Source: a virus (Duplodnaviria; Caudoviricetes). From it: a stretch of DNA of 45,450 nucleotides. The position numbers and the translations under genes are program-made. The stretch lies in the IMG/VR virus record IMGVR_UViG_3300035006_000010, positions 1 through 45,450 of that record; one strand, written 5' to 3'. The notes beneath the pieces are model-generated. The model did not search any database and was not told where the DNA came from. It saw only the letters and a program-made list of their open reading frames with translations. This document shows, piece after piece, positions 1 through 45,450 of this stretch. The first letter of the stretch is position 1. Every line of letters starts with the position of its first letter.

Positions 1-444
1 TCAACCCTCGCCGGGCGTATCCTCGATCGTCCACTGTCTCGGCCGATGCTCGGCGAAGAGCGCGATAATCCGCGCCACCTCCGCTTCCATGGCGCGAATC
101 GCCTCGCCGACCGGCGCGGCCGGCGGTCGATCGTCTGTCAGCTTGCCGCAGAGGTCCGCGTCGAGCAGGATGCCAGCGCAGGCGATGATCGAGGCGAGAT
201 GCGGCACGCCGGTGACCGGGTCGGCCGCCTCGCCGTTCCACCAGGACGCCAGGTGCCGGTCAAGCGCCGAGCGGTAGACCGAGGCGCGCACGCCGGCGAC
301 GCGCCAGTTGTAGGCGCCGTATTTCGCCGCGCCCTCGGCGAAGGCCAGCGCTGCGAAGACCCTGACCGTATCGGGAACCAGGTGAAGCGGCAGCTTCGAG
401 ATGGCCAGCGCGTCCTTCGGGTTCGTCGGCTTGGAATCGCTCAC
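1..444 (-). CDS. dATP/dGTP diphosphohydrolase domain protein (DUF5664-like)
   Basis: GTG start at 444 overlaps the upstream TGA (GTGA); motifs NPKD..K.PLHL.P, GAAKYGAYNWR, RH...WW.GE..DP.TG.PHLA. Confidence 0.8.
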   Translation of the reverse strand: MSDSKPTNPKDALAISKLPLHLVPDTVRVFAALAFAEGAAKYGAYNWRVAGVRASVYRSALDRHLASWWNGEAADPVTGVPHLASIIACAGILLDADLCGKLTDDRPPAAPVGEAIRAMEAEVARIIALFAEHRPRQWTIEDTPGEG

Positions 445-1808
445 GCCGCCCTCCTGATCGAGACCCAGTCCTCGCCGCCCTTGCCCTGCGGCTCCTCGAG
501 CTGGATTTCCCAGCGCGAGGTGATGCCGCGGCGCGGATGCACGAACCAGAGCGGCTGGCAGGGCGAGGCCGGCGGGGCGCGCAGGGCGTTCTTGGCGTAT
601 TCGTCCCAGCCCTTGAGCGTGCCCGAGACGATGACGCGCGGCAGCCAGAGCATCTGGTGCCAGTGGCCGATGACGAGCACGTCGTAATCGAGCCCGAGCC
701 CCGCCGCCTGCTTGCCGACCTTGGTCTCGCCGCGCGCGATCGGCCCGAGCGAGCCTATGATGCCGTCGCCGCCCTTCACGCCGAGCATGTCGCCATGCAT
801 CGCCAGATAGCGCTGGCCATAGACCCGGTAATGCACCTCGTTGGTGTCGGGAATGTCGAAGGTGATGCGGTCGTCGTCGGCGAAGTGGCGCTGCAGCAGC
901 TGATAGATCAGCCAGTCGAAATTCTTCCAGACATAGCGCTTGAACTCGGGCTTCTGCGTCGCCCGGCCGTGGTTCCCGGCGGCGCAGGGGCAATAGACCT
1001 GGCCGAAGGCGTCCGCCATCTGCCCGAGCGCCCAGATCATCAGATCGACGCAGCGCAGCACGGTCGGCAGCACCTCCTCGGCGTCCGTCTTGGCAAGCTC
1101 GGGATGCAGCCCGCCGCTGACGAAATCGCCGAGCAGGTTGACGACGATGCCGGGATACTGGCCCGGCCCATGCTCGCGGGCCAGCGAGACCGTGACCTCG
1201 ACGAGCCGGCGCACGCGCCGCTCGGCGATCCGCGGATCGAAGGCGTTGCGGCCGTTCGTCTCCGAGGACGAGACGACCTCGCCCATGTGCCAGTCCGACC
1301 AGACGGTGACGGGAACCTCCGGCGTCTTGGGCCCATGCGAAAGCGGCGCGAGGATCCATGCCGGAGGCGACGCCGGCGGCGTGGCGAGAGAGCCGATCAG
1401 TCCGCGCACAACATCGGCGTCGATCTCGGCGCGGTGCAGGTCGCGGAGCTGTTTGCGCAGTCGCACGACCTCGTCTTCGAGGCCGACGAGCTTGCGCCGC
1501 TCGGCGGGCTCGACCACTGCCGGCCCGGCGTTCCTGCGCTTCGGGGCGTCCGCAGGACGCGGCGCGGGTTCCGGCGGCGCGACGCCATTGGGCGCAAGCC
1601 CGTGCGACGCATGCGCCACCCGCAGCCGGTTGCGCAGCGCCGAGGACGAGATGCCCAGAGCCAGCGCCGCCTCCTTCAGGGCCGAGCGCCCTGCCCCGCC
1701 ATGGGCGAGCGGCCAGAGCGCGCCGGTCTCGACCGCGATCTCGACGGCCTCGACCGAGCGGCGCGCCTCATCCGCCGAGAGCGGCTGTTGCATGTTCGGC
1801 CGCGGCAT
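441..1808 (-). CDS. HTH + coiled coil + calcineurin-like metallophosphoesterase
   Basis: Motifs SDWH, GD, GNHG, HGD, GHWH; N-terminal HTH (LKEAALALGISSSALRNRL); TGATG overlap with upstream gene. Confidence 0.85.
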   Translation of the reverse strand: MPRPNMQQPLSADEARRSVEAVEIAVETGALWPLAHGGAGRSALKEAALALGISSSALRNRLRVAHASHGLAPNGVAPPEPAPRPADAPKRRNAGPAVVEPAERRKLVGLEDEVVRLRKQLRDLHRAEIDADVVRGLIGSLATPPASPPAWILAPLSHGPKTPEVPVTVWSDWHMGEVVSSSETNGRNAFDPRIAERRVRRLVEVTVSLAREHGPGQYPGIVVNLLGDFVSGGLHPELAKTDAEEVLPTVLRCVDLMIWALGQMADAFGQVYCPCAAGNHGRATQKPEFKRYVWKNFDWLIYQLLQRHFADDDRITFDIPDTNEVHYRVYGQRYLAMHGDMLGVKGGDGIIGSLGPIARGETKVGKQAAGLGLDYDVLVIGHWHQMLWLPRVIVSGTLKGWDEYAKNALRAPPASPCQPLWFVHPRRGITSRWEIQLEEPQGKGGEDWVSIRRAA

Positions 1809-2173
1809 CAGGCCGGGGCCCCGAGCACGGCGCTCTCCAGAGTCGCGGCGCTCTCCAGCTTCAGCGGCAGGATCAGGCAGACCTGCACGCCTTCGCCGAA
1901 CAGCACCAGCGCGGCGTCGGGGCCGACCAGCAGGATGACGAGATCGGGCGCGAGCGGCCGGGGCGGCTCGCCATGGGATTGCCGGAGGCTCGCCATGGCG
2001 CGGGCCGCGTCATCGTCGCGCCAGAGCAGCAGGCGGGCGCCGCCTTCCGCCATCGTCGTCGCCTCGGTCAGCACCGATTCGAGCGGGCGGCAGCCTTCCT
2101 GCGCGAACAGGGCCGATGGATTGAGCAGGATGGCGGCGAGCAGAAGCGCGCCGGCGCGAAGCACGGTCAACAT
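1808..2173 (-). CDS. Secreted hypothetical protein
   Basis: ATG 2173 with AAAGGA upstream; signal peptide MLTVLRAGALLLAAILLNPSALFA. Confidence 0.7.
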   Translation of the reverse strand: MLTVLRAGALLLAAILLNPSALFAQEGCRPLESVLTEATTMAEGGARLLLWRDDDAARAMASLRQSHGEPPRPLAPDLVILLVGPDAALVLFGEGVQVCLILPLKLESAATLESAVLGAPA

Positions 2174-2195
2174 GGCGTTCGTCCTTTCGGGGTGG

Positions 2196-2540
2196 TCAGG
2201 CTGCGGATTTCGGAGGGCGGCGGGGCGAGGGCTGCCCCTCGATGACGCGGTCGATGCGTTCGTTGAGATGGCTGACCTGGCCGCCGACGCCCTCGATCGC
2301 GCCGATGATGCGTTCCATCTGCTCGCGCAGGCCGACCTTGGAGACATAGGTCTCGGCGACATGCAGCTTGTGCTCGTGCAACACCGCCTGCAGCACCTCG
2401 GCGCGGGCGCCGGCGGCGGCGGCGGCCGTCATCGCCTCGGCTCGCGCCCGGTTGACGATCGTCTCGACCCGGACCCAGGCCGTGGTGACGAAACCGATCA
2501 CCAGGATCGCGAGGGAAACCAGTTCGGTCGTGACGGTCAT
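2196..2540 (-). CDS. Lysis-cassette membrane protein (N-terminal TM + coiled coil)
   Basis: ATG 2540 overlaps holin stop (ATGA); TM LVSLAILVIGFVTTAW then helical region. Confidence 0.7.
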   Translation of the reverse strand: MTVTTELVSLAILVIGFVTTAWVRVETIVNRARAEAMTAAAAAGARAEVLQAVLHEHKLHVAETYVSKVGLREQMERIIGAIEGVGGQVSHLNERIDRVIEGQPSPRRPPKSAA

Positions 2541-3100
2541 CGCACCCCCTTTCGGCCGAAGCCGATCAGCGGGGCGATCTCCTTCAGCGTGTGCCCGCCA
2601 TTGAAGACGGCGAGCCAGGTCAGCGTCACCGAGCCCCAGGCCGAGACCATCTCGGCGACGGACAGGAGAGGCCTGACGCCGGCATTGCCGCCAAACAGCG
2701 CCGTCAGCAGCAGCACGCTCCAGCCGGCGATGATCAGCCCCTGCCACGCGCCGCGCCAGAACTGCCACGCGCCAAAGCCTTTCTCGACCTCGGCCGCCTG
2801 CGCGGCCGCGCCGCGCTGCGCCTCGATCTCCCAGAGCCGGATCATCTCCGCCGCGCTCGCCTCGACGCGGGCGACGATCGCCGGGGCCGAGCCTTGCGTC
2901 TCGATCGCCTCCTTCACGGCCTCCGGCGTCGCCGGAGTGCCGAGATTGGCGGCCAGCCCCTCGATCGCCTTGCCGGCGAGGCCGCCGACCACGGCCCCGG
3001 CCGGGCCGCCGACGGCGGTTCCGATCATTGTGCCGAGCTGCGGCGCGCCGAGTTTGAAGAGCTGGCCCGCGAGCGAGCCGAGCGTGTTGGCGAGATCCAT
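2537..3100 (-). CDS. Putative holin (GTA 3TM-holin-like)
   Basis: Follows endolysin; GAP.LG...GGPAG Gly-rich N-terminus and two C-terminal hydrophobic segments; GGAGG SD. Confidence 0.65.
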   Translation of the reverse strand: MDLANTLGSLAGQLFKLGAPQLGTMIGTAVGGPAGAVVGGLAGKAIEGLAANLGTPATPEAVKEAIETQGSAPAIVARVEASAAEMIRLWEIEAQRGAAAQAAEVEKGFGAWQFWRGAWQGLIIAGWSVLLLTALFGGNAGVRPLLSVAEMVSAWGSVTLTWLAVFNGGHTLKEIAPLIGFGRKGVR

Positions 3101-3102
3101 GG

Positions 3103-3963
3103 TCAGCCTCCAAGGGCGCGGCGGAAGGCGGCGACGAGCCGCGCGAAGAAGCCCGGCGCCGCCGGGACGGGCTCAGGCTCAGGCGGCGGGGGGACGGCGA
3201 CGGGCGCGGCAGGAAGCGGTGCAGCCGGGGCCGGTGCGACCTTTTCGGGAGCAGGCGGAGAAGGCAGCGGCGGCGCGGCGGTCTCCGACGGCGGCGGCTG
3301 GACGGCCGCCACGCCCTTGCCGGGCCAGTCATTGGGCCAGTTCGCCCATTTGCCCTTCCGCAGGGCCGCGGCCTCGGCGCGCATCCGCGCGGCGTAGACG
3401 CCGTTCAGGCCGCCGCCATTGTAGACCTCCTCGACCGTGTCGAAGTCGGCGCGGGCCAGCGCCGGCCTGAGCCCGTTCTTGACGAGGAAATTGCTGAAGG
3501 CGTGAAGCTGGCGCACCTCGGAATCGGTGAAGGCGTCGAACATCGCCCGCGCCGAGGGGAAGCCGCAGGTCTCATGGTTGAAGCCCATGATCTGGAATTT
3601 GCCGATGCTGATCGCCTCGAAGGCGGCGTCGGCGTCGTAATCGATCATGCGCTGCAGCAGCGCGTAACGCGGGCCGGGGCCGTTGGTCATGCGCCTGTAG
3701 TGGCCGGACGCCCTGGTCGCGGCGTAGCTCTTGGTCGCAAGGCCAAGCCTGAGCGCCTGCGCCCGCCGGGAGACCGGCAGGGCCGAATGGAACTTGTGCG
3801 GCTCGGGCAGGATCTTGATCCGCCCGTCGGGAAACCAGCCGAAGCCGCCCGATTCGACCTCGGCGATGGCCTCCAGCGTGGCGGGGTGGCAGCCCAGCTT
3901 CGAGGCGAGCGCCGCCATGTCGTCATTGCCGATCGCCTGCGCGCGGCCCTGTCCCAGCATCAT
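3103..3963 (-). CDS. Endolysin, N-acetylmuramidase (DUF3380-like)
   Basis: A..EVES.G.G...G..KIL.E.H.F, S.G.FQIMGFN....G, YNG motifs; GGGAG SD. Confidence 0.9.
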   Translation of the reverse strand: MMLGQGRAQAIGNDDMAALASKLGCHPATLEAIAEVESGGFGWFPDGRIKILPEPHKFHSALPVSRRAQALRLGLATKSYAATRASGHYRRMTNGPGPRYALLQRMIDYDADAAFEAISIGKFQIMGFNHETCGFPSARAMFDAFTDSEVRQLHAFSNFLVKNGLRPALARADFDTVEEVYNGGGLNGVYAARMRAEAAALRKGKWANWPNDWPGKGVAAVQPPPSETAAPPLPSPPAPEKVAPAPAAPLPAAPVAVPPPPEPEPVPAAPGFFARLVAAFRRALGG

Positions 3964-3976
3964 GGCTGGCTCCCAT

Positions 3977-4000
3977 AAAAAAGCCGCCCGGAGGGGCGGC
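3977..4000 (-). terminator. Rho-independent terminator before the lysis cassette
   Basis: GCCGCCC-CTCC-GGGCGGC followed by T6 on the minus strand. Confidence 0.75.
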
Positions 4001-4028
4001 GACACTGGCCGACGGGAAACGTCCGGCC

Positions 4029-4634
4029 TCAGACGGCCTCGAGGTAGCCGTTCATCCCGAAGACGACGAACATCGTCTCCGGGCCGTTGTTGACGACCGT
4101 GCCGGTGATCGGAAAACCGGCCGGGTAGACCAGCGGCGAGACGAAGTGGATGTGCTTGTTGTCGGTCGTCACGGTGTATCCGCCGACGATCGAGAGCCCG
4201 TTCTGGCGATGCCGCCGCCCCGTCGTGGTGATCGTGCCGTGCGCCTTCGTCTGGCCGACGATGCCGTTCGGATGCGGGTAGCTCTCCAGCACCACCTGGG
4301 ACACGCCTGCGGAATAGTCGCAGAGCGCCTTGTCCTGGAAGAACAGGTCGGTGACGCAGGCGCGATGGCCGGCGGGCGCGGTCACCGGGAAAGACCACGT
4401 CGTCTCCGCCGGGCCATAGGGGTTGATGAAGTCGATGCTGCGATAGACGCCGTCATTGGGCAGTTCCATCGAGCCGCGCGCATTGAAATAGATGCGCGGC
4501 GGCAGGCGCTCGATGATCTCGTCGAGCCTGTCGAGCTTGCCGGACACCTCGTCGAGGCGAGCGCACAGGCCGGGCAGCGACATCAGCGCGATCAGCGCAT
4601 CGAGCTTTTCGCAAACGCTGGGCAGATCGGTCAT
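4029..4634 (-). CDS. Hypothetical protein (N-terminal heptads, beta-rich C-terminus)
   Basis: Tightly packed ORF with GAGG SD in the tail-fibre cluster. Confidence 0.7.
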   Translation of the reverse strand: MTDLPSVCEKLDALIALMSLPGLCARLDEVSGKLDRLDEIIERLPPRIYFNARGSMELPNDGVYRSIDFINPYGPAETTWSFPVTAPAGHRACVTDLFFQDKALCDYSAGVSQVVLESYPHPNGIVGQTKAHGTITTTGRRHRQNGLSIVGGYTVTTDNKHIHFVSPLVYPAGFPITGTVVNNGPETMFVVFGMNGYLEAV

Positions 4635-4643
4635 CGCCGCGCC

Positions 4644-5150
4644 TCAGAACTGCTTGGCGAGCGCGACGACGGCCTTGCTCGGCTGCGGCCAACGCTCTTC
4701 GCCCTCGGGCGTCGCGCCGGCGTTCCTGGCCAGATCGGCCACGCGGGCCCGCACGGCGTCGATCCAGGCGCGGCCCTCGCGCGCTGTCTTCACCATCTCG
4801 CGCTCGGCCTTGGTGCGGTCGGCCTCCGCCGTCGCCGCGATCAGCGCCATGGCGAGGCTGAGATTGGCCTGGCCCGTCGCGCTGATGACGCCATGGATCA
4901 GGCGGCCCGCCTCATCTTTCAGGCCGATGAGCACGGACGTCGGGTCGGGCTTCGGGGCGGAAGGCGCGGTGAACGTCTCGCCATCGTGACGCCACCCCTC
5001 GGCGACCTCGGCCGGGGCCTCGATCCAGCCATGCCCCGCCCCGAACAGCGCTTCGAGGTCGAACTCGGCCGGCAGGTCCTTCGTCTCGACGACAAGGCCA
5101 TCGGCGAGCCGCGCATAGTGTTTCATGGTCATGTTATTTGTCCCCGTCAC
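4644..5150 (-). CDS. Tail fibre assembly/chaperone-like protein
   Basis: Directly after fibre; YARL.DG.VVE...W......V..GW..DG..FTAP pattern; start may be 5126. Confidence 0.65.
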   Translation of the reverse strand: MTGTNNMTMKHYARLADGLVVETKDLPAEFDLEALFGAGHGWIEAPAEVAEGWRHDGETFTAPSAPKPDPTSVLIGLKDEAGRLIHGVISATGQANLSLAMALIAATAEADRTKAEREMVKTAREGRAWIDAVRARVADLARNAGATPEGEERWPQPSKAVVALAKQF

Positions 5151-6322
5151 GGCGCGAAGCGGCTAAAATACTGGATCTGGATGATTCCAGCCCCACCGTT
5201 GCCGCCGAACTGAAAATTACCTCCACCATCAGCGCCGCCCGGCCCGCCGCCGCCGGGTGAAGACCCCGGATTGTTGATCCCGCTATTGGTGAAGGGACGC
5301 TGCGTGGGCTGTCCCCAGATCGAGCCGCCGCCGGTGCCGACAATGCCTTCGCACCCGATTTGGCCAGCATAATTGACGTTGCCGCCGGTGCCGTTGCCGC
5401 CAATGACCTGCACGGCGTTGACGCCATTATTGGCCCCGTTGCCCGCGGCGCCGCCGGTTCCGGTTCTGCCAAACATGGCGCTGGTTCCGCCGGCCGTGCC
5501 GGTAAAGCCCGCGCCCGACGGGCTGGCGAGGCCACCTTGGCCGACGGTATAGGCGTTGCTCGATCCGGGCGTGACCGCCACGGCAAAGCTCTCGGACGCA
5601 CCGCCGCCACCGCCGCCACCCGCGCGCGACGCGCTCGTCCCCGAGTTGCCGCCGCTGCCGCCGCCGCCGATGACCATGAGACGGCTGATGATCGACACGT
5701 CCGCCGGGGCATCCCAGTTGCCGGACGCCGCCGTCAGCGCGACCGTGCGAAGCGTGCCGGCCGTGATGCTGCGGACCTTGGCCGGCGAGATGCCGGTGAT
5801 GACGAAGGCCGTGCCGGTGGCGACGACATGGACCCGCTCGCCGGCGACCCAGTTCAACGCCTCGATCGGCGATCCATCGGCCCATGTGATCGGCAGCGCC
5901 GCAAACCCGTTCAGCGCGAGCGTCGTGCCGCCGTCTGCCGAATCCGAGGCCGGGACGAAGACGAAGGTCGCGCCGGTGATCTCGCTATAGGCCGTGATGG
6001 CGGGGTCGAGCACGGCGGTCAGACCGGTCGCCGTGCCGCCGATGGCGGAGAGATACCAGAACCCCCTGCGGACGGAACGAGTCAGCAGATCGTCGTCGAG
6101 ATTGGTGACAGGATGGCCCGATTTCCGGACGAGCGAGCGCAGATTGGCGATCAGCGCATTGAGCAGACCGGCGCGCCATTCCGTTCCGTCGCGCGCCTCC
6201 GGCGAGCTGCAGTCCTTGAACCAGTCATCCGCGTCTCCGCCGGCGTTCAGCGGGTTGACCGCCGGGCGCGTGGCGGAACCACGCGCCGCGAACCACGCGG
6301 TCGGTCCCCAGAGATTGGTCAT
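5147..6322 (-). CDS. Tail fibre protein with glycine-rich C-terminal domain
   Basis: After baseplate genes; N-terminal A..LN....NL..LV..SG anchor-like segment; GGGG.GG-rich tip. Confidence 0.8.
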   Translation of the reverse strand: MTNLWGPTAWFAARGSATRPAVNPLNAGGDADDWFKDCSSPEARDGTEWRAGLLNALIANLRSLVRKSGHPVTNLDDDLLTRSVRRGFWYLSAIGGTATGLTAVLDPAITAYSEITGATFVFVPASDSADGGTTLALNGFAALPITWADGSPIEALNWVAGERVHVVATGTAFVITGISPAKVRSITAGTLRTVALTAASGNWDAPADVSIISRLMVIGGGGSGGNSGTSASRAGGGGGGGASESFAVAVTPGSSNAYTVGQGGLASPSGAGFTGTAGGTSAMFGRTGTGGAAGNGANNGVNAVQVIGGNGTGGNVNYAGQIGCEGIVGTGGGSIWGQPTQRPFTNSGINNPGSSPGGGGPGGADGGGNFQFGGNGGAGIIQIQYFSRFAP

Positions 6323-6332
6323 GTCGGTGTCC

Positions 6333-6968
6333 TCAGACGGTTGAGAAGATCAGGTCGGCATGCGCCGGGGCGATGCGTCGGATCAGGCATGCGAGCGGGG
6401 CAATGCCGGGATCGCAGTCGAAGGCATCGCCGAGCAGCATGAGGCCCATGATCGGGCCGGTCGCGGCCGGGATCGTGTAGGCGGGCGAGGCCGCGAGGTT
6501 GACGGCGATGCGCCAGGCCACGCCCTGCTCGGCCCCCATGATGATCGTGCCCATCAGGCCAAAGCCCATGGCGCAGTCCTCGACGACGGTGACGAACTCC
6601 TGCGCGATCGCGATCGACCAGCCGCGCTTCAGCGCGGCGGCCTCGGCATAGGCCGGGATCGAATCGCCGACGGCGTTGACCTTTTCGCAGACGTCCGCGA
6701 ACGGGTCGCAGCCATCGGGCACGCCATGCTCGAGCGCCCAGAGATCGAGCGTCTCGTTCGCGGTCGAGCAGAAGAACTCGTCGATCAGCGCGCAGAAGCG
6801 CCGCTCGGTCGGGCCGAAGGCCGCGCCGAACGCGGCAAAGACCCGGCCCATGCCGGAGCCTTCCAGCCCGTCATGGCCGCCATTGCGCCAGGCGTCGCCG
6901 CGCGGGCGCAAGTCCGCGATCCACTGCGCGACCTCCTCGTCGCTGTGGCAGAGATCGGTGCTGGCCAT
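6333..6968 (-). CDS. Baseplate wedge protein (Mu gp48/DUF2313-like)
   Basis: L.P.G.AW and C.I.R..PAH motifs; follows gp47. Confidence 0.8.
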   Translation of the reverse strand: MASTDLCHSDEEVAQWIADLRPRGDAWRNGGHDGLEGSGMGRVFAAFGAAFGPTERRFCALIDEFFCSTANETLDLWALEHGVPDGCDPFADVCEKVNAVGDSIPAYAEAAALKRGWSIAIAQEFVTVVEDCAMGFGLMGTIIMGAEQGVAWRIAVNLAASPAYTIPAATGPIMGLMLLGDAFDCDPGIAPLACLIRRIAPAHADLIFSTV

Positions 6969-6975
6969 GATGCGC

Positions 6976-8085
6976 TCAGGCGAAGGTGAGGGAACCGGGC
7001 ACGGCCGTCTGGCCGGCCGTCAGCGTCGTGTCGGTCGTCGGCGTCACCAGCACATGGCGTTGCTCGCCCGAGGCGTTCGCCGCCGCCTGCCAGAGCCAGG
7101 ACCGAGAGAATATCTCCGGCGTCGCGAGGAACGGCATGGAGGGGTGCGGCTCGGCGAGCCCCGAGACGCGGGAGTTGCGGAAGAACGTGGTCGCGATCTC
7201 GGCCGCGACCGCCGCCTGCACCTCTGGCGTGTTCGGCGACAGGCCGGAGAAGGTGATGTCGATCGGCACGGCTTCCGGGATCCGCACCACCGGCAGCGCC
7301 GCGCCGGCGCCGGCCTCGCGCAAGGCGAGGCGCACCGCCTGCCGGTCGCTTTCCAGCGGGATGCCGTTTGGGCGCGACAGGTCGAAAAAAGGATAGATGA
7401 CGACGGTGCCTCGGCCATGGCCGAGCGGCTCGATGAAGGCCCGCGTCACGCCGGGCACGGCGAGCGCATAGCGCAGCCAGTCGGCCGGCGCGCCGGCATG
7501 GTCGGGGAACGCCTTGGCGAAGAGCAGCCGGGCGCGATAGGCGTCCGGTTCCTCGCGGTCGGCCGCGCCGCCGAGCCCGTCGGCCGCCACCGCGAAGGTC
7601 GCCGTGCCGGTCAGGCCCGCGCTCGCGGCCAGCACGGCGTCGGCATCCGTCGCGCCGTTCGCGCCGGCCACCGCCGCCGTGACCTGCACGGTCGCGGAGC
7701 CGGCCCCGGCCAGCACGATGCCGGCGTCGACCGTGAAGACCGCGCCATCGGAGCGGGTCAGGGTCGCGCCCGTGTCGAGCGTGATCGCGGTCGTGGCGGT
7801 GACGGTGACCGGGCCCTTTGCGGGCGTCGCCCCCTTGCGCGGCACGGCGGGCTTCATCTCCGCCCCGTGCCGGTCGAGCTGGTCGTCGGCGCAGGTCAGG
7901 ACGAAGCGCTGGTCGGCCGCAAAGGCGGCGAAGCGCTCGAGCTCATAACGCACCCCGCCGATGATCTTGGCCGTGGGTTTGAGGTTGTTGCGGGCAAGCG
8001 CCGCGTCGGCGCCCGGCAGATTGGCGTTGAAGGCGCGGACGGTGTCGGTGACGAGTTCGCGAAGGCTGCGCGTGATCCAGGGCAT
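6976..8085 (-). CDS. Baseplate J / Mu gp47-like protein
   Basis: GGAADRE..D.YR.R, W.L.VPGVTRA, G.GTV motifs. Confidence 0.92.
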   Translation of the reverse strand: MPWITRSLRELVTDTVRAFNANLPGADAALARNNLKPTAKIIGGVRYELERFAAFAADQRFVLTCADDQLDRHGAEMKPAVPRKGATPAKGPVTVTATTAITLDTGATLTRSDGAVFTVDAGIVLAGAGSATVQVTAAVAGANGATDADAVLAASAGLTGTATFAVAADGLGGAADREEPDAYRARLLFAKAFPDHAGAPADWLRYALAVPGVTRAFIEPLGHGRGTVVIYPFFDLSRPNGIPLESDRQAVRLALREAGAGAALPVVRIPEAVPIDITFSGLSPNTPEVQAAVAAEIATTFFRNSRVSGLAEPHPSMPFLATPEIFSRSWLWQAAANASGEQRHVLVTPTTDTTLTAGQTAVPGSLTFA

Positions 8086-8089
8086 GCGG

Positions 8090-8635
8090 TCAGCCTCTCG
8101 CCTCGTTCTGAAGGTCGCGCCAGAGCCGGGCGAAGCGCTGGCTGTAGGCGAGTTCGCCGGCCCGGTCGGTGATTTGGATATCGAGCCAGACGCCCCGGCG
8201 CGGGTTTTCGATCAGCCCGGCCTCGACCGTGACCGAGGCCGCGACCCTGTCGCGCAGCATCCAGGCGAGTGCTTCCGCTGCATAGATCCGGGCGCGCTCG
8301 GAGATGGCCGGCGTCGCGACCTCGTTCTTCAGCGTCCAGAGCAGGCTGCCGTCCTCCTCGGGCTCCTCGCCCTCGGGCGCGACGCGCGCGCCCCACCAGC
8401 CGCGCCGGTCTGTCACGTCGGGCCGCCAGCCTTCCGGCGCGCGGTTGTCGGTGAAGAGCGAATTGACGACGGCCGAGGCAAGCTGGCCCGTGGCGTCGAG
8501 CCCGCCGGGGTTGACCGGGTCGGCGGCGGGTGCAACGCGCCAGTCGCCGAGCTGCTCGGCCTCGTCCCAGAACGTCGCCCAGAACAGCGCAGGCTCGGCG
8601 GCCGCAGCCCGTGAGATCGCGATGTCGTAACTCAT
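8090..8635 (-). CDS. Mu gp46-like baseplate protein
   Basis: L..AV..SLFTD.RA, D.RGWWG, GS.LW.L, YA.EAL.WM motifs. Confidence 0.9.
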   Translation of the reverse strand: MSYDIAISRAAAAEPALFWATFWDEAEQLGDWRVAPAADPVNPGGLDATGQLASAVVNSLFTDNRAPEGWRPDVTDRRGWWGARVAPEGEEPEEDGSLLWTLKNEVATPAISERARIYAAEALAWMLRDRVAASVTVEAGLIENPRRGVWLDIQITDRAGELAYSQRFARLWRDLQNEARG

Positions 8636-9126
8636 AGGATCGCGAAGACCTTGTTGGAAAAGCCGGCCTCGGTGGCGACGCGCGTGCCGCCCGGCCCGCC
8701 GAGATCGATGCGCGTGTCGCTCATCGTCACGGTCAGCGCCCCGCGTTTCAGCGTGATCGTGCCGGTGTCGGCCTCGACCATGACGCCGCCCGCGACCACC
8801 TTAACCCGCACGCCCTCGCCGGCCTTGGCGAAGATGAGGTTGCCGGAGGAATCGTAGAGGACGGCCGCGCCGGTCGGCACGCTTTTTGGCCGGCCTTCCG
8901 TCTCGAAGCCGAGCGCGACGAGCCGGTCGGACGAGCCGAGCCGGATGAAGTCCCCGACCGCGCCGACCGGTGGATTGGACGAGAACCCGTGCGGCTGGGC
9001 GCGGCGGACCTTCTCGAAGCGCTCGCCCCTGAAGCCCTCCACAGTCATGAGCTGCGTGCCGGCGCTGTCGTCGAGCGAGACGAGCTTGCCGCGCGTCAGG
9101 GTCGAGGCCTCGCGGAAATCGTTCAT
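8632..9126 (-). CDS. Mu gp45-like baseplate spike
   Basis: R.QP.GFSS.PP.GA and RP.....G...LYD..G motifs. Confidence 0.85.
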   Translation of the reverse strand: MNDFREASTLTRGKLVSLDDSAGTQLMTVEGFRGERFEKVRRAQPHGFSSNPPVGAVGDFIRLGSSDRLVALGFETEGRPKSVPTGAAVLYDSSGNLIFAKAGEGVRVKVVAGGVMVEADTGTITLKRGALTVTMSDTRIDLGGPGGTRVATEAGFSNKVFAIL

Positions 9127-9130
9127 CGCA

Positions 9131-10237
9131 TCACTCGTCGTCGCCGCCGGCCTTGCCGGTCTCCAGGCTCTTGCCCGATTTCGAGCCCTTCCCCTTCTTG
9201 CCGCCGAAGGTGCGCGGATCGACCATGCTCAGCACGGCCTGCGTGCCCTCGGTGTCGGCCTGGCGCAGCGAGACCTTCTTGATCAGCATGTCCTGCGTGA
9301 TGCCGAGCGACGGGATTTCGACCGGCGCGAGCCAGCCGGGCGTCCAGATGACGTCACCTTCGTCGCGCCAGCCGGGAACCGTGATTTCGGCCGTGGTGCC
9401 CTCGCCCGAGGCGCGGTCGCGGTGCCATTTCGCGCGAGCGCGGGCGTCATTCTTCTTCACCGTCTCGGGCGGCACGATGATGCGCGTGCGGTTGCGGGTG
9501 ATGGTCTCGTCGGTCGCCTCATCCTCGATCTGCAATTCGTCGGGGCCGTAGCCGTCGGGCGCCTGCGCCCGGACCTTGACCTTGGAGAATTTCTTGCTGT
9601 CGTCGAACACGGCCGAGGCGTCAGCGACGTTGCGGCCCTCGGTGAAGCCGCTGGCATGGCGCTTCGTGCCCGCCTTCGTCAGCTTGAGGTTGCCCTCCGC
9701 CGTGTCGGAGATGGTGACGCCCTCGGCCCGCGCGACGCGCTCGCCGAAGGAGAAGATCGTCTCGCCCGGCCGCAGCCGCGCGATGTCGCGGGGCTTGAGG
9801 TCGATATCGCTCTCGACCTTGACCCCGACCTTCGCCGCCAGCGGCTCGAGTGCGTCCTTCGCCGTCTTGTCGCGGAACTCGCCGGTCTCGTGCTCGGCGC
9901 TGGAATCGACCGCGTCGCCGGTTTTGGACCGGCCCGCGATCGGCAGTTCGGCCTCGGCCGAGCGCAGGCTCGGGCTGCGCTTCTCGACATGGCCGGTCAG
10001 CAGCAGGTCGCCGCCCTGCGCATCGGGCTGGAAGGCCGCGCCATCGCTGGCGAGCGCATGGATGGTGCAGGCCGGCGAGTTCGCCAGCGCGTCGAGCAGT
10101 TGCGCCTGCGTCATGCCGGGCTGCTTGACCTTGGCCTCGAAGGAGCGCGCCGCCTCGTCCATGGCGATCTCGATCGCGATCGTGACCGGCCGAAGCACGA
10201 GGCCGCCGACCTTCAGCGTGACGATCTCGAATGCCAT
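9131..10237 (-). CDS. Mu gp44-like baseplate hub
   Basis: GRSKT.D.VDSS, PGET.F, GWRD..G..W.PG motifs. Confidence 0.9.
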   Translation of the reverse strand: MAFEIVTLKVGGLVLRPVTIAIEIAMDEAARSFEAKVKQPGMTQAQLLDALANSPACTIHALASDGAAFQPDAQGGDLLLTGHVEKRSPSLRSAEAELPIAGRSKTGDAVDSSAEHETGEFRDKTAKDALEPLAAKVGVKVESDIDLKPRDIARLRPGETIFSFGERVARAEGVTISDTAEGNLKLTKAGTKRHASGFTEGRNVADASAVFDDSKKFSKVKVRAQAPDGYGPDELQIEDEATDETITRNRTRIIVPPETVKKNDARARAKWHRDRASGEGTTAEITVPGWRDEGDVIWTPGWLAPVEIPSLGITQDMLIKKVSLRQADTEGTQAVLSMVDPRTFGGKKGKGSKSGKSLETGKAGGDDE

Positions 10238-10246
10238 GATGCGCGC

Positions 10247-11437
10247 TCAGTTCGCCAGAGCCTCGAAACGCTCGGGCATGAAGCCGGGGTGGTAGGCCCC
10301 GGCCCGGTCGGCAAGCTCCGTTGCCCGCAGCGGGTCGGCATAGAGCGCATGCGCCCAGACCAGCGAGGGGAGACGACGGCCGGCGGAGACGGTGATGATC
10401 GGCGCGAGATCGGCCTCCTGCCGCAGCACGAGCTCGGCGACGAGGCCGCGCAGGGCCGAGAGCTCGCGGGCGAGATCGAGCCCGGCCCGTCCGGCGCGCG
10501 ACAGCGCGTCGTCGAAGACGGCGGTGGCGATGCCGCGCGCGATGACGGCCTCGGGCCGGTCGCGATAGCTCCGCCGCGCCGAGGCCTCGGCGAGCGCCAG
10601 AGCCCGGCTCGCGGCCGTCAGCGTCACGGCTTCCGCCGCATTCGCCGCGATGAGCAGCGCCGTGCCGCGGCTGACCTGGGCAGGGGCGGCGTCGGACGGC
10701 GCGCCGATCGACACGATGGTCTGCGCCAGAAGCGCCGGATCGGCGACGTCCCCGAGCATGATCGCGGCGTCGGCCAGCGCCAGCCCGAAGGCTGCGGGCT
10801 GGCCGGGGAAGTCGGCGAGCGCGACGGTGGCGGCGGTGAAGGCGGGCGCGGCGAGCGCCAGCGCCTCGGGCGAGAGCCTGACCGAATCGCGCAGCGCCAC
10901 GAGATCGCCGAGCGCGCCGGCTGCCGCCTCGAAGGCGGCGTCCTGCACGGTCGAAGGCTGGCCGGCGAGCCTGAAGGCGGAACCGGCGAAGGCCCCGAAG
11001 GCATCCCGCGCCAACAGCGCCGTCGCGAAGATCCGTGCCGCCATCGCGAAGGCCGAGAGCCCGCCGGTGGCGATGGCGGGCTCGGCCACCGCCTCGAGCG
11101 AGACCGAGATGTAACCGAGCTTGTCCTTCTCGAATTCGCGGGTGGCCTTGGTCAGGCGCACCAGGCCGGGCGCGGCGTCGGGCAGGATCAGCACGCCGCG
11201 ATGGTTGCTTTCGGCGGCCGACAGAAGCGCGGCCGCGCGTTCGCGGCAGGCGGGGCCGGTCAGATAGGCCTCGACCTCGAATGTGCGCGCGGCCGGGCCG
11301 AAGCTCTCATTGACGTGGCGGCCATTGGGGAAGGTGGTGGTGTTGACGCGGTGCCCGGCCTCGATCGTGGCGCTCTCGACATGGAAGCCGAGGCCGTTGA
11401 ACGAGGCCGGCTGGAGCCGGGAGGGCCAGTCGGTCAT
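10247..11437 (-). CDS. Mu gp43-like DNA circularisation domain protein
   Basis: W...L.PASF.G..F.V start; PSLV.A..LY.D..RA.EL......HPGF.P end. Confidence 0.9.
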   Translation of the reverse strand: MTDWPSRLQPASFNGLGFHVESATIEAGHRVNTTTFPNGRHVNESFGPAARTFEVEAYLTGPACRERAAALLSAAESNHRGVLILPDAAPGLVRLTKATREFEKDKLGYISVSLEAVAEPAIATGGLSAFAMAARIFATALLARDAFGAFAGSAFRLAGQPSTVQDAAFEAAAGALGDLVALRDSVRLSPEALALAAPAFTAATVALADFPGQPAAFGLALADAAIMLGDVADPALLAQTIVSIGAPSDAAPAQVSRGTALLIAANAAEAVTLTAASRALALAEASARRSYRDRPEAVIARGIATAVFDDALSRAGRAGLDLARELSALRGLVAELVLRQEADLAPIITVSAGRRLPSLVWAHALYADPLRATELADRAGAYHPGFMPERFEALAN

Positions 11438-13612
11438 CTATCGCACCTCTGGCATGCTGCGGCCGACGGGAAGCCCGCCCGCCCCTGTCCCGAAGGAGAG
11501 CGAGGGCATGCGCAGCGTGTTCAGCGTCTGCTGCATCCGCGCCACCGACGCGGCGACGGCCGCCTCGGCCTGCGACAGTCCCGACGATATGCCGGTGCCC
11601 AGCGCCGTGCCCGCGCTCGCGCCGACCGGGCCGAGGCTCTCGATCGTTGTCCGCACATCGGCGACCTTGGCCTGCGCCTCGGCCAGCGGGGCGGGATCGA
11701 CCGGCTGCCACTTCATCCGGTCCAGACCCGGCTTCATGTCTGCGCGGAACTGGTCGAGCCCGGCGCGGAAGCTTTCCAGCCAACCCTTCGACTGCGCCGG
11801 CGGGGGCGCGGGGGCGGTAGCCGCAGCCGCTGGCGAAACACGCGAAACCACATCATCCAGAACAACGACTGGAGCGCCGCTCGCAACACTGGGAGGACGA
11901 GACGGCGAAGCAGACCATGCCGCACCGCGCTGGCGCTCGCGGGCCATATCGCCAGCCGCCTCGGCTTCGCGGGAGTTGAAGTTCAATTCCGGGAGATTAT
12001 GCAGTCCGGCGAGACGTTGCTGATCACGGGCAACAGACTTTAACTCTGCGTCCGACAGAGGGATGCTTTTCACAACCCCGTTGCGTTTTCGTTCAAGCTC
12101 GGCGAGCCGCTCCTCGGCTCTTTTCCTGATGGATCCTTCCGGGGCAAGTCGCAGTATCTCGCGCTCACGCTCAATATCTTCTTCGAGATTCTTATCGGCG
12201 TACAGATCGCGCGGGCCACCGTTCGCTTCCTCGCCGCGTCTGGCTATCCTTGATGCCTCAAGGCGATCAGGCTCTGTGACGGCGAGGCGTCCCATCCCCT
12301 CCCGACCTTCGGCCGCGCTTTTGCTGGCACCATCGATGACATCGCCGACGATGCGTTTCACAGCGCCGACAAACCCTTCGGAGCGCGCAGCTTCGGCCGC
12401 CCGCTCCATGGCTTCGGCGATAGAGTTCAGATTTTCTCCGGCACTTTTGAATGCCGGAGAGCCCGCTTCCGACGCCAGCGAGCCCAGCGAGGTCTTCGCC
12501 CGATCCGCCGCTTCCTTGAAACGGTCGAGCGTGGCCCGCGCATCGGCGCTGATCCGCAGGAAATCCTTGTCGATCGTGCCGCCTGCGCCCTGCAGCTGCT
12601 GGCGCAGCTCGAGCATCTTCTGCATGCCGGCGAGCAGCGGCCGCATGCCGCGCTGCACCTCCATGTCCTTGAAGAGCTGGGGCACCTTGGACAGGTCGCC
12701 TTTCAGGGCCTGATTGGACAGGTCGAGGAAGACATCGAGCAGATCCTTGCCCTCGGCGCGGGCCTTCTTCATCGCCTTGGGCAGATCGACGCCCATATCC
12801 TTGAAGTTCTTGACCGTCTGCTCGGATTCCATCTTCGCGAAGATGTTCTGGGCCGACGACGCCGCCTCCTCGGCCGACCCCGTGCCGGAGCGGATGACCT
12901 GCAGCATGGCGACGAGGTTACGCAGGCCCTCCTGGCCCGATTTGCCGATCGCCTTGTAGGCCGGCAGCATCGAGGGCAGGTATCGGGCCATGTCCTTCAG
13001 CTCAAACTTGCCGAGCTTGCCGCCCATGGCGAGCGTGTCCTGTGCCGCGCCCAGTTCGGCGATCGAAATCTTCATGTGGTCGATCAGCGCGGTCGACGAG
13101 TTCGCGATGTCGTCGACGCCCGCGCCGGACGCCTGCGCCGTCTTGAGGACGGAGGGCATCATCTTCATCGCGTCGGTGAAATCGCGGCCCGAGGCGGTGA
13201 TCGCGTCGAGGCCCTTCTGCGCCGGGTCGAACAGCGTGCCGGTCTCGCGCGCCATGGCGCGCAGCTGCTCGGTGCCGCGCCGGGTCTGCTCGACGGTGGC
13301 ATCGCCCGTGATGCCTGTGCGCGCCATGGCGCGGTCCACATCGGCGAAGCGGGCGGTGGCCTCCTTCAGCTTCTGCAGGCCGGCGCCCGCGCCGAGCCCG
13401 GCCGCGAGCGTGCCAATCCCGCCGCGCAACAGCGCCGAAGTGCGCTCCATCCGGTCGAGATGGCGGAACTGGCCGGCCGCCTGGTTCAGGCCCGCGACGG
13501 CCCTGGTCTGCGTGCGACGGAAGGCGTCGAGATCACGCGCGGCCGAGCTCAGGCCCGGCCGCAGCTTGTTCTGGGCGGTGATGACCGCCTCGGCGCGGGC
13601 GACAGTGGCCAT
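11438..13612 (-). CDS. Tail tape measure protein
   Basis: Long Ala-rich helical ORF after chaperones; GK.GKFELKDMA.YLP motif. Confidence 0.92.
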   Translation of the reverse strand: MATVARAEAVITAQNKLRPGLSSAARDLDAFRRTQTRAVAGLNQAAGQFRHLDRMERTSALLRGGIGTLAAGLGAGAGLQKLKEATARFADVDRAMARTGITGDATVEQTRRGTEQLRAMARETGTLFDPAQKGLDAITASGRDFTDAMKMMPSVLKTAQASGAGVDDIANSSTALIDHMKISIAELGAAQDTLAMGGKLGKFELKDMARYLPSMLPAYKAIGKSGQEGLRNLVAMLQVIRSGTGSAEEAASSAQNIFAKMESEQTVKNFKDMGVDLPKAMKKARAEGKDLLDVFLDLSNQALKGDLSKVPQLFKDMEVQRGMRPLLAGMQKMLELRQQLQGAGGTIDKDFLRISADARATLDRFKEAADRAKTSLGSLASEAGSPAFKSAGENLNSIAEAMERAAEAARSEGFVGAVKRIVGDVIDGASKSAAEGREGMGRLAVTEPDRLEASRIARRGEEANGGPRDLYADKNLEEDIEREREILRLAPEGSIRKRAEERLAELERKRNGVVKSIPLSDAELKSVARDQQRLAGLHNLPELNFNSREAEAAGDMARERQRGAAWSASPSRPPSVASGAPVVVLDDVVSRVSPAAAATAPAPPPAQSKGWLESFRAGLDQFRADMKPGLDRMKWQPVDPAPLAEAQAKVADVRTTIESLGPVGASAGTALGTGISSGLSQAEAAVAASVARMQQTLNTLRMPSLSFGTGAGGLPVGRSMPEVR

Positions 13613-13622
13613 GGCGGTCTCG

Positions 13623-13751
13623 TCAGGTCAGGAAATCGGCCCAGAGCCGGAGCCGGGGCAGCGACATCGGGGCGACATCCGACAGGGTGACGCCCGTGGC
13701 GATCAGGGCGCGGATGCGGGCTTCAACGACATCCGCGCGTTCTGAAAAAAA
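13623..13751 (-). CDS. -1 frameshift extension of tail chaperone (G-T type)
   Basis: T7 run at 13745-13751; -1 frame open to TGA at 13623. Confidence 0.7.
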   Translation of the reverse strand, partial: FFSERADVVEARIRALIATGVTLSDVAPMSLPRLRLWADFLT

Positions 13752-14068
13752 CCGCAGATCGCGTCCTCGATCAGGAGGCCAAGCGCCGTGTCGCGCTCGC
13801 GGCCGACCATGTCGGCGTCGTGCCCGTCGATCAGGCGCTGGAACCAGAGCTTCAGCCGCTCGCGATCGAGCGACTGCACGCCGCGCCCGGCCGAATCGAA
13901 GAACCACGTCACCGGGTCGCCGATCTCGACGACATCCATGACGCAGGGCGGGCGCAGAACGAGCGAGCCCTTCGGATCGCCATGGTGCAGGATCGGCGCG
14001 GAAAACCAGATCGTGACCGAGCCGTCCGGCAGGTCCTCGCGGCGCGGGGCGAGCGGGGCGGTGCTCAT
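13703..14068 (-). CDS. Tail assembly chaperone
   Basis: Between tube and tape measure; L.LR.P...D motif; GFF near C-terminus. Confidence 0.8.
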   Translation of the reverse strand: MSTAPLAPRREDLPDGSVTIWFSAPILHHGDPKGSLVLRPPCVMDVVEIGDPVTWFFDSAGRGVQSLDRERLKLWFQRLIDGHDADMVGRERDTALGLLIEDAICGFFQNARMSLKPASAP

Positions 14069-14448
14069 CGGCGCGTCGCCAGATAGCCTTCGGCGACGCC
14101 GGTGATGCCGGAGAGCTCGCCGGTCATCTGGTCGACCTGCGGGTCGCCGGTCAGGACGCAGCGCGAATAGGTGTAATCCATTCGCTCGGTGTCCATCAGG
14201 AAGGTGAAGTCCACCTTATCGAAGGCCATCAGCGCCGTGACATCGACCGGGTTGCCGTCGCGGTCCTTGTCGGCCAGGGCGAGCGCGAAGCGATAGCCCA
14301 TCACGGTGTGCGAGCGGTCGACGCTGCCGTCCATGTTGACGACGGCCTCGCTCGACAGATTGTGCGGGTTGCGGGTCAGCGAACCGCGAATCGACAGGTT
14401 CTGGCCGGTCGGCAGGCGGAATTTGGCGAGGCCGCCATTATTGGACAT
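14065..14448 (-). CDS. Tail tube protein (Mu-like)
   Basis: 127 aa beta-rich ORF directly after sheath; GGAG SD. Confidence 0.75.
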   Translation of the reverse strand: MSNNGGLAKFRLPTGQNLSIRGSLTRNPHNLSSEAVVNMDGSVDRSHTVMGYRFALALADKDRDGNPVDVTALMAFDKVDFTFLMDTERMDYTYSRCVLTGDPQVDQMTGELSGITGVAEGYLATRR

Positions 14449-14486
14449 GAGGCGTGCTCCGGGGAAACGGGGACGGGGAAGGAAGG

Positions 14487-14510
14487 GCCCGCCGCGTCAG
14501 CGCGGCGGGC
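14487..14510. terminator. Stem-loop after sheath gene (weak terminator or mRNA stabiliser)
   Basis: GCCCGCCGCG-TCAG-CGCGGCGGGC 10-bp stem; only CCTTCCTT follows on the minus strand. Confidence 0.45.
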
Positions 14511-14526
14511 GGGATGTGGCCGGGCT

Positions 14527-16029
14527 TTACGCCGCGGCGGGATACTGCGCGTAGATCGTCGCGTTGGCGGCGAGGATGTCGAGCGGGTTCACCCGGTCGA
14601 GATCCATGCCGATGTTGACGCGGGCCGGATTGCCGGCATCGCGAAGGACCTGCGCGCGGCGGGAGAATTCCGTCTTGTTCTCGAAGAGGCCGCGATCGAC
14701 GAGGTCGCCATAGAGCGCGATCACATCGGCCTTGATGTCGGCAGGGGTCGAGATCGCCGGCAGGTTGCCGGGGTTGGCGTCGGCGACCGCCTTGTTGGCG
14801 TGGCGGAACGACAGGCCGGCGCGCATGTAGCGCAGACCATGCATTACCTGCGCGATCGACTGTACGTCGCGGAAGACGGTGTCCGGCTGGCCGGCGGCGT
14901 TGGTGCGCTGCATCGTGACGCATTTGTCGATCACGACCTGGCCGACGCCGTTGACCTTCCAGGTCGACATGCCGGAGCCGAGCAGCGTGTTGCGCACCAC
15001 ATAATTCGGCCAGAGCGTCCGGTCACGCGGCGGGCGGATGCCTTCCAGCACGAGATCGGACATGTTGCGCGCGGCGTTGCCGCTGACATCGTCGGCGAGC
15101 CAGGGCAGCTGGCGAGCGACATAGGCCGCGAGCATCTCCCAGGACGGCGTCGGCGCGGCGACGCGGGCCAGCGCCGAGACGTGGCGCGAATTGCGCGCCA
15201 GGCCGAAGGTCGTGTTGTCGCCGGTGTTGCCGGTGTTGACCGTGAAGTAGTGGCCATAGAGCTGCGCATTCCAGGCCCAGCGGCCCGAGAGGTCCGACAG
15301 CGCCGCTTCAGCCGCTTCGACATTGGCCGTCTCGGCGAAGGGCGAGATGATCCAGTCGAAGGGCTCGTCGCCCAGCGCCGCGAGCGCCGCCGAGACGGAA
15401 GCCGTACCGGTGGCGGGCACGGTCTGCGCCACGACGATCTTGCCGGCATAGAGATTGCCGGCCAGACCCGGATCGGTCGTCAGCTCGAGCTCGTTCAGGG
15501 TGGTGCCGGCGTGGCGGGCGGTGACCGTCACGATATTGGTCGCGACCGTGGCCGTGACGGGCAGATAGGCCAGCGTCACGGGATCGACGAAGGCGTTGAT
15601 CGCGGCGGCGAGATTGGCGGCCGAGGTGTTGACGGCTTCCGAAGCGCCGGCATTGACGGCGACCTTGCGGCCGGCGATCTCGAAGACGCCGTCACCGCCG
15701 GCTGCATCCAGCGCGCTCAGGGTCAGCGTCCAGGCGCCGGCATTGCCGGTCACCGGCACGGCCGCGATCCAGAGTTCCTGGACCGGCGCATGGCGGCGGG
15801 CGACGCGGAAGGCCTCGTAAAGCTGCGAGCCGACGCCGGCGAGCTGGGCCGCCTCCTCGTTCGTCGAGCACAGCGCCAGCACGTTGTCGGCCAGCGAGCC
15901 GGCAGCCGACTTGTGGCCCAGCACGAGGCCGCGCGACTTCGATTCGAACTGCCCGCCGGAATTGACCTCGAAGAAATTGCCCGGCGCGATCAGGCCAGCG
16001 CCGGGGATGAAGTTGAACAGCACGGCCAT
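14527..16029 (-). CDS. Tail sheath protein (Mu gpL-like)
   Basis: F..IP.....PG...E start, G.GSQL, RNTLL..G.ST, NP.RVN....D.VN.L motifs. Confidence 0.95.
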   Translation of the reverse strand: MAVLFNFIPGAGLIAPGNFFEVNSGGQFESKSRGLVLGHKSAAGSLADNVLALCSTNEEAAQLAGVGSQLYEAFRVARRHAPVQELWIAAVPVTGNAGAWTLTLSALDAAGGDGVFEIAGRKVAVNAGASEAVNTSAANLAAAINAFVDPVTLAYLPVTATVATNIVTVTARHAGTTLNELELTTDPGLAGNLYAGKIVVAQTVPATGTASVSAALAALGDEPFDWIISPFAETANVEAAEAALSDLSGRWAWNAQLYGHYFTVNTGNTGDNTTFGLARNSRHVSALARVAAPTPSWEMLAAYVARQLPWLADDVSGNAARNMSDLVLEGIRPPRDRTLWPNYVVRNTLLGSGMSTWKVNGVGQVVIDKCVTMQRTNAAGQPDTVFRDVQSIAQVMHGLRYMRAGLSFRHANKAVADANPGNLPAISTPADIKADVIALYGDLVDRGLFENKTEFSRRAQVLRDAGNPARVNIGMDLDRVNPLDILAANATIYAQYPAAA

Positions 16030-16060
16030 GAATGGCGCTCCTGTGTTGGAACTGGAGGGA

Positions 16061-16267
16061 TCAGGATTTCGTCTTGGCCGGCTTTTCGGCCGCAGGTTCG
16101 GGCGGTGAGACCAGCGAGCGGTCGGCGATCAGCGCCGCGAAGAACGGGTCGATCACCGAGACGGTGAAGGGCTCCGCCGGCAGCATCCGGCCGGGCACGC
16201 CGGGCCAGGGCACGATGGCCTGCGGATTGGCGAGGACCACGGTCCTGATCAGCGGGTTGTCGGTCAT
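16061..16267 (-). CDS. Small protein upstream of sheath (Mu gp38/DUF2635-like)
   Basis: Size, position and P...LP.E...V..D.FF...IAD pattern. Confidence 0.6.
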   Translation of the reverse strand: MTDNPLIRTVVLANPQAIVPWPGVPGRMLPAEPFTVSVIDPFFAALIADRSLVSPPEPAAEKPAKTKS

Positions 16268-16281
16268 GAGGGCCTCGGATG

Positions 16282-17073
16282 TCAGAGCAGTATCTGGCCG
16301 GCGACATCGCCGACCGGGGGCTCGGCGGACGCGTCGGCGGCGGGCGGCGGCGTATCGCCGGCCGCGCGGGTGAGGTTCAGCGCAAGGCGCAAATCGTTCA
16401 GCGCCGGGAAGGCCTTCGGCGAGCCCAGCAGATCGGCCAGCAGCGCCACATGGCGGCCGCCATAGCTCTCCGCCGGCAGCGCCTTCGCCACGTCGCGCAG
16501 GGGCTGCGGCAGACGGTCGAGCCCGGTTGCGCCGGCGACTGGCCAGCGCTCGCGCTCGCGGACGCGGCAGGTCAATTCGAGCCGCCGGGCCGAAAGCCGG
16601 ATGTCGTTGTCGGCGTCGCGCCAGGGCTGGCTTTCGACGCCCTCGATGGTGACGAGGATCGAGGCCAGCAGCGCGCCGGTGCGGGCGTCCGCGAGCCGCT
16701 GCAAAATCTGGTCCTCGATCATGTCGAGGATGGCCTCGGCCAGCGAATCGGACGGGCCGTAGGGCGCGATCGCATCATCCGAGAGCGCGACCGGCACCTG
16801 AATCTCGAAGGCGAGCGTGACATGCGTCTCGCCGTCGCCCGGCAGCGTCACGTCCTGGGCCGTGCCCTGCGCCTTCGTCTTGTCCTCGTCGGTGTAGACC
16901 ACGATGAGCGGCGTGCGCGCCTCGGCCTCGGTCTGCGCGACGGCGGTGATCTGCGTGTCGAAGACCCGGCCCGCCGCATAGGTCGGCCAGGCCGGATCGG
17001 CGGCGACGATCTGCGCATAGGGCGCAAGCGTTTCCACCGCGGCGAGCCGCAGTGCGAGGCGGGACAGCGACAT
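16282..17073 (-). CDS. Putative tail terminator/neck protein
   Basis: Position between head-closure and sheath genes; RVFD and P.IVVYT motifs. Confidence 0.55.
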   Translation of the reverse strand: MSLSRLALRLAAVETLAPYAQIVAADPAWPTYAAGRVFDTQITAVAQTEAEARTPLIVVYTDEDKTKAQGTAQDVTLPGDGETHVTLAFEIQVPVALSDDAIAPYGPSDSLAEAILDMIEDQILQRLADARTGALLASILVTIEGVESQPWRDADNDIRLSARRLELTCRVRERERWPVAGATGLDRLPQPLRDVAKALPAESYGGRHVALLADLLGSPKAFPALNDLRLALNLTRAAGDTPPPAADASAEPPVGDVAGQILL

Positions 17074-17076
17074 CGC

Positions 17077-17484
17077 TCAGACCTTGAGGTTCAGGCCGAG
17101 ATGCAGGCCCTCGCCGCCATCCGGCATCGGCTCGGAGACGACGTAGCGGACGTCCGGACGGTCGTCATAGGCGAGTTCGTCGCCCTTGCCCGGCCGCCAG
17201 GCCAGCACGGAGGGCTGCACCGTGGCGATGTGGCGAAAGCCGGCCGAAGCCAGCTTGAAATGGCCAGAGGGGACCGGCATGCCCTGCCCGCCCAGCTGCA
17301 CGCGCTCCGACCATTCAGATCGGATGACGGCGACGCCCGCCAGCGTGGCGCGGGATGCATCAGTGACGCTTGGCCCGTTGACGCCGGCGGGGCCGGGCTT
17401 CATCGGATAAAGCGTGGCCGTGCGGCCAAACAGCGCCTGGCTGGTGCGCAGCATGATGGCGTCGAGCGCGTCGAAAGGCGACAT
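17077..17484 (-). CDS. Head closure protein (lambda FII-like)
   Basis: ATG 17484 overlaps upstream TGA; P.KGD.......Y.V....PDG motif. Confidence 0.65.
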   Translation of the reverse strand: MSPFDALDAIMLRTSQALFGRTATLYPMKPGPAGVNGPSVTDASRATLAGVAVIRSEWSERVQLGGQGMPVPSGHFKLASAGFRHIATVQPSVLAWRPGKGDELAYDDRPDVRYVVSEPMPDGGEGLHLGLNLKV

Positions 17485-18074
17485 CAATAGCCCCGCAGCA
17501 CGGCGTAAAGCGCCTCGCGCAGATGATGCGGCAGGCGCGCCGCCGCCTGCTGTTCCCAGCCGGCCTTGACGGACGAGGTCTGCATCGCCTCGGGCACGCC
17601 GGGGCCGAGCGGACGGTCGAGCGTCCATTTGCCCGTGCCGGTGCGCCGCCAGACGACATGTGAGATGCGCGATTTGCGGCGGCGCGGGAACTTGCCGCCG
17701 AGATAGAACGACCGCGCGATCGCCTTGCGCGCGCCGAGCCAGTTGATCGAGGCCCCGGCGGGGGCTTCCTTCGGCTGGTAGTAGATCGCCGGCAGGCCCT
17801 TGCCGAAGCCCGACAGCGAGAATTCGAGACGCCCGGCGCTGGCCTTGCGGACGCTGGTCGAGCGCGTGACGGCCTTGGCCGGCGTGCCCTTCGCATAAGG
17901 GTGCGCTCGCAGGCCCAGCACCTTGCGGATGGTGCGCTTGGCCGAGTTGGCCACCGGCACGCCGGCGCGGTTGAGCGCCCGCGATAAAGCGATGTCGGCG
18001 CGCCCGCCGGCGGCGGCGATCAGGTTGTCGAGGCCCTTCAGGTCGACATGGGTGCGGATGACGAGATCGCTCAC
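17484..18074 (-). CDS. Tail completion protein (lambda gpZ-like)
   Basis: GTG 18074; basic protein with A..RALNR and GP.VP motifs. Confidence 0.75.
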   Translation of the reverse strand: MSDLVIRTHVDLKGLDNLIAAAGGRADIALSRALNRAGVPVANSAKRTIRKVLGLRAHPYAKGTPAKAVTRSTSVRKASAGRLEFSLSGFGKGLPAIYYQPKEAPAGASINWLGARKAIARSFYLGGKFPRRRKSRISHVVWRRTGTGKWTLDRPLGPGVPEAMQTSSVKAGWEQQAAARLPHHLREALYAVLRGY

Positions 18075-18075
18075 C

Positions 18076-18273
18076 TCACCGCCCTCCCCTGCGCGCAAGC
18101 ACGGCCTGGGCGGCGCGCGCGACGCCCGCGCTCGCCCGGCGAAAATCGGTTCTGGCGGAGACGGCGGCGGCTCTTGCCGCTGACGCCGCCTCCTGCCACG
18201 ACCCGCGCACGGCCGCGACGCCGGCTTGGGCGATCAAGCCCCGCCGCTCGCCGCAACCGCCGCCGCAGGACAT
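18076..18273 (-). CDS. Small basic protein with CxxxC N-terminus
   Basis: 65 aa ORF (MSCGGGCGERR) exactly filling the gap between neighbours. Confidence 0.6.
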   Translation of the reverse strand: MSCGGGCGERRGLIAQAGVAAVRGSWQEAASAARAAAVSARTDFRRASAGVARAAQAVLARRGGR

Positions 18274-18275
18274 CG

Positions 18276-18617
18276 TCAGGCGACGCCGTTGAGGCGCACC
18301 GGAAGGGTGGCGTCGCCGCCGGCCGCTGCCGCAAGGCCGGCATGGATGCCGGCCTTGACGTTGGAGCCGACGGTCGTGGTGATGCTCTTGGCGGTGTCGT
18401 CCCAATAGACGATCGCGCCGGGAGCGGGCGTGTTGGCCGCCGTCTTCGGCAGGGTGTAGATGCCCTTCAGGTCGAGGATCGACTTCTCGCCCTCGGCGGC
18501 AGAATGGCGCACGACGCCGAAGATCGCGCCGAGCAGGAAGCCGGCACCGCCGACGACGCCGCCCGACGGCGCGAGGAAGTCGATGGAATCGGCGGCGGGC
18601 TGGATGGCGTTCTTCAT
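18276..18617 (-). CDS. DUF2190 family capsid-associated protein
   Basis: MKN.IQ, AP.GGV..G, G.YTLPK, G..VYWD, VRLNG motifs; directly after capsid. Confidence 0.9.
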   Translation of the reverse strand: MKNAIQPAADSIDFLAPSGGVVGGAGFLLGAIFGVVRHSAAEGEKSILDLKGIYTLPKTAANTPAPGAIVYWDDTAKSITTTVGSNVKAGIHAGLAAAAGGDATLPVRLNGVA

Positions 18618-18656
18618 GATGATGTCTCCCGGAAGGTTTGCGTCAGGCCTTTACAA

Positions 18657-18696
18657 ATCCCGCCGACAGCCCTGCTGAGGACTTGCCGGCGGGATC
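18657..18696. terminator. Stem-loop after major capsid gene
   Basis: ATCCCGCCG...CGGCGGGAT inverted repeat, followed by TTGT on the minus strand. Confidence 0.45.
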
Positions 18697-18732
18697 GTCT
18701 AAAACCCTGCTGCGGAGGCAGATCGGGGCGGA

Positions 18733-20355
18733 TCAGGCCCCGATGTTCTTGTAGGCGCCGCGGAAGTCGATCGCGCCGCAGCCGAAGTCGTGCTCGAGGC
18801 TCATCTTGGTGCCCTGCACGCCGAACGGGTCCTCCATCCGCATGCGCGGCGCGGTGTAGCCGTCGAGCAGGCCCCATTCGAAGACCGGCGCGGCGGACGG
18901 CGCGGCGAACATGTGCCAGGCGTTGCCGGTGATCTTTTCCGTCACCACCAGCGAGAGCGCCCCGGAGAACGGATTGACGTTGCCGGCCTGCTGGGCCTGC
19001 ACCGGCGCGAGGATCTGCTGCGCCTCGGTCTCCTTGTCGGGCCCGACCAGCAGGATCGTTGCCGGCAGGTTGAGCTCGACGCCGTCCTTGCTCTTGCGCT
19101 TACGCAGAGCGGCGCGGCCGAGCGACAGCGACGGCACGGTGATGGCGGCGTTGACGGCGGCGAGCGTCGCGTCGGTGGTGTTGAAGAGCTGGCGGGTCGT
19201 CTCCAGCAGCGTCGGGCCGTTCGCGCCGCCGCCGCCGAAGGCCATGGCGTAGAAGGTGCGGTCCTCGAAGCGGGCGACCGCGTTGCCGCGATCGTTCAGC
19301 ACCTGGGCGATGGCGTTGAGGTTGTCGTTGACCAACATGGCGCGCGACAGCAGCACCTGCACGCCATAGGCCAGGACCCGCGTGCTTTCCTTGCTCTCGC
19401 CGAAGGTGCCGGCCTTGATCTCGCCGCCTTCGGGATTGACCGGCTGCAGATCCGGGAAGTCGCCGGCGCGCACGGAGTTGTGCGGGCGGAAGTCGTTATA
19501 GGTGCGCTGGCGCGCGATCATCCGGAAGGTTGGCTGCGCCAGGGCATAGCGGGCGGCCAGCGACTGGTTGAGGACGTTCTCGAACAGGATCGGGAAGTCG
19601 CTGGTGGTGTGGAAGGCGCGGCGCAGCATGTCCTCGCGGGCGCCGAAAGAGCCGGGCACGCGGCGCTCGCCGAGCCGCTCGGCGGCGAGATCGATCAGGC
19701 TGTGGCTCATGAAGCCGCGCGCGGCCTCCGACGGCACAGCGGGCGTGGCCGAGGCCGGCGCGAGCCGGATGGTCAGGGCCTCCTGCATCGCGGCGCGGCG
19801 GGTCTCGGTCTCGTCCTGCTCGACGCGAATATGGCTCGCGGGCGTCTGGCGACCGACAAGCGTGTCGAAGGCCTGGGCGCGGAACGCCTCGACCGTCACT
19901 CCCGACGCCACGGCGGCGCGGGACGCCTCGGGCGTCATGCCGGCGCGGGTCGCGATATCGAGAATGCCCGCCGAACGGGCACGCTCGGCGCGCAGCATTG
20001 CGCCGTCGTCGGCCGGAGCAGCCGCGATCCGCGCCTCCTCGGCGGTGATCTGGGCGCGGACGGCGTCGGCGCGCTCGACCAGATCGGCATGATCCTTCTC
20101 GATGGCGCGGACGGCGTCGGGGCCGAGACCGTCGACCATCTCGCCGAGCTTGCGCTCGGCCTGGCCGGTCAGGTCGGCGAGCTGCGTGCGCATCGCCAGC
20201 AGGGCCGGCGACGCCTCGATGGCGTGGCGCAGCCAGCCGAGATCGCCCGGCGCGCCAGTGATCGGCGCGGGCAGCGCAGCGTCAGGAAGGAGGGCGAGCG
20301 TGACGAAGGCGAAAACGGCCGCGAACAGGCCGAAGGTGAGGAAGCGACCCTTCAT
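18733..20355 (-). CDS. Major capsid protein with N-terminal hydrophobic leader and scaffold-like coiled coil
   Basis: AGGAG 7 nt before ATG 20355; HTTSDFP..., DFR, ..NDNL.A, NPF.G, DFG.GAIDFRG motifs. Confidence 0.92.
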   Translation of the reverse strand: MKGRFLTFGLFAAVFAFVTLALLPDAALPAPITGAPGDLGWLRHAIEASPALLAMRTQLADLTGQAERKLGEMVDGLGPDAVRAIEKDHADLVERADAVRAQITAEEARIAAAPADDGAMLRAERARSAGILDIATRAGMTPEASRAAVASGVTVEAFRAQAFDTLVGRQTPASHIRVEQDETETRRAAMQEALTIRLAPASATPAVPSEAARGFMSHSLIDLAAERLGERRVPGSFGAREDMLRRAFHTTSDFPILFENVLNQSLAARYALAQPTFRMIARQRTYNDFRPHNSVRAGDFPDLQPVNPEGGEIKAGTFGESKESTRVLAYGVQVLLSRAMLVNDNLNAIAQVLNDRGNAVARFEDRTFYAMAFGGGGANGPTLLETTRQLFNTTDATLAAVNAAITVPSLSLGRAALRKRKSKDGVELNLPATILLVGPDKETEAQQILAPVQAQQAGNVNPFSGALSLVVTEKITGNAWHMFAAPSAAPVFEWGLLDGYTAPRMRMEDPFGVQGTKMSLEHDFGCGAIDFRGAYKNIGA

Positions 20356-20436
20356 GGTCATTCTCCTGAGATGTGAACCGGGACCGTGGAGGGGCCCCTC
20401 CTGCGGTCCCGGTGGACGCAGGGGGCAAAGGCGATG

Positions 20437-21078
20437 TCAGGCGGTGAGGTGGCGGGCGCGCAGGCGCATCCGGGCGAGCGCATCGGCCGTGCGGGCCTGC
20501 ATCTCGATCGACAGCGGGAAGGACTGCACGTCCTCGGAACGGACCTGCGCCCGCGCATCGGCGGGGATGGTCACGAAGGAAATCTCGTAGGGCGTCCAGC
20601 GCTCGACGATGCGCTTTTCGATCTCGCCCTTTTTCTCGGCCTCGACGACGCGGGCCTGATCGATGCTGTAGCCAACCGAGACGCTGCGGATGATGCGCTC
20701 GCTGACCAGCCCGAACATGCGGTCGGAAGCAGCGTCTATGCCAGCGGTCGGGAAGCGGATGGTCGCCTTGCCTTCCGCGCCCTCGACCCAGCCGCGCTCG
20801 ACGACGCCGACCTGGCTGTAGGTCGAATAGGCGCTGTGCGAATCTAGCGCCGGCGCGCCGAGGTTGAGCCGCTCCAGATTGATCGCCTCGCGGCTGACCG
20901 TCAGGATCTCCTCGAAGGGCACCGACGAATCCCAACCGGTCCAGCGGCGACGGCGCACGGCCGCGCCGGTGGTGAAGGCGACCGTGACGGTGCGGGCGGC
21001 CACGTCGATCGCGCCCTCGGCGATCGGCGCAAGCCGGGTCTGCATCGGCAGAACCGAGGGGATTTCACGGGTCTGCAT
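20437..21078 (-). CDS. Prohead protease (HK97-type)
   Basis: GAP.LDSH, SVSVGY, W.P.EISFV.IPAD motifs. Confidence 0.92.
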   Translation of the reverse strand: MQTREIPSVLPMQTRLAPIAEGAIDVAARTVTVAFTTGAAVRRRRWTGWDSSVPFEEILTVSREAINLERLNLGAPALDSHSAYSTYSQVGVVERGWVEGAEGKATIRFPTAGIDAASDRMFGLVSERIIRSVSVGYSIDQARVVEAEKKGEIEKRIVERWTPYEISFVTIPADARAQVRSEDVQSFPLSIEMQARTADALARMRLRARHLTA

Positions 21079-22582
21079 CGGCGGGCTCTTCCTGCGGCGC
21101 GGGGGCCTCGGTGATCTGCTGGCCCGTGCGCGTGCGCTGGCGGGCGTCGGTGTCGAAGATCGCGCCGGCGGCGTCGGCGGCGTCGAAGAATTCGGCGTAT
21201 TCGGCCATCACGGCGCGCCAGTCGCGGCCCCATGCGCCGATGAAATCCTGCGGCGACATGCGCCCCGCCCGGACGGCGAGGATGTCGGCCTCGAGATCCT
21301 TCTTCGGATCGACTGGCTCATGGGCCGGCATGATGACTTGCGCCGGATAACCGCCCTGGCGCGGGCGCAGCCGCCCGGCGAGGATGGCCCGGTCGATGAA
21401 GCGGGCGATGACCCGGTCCAGAACCTGCGGGGCCAGCGCGTGCCACTGCACATCCGCCGTGAACCGGCGCTGCTCCAGCAGCCCGGCCCGCAGGCTCGAA
21501 TAATTGGCCTGGCTCAGATCGCCGGTGAGCTGGTGATAGGTCAGGCCGATGCCGGCCGCGATGCCCATCAGCGAGGCCCGCGCGATCGGCTCGAAGGCGG
21601 TGTTGGAGGCCGGCGCGAAGGCCTGCATCTCCTCGCCCTGGCGCAGATACTGCACCATGCCGGGCCGGACCTGCTCCAGCCGCGTCGGCGGCTCGCCGGG
21701 CTTGCCGGCCACCGCGCCGCCGAGGCTCGACGCCGAATCGTTCGACTTCACGAAGATGCCGATCGAGGCCTCGAGCCGGGCCTTCACGACGAGCGCGTCC
21801 ATCACGTCGGCGAAGTCGCGCGCCGCCATCAGCACGGGGGCAAAGAGCGGCACGCCGCGCACCTGGCCGGGCCGGATGCGGCGATAGAGATGGCAGACCT
21901 GCTCGCGGGGGACGAGCGTGGACAGCGGCAGGCCCGTGCGAAGCTGACGCCAGGGCTCGCCGGGGGCTTGCCTGTGCAGCCAGTAGCCCAGCCGCTCGTC
22001 ATGTTCGCCGAGCTCGACGCCGAGGCGGGCGCGGTTGCTGCCGGAGATGATCGAGCCGGCGTCGCGGGTTTCGTCGATCAGGTCGCCCTCGCCGACATGC
22101 AGCGCGAACGGCACAGGGCGGCCGTCGTTCAGCGGCCTGTCGAGCATCCGCATGATCGCGTCGCCGCCTTCGAGCGAGGCGCGAACCAGCAGCGAAAGCA
22201 GCCCGGTGAAGTTGGTCTCCCCCTCGATGTCGCAGGCCTTCGCCCATTCGTCCCACAGCGCCTGCGCCTGCCTGACGGCCGGGCCGGTGCCGGAGAAGCG
22301 CACCGAGAGGTCGGGCGAGACGATGTGCGTGGCGTGAACATCGAGCGCCCGCGCGCCGATGAAGGTATTGCGGACAAGCTCGCGCGATCGTTCGCGCAGG
22401 ACAGGAAGGGCCCGAGAGAGCGAGCCGTTGGCGGATTGTTCGCCGCGACGGAACGAGGCCGTGCGGCGACCGTTCTGCGCGGCGTCATAGCCCCGCGTCG
22501 CCTCGAGCGCCTGGCGCGCGATTTCACGCCGATAGGCCGTCGCCGGCGAGAAGTAGCCGATGGCGGCGTCGAGCACGTTCAT
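21065..22582 (-). CDS. Portal protein, lambda family
   Basis: LR.RSR.LVRN, RPGQ.RG.P, LTGDLS..NYSS.RAG, VDP.KD motifs. Confidence 0.96.
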   Translation of the reverse strand: MNVLDAAIGYFSPATAYRREIARQALEATRGYDAAQNGRRTASFRRGEQSANGSLSRALPVLRERSRELVRNTFIGARALDVHATHIVSPDLSVRFSGTGPAVRQAQALWDEWAKACDIEGETNFTGLLSLLVRASLEGGDAIMRMLDRPLNDGRPVPFALHVGEGDLIDETRDAGSIISGSNRARLGVELGEHDERLGYWLHRQAPGEPWRQLRTGLPLSTLVPREQVCHLYRRIRPGQVRGVPLFAPVLMAARDFADVMDALVVKARLEASIGIFVKSNDSASSLGGAVAGKPGEPPTRLEQVRPGMVQYLRQGEEMQAFAPASNTAFEPIARASLMGIAAGIGLTYHQLTGDLSQANYSSLRAGLLEQRRFTADVQWHALAPQVLDRVIARFIDRAILAGRLRPRQGGYPAQVIMPAHEPVDPKKDLEADILAVRAGRMSPQDFIGAWGRDWRAVMAEYAEFFDAADAAGAIFDTDARQRTRTGQQITEAPAPQEEPADADP

Positions 22583-22586
22583 GGCG

Positions 22587-22796
22587 TCAATCGCGATCGA
22601 ACTGCGTCAGCGCGAAGCGCTGCGGCGCGAGCGGGCCGGCGACCTCGGCGATCATGTCGGCGAGCGTCTCCTTCATCTCGGCCAGGGACCGGAACTCCTG
22701 TTCGCGGCGGGTTTCGCCCGAACCGAAGCTCGCCTTGCGGACGCCGGTCGCGATCGCGCGCTTCAGCGCGTCGATATCGTCCTGCGTCCAGGCCAT
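22587..22796 (-). CDS. Head-tail joining protein (gpW-like)
   Basis: MAWTQ.D.DALK.AIA.G, FRSL.EM; between terL and portal. Confidence 0.88.
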   Translation of the reverse strand: MAWTQDDIDALKRAIATGVRKASFGSGETRREQEFRSLAEMKETLADMIAEVAGPLAPQRFALTQFDRD

Positions 22797-22800
22797 GAGG

Positions 22801-24795
22801 TCACCAGTTCGCGCCTCGGCCGCCCAGCCAGTCGTCGACCGGGGGCGTTGCAGGCTGGGGGGATGGTTCGGGAGCCGGCAGGGCCGGCGCGGTGAAGAGA
22901 TCGCGCCGAGTCGCTTCGGCCGGAAGGCCGCGATGGCGCGCGAGCGCGGCCCATTCGTCCTGCGTCGAGGTCGAAAGGCCGAGATATTCGGCGAGCGCGC
23001 GGTTGTAGACCTTGCAATCGAGCAGATGGTTGTCGCGCCGGACCTTCCAGACCTTGCGGGTCCGACCCCGGAACTTCTCGTCGGCGAGGTATTCGGCCGT
23101 GATCTGCTCGAAATACTGCATGTCCAACCAGAGCGGGAAATGGCAGTAACCGTCCGGATCGCGCAATGCGCCCGATTTCAGGCCATCCTTGCGCAGATCG
23201 TCGTAAATCGTGCCTTTCAGCGACCAGGTGCCGACGGGCCAGAGCTTGCAGCCCTCGCGGATCTTGCGGCCGCCGAGATCGATGTCGACCAGCTTGGGCA
23301 TGCCGATCGCCGGCAGGGCCCAGCCGTCGCGCCCGTCGAGCGCCAGCACGATGTCCTTGCCGGTGTCGGGATGCAGGCGCTGGTTTGCGCGCACCCAGCT
23401 GTAGACCACATGCGAGCGGTAGCCCGAATCGACGCCGAGCGCATCGAGCCCGCGCTTGCCGCCGAAGGCGTCGTCGAACTCGCGCCCGATGGTGGCCTTG
23501 TGCAGCAGCGCGAAGGCCTCGCCGTCTGGCGATGCCGTGTCGCCGTCGCAATAGCCCGCGTCGACCGTCCAGCTCTCGCCATTGGGCGCCCAGGCGACGA
23601 TCTCGTACCAGATGCCGCGCATCTGCACGTCGGCCGCCGCGGTCAGCAGCAGCCCGCCGGGCGGCACGCGATAGCGCGGCAGGCCGTCCTCGCGCCGCTC
23701 GAAGAGCCGCACATGGTCGGGCGCGTCGCCCTTCATCTCGAAGGGCAGGCCGAGCGTCAGGTTCCAGAACGTCTTCTGCCTGGCTGAATCGCTGCCGGCC
23801 TTGACGGCGCGCTCGGCGATCTTCGCCCAGGGGACGAAGGGCGACGACATCGCGTTGAAATGATAGCCCGGCATCTTGCCGGGGCCGGGGTCGGTCGCCT
23901 TCCAGCGGCCGGCGCGCACGAGGACGTGGCGCTCGTAATCCTCGACGATCGCCCCGCAGCAGGGCGCGACGTAATAGGCCCGGTAGGGCCACTCGTCGGC
24001 GTAGCGGAAATTCGGGCCGAACTCGAAGACGTATTCGCTGGGCGCGCCCGCCTCGTCCCGGCAGTGCGGGCAGGTGACGAACCATTTGCGCTTGTCGGAC
24101 GCCTCCCAATAGCGCTCGATATGCGAACCGCCCTTGATCGTCGGCGTCGAGACGTAGGCCCGTTTCCAGCCGCCATCCTGCAGGAAGCTCTCCTGCCTCG
24201 CCTCGATCATGTCGAAGGGCGAGCCCTGACCGTCGAGATCGTCGGCGTATTCGTCGATTTCGTCCTCGAAGGCCTTCTTGACCGACTTGGACCGCAGGTC
24301 CGCCGTCGAGGATGCCAGCGCCAGCGTCAGCGAGCTTGCGCCGTAGCGCTTTTCATAGGTGGTCGAGGCCTTGCCCGAGCGGGCCGTTTGCGGCGCGACC
24401 TTGGCCGACAGCGCCGACGAATGGTCGATGGCGATCTGCAGCTTCTTCGAGTTGAAGTCGGTCAGCGCGCCGTCGGTCGGCTGCACGATCATCTGATCGC
24501 AGGGCTCGATGTCGATCGTGTGCCCGATGGCCGCAATCATCAGCGTGGTGAAGCCGGTCTGGGCCGACTTCATCACGCAGAATTCGTTGACCGGGCTCTC
24601 GACCGAGGTGTGGTTGAGCGGCTCGACGACGAAGGGCGTCTGCGCCCGGCTCCACAACTCCAGCTTCCTCGGCCCGTCGGGCACGATCAGGTTGCGCTCG
24701 GCCCAGGTGGCGGGGTCGATCTGCTCGGGCGGCGTCAGCACCGCCACCAGCGCCCGCACGACGATCGCGAGGGCATCGGGGCGGCTGGGCTGCAT
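22801..24795 (-). CDS. terL: Terminase large subunit (lambda gpA family)
   Basis: KSAQTGFT Walker A, DEID Walker B, STPT, CPHC, ADVQ, VDSGY, N..LDC.VY. Confidence 0.96.
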   Translation of the reverse strand: MQPSRPDALAIVVRALVAVLTPPEQIDPATWAERNLIVPDGPRKLELWSRAQTPFVVEPLNHTSVESPVNEFCVMKSAQTGFTTLMIAAIGHTIDIEPCDQMIVQPTDGALTDFNSKKLQIAIDHSSALSAKVAPQTARSGKASTTYEKRYGASSLTLALASSTADLRSKSVKKAFEDEIDEYADDLDGQGSPFDMIEARQESFLQDGGWKRAYVSTPTIKGGSHIERYWEASDKRKWFVTCPHCRDEAGAPSEYVFEFGPNFRYADEWPYRAYYVAPCCGAIVEDYERHVLVRAGRWKATDPGPGKMPGYHFNAMSSPFVPWAKIAERAVKAGSDSARQKTFWNLTLGLPFEMKGDAPDHVRLFERREDGLPRYRVPPGGLLLTAAADVQMRGIWYEIVAWAPNGESWTVDAGYCDGDTASPDGEAFALLHKATIGREFDDAFGGKRGLDALGVDSGYRSHVVYSWVRANQRLHPDTGKDIVLALDGRDGWALPAIGMPKLVDIDLGGRKIREGCKLWPVGTWSLKGTIYDDLRKDGLKSGALRDPDGYCHFPLWLDMQYFEQITAEYLADEKFRGRTRKVWKVRRDNHLLDCKVYNRALAEYLGLSTSTQDEWAALARHRGLPAEATRRDLFTAPALPAPEPSPQPATPPVDDWLGGRGANW

Positions 24796-24797
24796 GG

Positions 24798-25421
24798 TCA
24801 GTCTTCCGGGCTGTCATCCGGCGCTTGCGGGGCCTCGGGCGGTGTCAGCTTCAGGACATTGGCGAGCTCGCGGGCCATCAGCTCGCGGGTTTCGCGGGCC
24901 TTGGCCTTGAGCAGCGTGCGGGCGCCGGCCGCGCCGGTCTGGGCGACGGCGGCGGCGAGGTCGTCGGCGAGGTTCGGCAGCTGGTCGATCGCGCGGGCCA
25001 GCGCCTCGCCCGCCATCGTGATGGCGGCGGCGACATCGGCGACCTGCAGGATCTTGCCCTGCCGTTCCTCGAGGTCGAGCTTGGCGCTCTCGGCCTTGTA
25101 GGCCATGTGGCGCGCTTGCTCGGCGGTGTAGACCGGCGCGAGCGGATCGGTCGGAGGCGGCGGGGCGGCAGCGGCGTGCTGCCGCCTGGTCTCGGCGCCG
25201 GTGGTTTTGGCGAGGTCGGTCGTTTCGCCAGCGATGCGGTCGAAGGCGGCGAGGTTGACGAGCTTGACCTTGCCCTTGCCGGGCTTGGTCGAGAGCAGGC
25301 CCTTGGCGATGTACCCGGCGACCCGCTCCGAGATCGCAGCCTTGCCGAGGCCCTTCAGCCTCGCGAGTTCCGAGATCGAAACCCAGCCCGCATCCATCAT
25401 GTTCGGGCCGGGCTGCGCCAT
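24798..25421 (-). CDS. terS: Terminase small subunit (Nu1-like HTH); start may be 25400
   Basis: HTH SISELARLKGLGKAAISE; coiled coil; directly before terL. Confidence 0.85.
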   Translation of the reverse strand: MAQPGPNMMDAGWVSISELARLKGLGKAAISERVAGYIAKGLLSTKPGKGKVKLVNLAAFDRIAGETTDLAKTTGAETRRQHAAAAPPPPTDPLAPVYTAEQARHMAYKAESAKLDLEERQGKILQVADVAAAITMAGEALARAIDQLPNLADDLAAAVAQTGAAGARTLLKAKARETRELMARELANVLKLTPPEAPQAPDDSPED

Positions 25422-25456
25422 GTTCGGTGTGTTCGGTCAGATTTCAGCGACCGCCG

Positions 25457-25512
25457 CTAGAAAAATCCCGCGCCGATTTCTCGTCGTGGGTGGGGGTGGG
25501 GCGGAAGGACCC
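25457..25512 (-). other. Predicted lambda-type cos site (cosQ + cosN)
   Basis: GGGTCCT at 25512-25506, then ACG-ACGAGAAATCGG-CGCGGG, matching the layout of lambda ACG-GGGCGGCGACCT-CGCGGG. Confidence 0.7.
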
Positions 25513-25576
25513 GCGATGGGGGCGGCGTTCGCGACGCTCGGGGTCACATGCTCGCCTCCCCGTGCCGGAATGCGAA

Positions 25577-25604
25577 CCGCCCCGGCGCGGTGGCGTCGGG
25601 GCGG
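25577..25604 (-). terminator. Hairpin just downstream of candidate late promoter
   Basis: 12-bp stem with one mismatch, 4-nt loop, followed by TTCGCATT. Confidence 0.45.
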
Positions 25605-25629
25605 GGCAGGTCTCTATTGGGATGCTCCG

Positions 25630-25679
25630 AACGTGCCACAATACCCCCAGCCTGTGAACCCCCACGCAACGCCTTGATA
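25630..25679 (-). promoter_or_regulatory. Candidate late promoter with upstream IHF site
   Basis: TTCACA-N17-CACGTT; TATCAAGGCGTTG at 25679-25667 matches IHF consensus WATCAANNNNTTR. Confidence 0.4.
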
Positions 25680-25703
25680 TTGCGCAGGAATACGCCTTTC
25701 GAA

Positions 25704-26456
25704 TTAAACCGCCTCAAGCGCTGTTCCGGCCTCCTCACCGCGCACATCCGCCAGCACGCCGCGATTCCACGGGTCAGCCATGGCCGCAGGACCGATGACG
25801 CGATGCCTGTCGAGCACTCCGTCCAGTTCCGCCGCCAGCACGCCGAGCGCCGCATGCCAGGTCGCATAGACGGCCCGCGCCAGCATGACATCGCCGCGCT
25901 CGGCCAGCATCGCCCTGTCGGGGCGCCCCCGCCGCACCACGGTCTGCCGCGCCCGTTCGCTGACGCCGAGATCGTCGGGCCGCGAGCCCGCTCGCGCATG
26001 CTCGATCACCAGCGCCATGAGATAGGGGTTCGTCAGCGCAGCCCAGGCATCGCCACCCTTGACGCCCTCGCCCGGCCGCACGAGCCACAAACCCTGCGCC
26101 GTCTCCTCCACAAGCCAGCCATTGGCCGCGATCTCCGCCCGCCGCCAGACCTGCGGCTCGTCCGAGCGCGCCTCCTCGATCAGCCAGTCGGCCAGCGCCA
26201 GCACATGGTCATGGACGACGAGCATGTCGTCGGGCGTCGCCACGGCCGCGCTCTGGGCGCCCAGCATTCGCGCCGCCGCGCCGGAGTTGTCGACGATGGT
26301 GCCGAGCGCCACCGCCTGCATCGCCCCGACCAGCGAGCCGCCGGGCCCGAGCCGCGCCAGCCCGAGAATGCTCTGCGGCGTCACCCTGTCGACGCGATAC
26401 TGGCCATAGGCCCGGTGCAGCAGCGCCTCGATATCGATCGTCTCTTTCCCGGCCAT
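25704..26456 (-). CDS. Hypothetical protein in the late-regulator (Q) position
   Basis: GAAAGG SD before ATG 26456; last gene before the late promoter and cos. Confidence 0.7.
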   Translation of the reverse strand: MAGKETIDIEALLHRAYGQYRVDRVTPQSILGLARLGPGGSLVGAMQAVALGTIVDNSGAAARMLGAQSAAVATPDDMLVVHDHVLALADWLIEEARSDEPQVWRRAEIAANGWLVEETAQGLWLVRPGEGVKGGDAWAALTNPYLMALVIEHARAGSRPDDLGVSERARQTVVRRGRPDRAMLAERGDVMLARAVYATWHAALGVLAAELDGVLDRHRVIGPAAMADPWNRGVLADVRGEEAGTALEAV

Positions 26457-26476
26457 GACCATCCCTTTCAGCCTCT

Positions 26477-26760
26477 GCGAGGGTTGCGAGCGTTCGGCGA
26501 GCATCGGGACCAACCCTCGCAAGCCGAATTACTGTTTAATATCAATATCTTATCTGATCTCTTGCGAGGGTTGCGAGGGTTTAAGTCGGGTATAGGCAAT
26601 ATCGGTTCATGGTTCGGGCTTCCCCGAAGCCCCACATGTCTATGTGGCGGGCGATAACCCTCGCAACCCTCGCGCGCCATCGCTCAACCCATTGATCGCG
26701 CTTGCCAATCCGCTTCGCGAGGGTCGCCGCCAACGCTCGCTAAACCCTCGCGACCCACGA
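26477..26760. repeat. Putative replication origin: AACCCTCGC iterons in both orientations, AT-rich tract, two IHF-like sites
   Basis: Exact 9-mers at 26477, 26512, 26564, 26573, 26656, 26665, 26743; one-mismatch copies at 26486, 26717, 26732. Confidence 0.75.
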
Positions 26761-26836
26761 GGCTCCGGACGCATGACAATCGCCGATCTCAAGGCGCAGC
26801 CATGCAATTCAGGCATGAGAATGCGAGCGTCGCGGT

Positions 26837-28582
26837 TCATCTCTCGTCTCCGTAGCGGGGGCTGCGGGGCTCGGGCCGGTCGGGCACGTCGCGCAGGCGG
26901 ATGCCCTCGAAGGTGCGGATGCGGCCGTCATGCTTGACGAAGCCCTTCTTCACCATGGTCTGGCTGAAGGCCTTTTCCGACCAGGGCTTCATCGCATTGG
27001 CGAGGCACCAGCTCTCATAGGCCTCGTACAGCATGCGGCTGGGCAGGTTCGCTTCCTCGTCGGTCACGCGCACGACGCAGGCGTCGATGAAGCCCTGCAC
27101 CTGGTCCATGTCGGCCCGGTAGGCTTTCGTGGCGTCCTTCACCTCCGGCGGCTCGATCAGCCCGTGGTTGAGGTAGGACAGCGCGCCCTCGAGCAGCCAG
27201 TTCAGGATGCCGGAGCGCTCGGCTGCGAATTCGGCGAGCACGGTCTCCATCTCGCGGCGCTGGTCCTCGGGAATCGTCTGACCCCAGATCACCAGCGAGA
27301 GCCTGCGCCAGATGCCGAGATCGATGCCGTCGATGCGCGGCTTGTCGTTGCCCGACATGGTCGCCTTGAAGACCGGCCGGAGCTCGAAGAAATTGCCGTA
27401 ATTGTGCCGCGCCATCATCGGCTCGCCGCCGGTGAGCTGCTTGACCAGCGCTTCGCGCAGCATCTCGCCGCGCGGCAGCTCGGAGACGCGCACCAGCCGC
27501 TTGCCGGGAAGCTGCGCGATATCGGGCGTCGCCTGCCCGGCCCCGCGCGATTGCGTGCCGGTGACAGATTCCGCGTTCAGCGTGCCGGCATAGGAGCCCG
27601 TCGCGCGCCAGAGCGCCTCGATGAAAGTCGATTTGCCGTTGGCGCCCTCGCCGTAATGGAAAACGAGCTTTTGCGCGCCGATGATGCCGAGCAGCGAATA
27701 GCCGTAAAACACCTGCAGGAAGCGCTGCACCGCCCGGTTCGGCTGGCACAGGTCAAGGAAGGCCTGCCAGGCCGGGCAGGCCGCCTCGGGCGCATAGGTC
27801 GCCGGCATCATCTTGGCGAGCCGGTCCTCGCGCGCATGCTCGCGCAGCCGCACGCTCCAGGTCAGCCGCACCACGTCCGGATCGGGACAGTCGGAATCCT
27901 CGACGCGCTCGAAGACGAGCGTGCCGTTCTCGACATTGACGAGATAGGGGTCTGCGTCCATCGCCTCGACGCCGACGGTGAGATGCGGCTGGCCTTGCGT
28001 GATCATCTGGGCGATGCGCGCGCCATTGCCGCAGGACACCGAGAAATCGCGCCGCCGGCCGCGCCGCTTCGACCAGGCGGCCACGGCCTTCTTGCCCTCC
28101 TCGATCGCGAGTTCATGGCCCTTGTCGCGCTCGGCCTCGGGCACGCGGCGCGCCTCGCGGCCGGCGTCGATCGCCGCCTGCTCGGCGGGGCTCGGATGCA
28201 TCACGAGGCTTTCGGCCGCGATCCAGCGTGCCGCGCTCTGCGCCAGCCGCTGCACGGCCTCGGCCGCGCCCAGCGGCTCCCAGAACCGCCCGGTCCAGAC
28301 ATGCCAGCCGACATCGCGCACGAACAGCATCTCCTGTCCGCGCCACAAAATAAGCCGACGGCCGTTGTCGGTGTCGTTGGGCAAAAGCCGCATCGCGAAT
28401 TCGAGCCGGTCGACATGGTCGCGCCCGCGATCGGGCTGCGTCGCGCCATCCGCACCGCGAGGATTGTCCTCAGCCGGATCGACGATATCGCGGGGCTGCG
28501 GGGCTTCCGCCGCCTTGGCCTGGGCAGCCGAAATCAGCGCGCGCACGGATTCCGCCGAGAGATCGTCCGTCACCTCGCTCAT
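26837..28582 (-). CDS. P4-family / D5-type SF3 helicase (D5_N + ATPase)
   Basis: ND..NG.R, N..NG, GEGANGKST, SE, KQLTGG, N.KP.I, G.WRR motifs. Confidence 0.93.
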   Translation of the reverse strand: MSEVTDDLSAESVRALISAAQAKAAEAPQPRDIVDPAEDNPRGADGATQPDRGRDHVDRLEFAMRLLPNDTDNGRRLILWRGQEMLFVRDVGWHVWTGRFWEPLGAAEAVQRLAQSAARWIAAESLVMHPSPAEQAAIDAGREARRVPEAERDKGHELAIEEGKKAVAAWSKRRGRRRDFSVSCGNGARIAQMITQGQPHLTVGVEAMDADPYLVNVENGTLVFERVEDSDCPDPDVVRLTWSVRLREHAREDRLAKMMPATYAPEAACPAWQAFLDLCQPNRAVQRFLQVFYGYSLLGIIGAQKLVFHYGEGANGKSTFIEALWRATGSYAGTLNAESVTGTQSRGAGQATPDIAQLPGKRLVRVSELPRGEMLREALVKQLTGGEPMMARHNYGNFFELRPVFKATMSGNDKPRIDGIDLGIWRRLSLVIWGQTIPEDQRREMETVLAEFAAERSGILNWLLEGALSYLNHGLIEPPEVKDATKAYRADMDQVQGFIDACVVRVTDEEANLPSRMLYEAYESWCLANAMKPWSEKAFSQTMVKKGFVKHDGRIRTFEGIRLRDVPDRPEPRSPRYGDER

Positions 28583-28585
28583 GGC

Positions 28586-30634
28586 CTATTCCGCCGCCTG
28601 CAGGAAGCTCGGCTGCGCAGCGGCGGGCGGAAGGCCGGCCCAGACCGGCAGCGGCGCGCGCCGGCGGCGCTTCACATCCGGCAGCGCCAGCGCATCGATC
28701 GCGTTGGCGCGCAGGACAGCCTGCGCCGCATGGGGGCAGACCGAATTGCCGATCTTGTGGCGCTGCGCCGTCTCGGTGAGCGTGCCGCCGGCCGGCAGCG
28801 GCGCGGCGAGGATGTAGGTATCCGGGAACCCCTGCGCACGCGCCAGTTCGCGCGGCGTCAGCATCCGCATGCCGATGTCCCAGACGATGAAGGCTCCCAC
28901 GGTGACGAACTCTCCCGGCCCGTCCCAGACGCCCTCGCTGCGCAGGAAGGCAGCCACCTGCCGAGCCCGGTCGATCCGCGCGTCGTCCAGTGGCGGCAGG
29001 TCGCACGCGCCCTCGACATGGCCGAAGCGGTCATGCGTCGTCACCGTGCGCGCCGGCTCGTCATGGCCGGCGCCTTCGCCCTGGCCGTAATAGGCGGTCA
29101 GGAACGGCGTCACCGCCGCATGGTGGTTGCCGTCGGCCAGCACGGTGCCGAGCGGCTCGTCCCGGTCGCCGCGCACGGTGTTGTTCTGCAGAGCCGAGAG
29201 ATAGGCCATCACCGGGGCCTGCGTGCAGCCCCTACCGACGATGGTCGAGACCGGCTCGCGCACGTCATGACCGACCATGTCGGTGTTGTGCTGCGCGAGG
29301 TACACCGCCGCGAGGTCGCCGCCATTGCCGGTCGGAACGACGACGGGCATCGGGCGCTCGACTTCGCGCGAACGCGGTTCCTGCCCCTCGCGCTCGCCAT
29401 AGCGCGGCACCAGAAAGCCTGAGACCGCCGCTAGCCCAGCCCCGCCGGCCGTGACGGTGTGCGCCGGCTCGTCGGCCGCCGTAAATGGTTTGCCGGAGTT
29501 GCGCATGGTCATCAGGTGCGGCGCGACGATCACCGTGTCGGGCTTGGTGCAGACGGTATGATAGGGCTTATCGACAGGCCGTTCGCCGCTCTGCCCCATG
29601 CGCCCGCCGACGCCGGCGAGATAGGGCGTCACGATCTGGTTCTGGTCCTTCGCCGAGGCGCAGACCGTGTGCAGCGGTGCATCGGCCGGGCGCGAGCGCC
29701 CGCCCTGCTGGGCATGGCTCACGAATGGCGTGACAAGCCCATGGGCGTCCCGCGCCGCCGCCACCGTCTTGAACGGCTCGCCCAGGCCCTGCCCCCGGAA
29801 TTCGTCGCCGCCATGGTTGCAGGTGACGATGAACGGGTCGGCCCGGTCGAGCACATAGCGCTTGAAGCCCCGCGCGATGCGCGACAGCGTCTTGGCCGCC
29901 AGCGGCCGCACCACCTGAATCCCCTGCGCCTTCGCCTGCGCCCGCGTCAGAAAGATCGAGGGGCACGGCAGATGCCAGTCGATGATCTGCGCCGCAGTGC
30001 GCCAGGGCAGCTTTCGCCCGCCCTTCACATCGTCGGAGGCCGGCGCGCCATGCGTCGGCGCAGGCCAGAGGATCGGCTTGCCGTCGCGGCGGGCGACCAG
30101 GAAGAGGCGCTTGCGGATCGTCGGCGCGCCATAGTCGCAGGCCCGCAGCTCGCGCCATTCGACGCTGTAGCCCAGCGCCTCGAGCCTTCGCACCCAGCGC
30201 GCGAATTCCGAACCTTTCCGATGCGGGCAGGGCTTGCCGTCCTCCGCCAGCGGCCCCCATTGCCGCCACTCCTCGACATTTTCGAGGAAGATCATCTGCG
30301 GCGAAACGGTCTCTGCCCAGAGCAGCACGACATCGGCCAGCCCCCGCACAGACCGGGAGACCGGCGCGCCGCCCTTGGCCTTGGAGTGGTGCCGGCAGTC
30401 CGGCGAGGCCCAGAGCAGCGCCACGGGTTTGCCAGCGGTCGCCGCGACGGGATCGACCTTCCAGACATTCTCGCGCAGATGCACGGTGCCCGGATGGTTG
30501 GCCGCATGCATGGCGAGCGCCGCCTCGTCATGGTTGATGGCGATGTCGGGCGAGCGCCCGAGCGCCCATTCGATGCCCGTGCTCGCCCCGCCGCCGCCGG
30601 CGAAGGAATCGACGATCAAGCCCTGCAACATCAC
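28586..30634 (-). CDS. DNA (cytosine-5)-methyltransferase, orphan
   Basis: FAGGGG, SPDC, ENV, R.R, RML..REL..AQGFP, GNSV motifs. Confidence 0.95.
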   Translation of the reverse strand: MMLQGLIVDSFAGGGGASTGIEWALGRSPDIAINHDEAALAMHAANHPGTVHLRENVWKVDPVAATAGKPVALLWASPDCRHHSKAKGGAPVSRSVRGLADVVLLWAETVSPQMIFLENVEEWRQWGPLAEDGKPCPHRKGSEFARWVRRLEALGYSVEWRELRACDYGAPTIRKRLFLVARRDGKPILWPAPTHGAPASDDVKGGRKLPWRTAAQIIDWHLPCPSIFLTRAQAKAQGIQVVRPLAAKTLSRIARGFKRYVLDRADPFIVTCNHGGDEFRGQGLGEPFKTVAAARDAHGLVTPFVSHAQQGGRSRPADAPLHTVCASAKDQNQIVTPYLAGVGGRMGQSGERPVDKPYHTVCTKPDTVIVAPHLMTMRNSGKPFTAADEPAHTVTAGGAGLAAVSGFLVPRYGEREGQEPRSREVERPMPVVVPTGNGGDLAAVYLAQHNTDMVGHDVREPVSTIVGRGCTQAPVMAYLSALQNNTVRGDRDEPLGTVLADGNHHAAVTPFLTAYYGQGEGAGHDEPARTVTTHDRFGHVEGACDLPPLDDARIDRARQVAAFLRSEGVWDGPGEFVTVGAFIVWDIGMRMLTPRELARAQGFPDTYILAAPLPAGGTLTETAQRHKIGNSVCPHAAQAVLRANAIDALALPDVKRRRRAPLPVWAGLPPAAAQPSFLQAAE

Positions 30635-30849
30635 ACCCGTTCCCTGTCGATTTCATCGAGATGCGGCGCTCGCTCGACCTGCCGGCCGCCACGGCAGCCC
30701 TCGGCCCGCACTGGCGCGGCGTTGACCTTGGCGAGTTCGCACTCCGGCAGAGCGCGCTGGCCCTCCGGCACCGTGACGACGCGCCCGTCCGCGATCGCCG
30801 CGGCGATCAGCCTGATCGTGTCGCAATCCAGTTTGACGGGAGGGGCCAT
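30631..30849 (-). CDS. Small hypothetical protein
   Basis: Overlaps both neighbours; I.AAIA.GRV..VP.G. Confidence 0.6.
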   Translation of the reverse strand: MAPPVKLDCDTIRLIAAAIADGRVVTVPEGQRALPECELAKVNAAPVRAEGCRGGRQVERAPHLDEIDRERV

Positions 30850-31913
30850 CACGCCGCCCTCCCCTGCCCAAGCTGCTCGGGCGCGAACGCCGGCACTTGG
30901 GACGCAGCCAGCCCACTGGCGATCGTGCCGCGGATCTTCTGCTCGCCCGGCGACACGCCCGTGGGCAGGTTCTGCAGCAGCAGGCCCTCGGCCTCGGATT
31001 TGGCCAGATGGCCGGAGCGTACGAAGCGCGAAAGGCTCACCGCCGCCAGATAGACCGCCTGGTTGCGCTGGCCCTCACTCGCGCCGCGCGCATCCTTCAG
31101 CGCGCCCTCGATCGCGCGCTCGACATAGGCCTTCACCCGCCGGTCGTTGATGTCGCCTCCGTCGAAGCGCGAAACCGGCCGGCGCGCGGCGCGGCGGCGT
31201 TCGTCGCGCTCGGCCTGCGTCAAAAACTCGCCGGTGATGACGCCGCGCAGCCGTCGCGGCAGCGGCGGCAGAACATCCCCGCGCGGGATCAGCCACTCAT
31301 AGGTCCGGCCGTCGCTCATCACGGAGGGCGGCGCGATCACATAGCCGCCCTCGCCCCTGACATCGATATGCGCGAGCGAAGCCGGGCACTCGCCGGCCTT
31401 CAGGAAGGCGGAAAAGACGTTGGCCTTGTTGCCGATCAGCCCGGTCACGGGCCGGCCCCAATGCGTCAGGTTGCCGGCCACCTCGGCAAAGGTCATCTCG
31501 TCCGGCCAGGCGAAATAGAGATGCAGGCCGCCCGATTGCGTCCGCGCGATCGCCGGCTCGGAAATCTCGCCCGTCACCGGGTCGACATGCATCAGCTGCC
31601 GGCACCAGCCGGTCAGCGCCTTCAGCATCTCCCCGGCGGGGCAATCGCGTGGATCGAGATCGACGACGACGCAAGAACTGCGCAGGCCCGTCGGAAAGCC
31701 GATCAGCGCATCGGGCCAGCGCCGCCACCAGCCCCGGATCGCGGCCTCCTCGGTCGAAGCCAGCCAATGCCCGCCATCGCGCGCACCCTTCGCCGATTCG
31801 CCCGGCAGATGCGGAGCCTTCGAGCCGGCGGCCTTGTCGGCCGTCGCCTTGCACGGAAACACCGGAAACCCGGCGGCGGCATAGGTCAGGGCGTGGTCGA
31901 GGCTGAACATCAT
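30849..31913 (-). CDS. Bifunctional DNA primase/polymerase (Prim-Pol)
   Basis: G.PVFP, I..WW..WPDA.IG.PTG, VVDLD, T.SGG.HLYF, DVRG.GGYVIAPPS, G.RN motifs. Confidence 0.93.
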   Translation of the reverse strand: MMFSLDHALTYAAAGFPVFPCKATADKAAGSKAPHLPGESAKGARDGGHWLASTEEAAIRGWWRRWPDALIGFPTGLRSSCVVVDLDPRDCPAGEMLKALTGWCRQLMHVDPVTGEISEPAIARTQSGGLHLYFAWPDEMTFAEVAGNLTHWGRPVTGLIGNKANVFSAFLKAGECPASLAHIDVRGEGGYVIAPPSVMSDGRTYEWLIPRGDVLPPLPRRLRGVITGEFLTQAERDERRRAARRPVSRFDGGDINDRRVKAYVERAIEGALKDARGASEGQRNQAVYLAAVSLSRFVRSGHLAKSEAEGLLLQNLPTGVSPGEQKIRGTIASGLAASQVPAFAPEQLGQGRAA

Positions 31914-32587
31914 GCCGGCACCAAAGACCGCAGGGCCTTGGCGTCGCGCTCAATGTCGCGCAGCCGCGCCAGCATCTGTTCGCAGGCTGTCCGCGAGGCC
32001 TCCGCAGCCGCACGCACGCGCTCAGCGTCTATGAGAACCGCATCGACCTTCGCGAGATACTCGGCGACGTCCTCGCCGCCTTCGCCATCGCCGAAATACT
32101 CCTTGCGCTCATGCGTCACCCAAGCACGGGGGACACCGAGGTCGGTTGCGACCTTATGGTCCGACCAGCCCCGATCATAGCGCTGCTGTTTGTCGAGATA
32201 GACATCGGCCAGCTTCATATGGATCAGGCGCTTATGCTCGCGCGTCGCTTGTGGGGGCGAAGACACGGCATCGACGGCGACGGGAATATGCGGCTTTGCC
32301 ATGGTGACAGTCTCCTGGATATCGGCGGATTCGCGGTGCGCGCGGCGGGCCTGGTGATCCTGTCTGCGGGCGGAGCGGCAGCCGGGGCAGAGGTCCTTCG
32401 ACGGCTTGCTGCCGACCACCCAGCCTCGGCGCTCGAAGAACGTTACGGCCATGCGCGTGGACCGGCTCGGGCCGGAGGTCAGACGAAACACCTCGCGCTC
32501 GCCGCAGGAAGCGCAGGTTATCGGCCGCGCGGTGACGGGAAGCCCCTTCTCCTGAAAGGATATCTGGCCGAACCTCCGATCGCTCAC
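31910..32587 (-). CDS. Hypothetical protein, Zn finger (CASC/CPGC) + HTH-like domain
   Basis: GTG start with GGAGGT SD; WSD.KVA.DLGVP.AWV. Confidence 0.7.
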   Translation of the reverse strand: MSDRRFGQISFQEKGLPVTARPITCASCGEREVFRLTSGPSRSTRMAVTFFERRGWVVGSKPSKDLCPGCRSARRQDHQARRAHRESADIQETVTMAKPHIPVAVDAVSSPPQATREHKRLIHMKLADVYLDKQQRYDRGWSDHKVATDLGVPRAWVTHERKEYFGDGEGGEDVAEYLAKVDAVLIDAERVRAAAEASRTACEQMLARLRDIERDAKALRSLVPA

Positions 32588-32599
32588 GACATCACCTCC

Positions 32600-34075
32600 T
32601 CAACCCGAGCGGCCCGATGGTCCGTCCTGATCGGCGAAGTGGCCGTAGATCTGTCTGCCCCCCCCCCGGACGGACTCGTCGCCGCCGAAGAGCGGCCCAT
32701 GGTCGGCCGCCTTGCCGGCCGCCTTCGCCTTGGCGCGCTCCGCCTTGCGGATTGCCGGGCCCTCGACGGCCAGCGCCAGGCGCCGGGCGATGTCGGCCTG
32801 ATAGGCCGGCTCGCGCTCCACCAGCACGGCGAAAAAACCCTCGCGCCAGGCGGCTTCGCCGGTCGAGCCCGAGCCGGCGAAAGGGTCGATCACGGTTCCG
32901 CCCGGCGGCGTCACCATCCGGCAGAGCCAGGCCATCAGGTCGACCGGCTTGACCGTCGGATGCTTCGAGCCGATCCGGTCCTCGGCATCGGCTTTTGCGC
33001 TGTAGAAAAAGCGGGCGGCCGAGCCCGCGTCGCCATAGAAGGCAGGCTCGACGCCTTCGGGCAGCCCATTGAACTGACCGCGAGCGACGCTGTTGTTGCT
33101 GTTACGCAGGGATGGACCCGAGGCTTTGCCCGAGCCGCCGGCCGCGCATGGAAACGCCGCGACAACCTCGTCGCTGCCGTCATGGACGATGTTGGCCGGC
33201 CAGCGGCCACCCTCATGCGCCCTGATAACCTTGTCTTGCCCTTCAGAGGCAAAGCGGCCGATCGCCGCCGATGGCGGCGAGCAGACAAAGACCCGGCCAT
33301 CGATGGCCGCAGCATCGACCGCTGACATGCCGATCCGGCAACCGTCGATGTTCAACGCGCCCGTGCCGTGTTGAACGACGGTCTCCGCCACGGTCCCGGC
33401 CAGCGGCTTGCGCGCCAGCACGATCGGCTCCCATGCGGGTTTGAGCGCCGTGCCCCAGCCCTGCCATTGCGCCGCTTCGGCGGACACCGCTTCGGCGGAC
33501 ACCGCTTCGTGGTAGCCCCGCTCCTGGGCGGCGAGGATGAAGGGCCGCGTATCCTGCCGCGCCTTCGCGTTGCCGACGGCGGCGGCCGCTATGCGAACCT
33601 TGGTCCGCTCGTGGCCGAGATGCTTGTCGATCCCCTTCGCCACGTCGTGGCTCTTCGGAAAGCCCGAGCCATAAACCCAGGCGAGCTGGTCGCGGATTTC
33701 GAAGCCGGCATCCTCGATCGCGCAGGCCAGCCGGTGATAGGAGCGCGTGCCGCCGAAGGCGACGACATGGCCGCCCGGCTTGAGCACGCGCCATACTTGC
33801 GCCCAGAACTCGACCGAGAACGCCGTCTCGCCGGTGTCCCAGGCCTGCCCCATGAAGCCTGCCGAGGCCCGCGCATAGGCGCCCGAGCCGCCCTCGGGCA
33901 CGGTGACGCCGGCAGCCCCGGCCTTGCCGAAACGCTTTCCGATCGAGACCAGCGCATAGGGCGGATCAGTCACGACACTGTCGATCGAGGCGTCCGCCAG
34001 CCCGGCCAGCACGACGCGGCAATCGCCGGGATGCAGCACCACACGCCCGCCGAGGAAGGATTGCGCCGCGCTCAC
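32600..34075 (-). CDS. DNA N6-adenine/N4-cytosine methyltransferase (beta class), orphan
   Basis: TDPPY, RVLKPGG, HPTVKP, DPFAGSGSTG in beta order. Confidence 0.95.
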   Translation of the reverse strand: MSAAQSFLGGRVVLHPGDCRVVLAGLADASIDSVVTDPPYALVSIGKRFGKAGAAGVTVPEGGSGAYARASAGFMGQAWDTGETAFSVEFWAQVWRVLKPGGHVVAFGGTRSYHRLACAIEDAGFEIRDQLAWVYGSGFPKSHDVAKGIDKHLGHERTKVRIAAAAVGNAKARQDTRPFILAAQERGYHEAVSAEAVSAEAAQWQGWGTALKPAWEPIVLARKPLAGTVAETVVQHGTGALNIDGCRIGMSAVDAAAIDGRVFVCSPPSAAIGRFASEGQDKVIRAHEGGRWPANIVHDGSDEVVAAFPCAAGGSGKASGPSLRNSNNSVARGQFNGLPEGVEPAFYGDAGSAARFFYSAKADAEDRIGSKHPTVKPVDLMAWLCRMVTPPGGTVIDPFAGSGSTGEAAWREGFFAVLVEREPAYQADIARRLALAVEGPAIRKAERAKAKAAGKAADHGPLFGGDESVRGGGRQIYGHFADQDGPSGRSG

Positions 34076-34281
34076 CGCCCGCCCTTCCGGAATAGCGCCG
34101 CCTCAGCAGCGCTCCAGAGTGAGGCCGGCGCGTTGCGGCACGCGACGATGTCGTCCACCGTCGCGCGCTTGATGCGTAGAACGGCGGCGATGATCGCGGC
34201 CGGAAACCCGGCCCGCGCCATGCCGCGCGCCGCCGAGCGGCGGAAGCGGCCGACCCTGACGGTGACGAAGCCGCGATTCAT
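34072..34281 (-). CDS. Small HTH-like protein
   Basis: Overlaps both neighbours; G.PAA.IA.VL.IKRATV..IV. Confidence 0.55.
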   Translation of the reverse strand: MNRGFVTVRVGRFRRSAARGMARAGFPAAIIAAVLRIKRATVDDIVACRNAPASLWSAAEAALFRKGGR

Positions 34282-34844
34282 GCGAAGCGCTCCGCCGTGA
34301 CGCCGGCCGCATGCGCGATCCGCGTCGCATCCGCCCGCGTCACGTCGCGATAGGGCCCAAGGCAATCGCCGAAGAGATCGGCCAGCACATGGAAATTCGC
34401 CGCGATGCGCGGGCAGCGGCACTGCCGCCCCGCCCGCTCCAGCAGATCGGTCGCGCCGCCGATGCGGCCATGCCGGCGCAGATCATCCGCCCGCGACACG
34501 ATGCGCCGGGCGAGCTCGCCGAGAGGCTGCGCCCGCACCACCGGCCGCGCAGCGATCTCGGCCGCCTGCAGCGCCCGGTTCTGCGGCGTCGCCAGCCGGA
34601 AACCGTCGCGCGTCTCGACGATCGCGTTGCCCAGCACGAGCGAATTCAGCGGCGCGGTCAGGTGACGCGCCGGCACGCCGACCAGTTGGGCAATCTCGCT
34701 CTGGCGCAACGCCGCCTCGGGTCTGGCCTCCAGCCGCGCCAGAATGCGATGCGCCACAGAGGCTTTTGGCCGGCCGGCCGGCTTGCGGCGGGGCGGATAG
34801 GGCATGCGGAAGCGCAGCGCCTTGTGGGGGGCCGGCGCCTCCAT
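34278..34844 (-). CDS. Winged-HTH hypothetical protein
   Basis: ATG overlaps cII-like stop; LRQSEIAQLVGV....L...L..LV..NAIV. Confidence 0.6.
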   Translation of the reverse strand: MEAPAPHKALRFRMPYPPRRKPAGRPKASVAHRILARLEARPEAALRQSEIAQLVGVPARHLTAPLNSLVLGNAIVETRDGFRLATPQNRALQAAEIAARPVVRAQPLGELARRIVSRADDLRRHGRIGGATDLLERAGRQCRCPRIAANFHVLADLFGDCLGPYRDVTRADATRIAHAAGVTAERFA

Positions 34845-35326
34845 CAGCCGACCACCCGCAGGGGCGCGACACGCATCGCCGCCAGATCCTGCCGCAGCGG
34901 GGCCATCATCTTTTCGACCTCGGAGGCGGCGCGGTCCATGATCTCCGCCTCGGCAGGCGAAAGCCGCCCGTCTGCGGCCGCCGCCGCGCCCTTGGCCATC
35001 AGCTCGGCGCAGGCGCGCATCACCTCGGCATGGCGGGCGAAGACGCCGGCGGCGGTCGCCGCCTCCTCGCCGGGGTCGGACAGCCGTCGCCCGTGCAGAT
35101 CCGCCAGCACGGTCGTCACCATCGGCATCTCGCAATAGGCCTCGAGCGCCAGCGCCACCGGGATGGGGATGATCGATTCATCCGTCGCCACCTGGTAGCG
35201 GCTCATCTCCGTCTTCGAGCAATGGCCGATCTCGCCGGCGCGGACCACGCCGCCGCAGAACTGCACGAGGTCGCGCGTCGCGGCCTTGATGCGGAAGAAC
35301 CAGGCGTCGGAAATCGGCCGCGACAT
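34844..35326 (-). CDS. CII-like phage regulator
   Basis: IK.ATRDLV..CGG, S...MSRY, LE.....P.VT..LA, ADGRLS.AEA; downstream of cro. Confidence 0.7.
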   Translation of the reverse strand: MSRPISDAWFFRIKAATRDLVQFCGGVVRAGEIGHCSKTEMSRYQVATDESIIPIPVALALEAYCEMPMVTTVLADLHGRRLSDPGEEAATAAGVFARHAEVMRACAELMAKGAAAAADGRLSPAEAEIMDRAASEVEKMMAPLRQDLAAMRVAPLRVVG

Positions 35327-35532
35327 GGGGAAAGCTCCGCTGTCAACGGGAAAGCGCATGAGGCTTTCCCGTTCCGGGAAACGGGGGAATGCGGTTTGGT
35401 CGAAAGCGTCAGGTCACGGAGGGATCACCCCATGGACGAGCAGATGAAGGCGGCGAAACAGGTGAAGTCGCGCGCGACCTTGCGCGCCGCGCTGGGCGGC
35501 TGGGCAAAGACGAAGCGCGGACAGGCGGGCGC

Positions 35533-35904
35533 TCACGCCGCCGCCCCTGCGAGACAAAGCCCGGCCCCGGCCGGACGCGAAACCGGGTCGGCCGCGGCCG
35601 GCAGGGCCGCCGCCCCTTCAGGGGCTGCGCCGGAGTTGGGCTCGGCGGCGCATGGGGCGGCGGATCCGGAAACGGACGGACGCGGCACGCCGTCCGGCCA
35701 GAGGGCGGAGGCGGGCCAGTGAGCCGAGAACCAGGCCAGCGCCCGGTCGGCGCGATCGAGCGTGATGCTCCCGGTTCCGGCCTCGATGCGCGGCAGGCGG
35801 CGGGCGTCGCCGAGAGCGCGCTGGGAGGCGCGGGCAAGGTCGCAGCCCTCGGCGGCGCAAAAAGCCCCGGCGACGGCCATGGTCTGGTCGGTGAGCGTCA
35901 TCAT
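35533..35904 (-). CDS. Cro-like HTH regulator
   Basis: Divergent from cI; S.R..GD...L.RI..G..IT, WFS..WP....WP..VPRP. Confidence 0.75.
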   Translation of the reverse strand: MMTLTDQTMAVAGAFCAAEGCDLARASQRALGDARRLPRIEAGTGSITLDRADRALAWFSAHWPASALWPDGVPRPSVSGSAAPCAAEPNSGAAPEGAAALPAAADPVSRPAGAGLCLAGAAA

Positions 35905-35914
35905 GGCCACGATT

Positions 35915-35991
35915 GATGAGGTATTTTTACCTCATCGTCAAGGCTGAAATACGCCGATACCGCGCCCAAGCGTTCAGGTAGATTTACATCA
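35915..35991. promoter_or_regulatory. Operator and divergent promoter region between cro and cI
   Basis: GATGAGGTA-TTTT-TACCTCATC (35915-35936) and TCAGGTA-GATT-TACATCA (35974-35991); TTGACG on the minus strand at 35941-35936. Confidence 0.8.
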
Positions 35992-36707
35992 TGTCCGAGC
36001 TTCTCGCCGATCGCATAAAGCAACGCCTTGCAGACCTTGGTCTTTCTGCCTCCGCCGCTTCACTGAAGGCGTCAGACGGGCGCAGCCGCGACCTCGTCAA
36101 GAACATCCTCGCCGGCCGTAGCTTAAACCCAAGGGTCGATACGATGCAGCGCCTTGCTGCAGCGCTAGAAACCACTCCGGAGCAGCTGCTCAACGGCGAG
36201 AATCCACCTCCCCCGCCCGCAGTTATTAAAGGACCGCCATCCAATGTGCGTGTCACCGAGTTGCGTTATCCGACACGGCGTAGCGCTGGCATTGCCGGAC
36301 CGAGGGACCTGCCCGTGATGGGAACGGCCGCAGGCAGTCTTGGCAAAGGCGCCTTTCGTATCGAAGGCGGTGAGATCGATTACGTCATCCGCCCCGCGAT
36401 CCTTGAAAAGGTCCGTGACGCCTACGGCATCTATATTGAGGGCGAATCGATGTGCCCGGTACATCCACATGGCGAGCTTCGCATCATACACCCACACCGC
36501 CCCTGCCAAATCGGGGATGATGTCATCATCGTCGCTAGTTGGAGCGAAGACGGCCCGCACGAGGCGTGGATCAAGCGGCTGGTGAAGCGCACCGCCGAGA
36601 AGCTGGTCGTTGAACAATTCAATCCAAAAGCGACGATCGAGTTCGATCGCCGTTATGTTGTTAGCTGCCACAAGGTGCTGACGATGAATGACTTGCTGGG
36701 GATGTGA
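35991..36707 (+). CDS. cI: CI-like repressor (HTH + S24 autopeptidase)
   Basis: N-terminal XRE HTH; AG cleavage site, GESM Ser and IKRL Lys. Confidence 0.93.
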   Translation: MSELLADRIKQRLADLGLSASAASLKASDGRSRDLVKNILAGRSLNPRVDTMQRLAAALETTPEQLLNGENPPPPPAVIKGPPSNVRVTELRYPTRRSAGIAGPRDLPVMGTAAGSLGKGAFRIEGGEIDYVIRPAILEKVRDAYGIYIEGESMCPVHPHGELRIIHPHRPCQIGDDVIIVASWSEDGPHEAWIKRLVKRTAEKLVVEQFNPKATIEFDRRYVVSCHKVLTMNDLLGM

Positions 36708-36708
36708 G

Positions 36709-37044
36709 ATGTACCAGGCAACGATTCGAGTAGTCGCACTGCTATTCTCGATGCCGGCCCTCGCCCAGTCTGCGAGGGACAACGCGCTGAATCATATCTC
36801 GCAGGTCATGGCGATCGAACTTGAGTGCCCAGAATACGAGGGCAGCACAGGAAATCTCGCGCTCTTGTCGGTTGGGTACAAGATCGACCTTGCGGATCGC
36901 GCCACGGCTGCGCGGATCACGTCGCTGGTTGCGGAGCACCGCGCCGGTCTGCGGGCAGCTGGGAAACAGATTGGCTGCATGGTCGGCTGGGGACTGTACG
37001 GCCCGGGCGGCGAGAACGTTAAAGGGCTGCTCCGCCGTAAGTAG
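36709..37044 (+). CDS. Secreted protein downstream of cI (candidate superinfection exclusion)
   Basis: ATG 1 nt after cI stop; signal peptide ending PALA; two Cys. Confidence 0.7.
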   Translation: MYQATIRVVALLFSMPALAQSARDNALNHISQVMAIELECPEYEGSTGNLALLSVGYKIDLADRATAARITSLVAEHRAGLRAAGKQIGCMVGWGLYGPGGENVKGLLRRK

Positions 37045-37056
37045 TCTATTCGCCTA

Positions 37057-37109
37057 TGAGGTAAAAATACATTATTCGCTTGACGGTGTAAAAATACCTC
37101 GGTATCCAT
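37057..37109 (+). promoter_or_regulatory. Second operator pair and early promoter
   Basis: TGAGGTA-AAAA-TACATTA (37057-37074), CGGTGTA-AAAA-TACCTCG (37084-37101); TTGACG-N17-TATCCAT. Confidence 0.75.
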
Positions 37110-37117
37110 GCCTCCAT

Positions 37118-37614
37118 CAACCCGATGGAGGCCGCCCATGGCGTTCCTGCCCCTTCTCCCCTCGTCCGGCCCGCGCGTCCTCGGCAAGCGCCTGCGCGTC
37201 GTCGTCGAACGCACCGGCCGCAATCTCGACCGCCGCCGCCTGACCTTCGGCCTCTCGCGCGAGCTCGCCGAGGCGCTCGGCTGGCAGGCCGGAGACCGCA
37301 TCGTCGTCTCCATCGGGCTTGGCTCCGACCTCGGCCGCGCCCAGCTCTCACGCGTCGAGCGGCCCGGAGCCGGCCACAAGCTCATCGCCTACGCCCAGTC
37401 CCGCGTCCTGCGCGTCTGCGTCACCACCCCGCTCGCGCTGCAGGGGCAGGACATGCAGCCCTGGCTCGACGACTTCCTCGACCCCGCCCCGGTCGACTTC
37501 GCCATCACCGACGGCGCGCTCGTCGCGCAGCTCACCGCCCTGCGTGCGGCCGAGCCCGCGCCCGGCAACGTCGTCGCCTTCGCCTGAACCCCAGACAACC
37601 CGATGGAGGCCGCC
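37118..37614 (+). repeat. 19-bp direct repeat CAACCCGATGGAGGCCGCC (37118-37136 and 37596-37614)
   Basis: Two identical copies, each containing the GGAGG SD of the next gene. Confidence 0.85.
37138..37587 (+). CDS. Hypothetical protein, AbrB-like swapped-hairpin pattern
   Basis: GGAGG SD; LS.ELAE.LGW..GDRI.V. Confidence 0.65.
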   Translation: MAFLPLLPSSGPRVLGKRLRVVVERTGRNLDRRRLTFGLSRELAEALGWQAGDRIVVSIGLGSDLGRAQLSRVERPGAGHKLIAYAQSRVLRVCVTTPLALQGQDMQPWLDDFLDPAPVDFAITDGALVAQLTALRAAEPAPGNVVAFA

Positions 37615-37926
37615 TTGCTGCAGCACCAGACCACGCCTGTCCTGGCCGGCTTGACCTGCCCGGAAGCCCGCACCGCCACCCATGACGGCTATATCTGGCC
37701 CGTCGAGAGGCGGCTGATGATCGAGACCGCGTCAGTCCGCGAGCGGATGGCGGAGGACATCGATAACGGCCGCAAGGCCCTGACCGCCGACCAGTGCTTC
37801 ACCGAGGACGATCTCGTCCGGCTCGGCTGGCGGGTGCAGATGGTGCGCCTGCACGCCGGAGCGGCCTTCGCCCAGGCGAAAGCGGCCCGCAAGGCCGTTC
37901 GCCAGCCGCTCGGGCGGGCCGCGTGA
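37615..37926 (+). CDS. Hypothetical protein
   Basis: TTG start 5 nt after GGAGG; coupled to next gene. Confidence 0.6.
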   Translation: MLQHQTTPVLAGLTCPEARTATHDGYIWPVERRLMIETASVRERMAEDIDNGRKALTADQCFTEDDLVRLGWRVQMVRLHAGAAFAQAKAARKAVRQPLGRAA

Positions 37927-38033
37927 TGCGCTTCCCCCTCCCCACTTTGGCCGATCTCGGCGAACTCGCCTGCATCGGCCTGTTCCTCGGCAATTTCCTG
38001 TTCTGGGCCGGCGTCTTCACGGGAGCGATCTGA
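37926..38033 (+). CDS. 35-aa hydrophobic peptide
   Basis: TGATG overlaps on both sides; one TM segment. Confidence 0.6.
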   Translation: MRFPLPTLADLGELACIGLFLGNFLFWAGVFTGAI

Positions 38034-38287
38034 TGCAGATCACACCCATCGTCGCAGCCGGCGAGCCCGCCCCGCACGAACTCCATGCGCTGGCGGGTGA
38101 AGCCTTCGAGCGCGCCAACAACCTCGCGCTCGACGCGATCATCCTGCAGGGCCGCGTCGCCTCGACCAGTCGCCGCCCGCTGGCGACCCTGGCCAGCGAT
38201 CTCGCGGCCGAAGCCACCGCCTTCGCGGCGCTGACCGTCAAACTGGCCGAGCGCATCGCCGCGCTCGAAGCGAGGGCAGCGGCATGA
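38033..38287 (+). CDS. Hypothetical helical protein
   Basis: GGGAG SD; overlaps both neighbours. Confidence 0.65.
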   Translation: MQITPIVAAGEPAPHELHALAGEAFERANNLALDAIILQGRVASTSRRPLATLASDLAAEATAFAALTVKLAERIAALEARAAA

Positions 38288-39024
38288 CCTGGCTCCAGAC
38301 CGCCTCCGGCCGCGCCTTCGATCTGATCGCACCCGATTGGCGGCAGGTCGATTTCGATGTCGACGTGGCCGAGGCGCTGGCGCGCATCGCCCGCTTCACC
38401 GGCCATGTCCGCGCCGGGCCCTATTCGGTGGCGCAGCACTGCGTCGTCGGGGCCGACGCCGTCTTTCGCGAGACGAAGGACAGGAAGGCGGCGGCCGCCT
38501 TCCTGCTGCACGACGCGCACGAGGCCTATCTCGGCGACATCGCCACGCCGATCGTCTGGGCGCTGGCAGCACGTGCGCGGCTCATCGCCGACCGGACGAA
38601 CAACCTGATCCATGCCGACGCAGCACTCTTTGGCGACGAACTGGTGAAGTCCGCCATCGCCTCGCTCAAGGCCGGGCTCGATCAAGCAATCTATCGCGCT
38701 GCCGGGGTCACGGCGGGAGGCCCACCCTCGGTCTTTCACGACATCGTCAAGCGCATGGACTTGGCGATGCTCGCCACCGAGGCGCGGCATCTGCTCGGCC
38801 CAGCGCCGCAGCCCTGGGCGATCCTCGAGGGCGTCGAGCCCATCCGCATGGTCGGCCGGCTCACCGTCTGGCCCTGGCCGCAGGCGGCGGACGAATACCG
38901 CGAACGCTTGCGCCGCTACCTGCCCGAGCGCTTCGCGCCGGCCACGCCCAGCCCGAAATCAGGCCCCCGCCACGACGGCGCGCGGCTGATCCGCCACCCC
39001 AAACCCGAACTGACGGAGGCCTGA
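38284..39024 (+). CDS. HD-domain phosphohydrolase (YfdR-like 5'-deoxynucleotidase family)
   Basis: RF.GH, YSVAQH, LLHDAHEAY.GDI..P, D...LATE motifs. Confidence 0.88.
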   Translation: MTWLQTASGRAFDLIAPDWRQVDFDVDVAEALARIARFTGHVRAGPYSVAQHCVVGADAVFRETKDRKAAAAFLLHDAHEAYLGDIATPIVWALAARARLIADRTNNLIHADAALFGDELVKSAIASLKAGLDQAIYRAAGVTAGGPPSVFHDIVKRMDLAMLATEARHLLGPAPQPWAILEGVEPIRMVGRLTVWPWPQAADEYRERLRRYLPERFAPATPSPKSGPRHDGARLIRHPKPELTEA

Positions 39025-39028
39025 GCCT

Positions 39029-39376
39029 ATGTCCAACCGCCCGATCCGACGCTTCGCCGACATGCTGGGTCTGCTTAGCCGCGGCAGGTTCGTCGAAAAA
39101 TGCGACGAGCACCTGTCCAACGCCGTGCAAACGCTCGAGGCCCTGCCCGGCGAGAAGGGCGAGGCCACCATCACAGTCACGGTCAAGGTCGTCTTCGAGA
39201 GCGGGCGGCTCGATATCCGCCCGACCGTCAAGTCGAAGCTGCCCGAGGAAAAGGGCTTCAGCGGCACGCCGTTCTGGGCGGTCGATGGCGCGCTCTCGGT
39301 CCAGCACCCGAGCCAGACCGACATGTTCGTCCGCGACACCGCCGAGGACCGCGAGCGCGGCTTCGCCTCGGCCTGA
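39029..39376 (+). CDS. YfdP-like partner of DUF2303 protein
   Basis: 115 aa gene before DUF2303; K.KLP, FW..DG.LS..HP.Q..MF. Confidence 0.65.
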   Translation: MSNRPIRRFADMLGLLSRGRFVEKCDEHLSNAVQTLEALPGEKGEATITVTVKVVFESGRLDIRPTVKSKLPEEKGFSGTPFWAVDGALSVQHPSQTDMFVRDTAEDRERGFASA

Positions 39377-39406
39377 TCCAAAACCCTCACCTGAAAGGCA
39401 CCCGAC

Positions 39407-40405
39407 ATGACAACCGCCACCGAAACGCCGCAGGCCCCTCACGCATTCGAGCCCTTCATCGGCGAGGCGCTGAGCCAGCCGCAGGCCTTCAGCCTGATCC
39501 CCGATTCCGGCGAGGGCGTCGGCGCGATCGTCGAGCTTGCCCGCCAGACGTCGCAGGTGAAGATCGGCGATCTCGCCACGGACGGTCTCGGCTTCGGCCT
39601 GCCCGCGACCATTCCGCTGCTGATCGACCAGCGCCCCGGCGGAGCAATCCGCACGCTGAAAAGCGAGATCGAGGCCTACCGTCGCTGGCCGGAGCGGCGG
39701 GAGGGCACGGCGAGCGCCACGACGCTGCAGAGCTTCATCGACCTCGTGAACCGCCACAAGGACGAGGACACGGTCGTCTTCGCCAAGACGGCCTGGCCGG
39801 AGCCGGCGCTGACGGCTGTTATCGACTACCACGAGACCGACGGCACGGCCCGCTGGGGCAAGCACCGCATCCGCTATGCCTTCCCCGTCACCGACGAGTT
39901 CAAGGTCTGGATCGATAAGAACGGCAAGGCGATGGAGCAGGCCGAGTTTGCGGCATTCCTCGAGGATCACGCCGCCGAACTCTCGGCAGCCTACGGGCCG
40001 GAAGCCGCCGAATACGAGACGCTCTTCAAGGAGAAGTTCGCGACCCCGGCCGACCTGATCGCGCTGTCGCGCAGCCTCGAGATCCATGTCGGGGCCAAGG
40101 TCAAGCGCGCCGAGCGCATCCAGACCGGCGAGCGCACGGTCGAGTTCGTCGAGGAGCACCTCAACGGCAAAGGCGATCGCGTCGATATCCCCGGCATCTT
40201 CATGGTCTCGGTTCCGGCATTCGTCGACGGGGAGCAGGTCCGCATCCCGGCCCGCCTGCGCTACCGCATCGCGAACGGGTCGATCCACTGGTTCTATCAG
40301 CTTTATCGCTGGCAGTTCTGGCTGCGCGACCAGGTCAAAAACGACCTCATCACCGTCGCCGACAAGACCGAACTCCCGACCTTCGAAGGCTCCCCCGAGG
40401 CTTAG
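39407..40405 (+). CDS. DUF2303 (YfdQ-like) protein
   Basis: G......L.SFI..V, AVIDYH, W..HR, Q.EFA.FLED, ARLRYR motifs. Confidence 0.88.
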   Translation: MTTATETPQAPHAFEPFIGEALSQPQAFSLIPDSGEGVGAIVELARQTSQVKIGDLATDGLGFGLPATIPLLIDQRPGGAIRTLKSEIEAYRRWPERREGTASATTLQSFIDLVNRHKDEDTVVFAKTAWPEPALTAVIDYHETDGTARWGKHRIRYAFPVTDEFKVWIDKNGKAMEQAEFAAFLEDHAAELSAAYGPEAAEYETLFKEKFATPADLIALSRSLEIHVGAKVKRAERIQTGERTVEFVEEHLNGKGDRVDIPGIFMVSVPAFVDGEQVRIPARLRYRIANGSIHWFYQLYRWQFWLRDQVKNDLITVADKTELPTFEGSPEA

Positions 40406-40422
40406 AGACCCGCCTCGGCACT

Positions 40423-40450
40423 GGCGGGGCCGGAAGGCCCCGCCCTTTTC
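40423..40450 (+). terminator. Rho-independent terminator
   Basis: GGCGGGGCC-GGAA-GGCCCCGCC then CTTTTC. Confidence 0.75.
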
Positions 40451-40471
40451 CCTTCAACCGGACGCCCGCCC

Positions 40472-40918
40472 ATGGCCACGAAACAGGACATCGACGCCGC
40501 AATGGCCGCGATCGACAGGGCGTTGAGGCCCAGCATCTTCGAGCGCTCGCGCCTCCTGATCTGCAAAATTCTTGGCGCACCGCCGCCGAGCGAGATGATT
40601 GCCGAATTCCGGCGCGATATTTCCACGCTCGCGCATGGGCTGCAGCTCGATGGCGATATCGCGGGCGGCGAAGCGCGAGGGGCATTGGAGAACCTCGCTC
40701 ATCGCGCCGGCCTCTATGTGTCCGACGATCACGACGACGACGAGTGGGACGATGGCGAAGGCTATGTGCAGTTCGACCTCGCCCAGCTCGACGAAGCCCA
40801 GCGCCGCGCACGCTACGGCCAGATCGACGACGCCCTTCACCACCTCGAGCGCGCCCTCCCCGAGGGTTACGGCGACATCGCCGAGCGGCTCGCCCATGCT
40901 TTCAGGAGCGCCCGATGA
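40472..40918 (+). CDS. Hypothetical protein with acidic tract
   Basis: Stop overlaps dnaN start (ATGA); weak SD, start uncertain. Confidence 0.6.
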   Translation: MATKQDIDAAMAAIDRALRPSIFERSRLLICKILGAPPPSEMIAEFRRDISTLAHGLQLDGDIAGGEARGALENLAHRAGLYVSDDHDDDEWDDGEGYVQFDLAQLDEAQRRARYGQIDDALHHLERALPEGYGDIAERLAHAFRSAR

Positions 40919-42027
40919 AACTCACCCTCGACCGTTCGGCCCTGCTCAAGGCGCTGGAGCCCGTGCAGCGCATCATCGAGCGCCGCAACACCATCCCGAT
41001 CCTCGGCAACGTGCTGCTGCGCGCCGACGCCGCCGGGCTGGTGTTGACCGGCACCGATCTCGACATCGAATTGCGCACCTCGACGCCGGCCGAGGTCGAG
41101 ACGCCTGGCGCGCTCACCCTGCCGGCCGGCACCTTCTATGACATCGTCCGCAAGCTGCCCGAGGGCAGCCAGGTCGCGATCGAGCAGGCCGCTGCCGGCG
41201 AGCGCGCCACGGTGCGGGCCGGGCGCTCGCGCTTCCAGGTGGCGAGCCTGCCGGAATCGGACTTCCCCGACATTACGGCGGGCGAACCCTCGCACCGCTT
41301 CGCGCTGACGGCCAAGGCCCTGCTCGGGCTGATCGAGGCCACCCAGTTCGCGATCTCGACCGAGGAGACGCGATACTATCTCAACGGCGTCCACATCCAT
41401 GACGCAGGCGAAGGCCAGATGGCCGCCGTTGCCACCGATGGGCACCGGCTCGCCCGCATCCATCTGCCCTTGCCCGAAGGCGCGGCCGGCATGCCCGCCA
41501 TCATCGTCCCGCGCAAGCCGATCGCCGAGATCGGCCGGCTCGTGGCCAAAGGCGGCGACGCCATGGTCGAGATCGAGCTTTCGGCCACGAAGATCCGGCT
41601 GATCGTCGACGGCGCCCGCCTCACCTCGAAGCTGATCGACGGAACCTTCCCCGATTACCAGCGCGTCATCCCGTCCGGGAACGACAAGCGCGCCACCATC
41701 GACACGGACGCACTGGCCCGCGCGGTCGATCGCGTCGCCACCATCTCCAGCGAGCGCGGCCGCGCCGTGAAGCTCTCGCTCGCGGACGGCGCGATGGCTC
41801 TGTCGGTGACGAACCCCGACGCCGGCGAGGCCCGCGAGGAAATCGACATCGACTATGACGGCCCGCCCATCGAGATCGGCTTCAACGCCCGCTACCTGCA
41901 GGACACGCTCGCCGTACTCGGCGGCGACACCGTCCTGATGAAACTCGCCGACCCGGGCTCCCCGACCATCCTGATGTCGCGGGACGGGGCGGCCCTGCTC
42001 ACCGTGCTGATGCCGATGAGGGTTTAG
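40915..42027 (+). CDS. dnaN: DNA polymerase III beta sliding clamp (phage copy)
   Basis: RNTIPIL.NV, ETRYYLNG, VATDGHRLA, DGTFPDY.RVIP, GFN..YL, VLMPMRV; AGGAG SD. Confidence 0.96.
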   Translation: MKLTLDRSALLKALEPVQRIIERRNTIPILGNVLLRADAAGLVLTGTDLDIELRTSTPAEVETPGALTLPAGTFYDIVRKLPEGSQVAIEQAAAGERATVRAGRSRFQVASLPESDFPDITAGEPSHRFALTAKALLGLIEATQFAISTEETRYYLNGVHIHDAGEGQMAAVATDGHRLARIHLPLPEGAAGMPAIIVPRKPIAEIGRLVAKGGDAMVEIELSATKIRLIVDGARLTSKLIDGTFPDYQRVIPSGNDKRATIDTDALARAVDRVATISSERGRAVKLSLADGAMALSVTNPDAGEAREEIDIDYDGPPIEIGFNARYLQDTLAVLGGDTVLMKLADPGSPTILMSRDGAALLTVLMPMRV

Positions 42028-42072
42028 CGGTGTCCGCGCTGACGCTTGGACCGGGGAAGAGGGAGCAAGATC

Positions 42073-42324
42073 ATGGTCGAAACATTGCCGGATGCGCAGG
42101 AACTCGCCCGCTTGGGCCAGAGCCTGAACGAGGCCGAGATCGCGTTCTTGGCAGCCGACGAGGCCAAACGTATCGCGAGCCGAAACCAGACCGCAGCGCT
42201 CAACCGATTGACCGATCACCAGAAAAAGTTCGATGCCTTCATTGAAAAGCTGAAGGCGGCGAGCCCAGCCGGCGGCATCTGGAAGCAATCGCCGACGCGC
42301 CAGAGGCTTTACGACAATGGCTGA
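42073..42324 (+). CDS. Small coiled-coil hypothetical protein
   Basis: GGGAG SD before ATG 42073; overlaps next gene. Confidence 0.65.
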   Translation: MVETLPDAQELARLGQSLNEAEIAFLAADEAKRIASRNQTAALNRLTDHQKKFDAFIEKLKAASPAGGIWKQSPTRQRLYDNG

Positions 42325-43432
42325 GCGCACCGGCATCGAATGGACCGACGCCACGGTCAATTTCTGGTGGGGCTGCACCAAGGTCGGCCCCGGCTGCGAT
42401 CATTGCTACGCCGAAACCTGGGCCGCCCGCTTCGGCGGCGAGCATTGGGGCGTCGGCGCGCCGCGGCGCAAGATCAAGGGTGCCGCCGCCATGCTCAACC
42501 GGCTCGACAACGACTATGCCGATTGGGCCGCAGACGCAGAATGTCGGAACGGCAACGCGAAGGCGTTCGGCCTGCCAGCCCCTCGCATACCGCTAACTCG
42601 CCGCGTCTTCATCCAGTCGATGTCGGACCTGTTCGATACCGAGGTTCCGCTCGAATGGTTCGCCGAGGCCTGGGGCAAGATCGTCCAGTGCGACCGCATC
42701 GACATCCAGATCGTGACGAAGCGCATCAGCGTCGTCGAGAAGCGCCTGGCCGCGATCGGCGTCACGACATGGCCAAAGCACGCCGGCCTGCTGGTCACGG
42801 TCTGCAATCAGGATGAGGCCAATCGCGACATCCCGCGCCTGATCGCGCTGAAGGCGAAGCTCGGCATCCCCTGGGTCGGGGTCTCGGCCGAGCCGCTGCT
42901 GGGGCCGATCGACTTTACGCAGATTGAGCCGCCGGGCTCCGAGGGCGAGATCGACGCGCTGCGGCCCCTGTCATGGCAAGAGATTTGGGACAGCGCTTGG
43001 TCGCCTGAGGCGACCAAGCTGCCCGCCGATGAGGCCATGGAAGGCTTTCTCGACTGGTACAACTTGTCAGAATTTCCCAGCGGCCTCGCCCATCCGGCGC
43101 TCGACTGGATCATCGTCGGCGGCGAGAGCGGCAAGGGCGCGCGGCCGATCCACCCGGGCTGGGCCCGCGCAATCCGCGACCAGTGCGCGGCCGCCGGGAC
43201 GGCCTTCTTCTTCAAACAGTGGGGCGAGTACGGCCCATGCGAGATTCACCCGCCAGGCACGGCAGTCTGTTCCGTCATCGCGTCGAGCGGCAGGCATCTG
43301 CAGGGGCCGGAGTCCGTCTGGGGCGAACCCGGCGACGAACGCGCCGAGATTGTCGCGCGATTCGGCAAGGCCCGCGCCGGCCGGCTCCTAGACGGCGTCG
43401 AGCACAGCGCCATGCCGGAGGTGCGGCCATGA
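42317..43432 (+). CDS. Gp37/Gp68 (DUF5131) family protein
   Basis: IEWTD.T.N.W.GC.KV.PGCD.CYA, SMSDLF, TKR, S.EPLLG, W.I.GGESG, FFFKQWG. Confidence 0.93.
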   Translation: MAERTGIEWTDATVNFWWGCTKVGPGCDHCYAETWAARFGGEHWGVGAPRRKIKGAAAMLNRLDNDYADWAADAECRNGNAKAFGLPAPRIPLTRRVFIQSMSDLFDTEVPLEWFAEAWGKIVQCDRIDIQIVTKRISVVEKRLAAIGVTTWPKHAGLLVTVCNQDEANRDIPRLIALKAKLGIPWVGVSAEPLLGPIDFTQIEPPGSEGEIDALRPLSWQEIWDSAWSPEATKLPADEAMEGFLDWYNLSEFPSGLAHPALDWIIVGGESGKGARPIHPGWARAIRDQCAAAGTAFFFKQWGEYGPCEIHPPGTAVCSVIASSGRHLQGPESVWGEPGDERAEIVARFGKARAGRLLDGVEHSAMPEVRP

Positions 43433-43653
43433 CCAGCCTCGCCAAGCTCCGCCGGCGCAAGGCGCAGGCCGTCCTCGCGCTCGCCGCCAAAGAGCGCCGC
43501 CATCGCGGCGGGGTCGCCAAGGCCCGCGCCGACGCGATCGACGCCACCCATGCGTTGCTGCGGGCCGAACTCAACCACGCCCGCGCCGCGCCGCTGCTGC
43601 GGGCGCAGGCAATGCGCAACGACACCCCCGATCTCTTCCAGCCCGGAGCCTGA
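43429..43653 (+). CDS. Small basic hypothetical protein
   Basis: ATGA overlap with GGAGGT SD; ends PDLFQPGA. Confidence 0.65.
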   Translation: MTSLAKLRRRKAQAVLALAAKERRHRGGVAKARADAIDATHALLRAELNHARAAPLLRAQAMRNDTPDLFQPGA

Positions 43654-43654
43654 C

Positions 43655-44137
43655 ATGAGCATCAACCGCGCCATCCTCGTCGGCAATGTCGGCTCAGACC
43701 CTGAGATTCGCGCCACGCAGAGCGGCGACAAGGTCGCGACCTTTCGCATCGCCACCTCCGAGACCTGGAAGGACAAGCAGAGCGGTGAGCGCAAGGAAGC
43801 GACCGAGTGGCACACCATCGTCTGCTTCAACCAGAACATCGTGCCGGTGATCGAGGCTTATGTCGTCAAGGGCTCGAAGGTCGGGATCGAAGGGTCGATC
43901 AAGACGCGCAAATGGCAGGACCGTGACAACAACGACCGCTACTCGACCGAGATCGTCATCGGCCGCTTCGACGGCAGGCTCTCGCTCGAAGGCCAGCCCT
44001 CGGGCGCCAAGCGCGACGAGCATGGCTATGGCGAGACGCGGGCGAAGCCGGCGCAGGACTACGGCGCGGCCAAGAGCGGCGGAGCTTCGCCGCCCGCGAC
44101 CGGCACAAGTCATCTCGACGATGACATCCCGTTCTAG
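43655..44137 (+). CDS. ssb: Single-stranded DNA-binding protein
   Basis: N...LVGN.G.DPE.R, ATSE.W.DK.SGE, TRKW.D, C-terminal DDDIPF. Confidence 0.96.
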   Translation: MSINRAILVGNVGSDPEIRATQSGDKVATFRIATSETWKDKQSGERKEATEWHTIVCFNQNIVPVIEAYVVKGSKVGIEGSIKTRKWQDRDNNDRYSTEIVIGRFDGRLSLEGQPSGAKRDEHGYGETRAKPAQDYGAAKSGGASPPATGTSHLDDDIPF

Positions 44138-44149
44138 GCCGACGCTGCC

Positions 44150-44545
44150 ATGACGCTCCCCCTGCACCTGATCGACGTCGGAACCGAGACGCCTCTGCGC
44201 CTCGAGGATGCCGTGCGGGTCGCGTTCCCTGCCGGCGGCATGACGGTCGCCGGATTGCGGAAGGAACGCGACAAGGGCACGCTCGATGTCGAGCGGATCG
44301 CGAACAAGGAATTCACGACACTGGCCGCGATCGAGCGCATGAGGGAGCGATGCCGAACCAAGCCAAAGGCCCCCGCCTCTACCTCAAAGGAAAAGGCGAC
44401 ACCGCCCGCTGGATCATCCGCGACGGCGAGCGCAGAATCGCAACGGGATGCCGCGCTGGAGTTCGTGAAGAGGCTGAGCTCAAGCTCGCCGCCTACATCG
44501 ACTCGAAGCACACGCCCGAGCGCAAGGTCCGCCGCAGCGAACTGA
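44150..44545 (+). CDS. Putative excisionase
   Basis: Small HTH-like ORF before int (PLRL..A....FP.G.MT..GLR.E..KG.L); 3' end overlaps int. Confidence 0.7.
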   Translation: MTLPLHLIDVGTETPLRLEDAVRVAFPAGGMTVAGLRKERDKGTLDVERIANKEFTTLAAIERMRERCRTKPKAPASTSKEKATPPAGSSATASAESQRDAALEFVKRLSSSSPPTSTRSTRPSARSAAAN

Positions 44546-45450
44546 TCGACCTGACGGACGTTCTGAAGATCTATGCCGCAGACGTCGTCAGCAAGCTGAG
44601 CGGGGCACCCCTCAAACGAGCCTCCGGGCGCCTGATGCGGCTGATCCGCTTTTTCGGCGGCAAGATGCTATCGCAGATGAGCGGCGATCTCTGCCGGGCC
44701 TATCGCGATTCACGGGGAACGGAGGGCGGCGCGAGGCGCGATCTCCAGGATCTCTCGGCCGCGATCCAGCACCATCACCGGGAAGGGTTTCACACCGAGG
44801 ATATCCGCGTCTGGCTGCCGCCGCCGGGCGAGAGGCGCGAGCGCTGGCTGACGCGCGCCGAGATCGCCAGGCTGGTCTGGGCCGCCTGGAGCTTCCGTTC
44901 GGCCATGCCGATTCCGGGGCAGTACCAGACGGGCGCGCCGCCGCCGGGCATAAGGCGGCCGAGCAAACACATCGCCAGGGCGGTCCTGTTTGCCTACTAC
45001 ACCGGCTCGCGGCCGGGCGACGCGCTGCGCGCCTCGTTTTTGAAAGGCCCGGGCCGGTCCTTCGTCGACCTCGAGCACGGCGTCTTCTATCGCAAGCCTC
45101 CCGGCAAGCGCGAGACGAACAAGCGCCAGCCGCCATGCCGCCTCGGCACGCGCATTCTGGGCCATCTGCGGCGCTGGCGCGACCGCAAGGTCTGCGCGAG
45201 CTTCGCTGTGGAGTATGACGGCGGCCCCGTGCTGTCGATCAAGACCGGTCTGCACGCCGCGATCGCGCGCGCCGGCCTCGAAGGCGCGATCTCGACCTAC
45301 ACGCTGCGTCACTCCCGCATCACCCATCTGATGCAAAAGGGGATCGACGCATGGGAAGTCGCCGGCAATGTCGGCACGTCGGAAAAGATGATCCGCGATC
45401 ACTACGGCCACCACGACCCCCGTGCCCAGTCGCGGGCCGCCAACGGCTGA
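44350..45450 (+). CDS. int: Tyrosine recombinase/integrase
   Basis: YTGSR, YTLRH, YGHH motifs; GAGG SD; at element edge. Confidence 0.93.
   Translation: MPNQAKGPRLYLKGKGDTARWIIRDGERRIATGCRAGVREEAELKLAAYIDSKHTPERKVRRSELIDLTDVLKIYAADVVSKLSGAPLKRASGRLMRLIRFFGGKMLSQMSGDLCRAYRDSRGTEGGARRDLQDLSAAIQHHHREGFHTEDIRVWLPPPGERRERWLTRAEIARLVWAAWSFRSAMPIPGQYQTGAPPPGIRRPSKHIARAVLFAYYTGSRPGDALRASFLKGPGRSFVDLEHGVFYRKPPGKRETNKRQPPCRLGTRILGHLRRWRDRKVCASFAVEYDGGPVLSIKTGLHAAIARAGLEGAISTYTLRHSRITHLMQKGIDAWEVAGNVGTSEKMIRDHYGHHDPRAQSRAANG

Follow-up and report, generated by a model that had tools for sequence, protein, structure and literature searches.

The window analysed here is an entire virus record of 45,450 bases, which ends at base 1; a public contig continues for another 8,483 bases past base 1, outside the analysed record. 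The record is classed as a provirus with a CheckV completeness of 99%, and it encodes head and contractile-tail proteins, a primase, methyltransferases, a repressor and an integrase. Bosea names are attached to its close relatives. Two DNA methyltransferase genes lie at 28586-30634 and 32600-34075 on the minus strand, and a processivity-factor-like gene (phrog_947) at 40744-42027 on the plus strand. The left end is occupied by a row of minus-strand genes, given here in the direction of reading:

3983-4000, minus strand: terminator-like hairpin before the endolysin gene (consensus match only; chance mean 1.5)
2196-3963, minus strand: the lysis genes (muramidase, holin-like and 114-aa membrane protein), upstream in the same gene row
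3103-3963, minus strand: N-acetylmuramidase, the endolysin (PF11860, 1.5e-33)
2537-3100, minus strand: holin-like protein, after a 2-nt gap from the muramidase gene
2196-2540, minus strand: 114-aa membrane protein, with an ATGA overlap with the holin-like gene
1808-2173, minus strand: 121-aa protein with an N-terminal hydrophobic, signal-like stretch, after a 22-nt gap from the 114-aa membrane protein gene
441-1808, minus strand: 455-aa phosphoesterase (phrog_284), with a TGATG overlap with the signal-peptide-like gene
441-444, minus strand: GTGA stop/start overlap of the phosphoesterase and DUF5664 genes, close to the swap point of relatives
1-444, minus strand: 147-aa stand-alone DUF5664 protein (PF18909), the occupant of a swappable slot

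By the same consensus match (chance mean 1.5), no such hairpin was detected from the lysis genes down to base 1. As predicted, the phosphoesterase and DUF5664 genes and their TGATG and GTGA overlaps are real, lie at the end of the lysis operon and are all on the minus strand. The description of the row as chained by overlaps holds for these two junctions, and also for the ATGA junction, but the two remaining junctions are short gaps. The 121-aa signal-peptide-like gene had been counted as part of the module; only 2 of 34 loci have such a gene, so it is not a conserved part of it. In a Bosea prophage (L001), a short tandem repeat of approximately 24 bases starts soon after the DUF5664 gene (approximately 9920-10040).

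The phosphoesterase retains all five calcineurin-like motifs (D172/H174, D228, N279/H280, H338 and H382/H384), in the metal-binding pattern DxH, GD, GNH, H and GHxH, and these were invariant across 37 aligned relatives, in an alignment that numbers the motif residues 5 lower than the 455-aa protein. The AF2 model (pLDDT 81.9) comprised an HTH-like pair of helices (38-46 and 50-64), a long helix of 41 residues (96-136) and a catalytic domain with the two-sheet alpha/beta phosphoesterase fold, which was also evident from the fold matches. The motif residues and the modelled helices agree with the predicted arrangement of intact motifs behind an HTH and a coiled coil. The HMM search proposed as a check was positive for PF18909, with 84.3 bits on the DUF5664 gene against a curated cut-off of 27, and negative for PF00149; neither this nor the rest of Pfam matched the window phosphoesterase, which was recovered with phrog_284 (6.7e-39). 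The phrog_284-type family is large (approximately 2,100 IMG/VR stretches). Most relatives in GenBank bore the label "hypothetical", and some were annotated as "exonuclease" or "DNA polymerase II small subunit". The look-alikes in the ESM Atlas were assigned to Metallophos (13-53% of members) or YonJ_CC (19%), NCBIfam gave only weak HTH-type matches in a few relatives, and sequence searches of the PDB returned no relative of either the phosphoesterase or the DUF5664 protein.

When the phosphoesterase model was searched with Foldseek, Mre11 ranked first by E-value and PolD DP1 was highest by query TM-score. On re-alignment, PolD DP1 (PDB 8PPT, 5IHE) was the top match (Z 16.6, rmsd 3.4, 239 residues aligned), followed by Mre11 (Z 14.5), SbcD (14.2), Vps29 (13.5) and LpxH (13.4); the lead of DP1 over Mre11 and over the non-nucleases Vps29 and LpxH amounts to 2-3 Z units, and fold alone shows no function. 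DP1 is described in the available text of PMC4996933 as an archaeal 3'-5' exonuclease subunit, and its seven metal ligands and catalytic His all have counterparts in the phage protein. The two differ in that identity is only approximately 15%, the phage protein has an N-terminal HTH and coiled coil, and the phage model appears to leave no room for the OB insertion of DP1. No DP2 polymerase partner was present among the 66 scanned ORFs of this 99%-complete record. Among control genomes, the phrog_284 profile gave matches in B. subtilis, L. lactis and three euryarchaea but none in Sulfolobus or E. coli, a pattern that would fit DP1 together with prophage YonJ-type genes. As the best fold matches, PolD DP1 and then Mre11, are DNA exonucleases, DNA exonuclease is the likeliest activity of the phosphoesterase, ahead of the hydrolysis of small nucleotides or immune signals that had been proposed.

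The phage proteins labelled "DNA polymerase II small subunit", such as those resembling YonJ of SPbeta, belong to the same phrog_284 family as the window protein, for which no functional study was found in the literature searched. Two mycobacteriophage proteins, Bxb1 gp47 (PMC11795197) and A10ZJ24 Gp48 (PMC12287305), are described in the available text of those papers as calcineurin-like enzymes with an Mre11/DP1-like fold and nuclease activity. The likeness drawn here between them and the window protein is by description. Both are early or replication-region genes, and, unlike in the window cassette, no nucleotide-enzyme partner is described for them in the same text. The small phosphoesterase D29 gp66 was also considered as a relative and was rejected, since its hhalign probability against the window family (2.5%) was not significant.

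The conserved motifs of DUF5664 are present in the gene at 1-444, and the model of its product is all-helical (pLDDT 94.5). Like gp51 of Arthrobacter phage Wayne, this product consists of a PF18909 domain alone; it is 40% identical to the Wayne protein over 75 aa, and the conserved motifs are kept. In the main text of PMC12884076, the stand-alone Wayne protein is reported to hydrolyse dATP, dUTP and dGTP to the dNMP in vitro, with a kcat of 0.48/s for dATP, and the family is also found in ordinary-DNA phages. The predicted dATP/dGTP diphosphohydrolase is supported to the extent that the Wayne member is a dATP/dUTP/dGTP pyrophosphohydrolase in vitro, an activity shown for that protein only. The words kinase, dADP, dNDP and diphosphate do not occur in that main text; transfer to a dNMP is therefore not reported there. 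Wayne is a Z-genome phage in which DUF5664 adjoins PurZ, whereas the window has no PurZ and its DUF5664 gene follows the phosphoesterase gene after the lysis genes. The PHROG and RefSeq label of the window DUF5664 subfamily, "endolysin; inhibits RNA polymerase" (phrog_2252), looks to be a mis-annotation and was rejected because both Pfam and the Wayne alignment identify DUF5664. Fusions of DUF5664 were observed to a protein annotated as 5' nucleotidase in Sinorhizobium phage phiM5 (L217:2387-3439) and to the NDT-like DUF4406 at another locus (L032:4263-5231).

The gene neighbourhood was surveyed in 119 fetched loci plus the window, from which 7 same-contig repeats were removed, leaving 113 loci that formed 92 clusters at 90% identity; partner genes were named by Pfam and counted with local HMMs. 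DUF5664 was encoded on the same strand within 2.5 kb of the phosphoesterase in 33 of the 92 clusters. These were all 33 of the clusters with a DUF5664 gene anywhere in the fetched DNA, compared with 5.7 expected if the gene were randomly placed, so that the two genes co-occur far beyond chance, as the proposed gene-neighbourhood check had anticipated. By the same measure, a dNMP kinase gene was near the phosphoesterase in 16 of 16 kinase-bearing clusters (3.1 expected), an NDT-like gene in 10 of 12, DUF6378 in 4 of 5, and a cupin-like family without a name in 8 of 8. Some partner was present in 57 of the 92 clusters. An NDT-like gene accompanied DUF5664 at 13 of the 113 loci. Among 401 bacterial genomes drawn separately, 8 had the phosphoesterase, with a partner within 1.5 kb in 7 of these (one locus had already been counted). 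Counting against a coupled cassette, 47 of the 113 phosphoesterase loci had no such partner nearby. The association was also looser from the DUF5664 side: a phrog_284 match was found in 20 of 50 records, approximately 10 of these within 1.5 kb on the same strand (coordinates read by eye), and most close DUF5664 relatives lacked an adjacent phosphoesterase. In phage Optimus, DUF5664 lies beside two MazG genes.

The cupin-like family (approximately 175 aa; cupin-like by eye, although none of the five members scanned matched Pfam) lies between the phosphoesterase and DUF5664 genes in PolA-bearing phages (L023, L024, L026, L027, L031, L066, L078 and L096). A second, distant subfamily of phage phosphoesterases also adjoins a DUF5664 gene of the window type (L144-L147, L158, L160, L166, L205 and L126).

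The gene behind the phosphoesterase varies and may encode DUF5664, a P-loop dNMP kinase, DUF6378, DUF3310 (the domain of the T7 gp1.7 kinase) or an NDT-like protein. Three pairs of loci with phosphoesterases more than 90% identical differed in this gene: kinase in L004 and DUF5664 in L037, kinase in L012 and DUF6378 in L013, and kinase in L039 and DUF6378 in L038. Between L004 and L037, the last aligned stretch of the phosphoesterase gene was identical bar a few bases, and the partner genes had their first 25 or so codons in common before continuing as kinase or DUF5664. Conversely, at L126 a 78% identical DUF5664 protein follows a phosphoesterase of the other subfamily (no significant BLAST match), again at the end of a lysis row. 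In a quick tree, partner types were interleaved across clades. The original prediction had described a fixed nucleotide-destroying system. This description was not upheld, since the position is often taken by a dNMP kinase, an enzyme that builds nucleotides.

The slot families were then counted in 50 whole records from phosphoesterase loci, which were picked mainly for length and several of which were fragments; the first pass of the search misses some genes. DUF5664 was found in 27 records (29 with the local HMM), dNMP kinase in 8, DUF6378 in 7 and DUF3310 in 1, and exactly one of these four families was present in 45 of the 50 records (43 without the local-HMM additions). None of the 50 records had two of the four families, compared with approximately 9 expected by permutation, and this was reached in 0 of 200,000 permutations; the records are related to one another, and the comparison is made inside the chosen records and not against random phages. 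With the 13 records nearest to the window set aside, the exclusion still held (Fisher p 6e-4). In 50 of the 80 records fetched by a DUF5664 query, dNMP kinase, DUF6378 and DUF3310 were found in 0, 0 and 0, respectively, with profiles that did match in the first set of 50 records. Unrelated families that exclude each other one-for-one are commonly taken to do the same job, and the slot pattern looks like gene displacement.

T7 gp1.7, which GenBank labels a nucleotide kinase, carries DUF3310 (3e-25). According to the available text of PMC11897194 it is a dTMP/dGMP kinase. This family and the T4/T5-type dNMP kinases (PF21448) likewise fill the slot behind the phosphoesterase, and neither was found with DUF5664 in the records searched. 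The DUF5664 protein has no detectable sequence or profile kinship with either: the gene at 1-444 and the rest of the record lack the P-loop kinase domain PF21448, PF11753 (DUF3310) had no match in the record, and the hhalign probability between DUF5664 and DUF3310 was below 1%, with a 6-row profile only. Profile kinship among DUF5664, DUF6378 and DUF3310 was likewise not detected, in a weak test with small profiles, and nothing in the ESM Atlas pointed to a function for DUF6378. Among cultured phages, the T7-like RsoP1EGY has DUF5664 and neither kinase family, and both kinase families are absent from all four DUF5664-bearing phages searched (RsoP1EGY, Wayne, Optimus and phiM5).

The explanation that we favour, tentatively and a little short of calling it probable, is that the row is a two-gene late cassette for recycling or balancing deoxynucleotides, consisting of a predicted DP1-like exonuclease and a dNMP-kinase-like slot gene. 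Late in infection the nuclease would release dNMPs from host DNA or from spare phage DNA, and the slot gene would return them to the triphosphate pool. As the four families exclude each other one-for-one, and two of them are dNMP kinase families, the pattern suggests that DUF5664, as a putative kinase, takes the place of a dNMP kinase in this nuclease-plus-salvage cassette. DUF5664 would pass a phosphate from a dNTP to a dNMP whenever a dNMP is present, and the published hydrolysis would be the same reaction without an acceptor. Host immunity may be what drives the swapping itself. Kongming responds to phage dNMP kinases (bioRxiv 10.1101/2024.12.20.629578, available text) and Avs5 to T7 gp1.7 (PMC11897194, available text), so that both known kinase types trigger defences and there would be a reason to swap the slot gene. 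Several results count against the recycling explanation, namely the hydrolysis by the Wayne protein in vitro, the catabolic neighbours of DUF5664 (NDT-like, 5' nucleotidase and MazG), the lack of detectable kinship between DUF5664 and gp1.7, the loose coupling from the DUF5664 side, and the absence of both kinase families, the only two searched, from three cultured phosphoesterase-bearing phages. A bolder form, which is possible but doubtful, would add DUF5664 and DUF6378 to the two kinase families as a third and a fourth, so far unrecognised, phage counterpart of a dNMP kinase, so that four unrelated enzymes are cycled through one slot behind a DP1-like nuclease to keep salvaging DNA while dodging kinase-sensing defences such as Kongming and Avs5. 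If this were true, the DUF5664 protein beside PurZ in Z-phages would serve to phosphorylate dZMP, spending dATP to do so.

The phosphoesterase and DUF5664 row is real and common and is not a fixed destructive system, and both genes belong to common phage families. The new part is the displacement pattern, that is, the kinase swap and the four-family exclusion. No paper that treats DUF5664 as a kinase stand-in, or that describes the cassette, the swap or the exclusion, was found in the literature searched, in which subscription journals were thinly covered. The two families are widespread among phages, with no role assigned to them in ordinary-DNA phages, and the exclusion pattern offers a cheap and sharp test of the roles of DUF5664 and the uncharacterised DUF6378. 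Should these be kinase stand-ins, they would represent new nucleotide-kinase folds, the label "dATP/dGTP diphosphohydrolase" would need revision, and the swapping would be explained as escape from kinase-sensing immunity. If they are not, the row would be an ordinary accessory nuclease with a pool-trimming hydrolase.

The alternative nearest to the original prediction is a catabolic cassette, which we consider unlikely, albeit with some evidence in its favour. Here DUF5664 would be a genuine pyrophosphohydrolase of dNTPs, trimming or sanitising the pool (dATP, dGTP and dUTP), and would act with the nuclease and an NDT or nucleotidase in late nucleotide breakdown, and the kinase-bearing relatives would follow the opposite strategy. 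A hydrolase and a kinase could exclude each other simply since together they waste energy in a futile cycle. This is consistent with the activity of the Wayne protein in vitro (PMC12884076, main text) and with the NDT, 5' nucleotidase and MazG neighbours or fusions of DUF5664. However, near-identical prophages carry either a kinase or DUF5664 beyond one and the same junction, which would be odd for opposite strategies, and kinase, DUF6378 and DUF3310 likewise never co-occur with one another. NDT-like genes also accompany the kinase (L058) and DUF6378 (L008).

It is less likely still that the slot merely collects cargo. The phosphoesterase would then have a job of its own, such as DNA-end processing in packaging or replication (compare Bxb1 gp47, in replication), and small nucleotide genes would gather at the operon end without cooperating with it. 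The position of the phosphoesterase gene directly before the terminase large subunit gene in several loci (Pfam-confirmed in L007 and L020), and near PolA in others, fits this explanation, as do the 47 partnerless loci and the many close DUF5664 relatives without an adjacent phosphoesterase. Against it, the arrangement at L126 places a closely related DUF5664 gene behind a phosphoesterase of the other subfamily in the same end-of-lysis position, and several DUF5664 and phosphoesterase subfamilies pair up. By eye, the phosphoesterase gene lies directly or closely before the terminase large subunit gene in L025, L057, L084, L099, L106 and L112 as well, in these eight loci often after a conserved gene of approximately 180 aa that may encode the small subunit.

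Counter-defence appears improbable. The phosphoesterase would silence defences by destroying nucleotide immune signals or host DNA, and its partner would remove signal precursors, by analogy with mycobacteriophage Gp48, which degrades DNA and counters defence (PMC12287305, available text), and with T5 Dmp, which blocks Kongming by removing dAMP (bioRxiv 10.1101/2024.12.20.629578, available text). Gp48 is expressed early according to the same available text, whereas the window gene lies in an end-of-lysis row; among the fold matches, DNA nucleases rank above cyclic-nucleotide enzymes, and the likeness of D29 gp66 to the window family was negligible, as given above.

A base-substitution pathway (Z-DNA or 7-deazaguanine), of which the pair would be a part or a remnant, is extremely improbable and was rejected: DUF5664 adjoins PurZ in Wayne, and a public contig continues 8.5 kb to the left of base 1, beyond the DNA searched, but PurZ and QueC are essentially absent from the relatives of this 99%-complete record. 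PurA/PurZ was found in 1 of 50 phosphoesterase records (G037, 599 bits), at a provirus end and likely to be a host purA, and in 0 of 50 further related records; QueC was found in 0 of 50 records, with the window record included. The pair is independent of PurZ and Que. The prediction that the window has no PurZ, Que/Dpd gene or replicative polymerase also agreed with the searches, as neither PurZ nor a replicative polymerase was found among its 66 scanned ORFs, QueC was absent from the record and no DpdA PHROG matched the window ORFs.

The HD hydrolase gene at 38284 had been suggested to act in the same pathway. This gene (phrog_318) forms a conserved early-region trio with phrog_204 and DUF2303 (38284-40405, plus strand), distant from the cassette. 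As all 5 of the 5 close relatives have it, DUF5664-bearing and kinase-bearing alike, the suggested link to the cassette is unsupported. The trio resembles the yfdRPQ genes of E. coli prophages.
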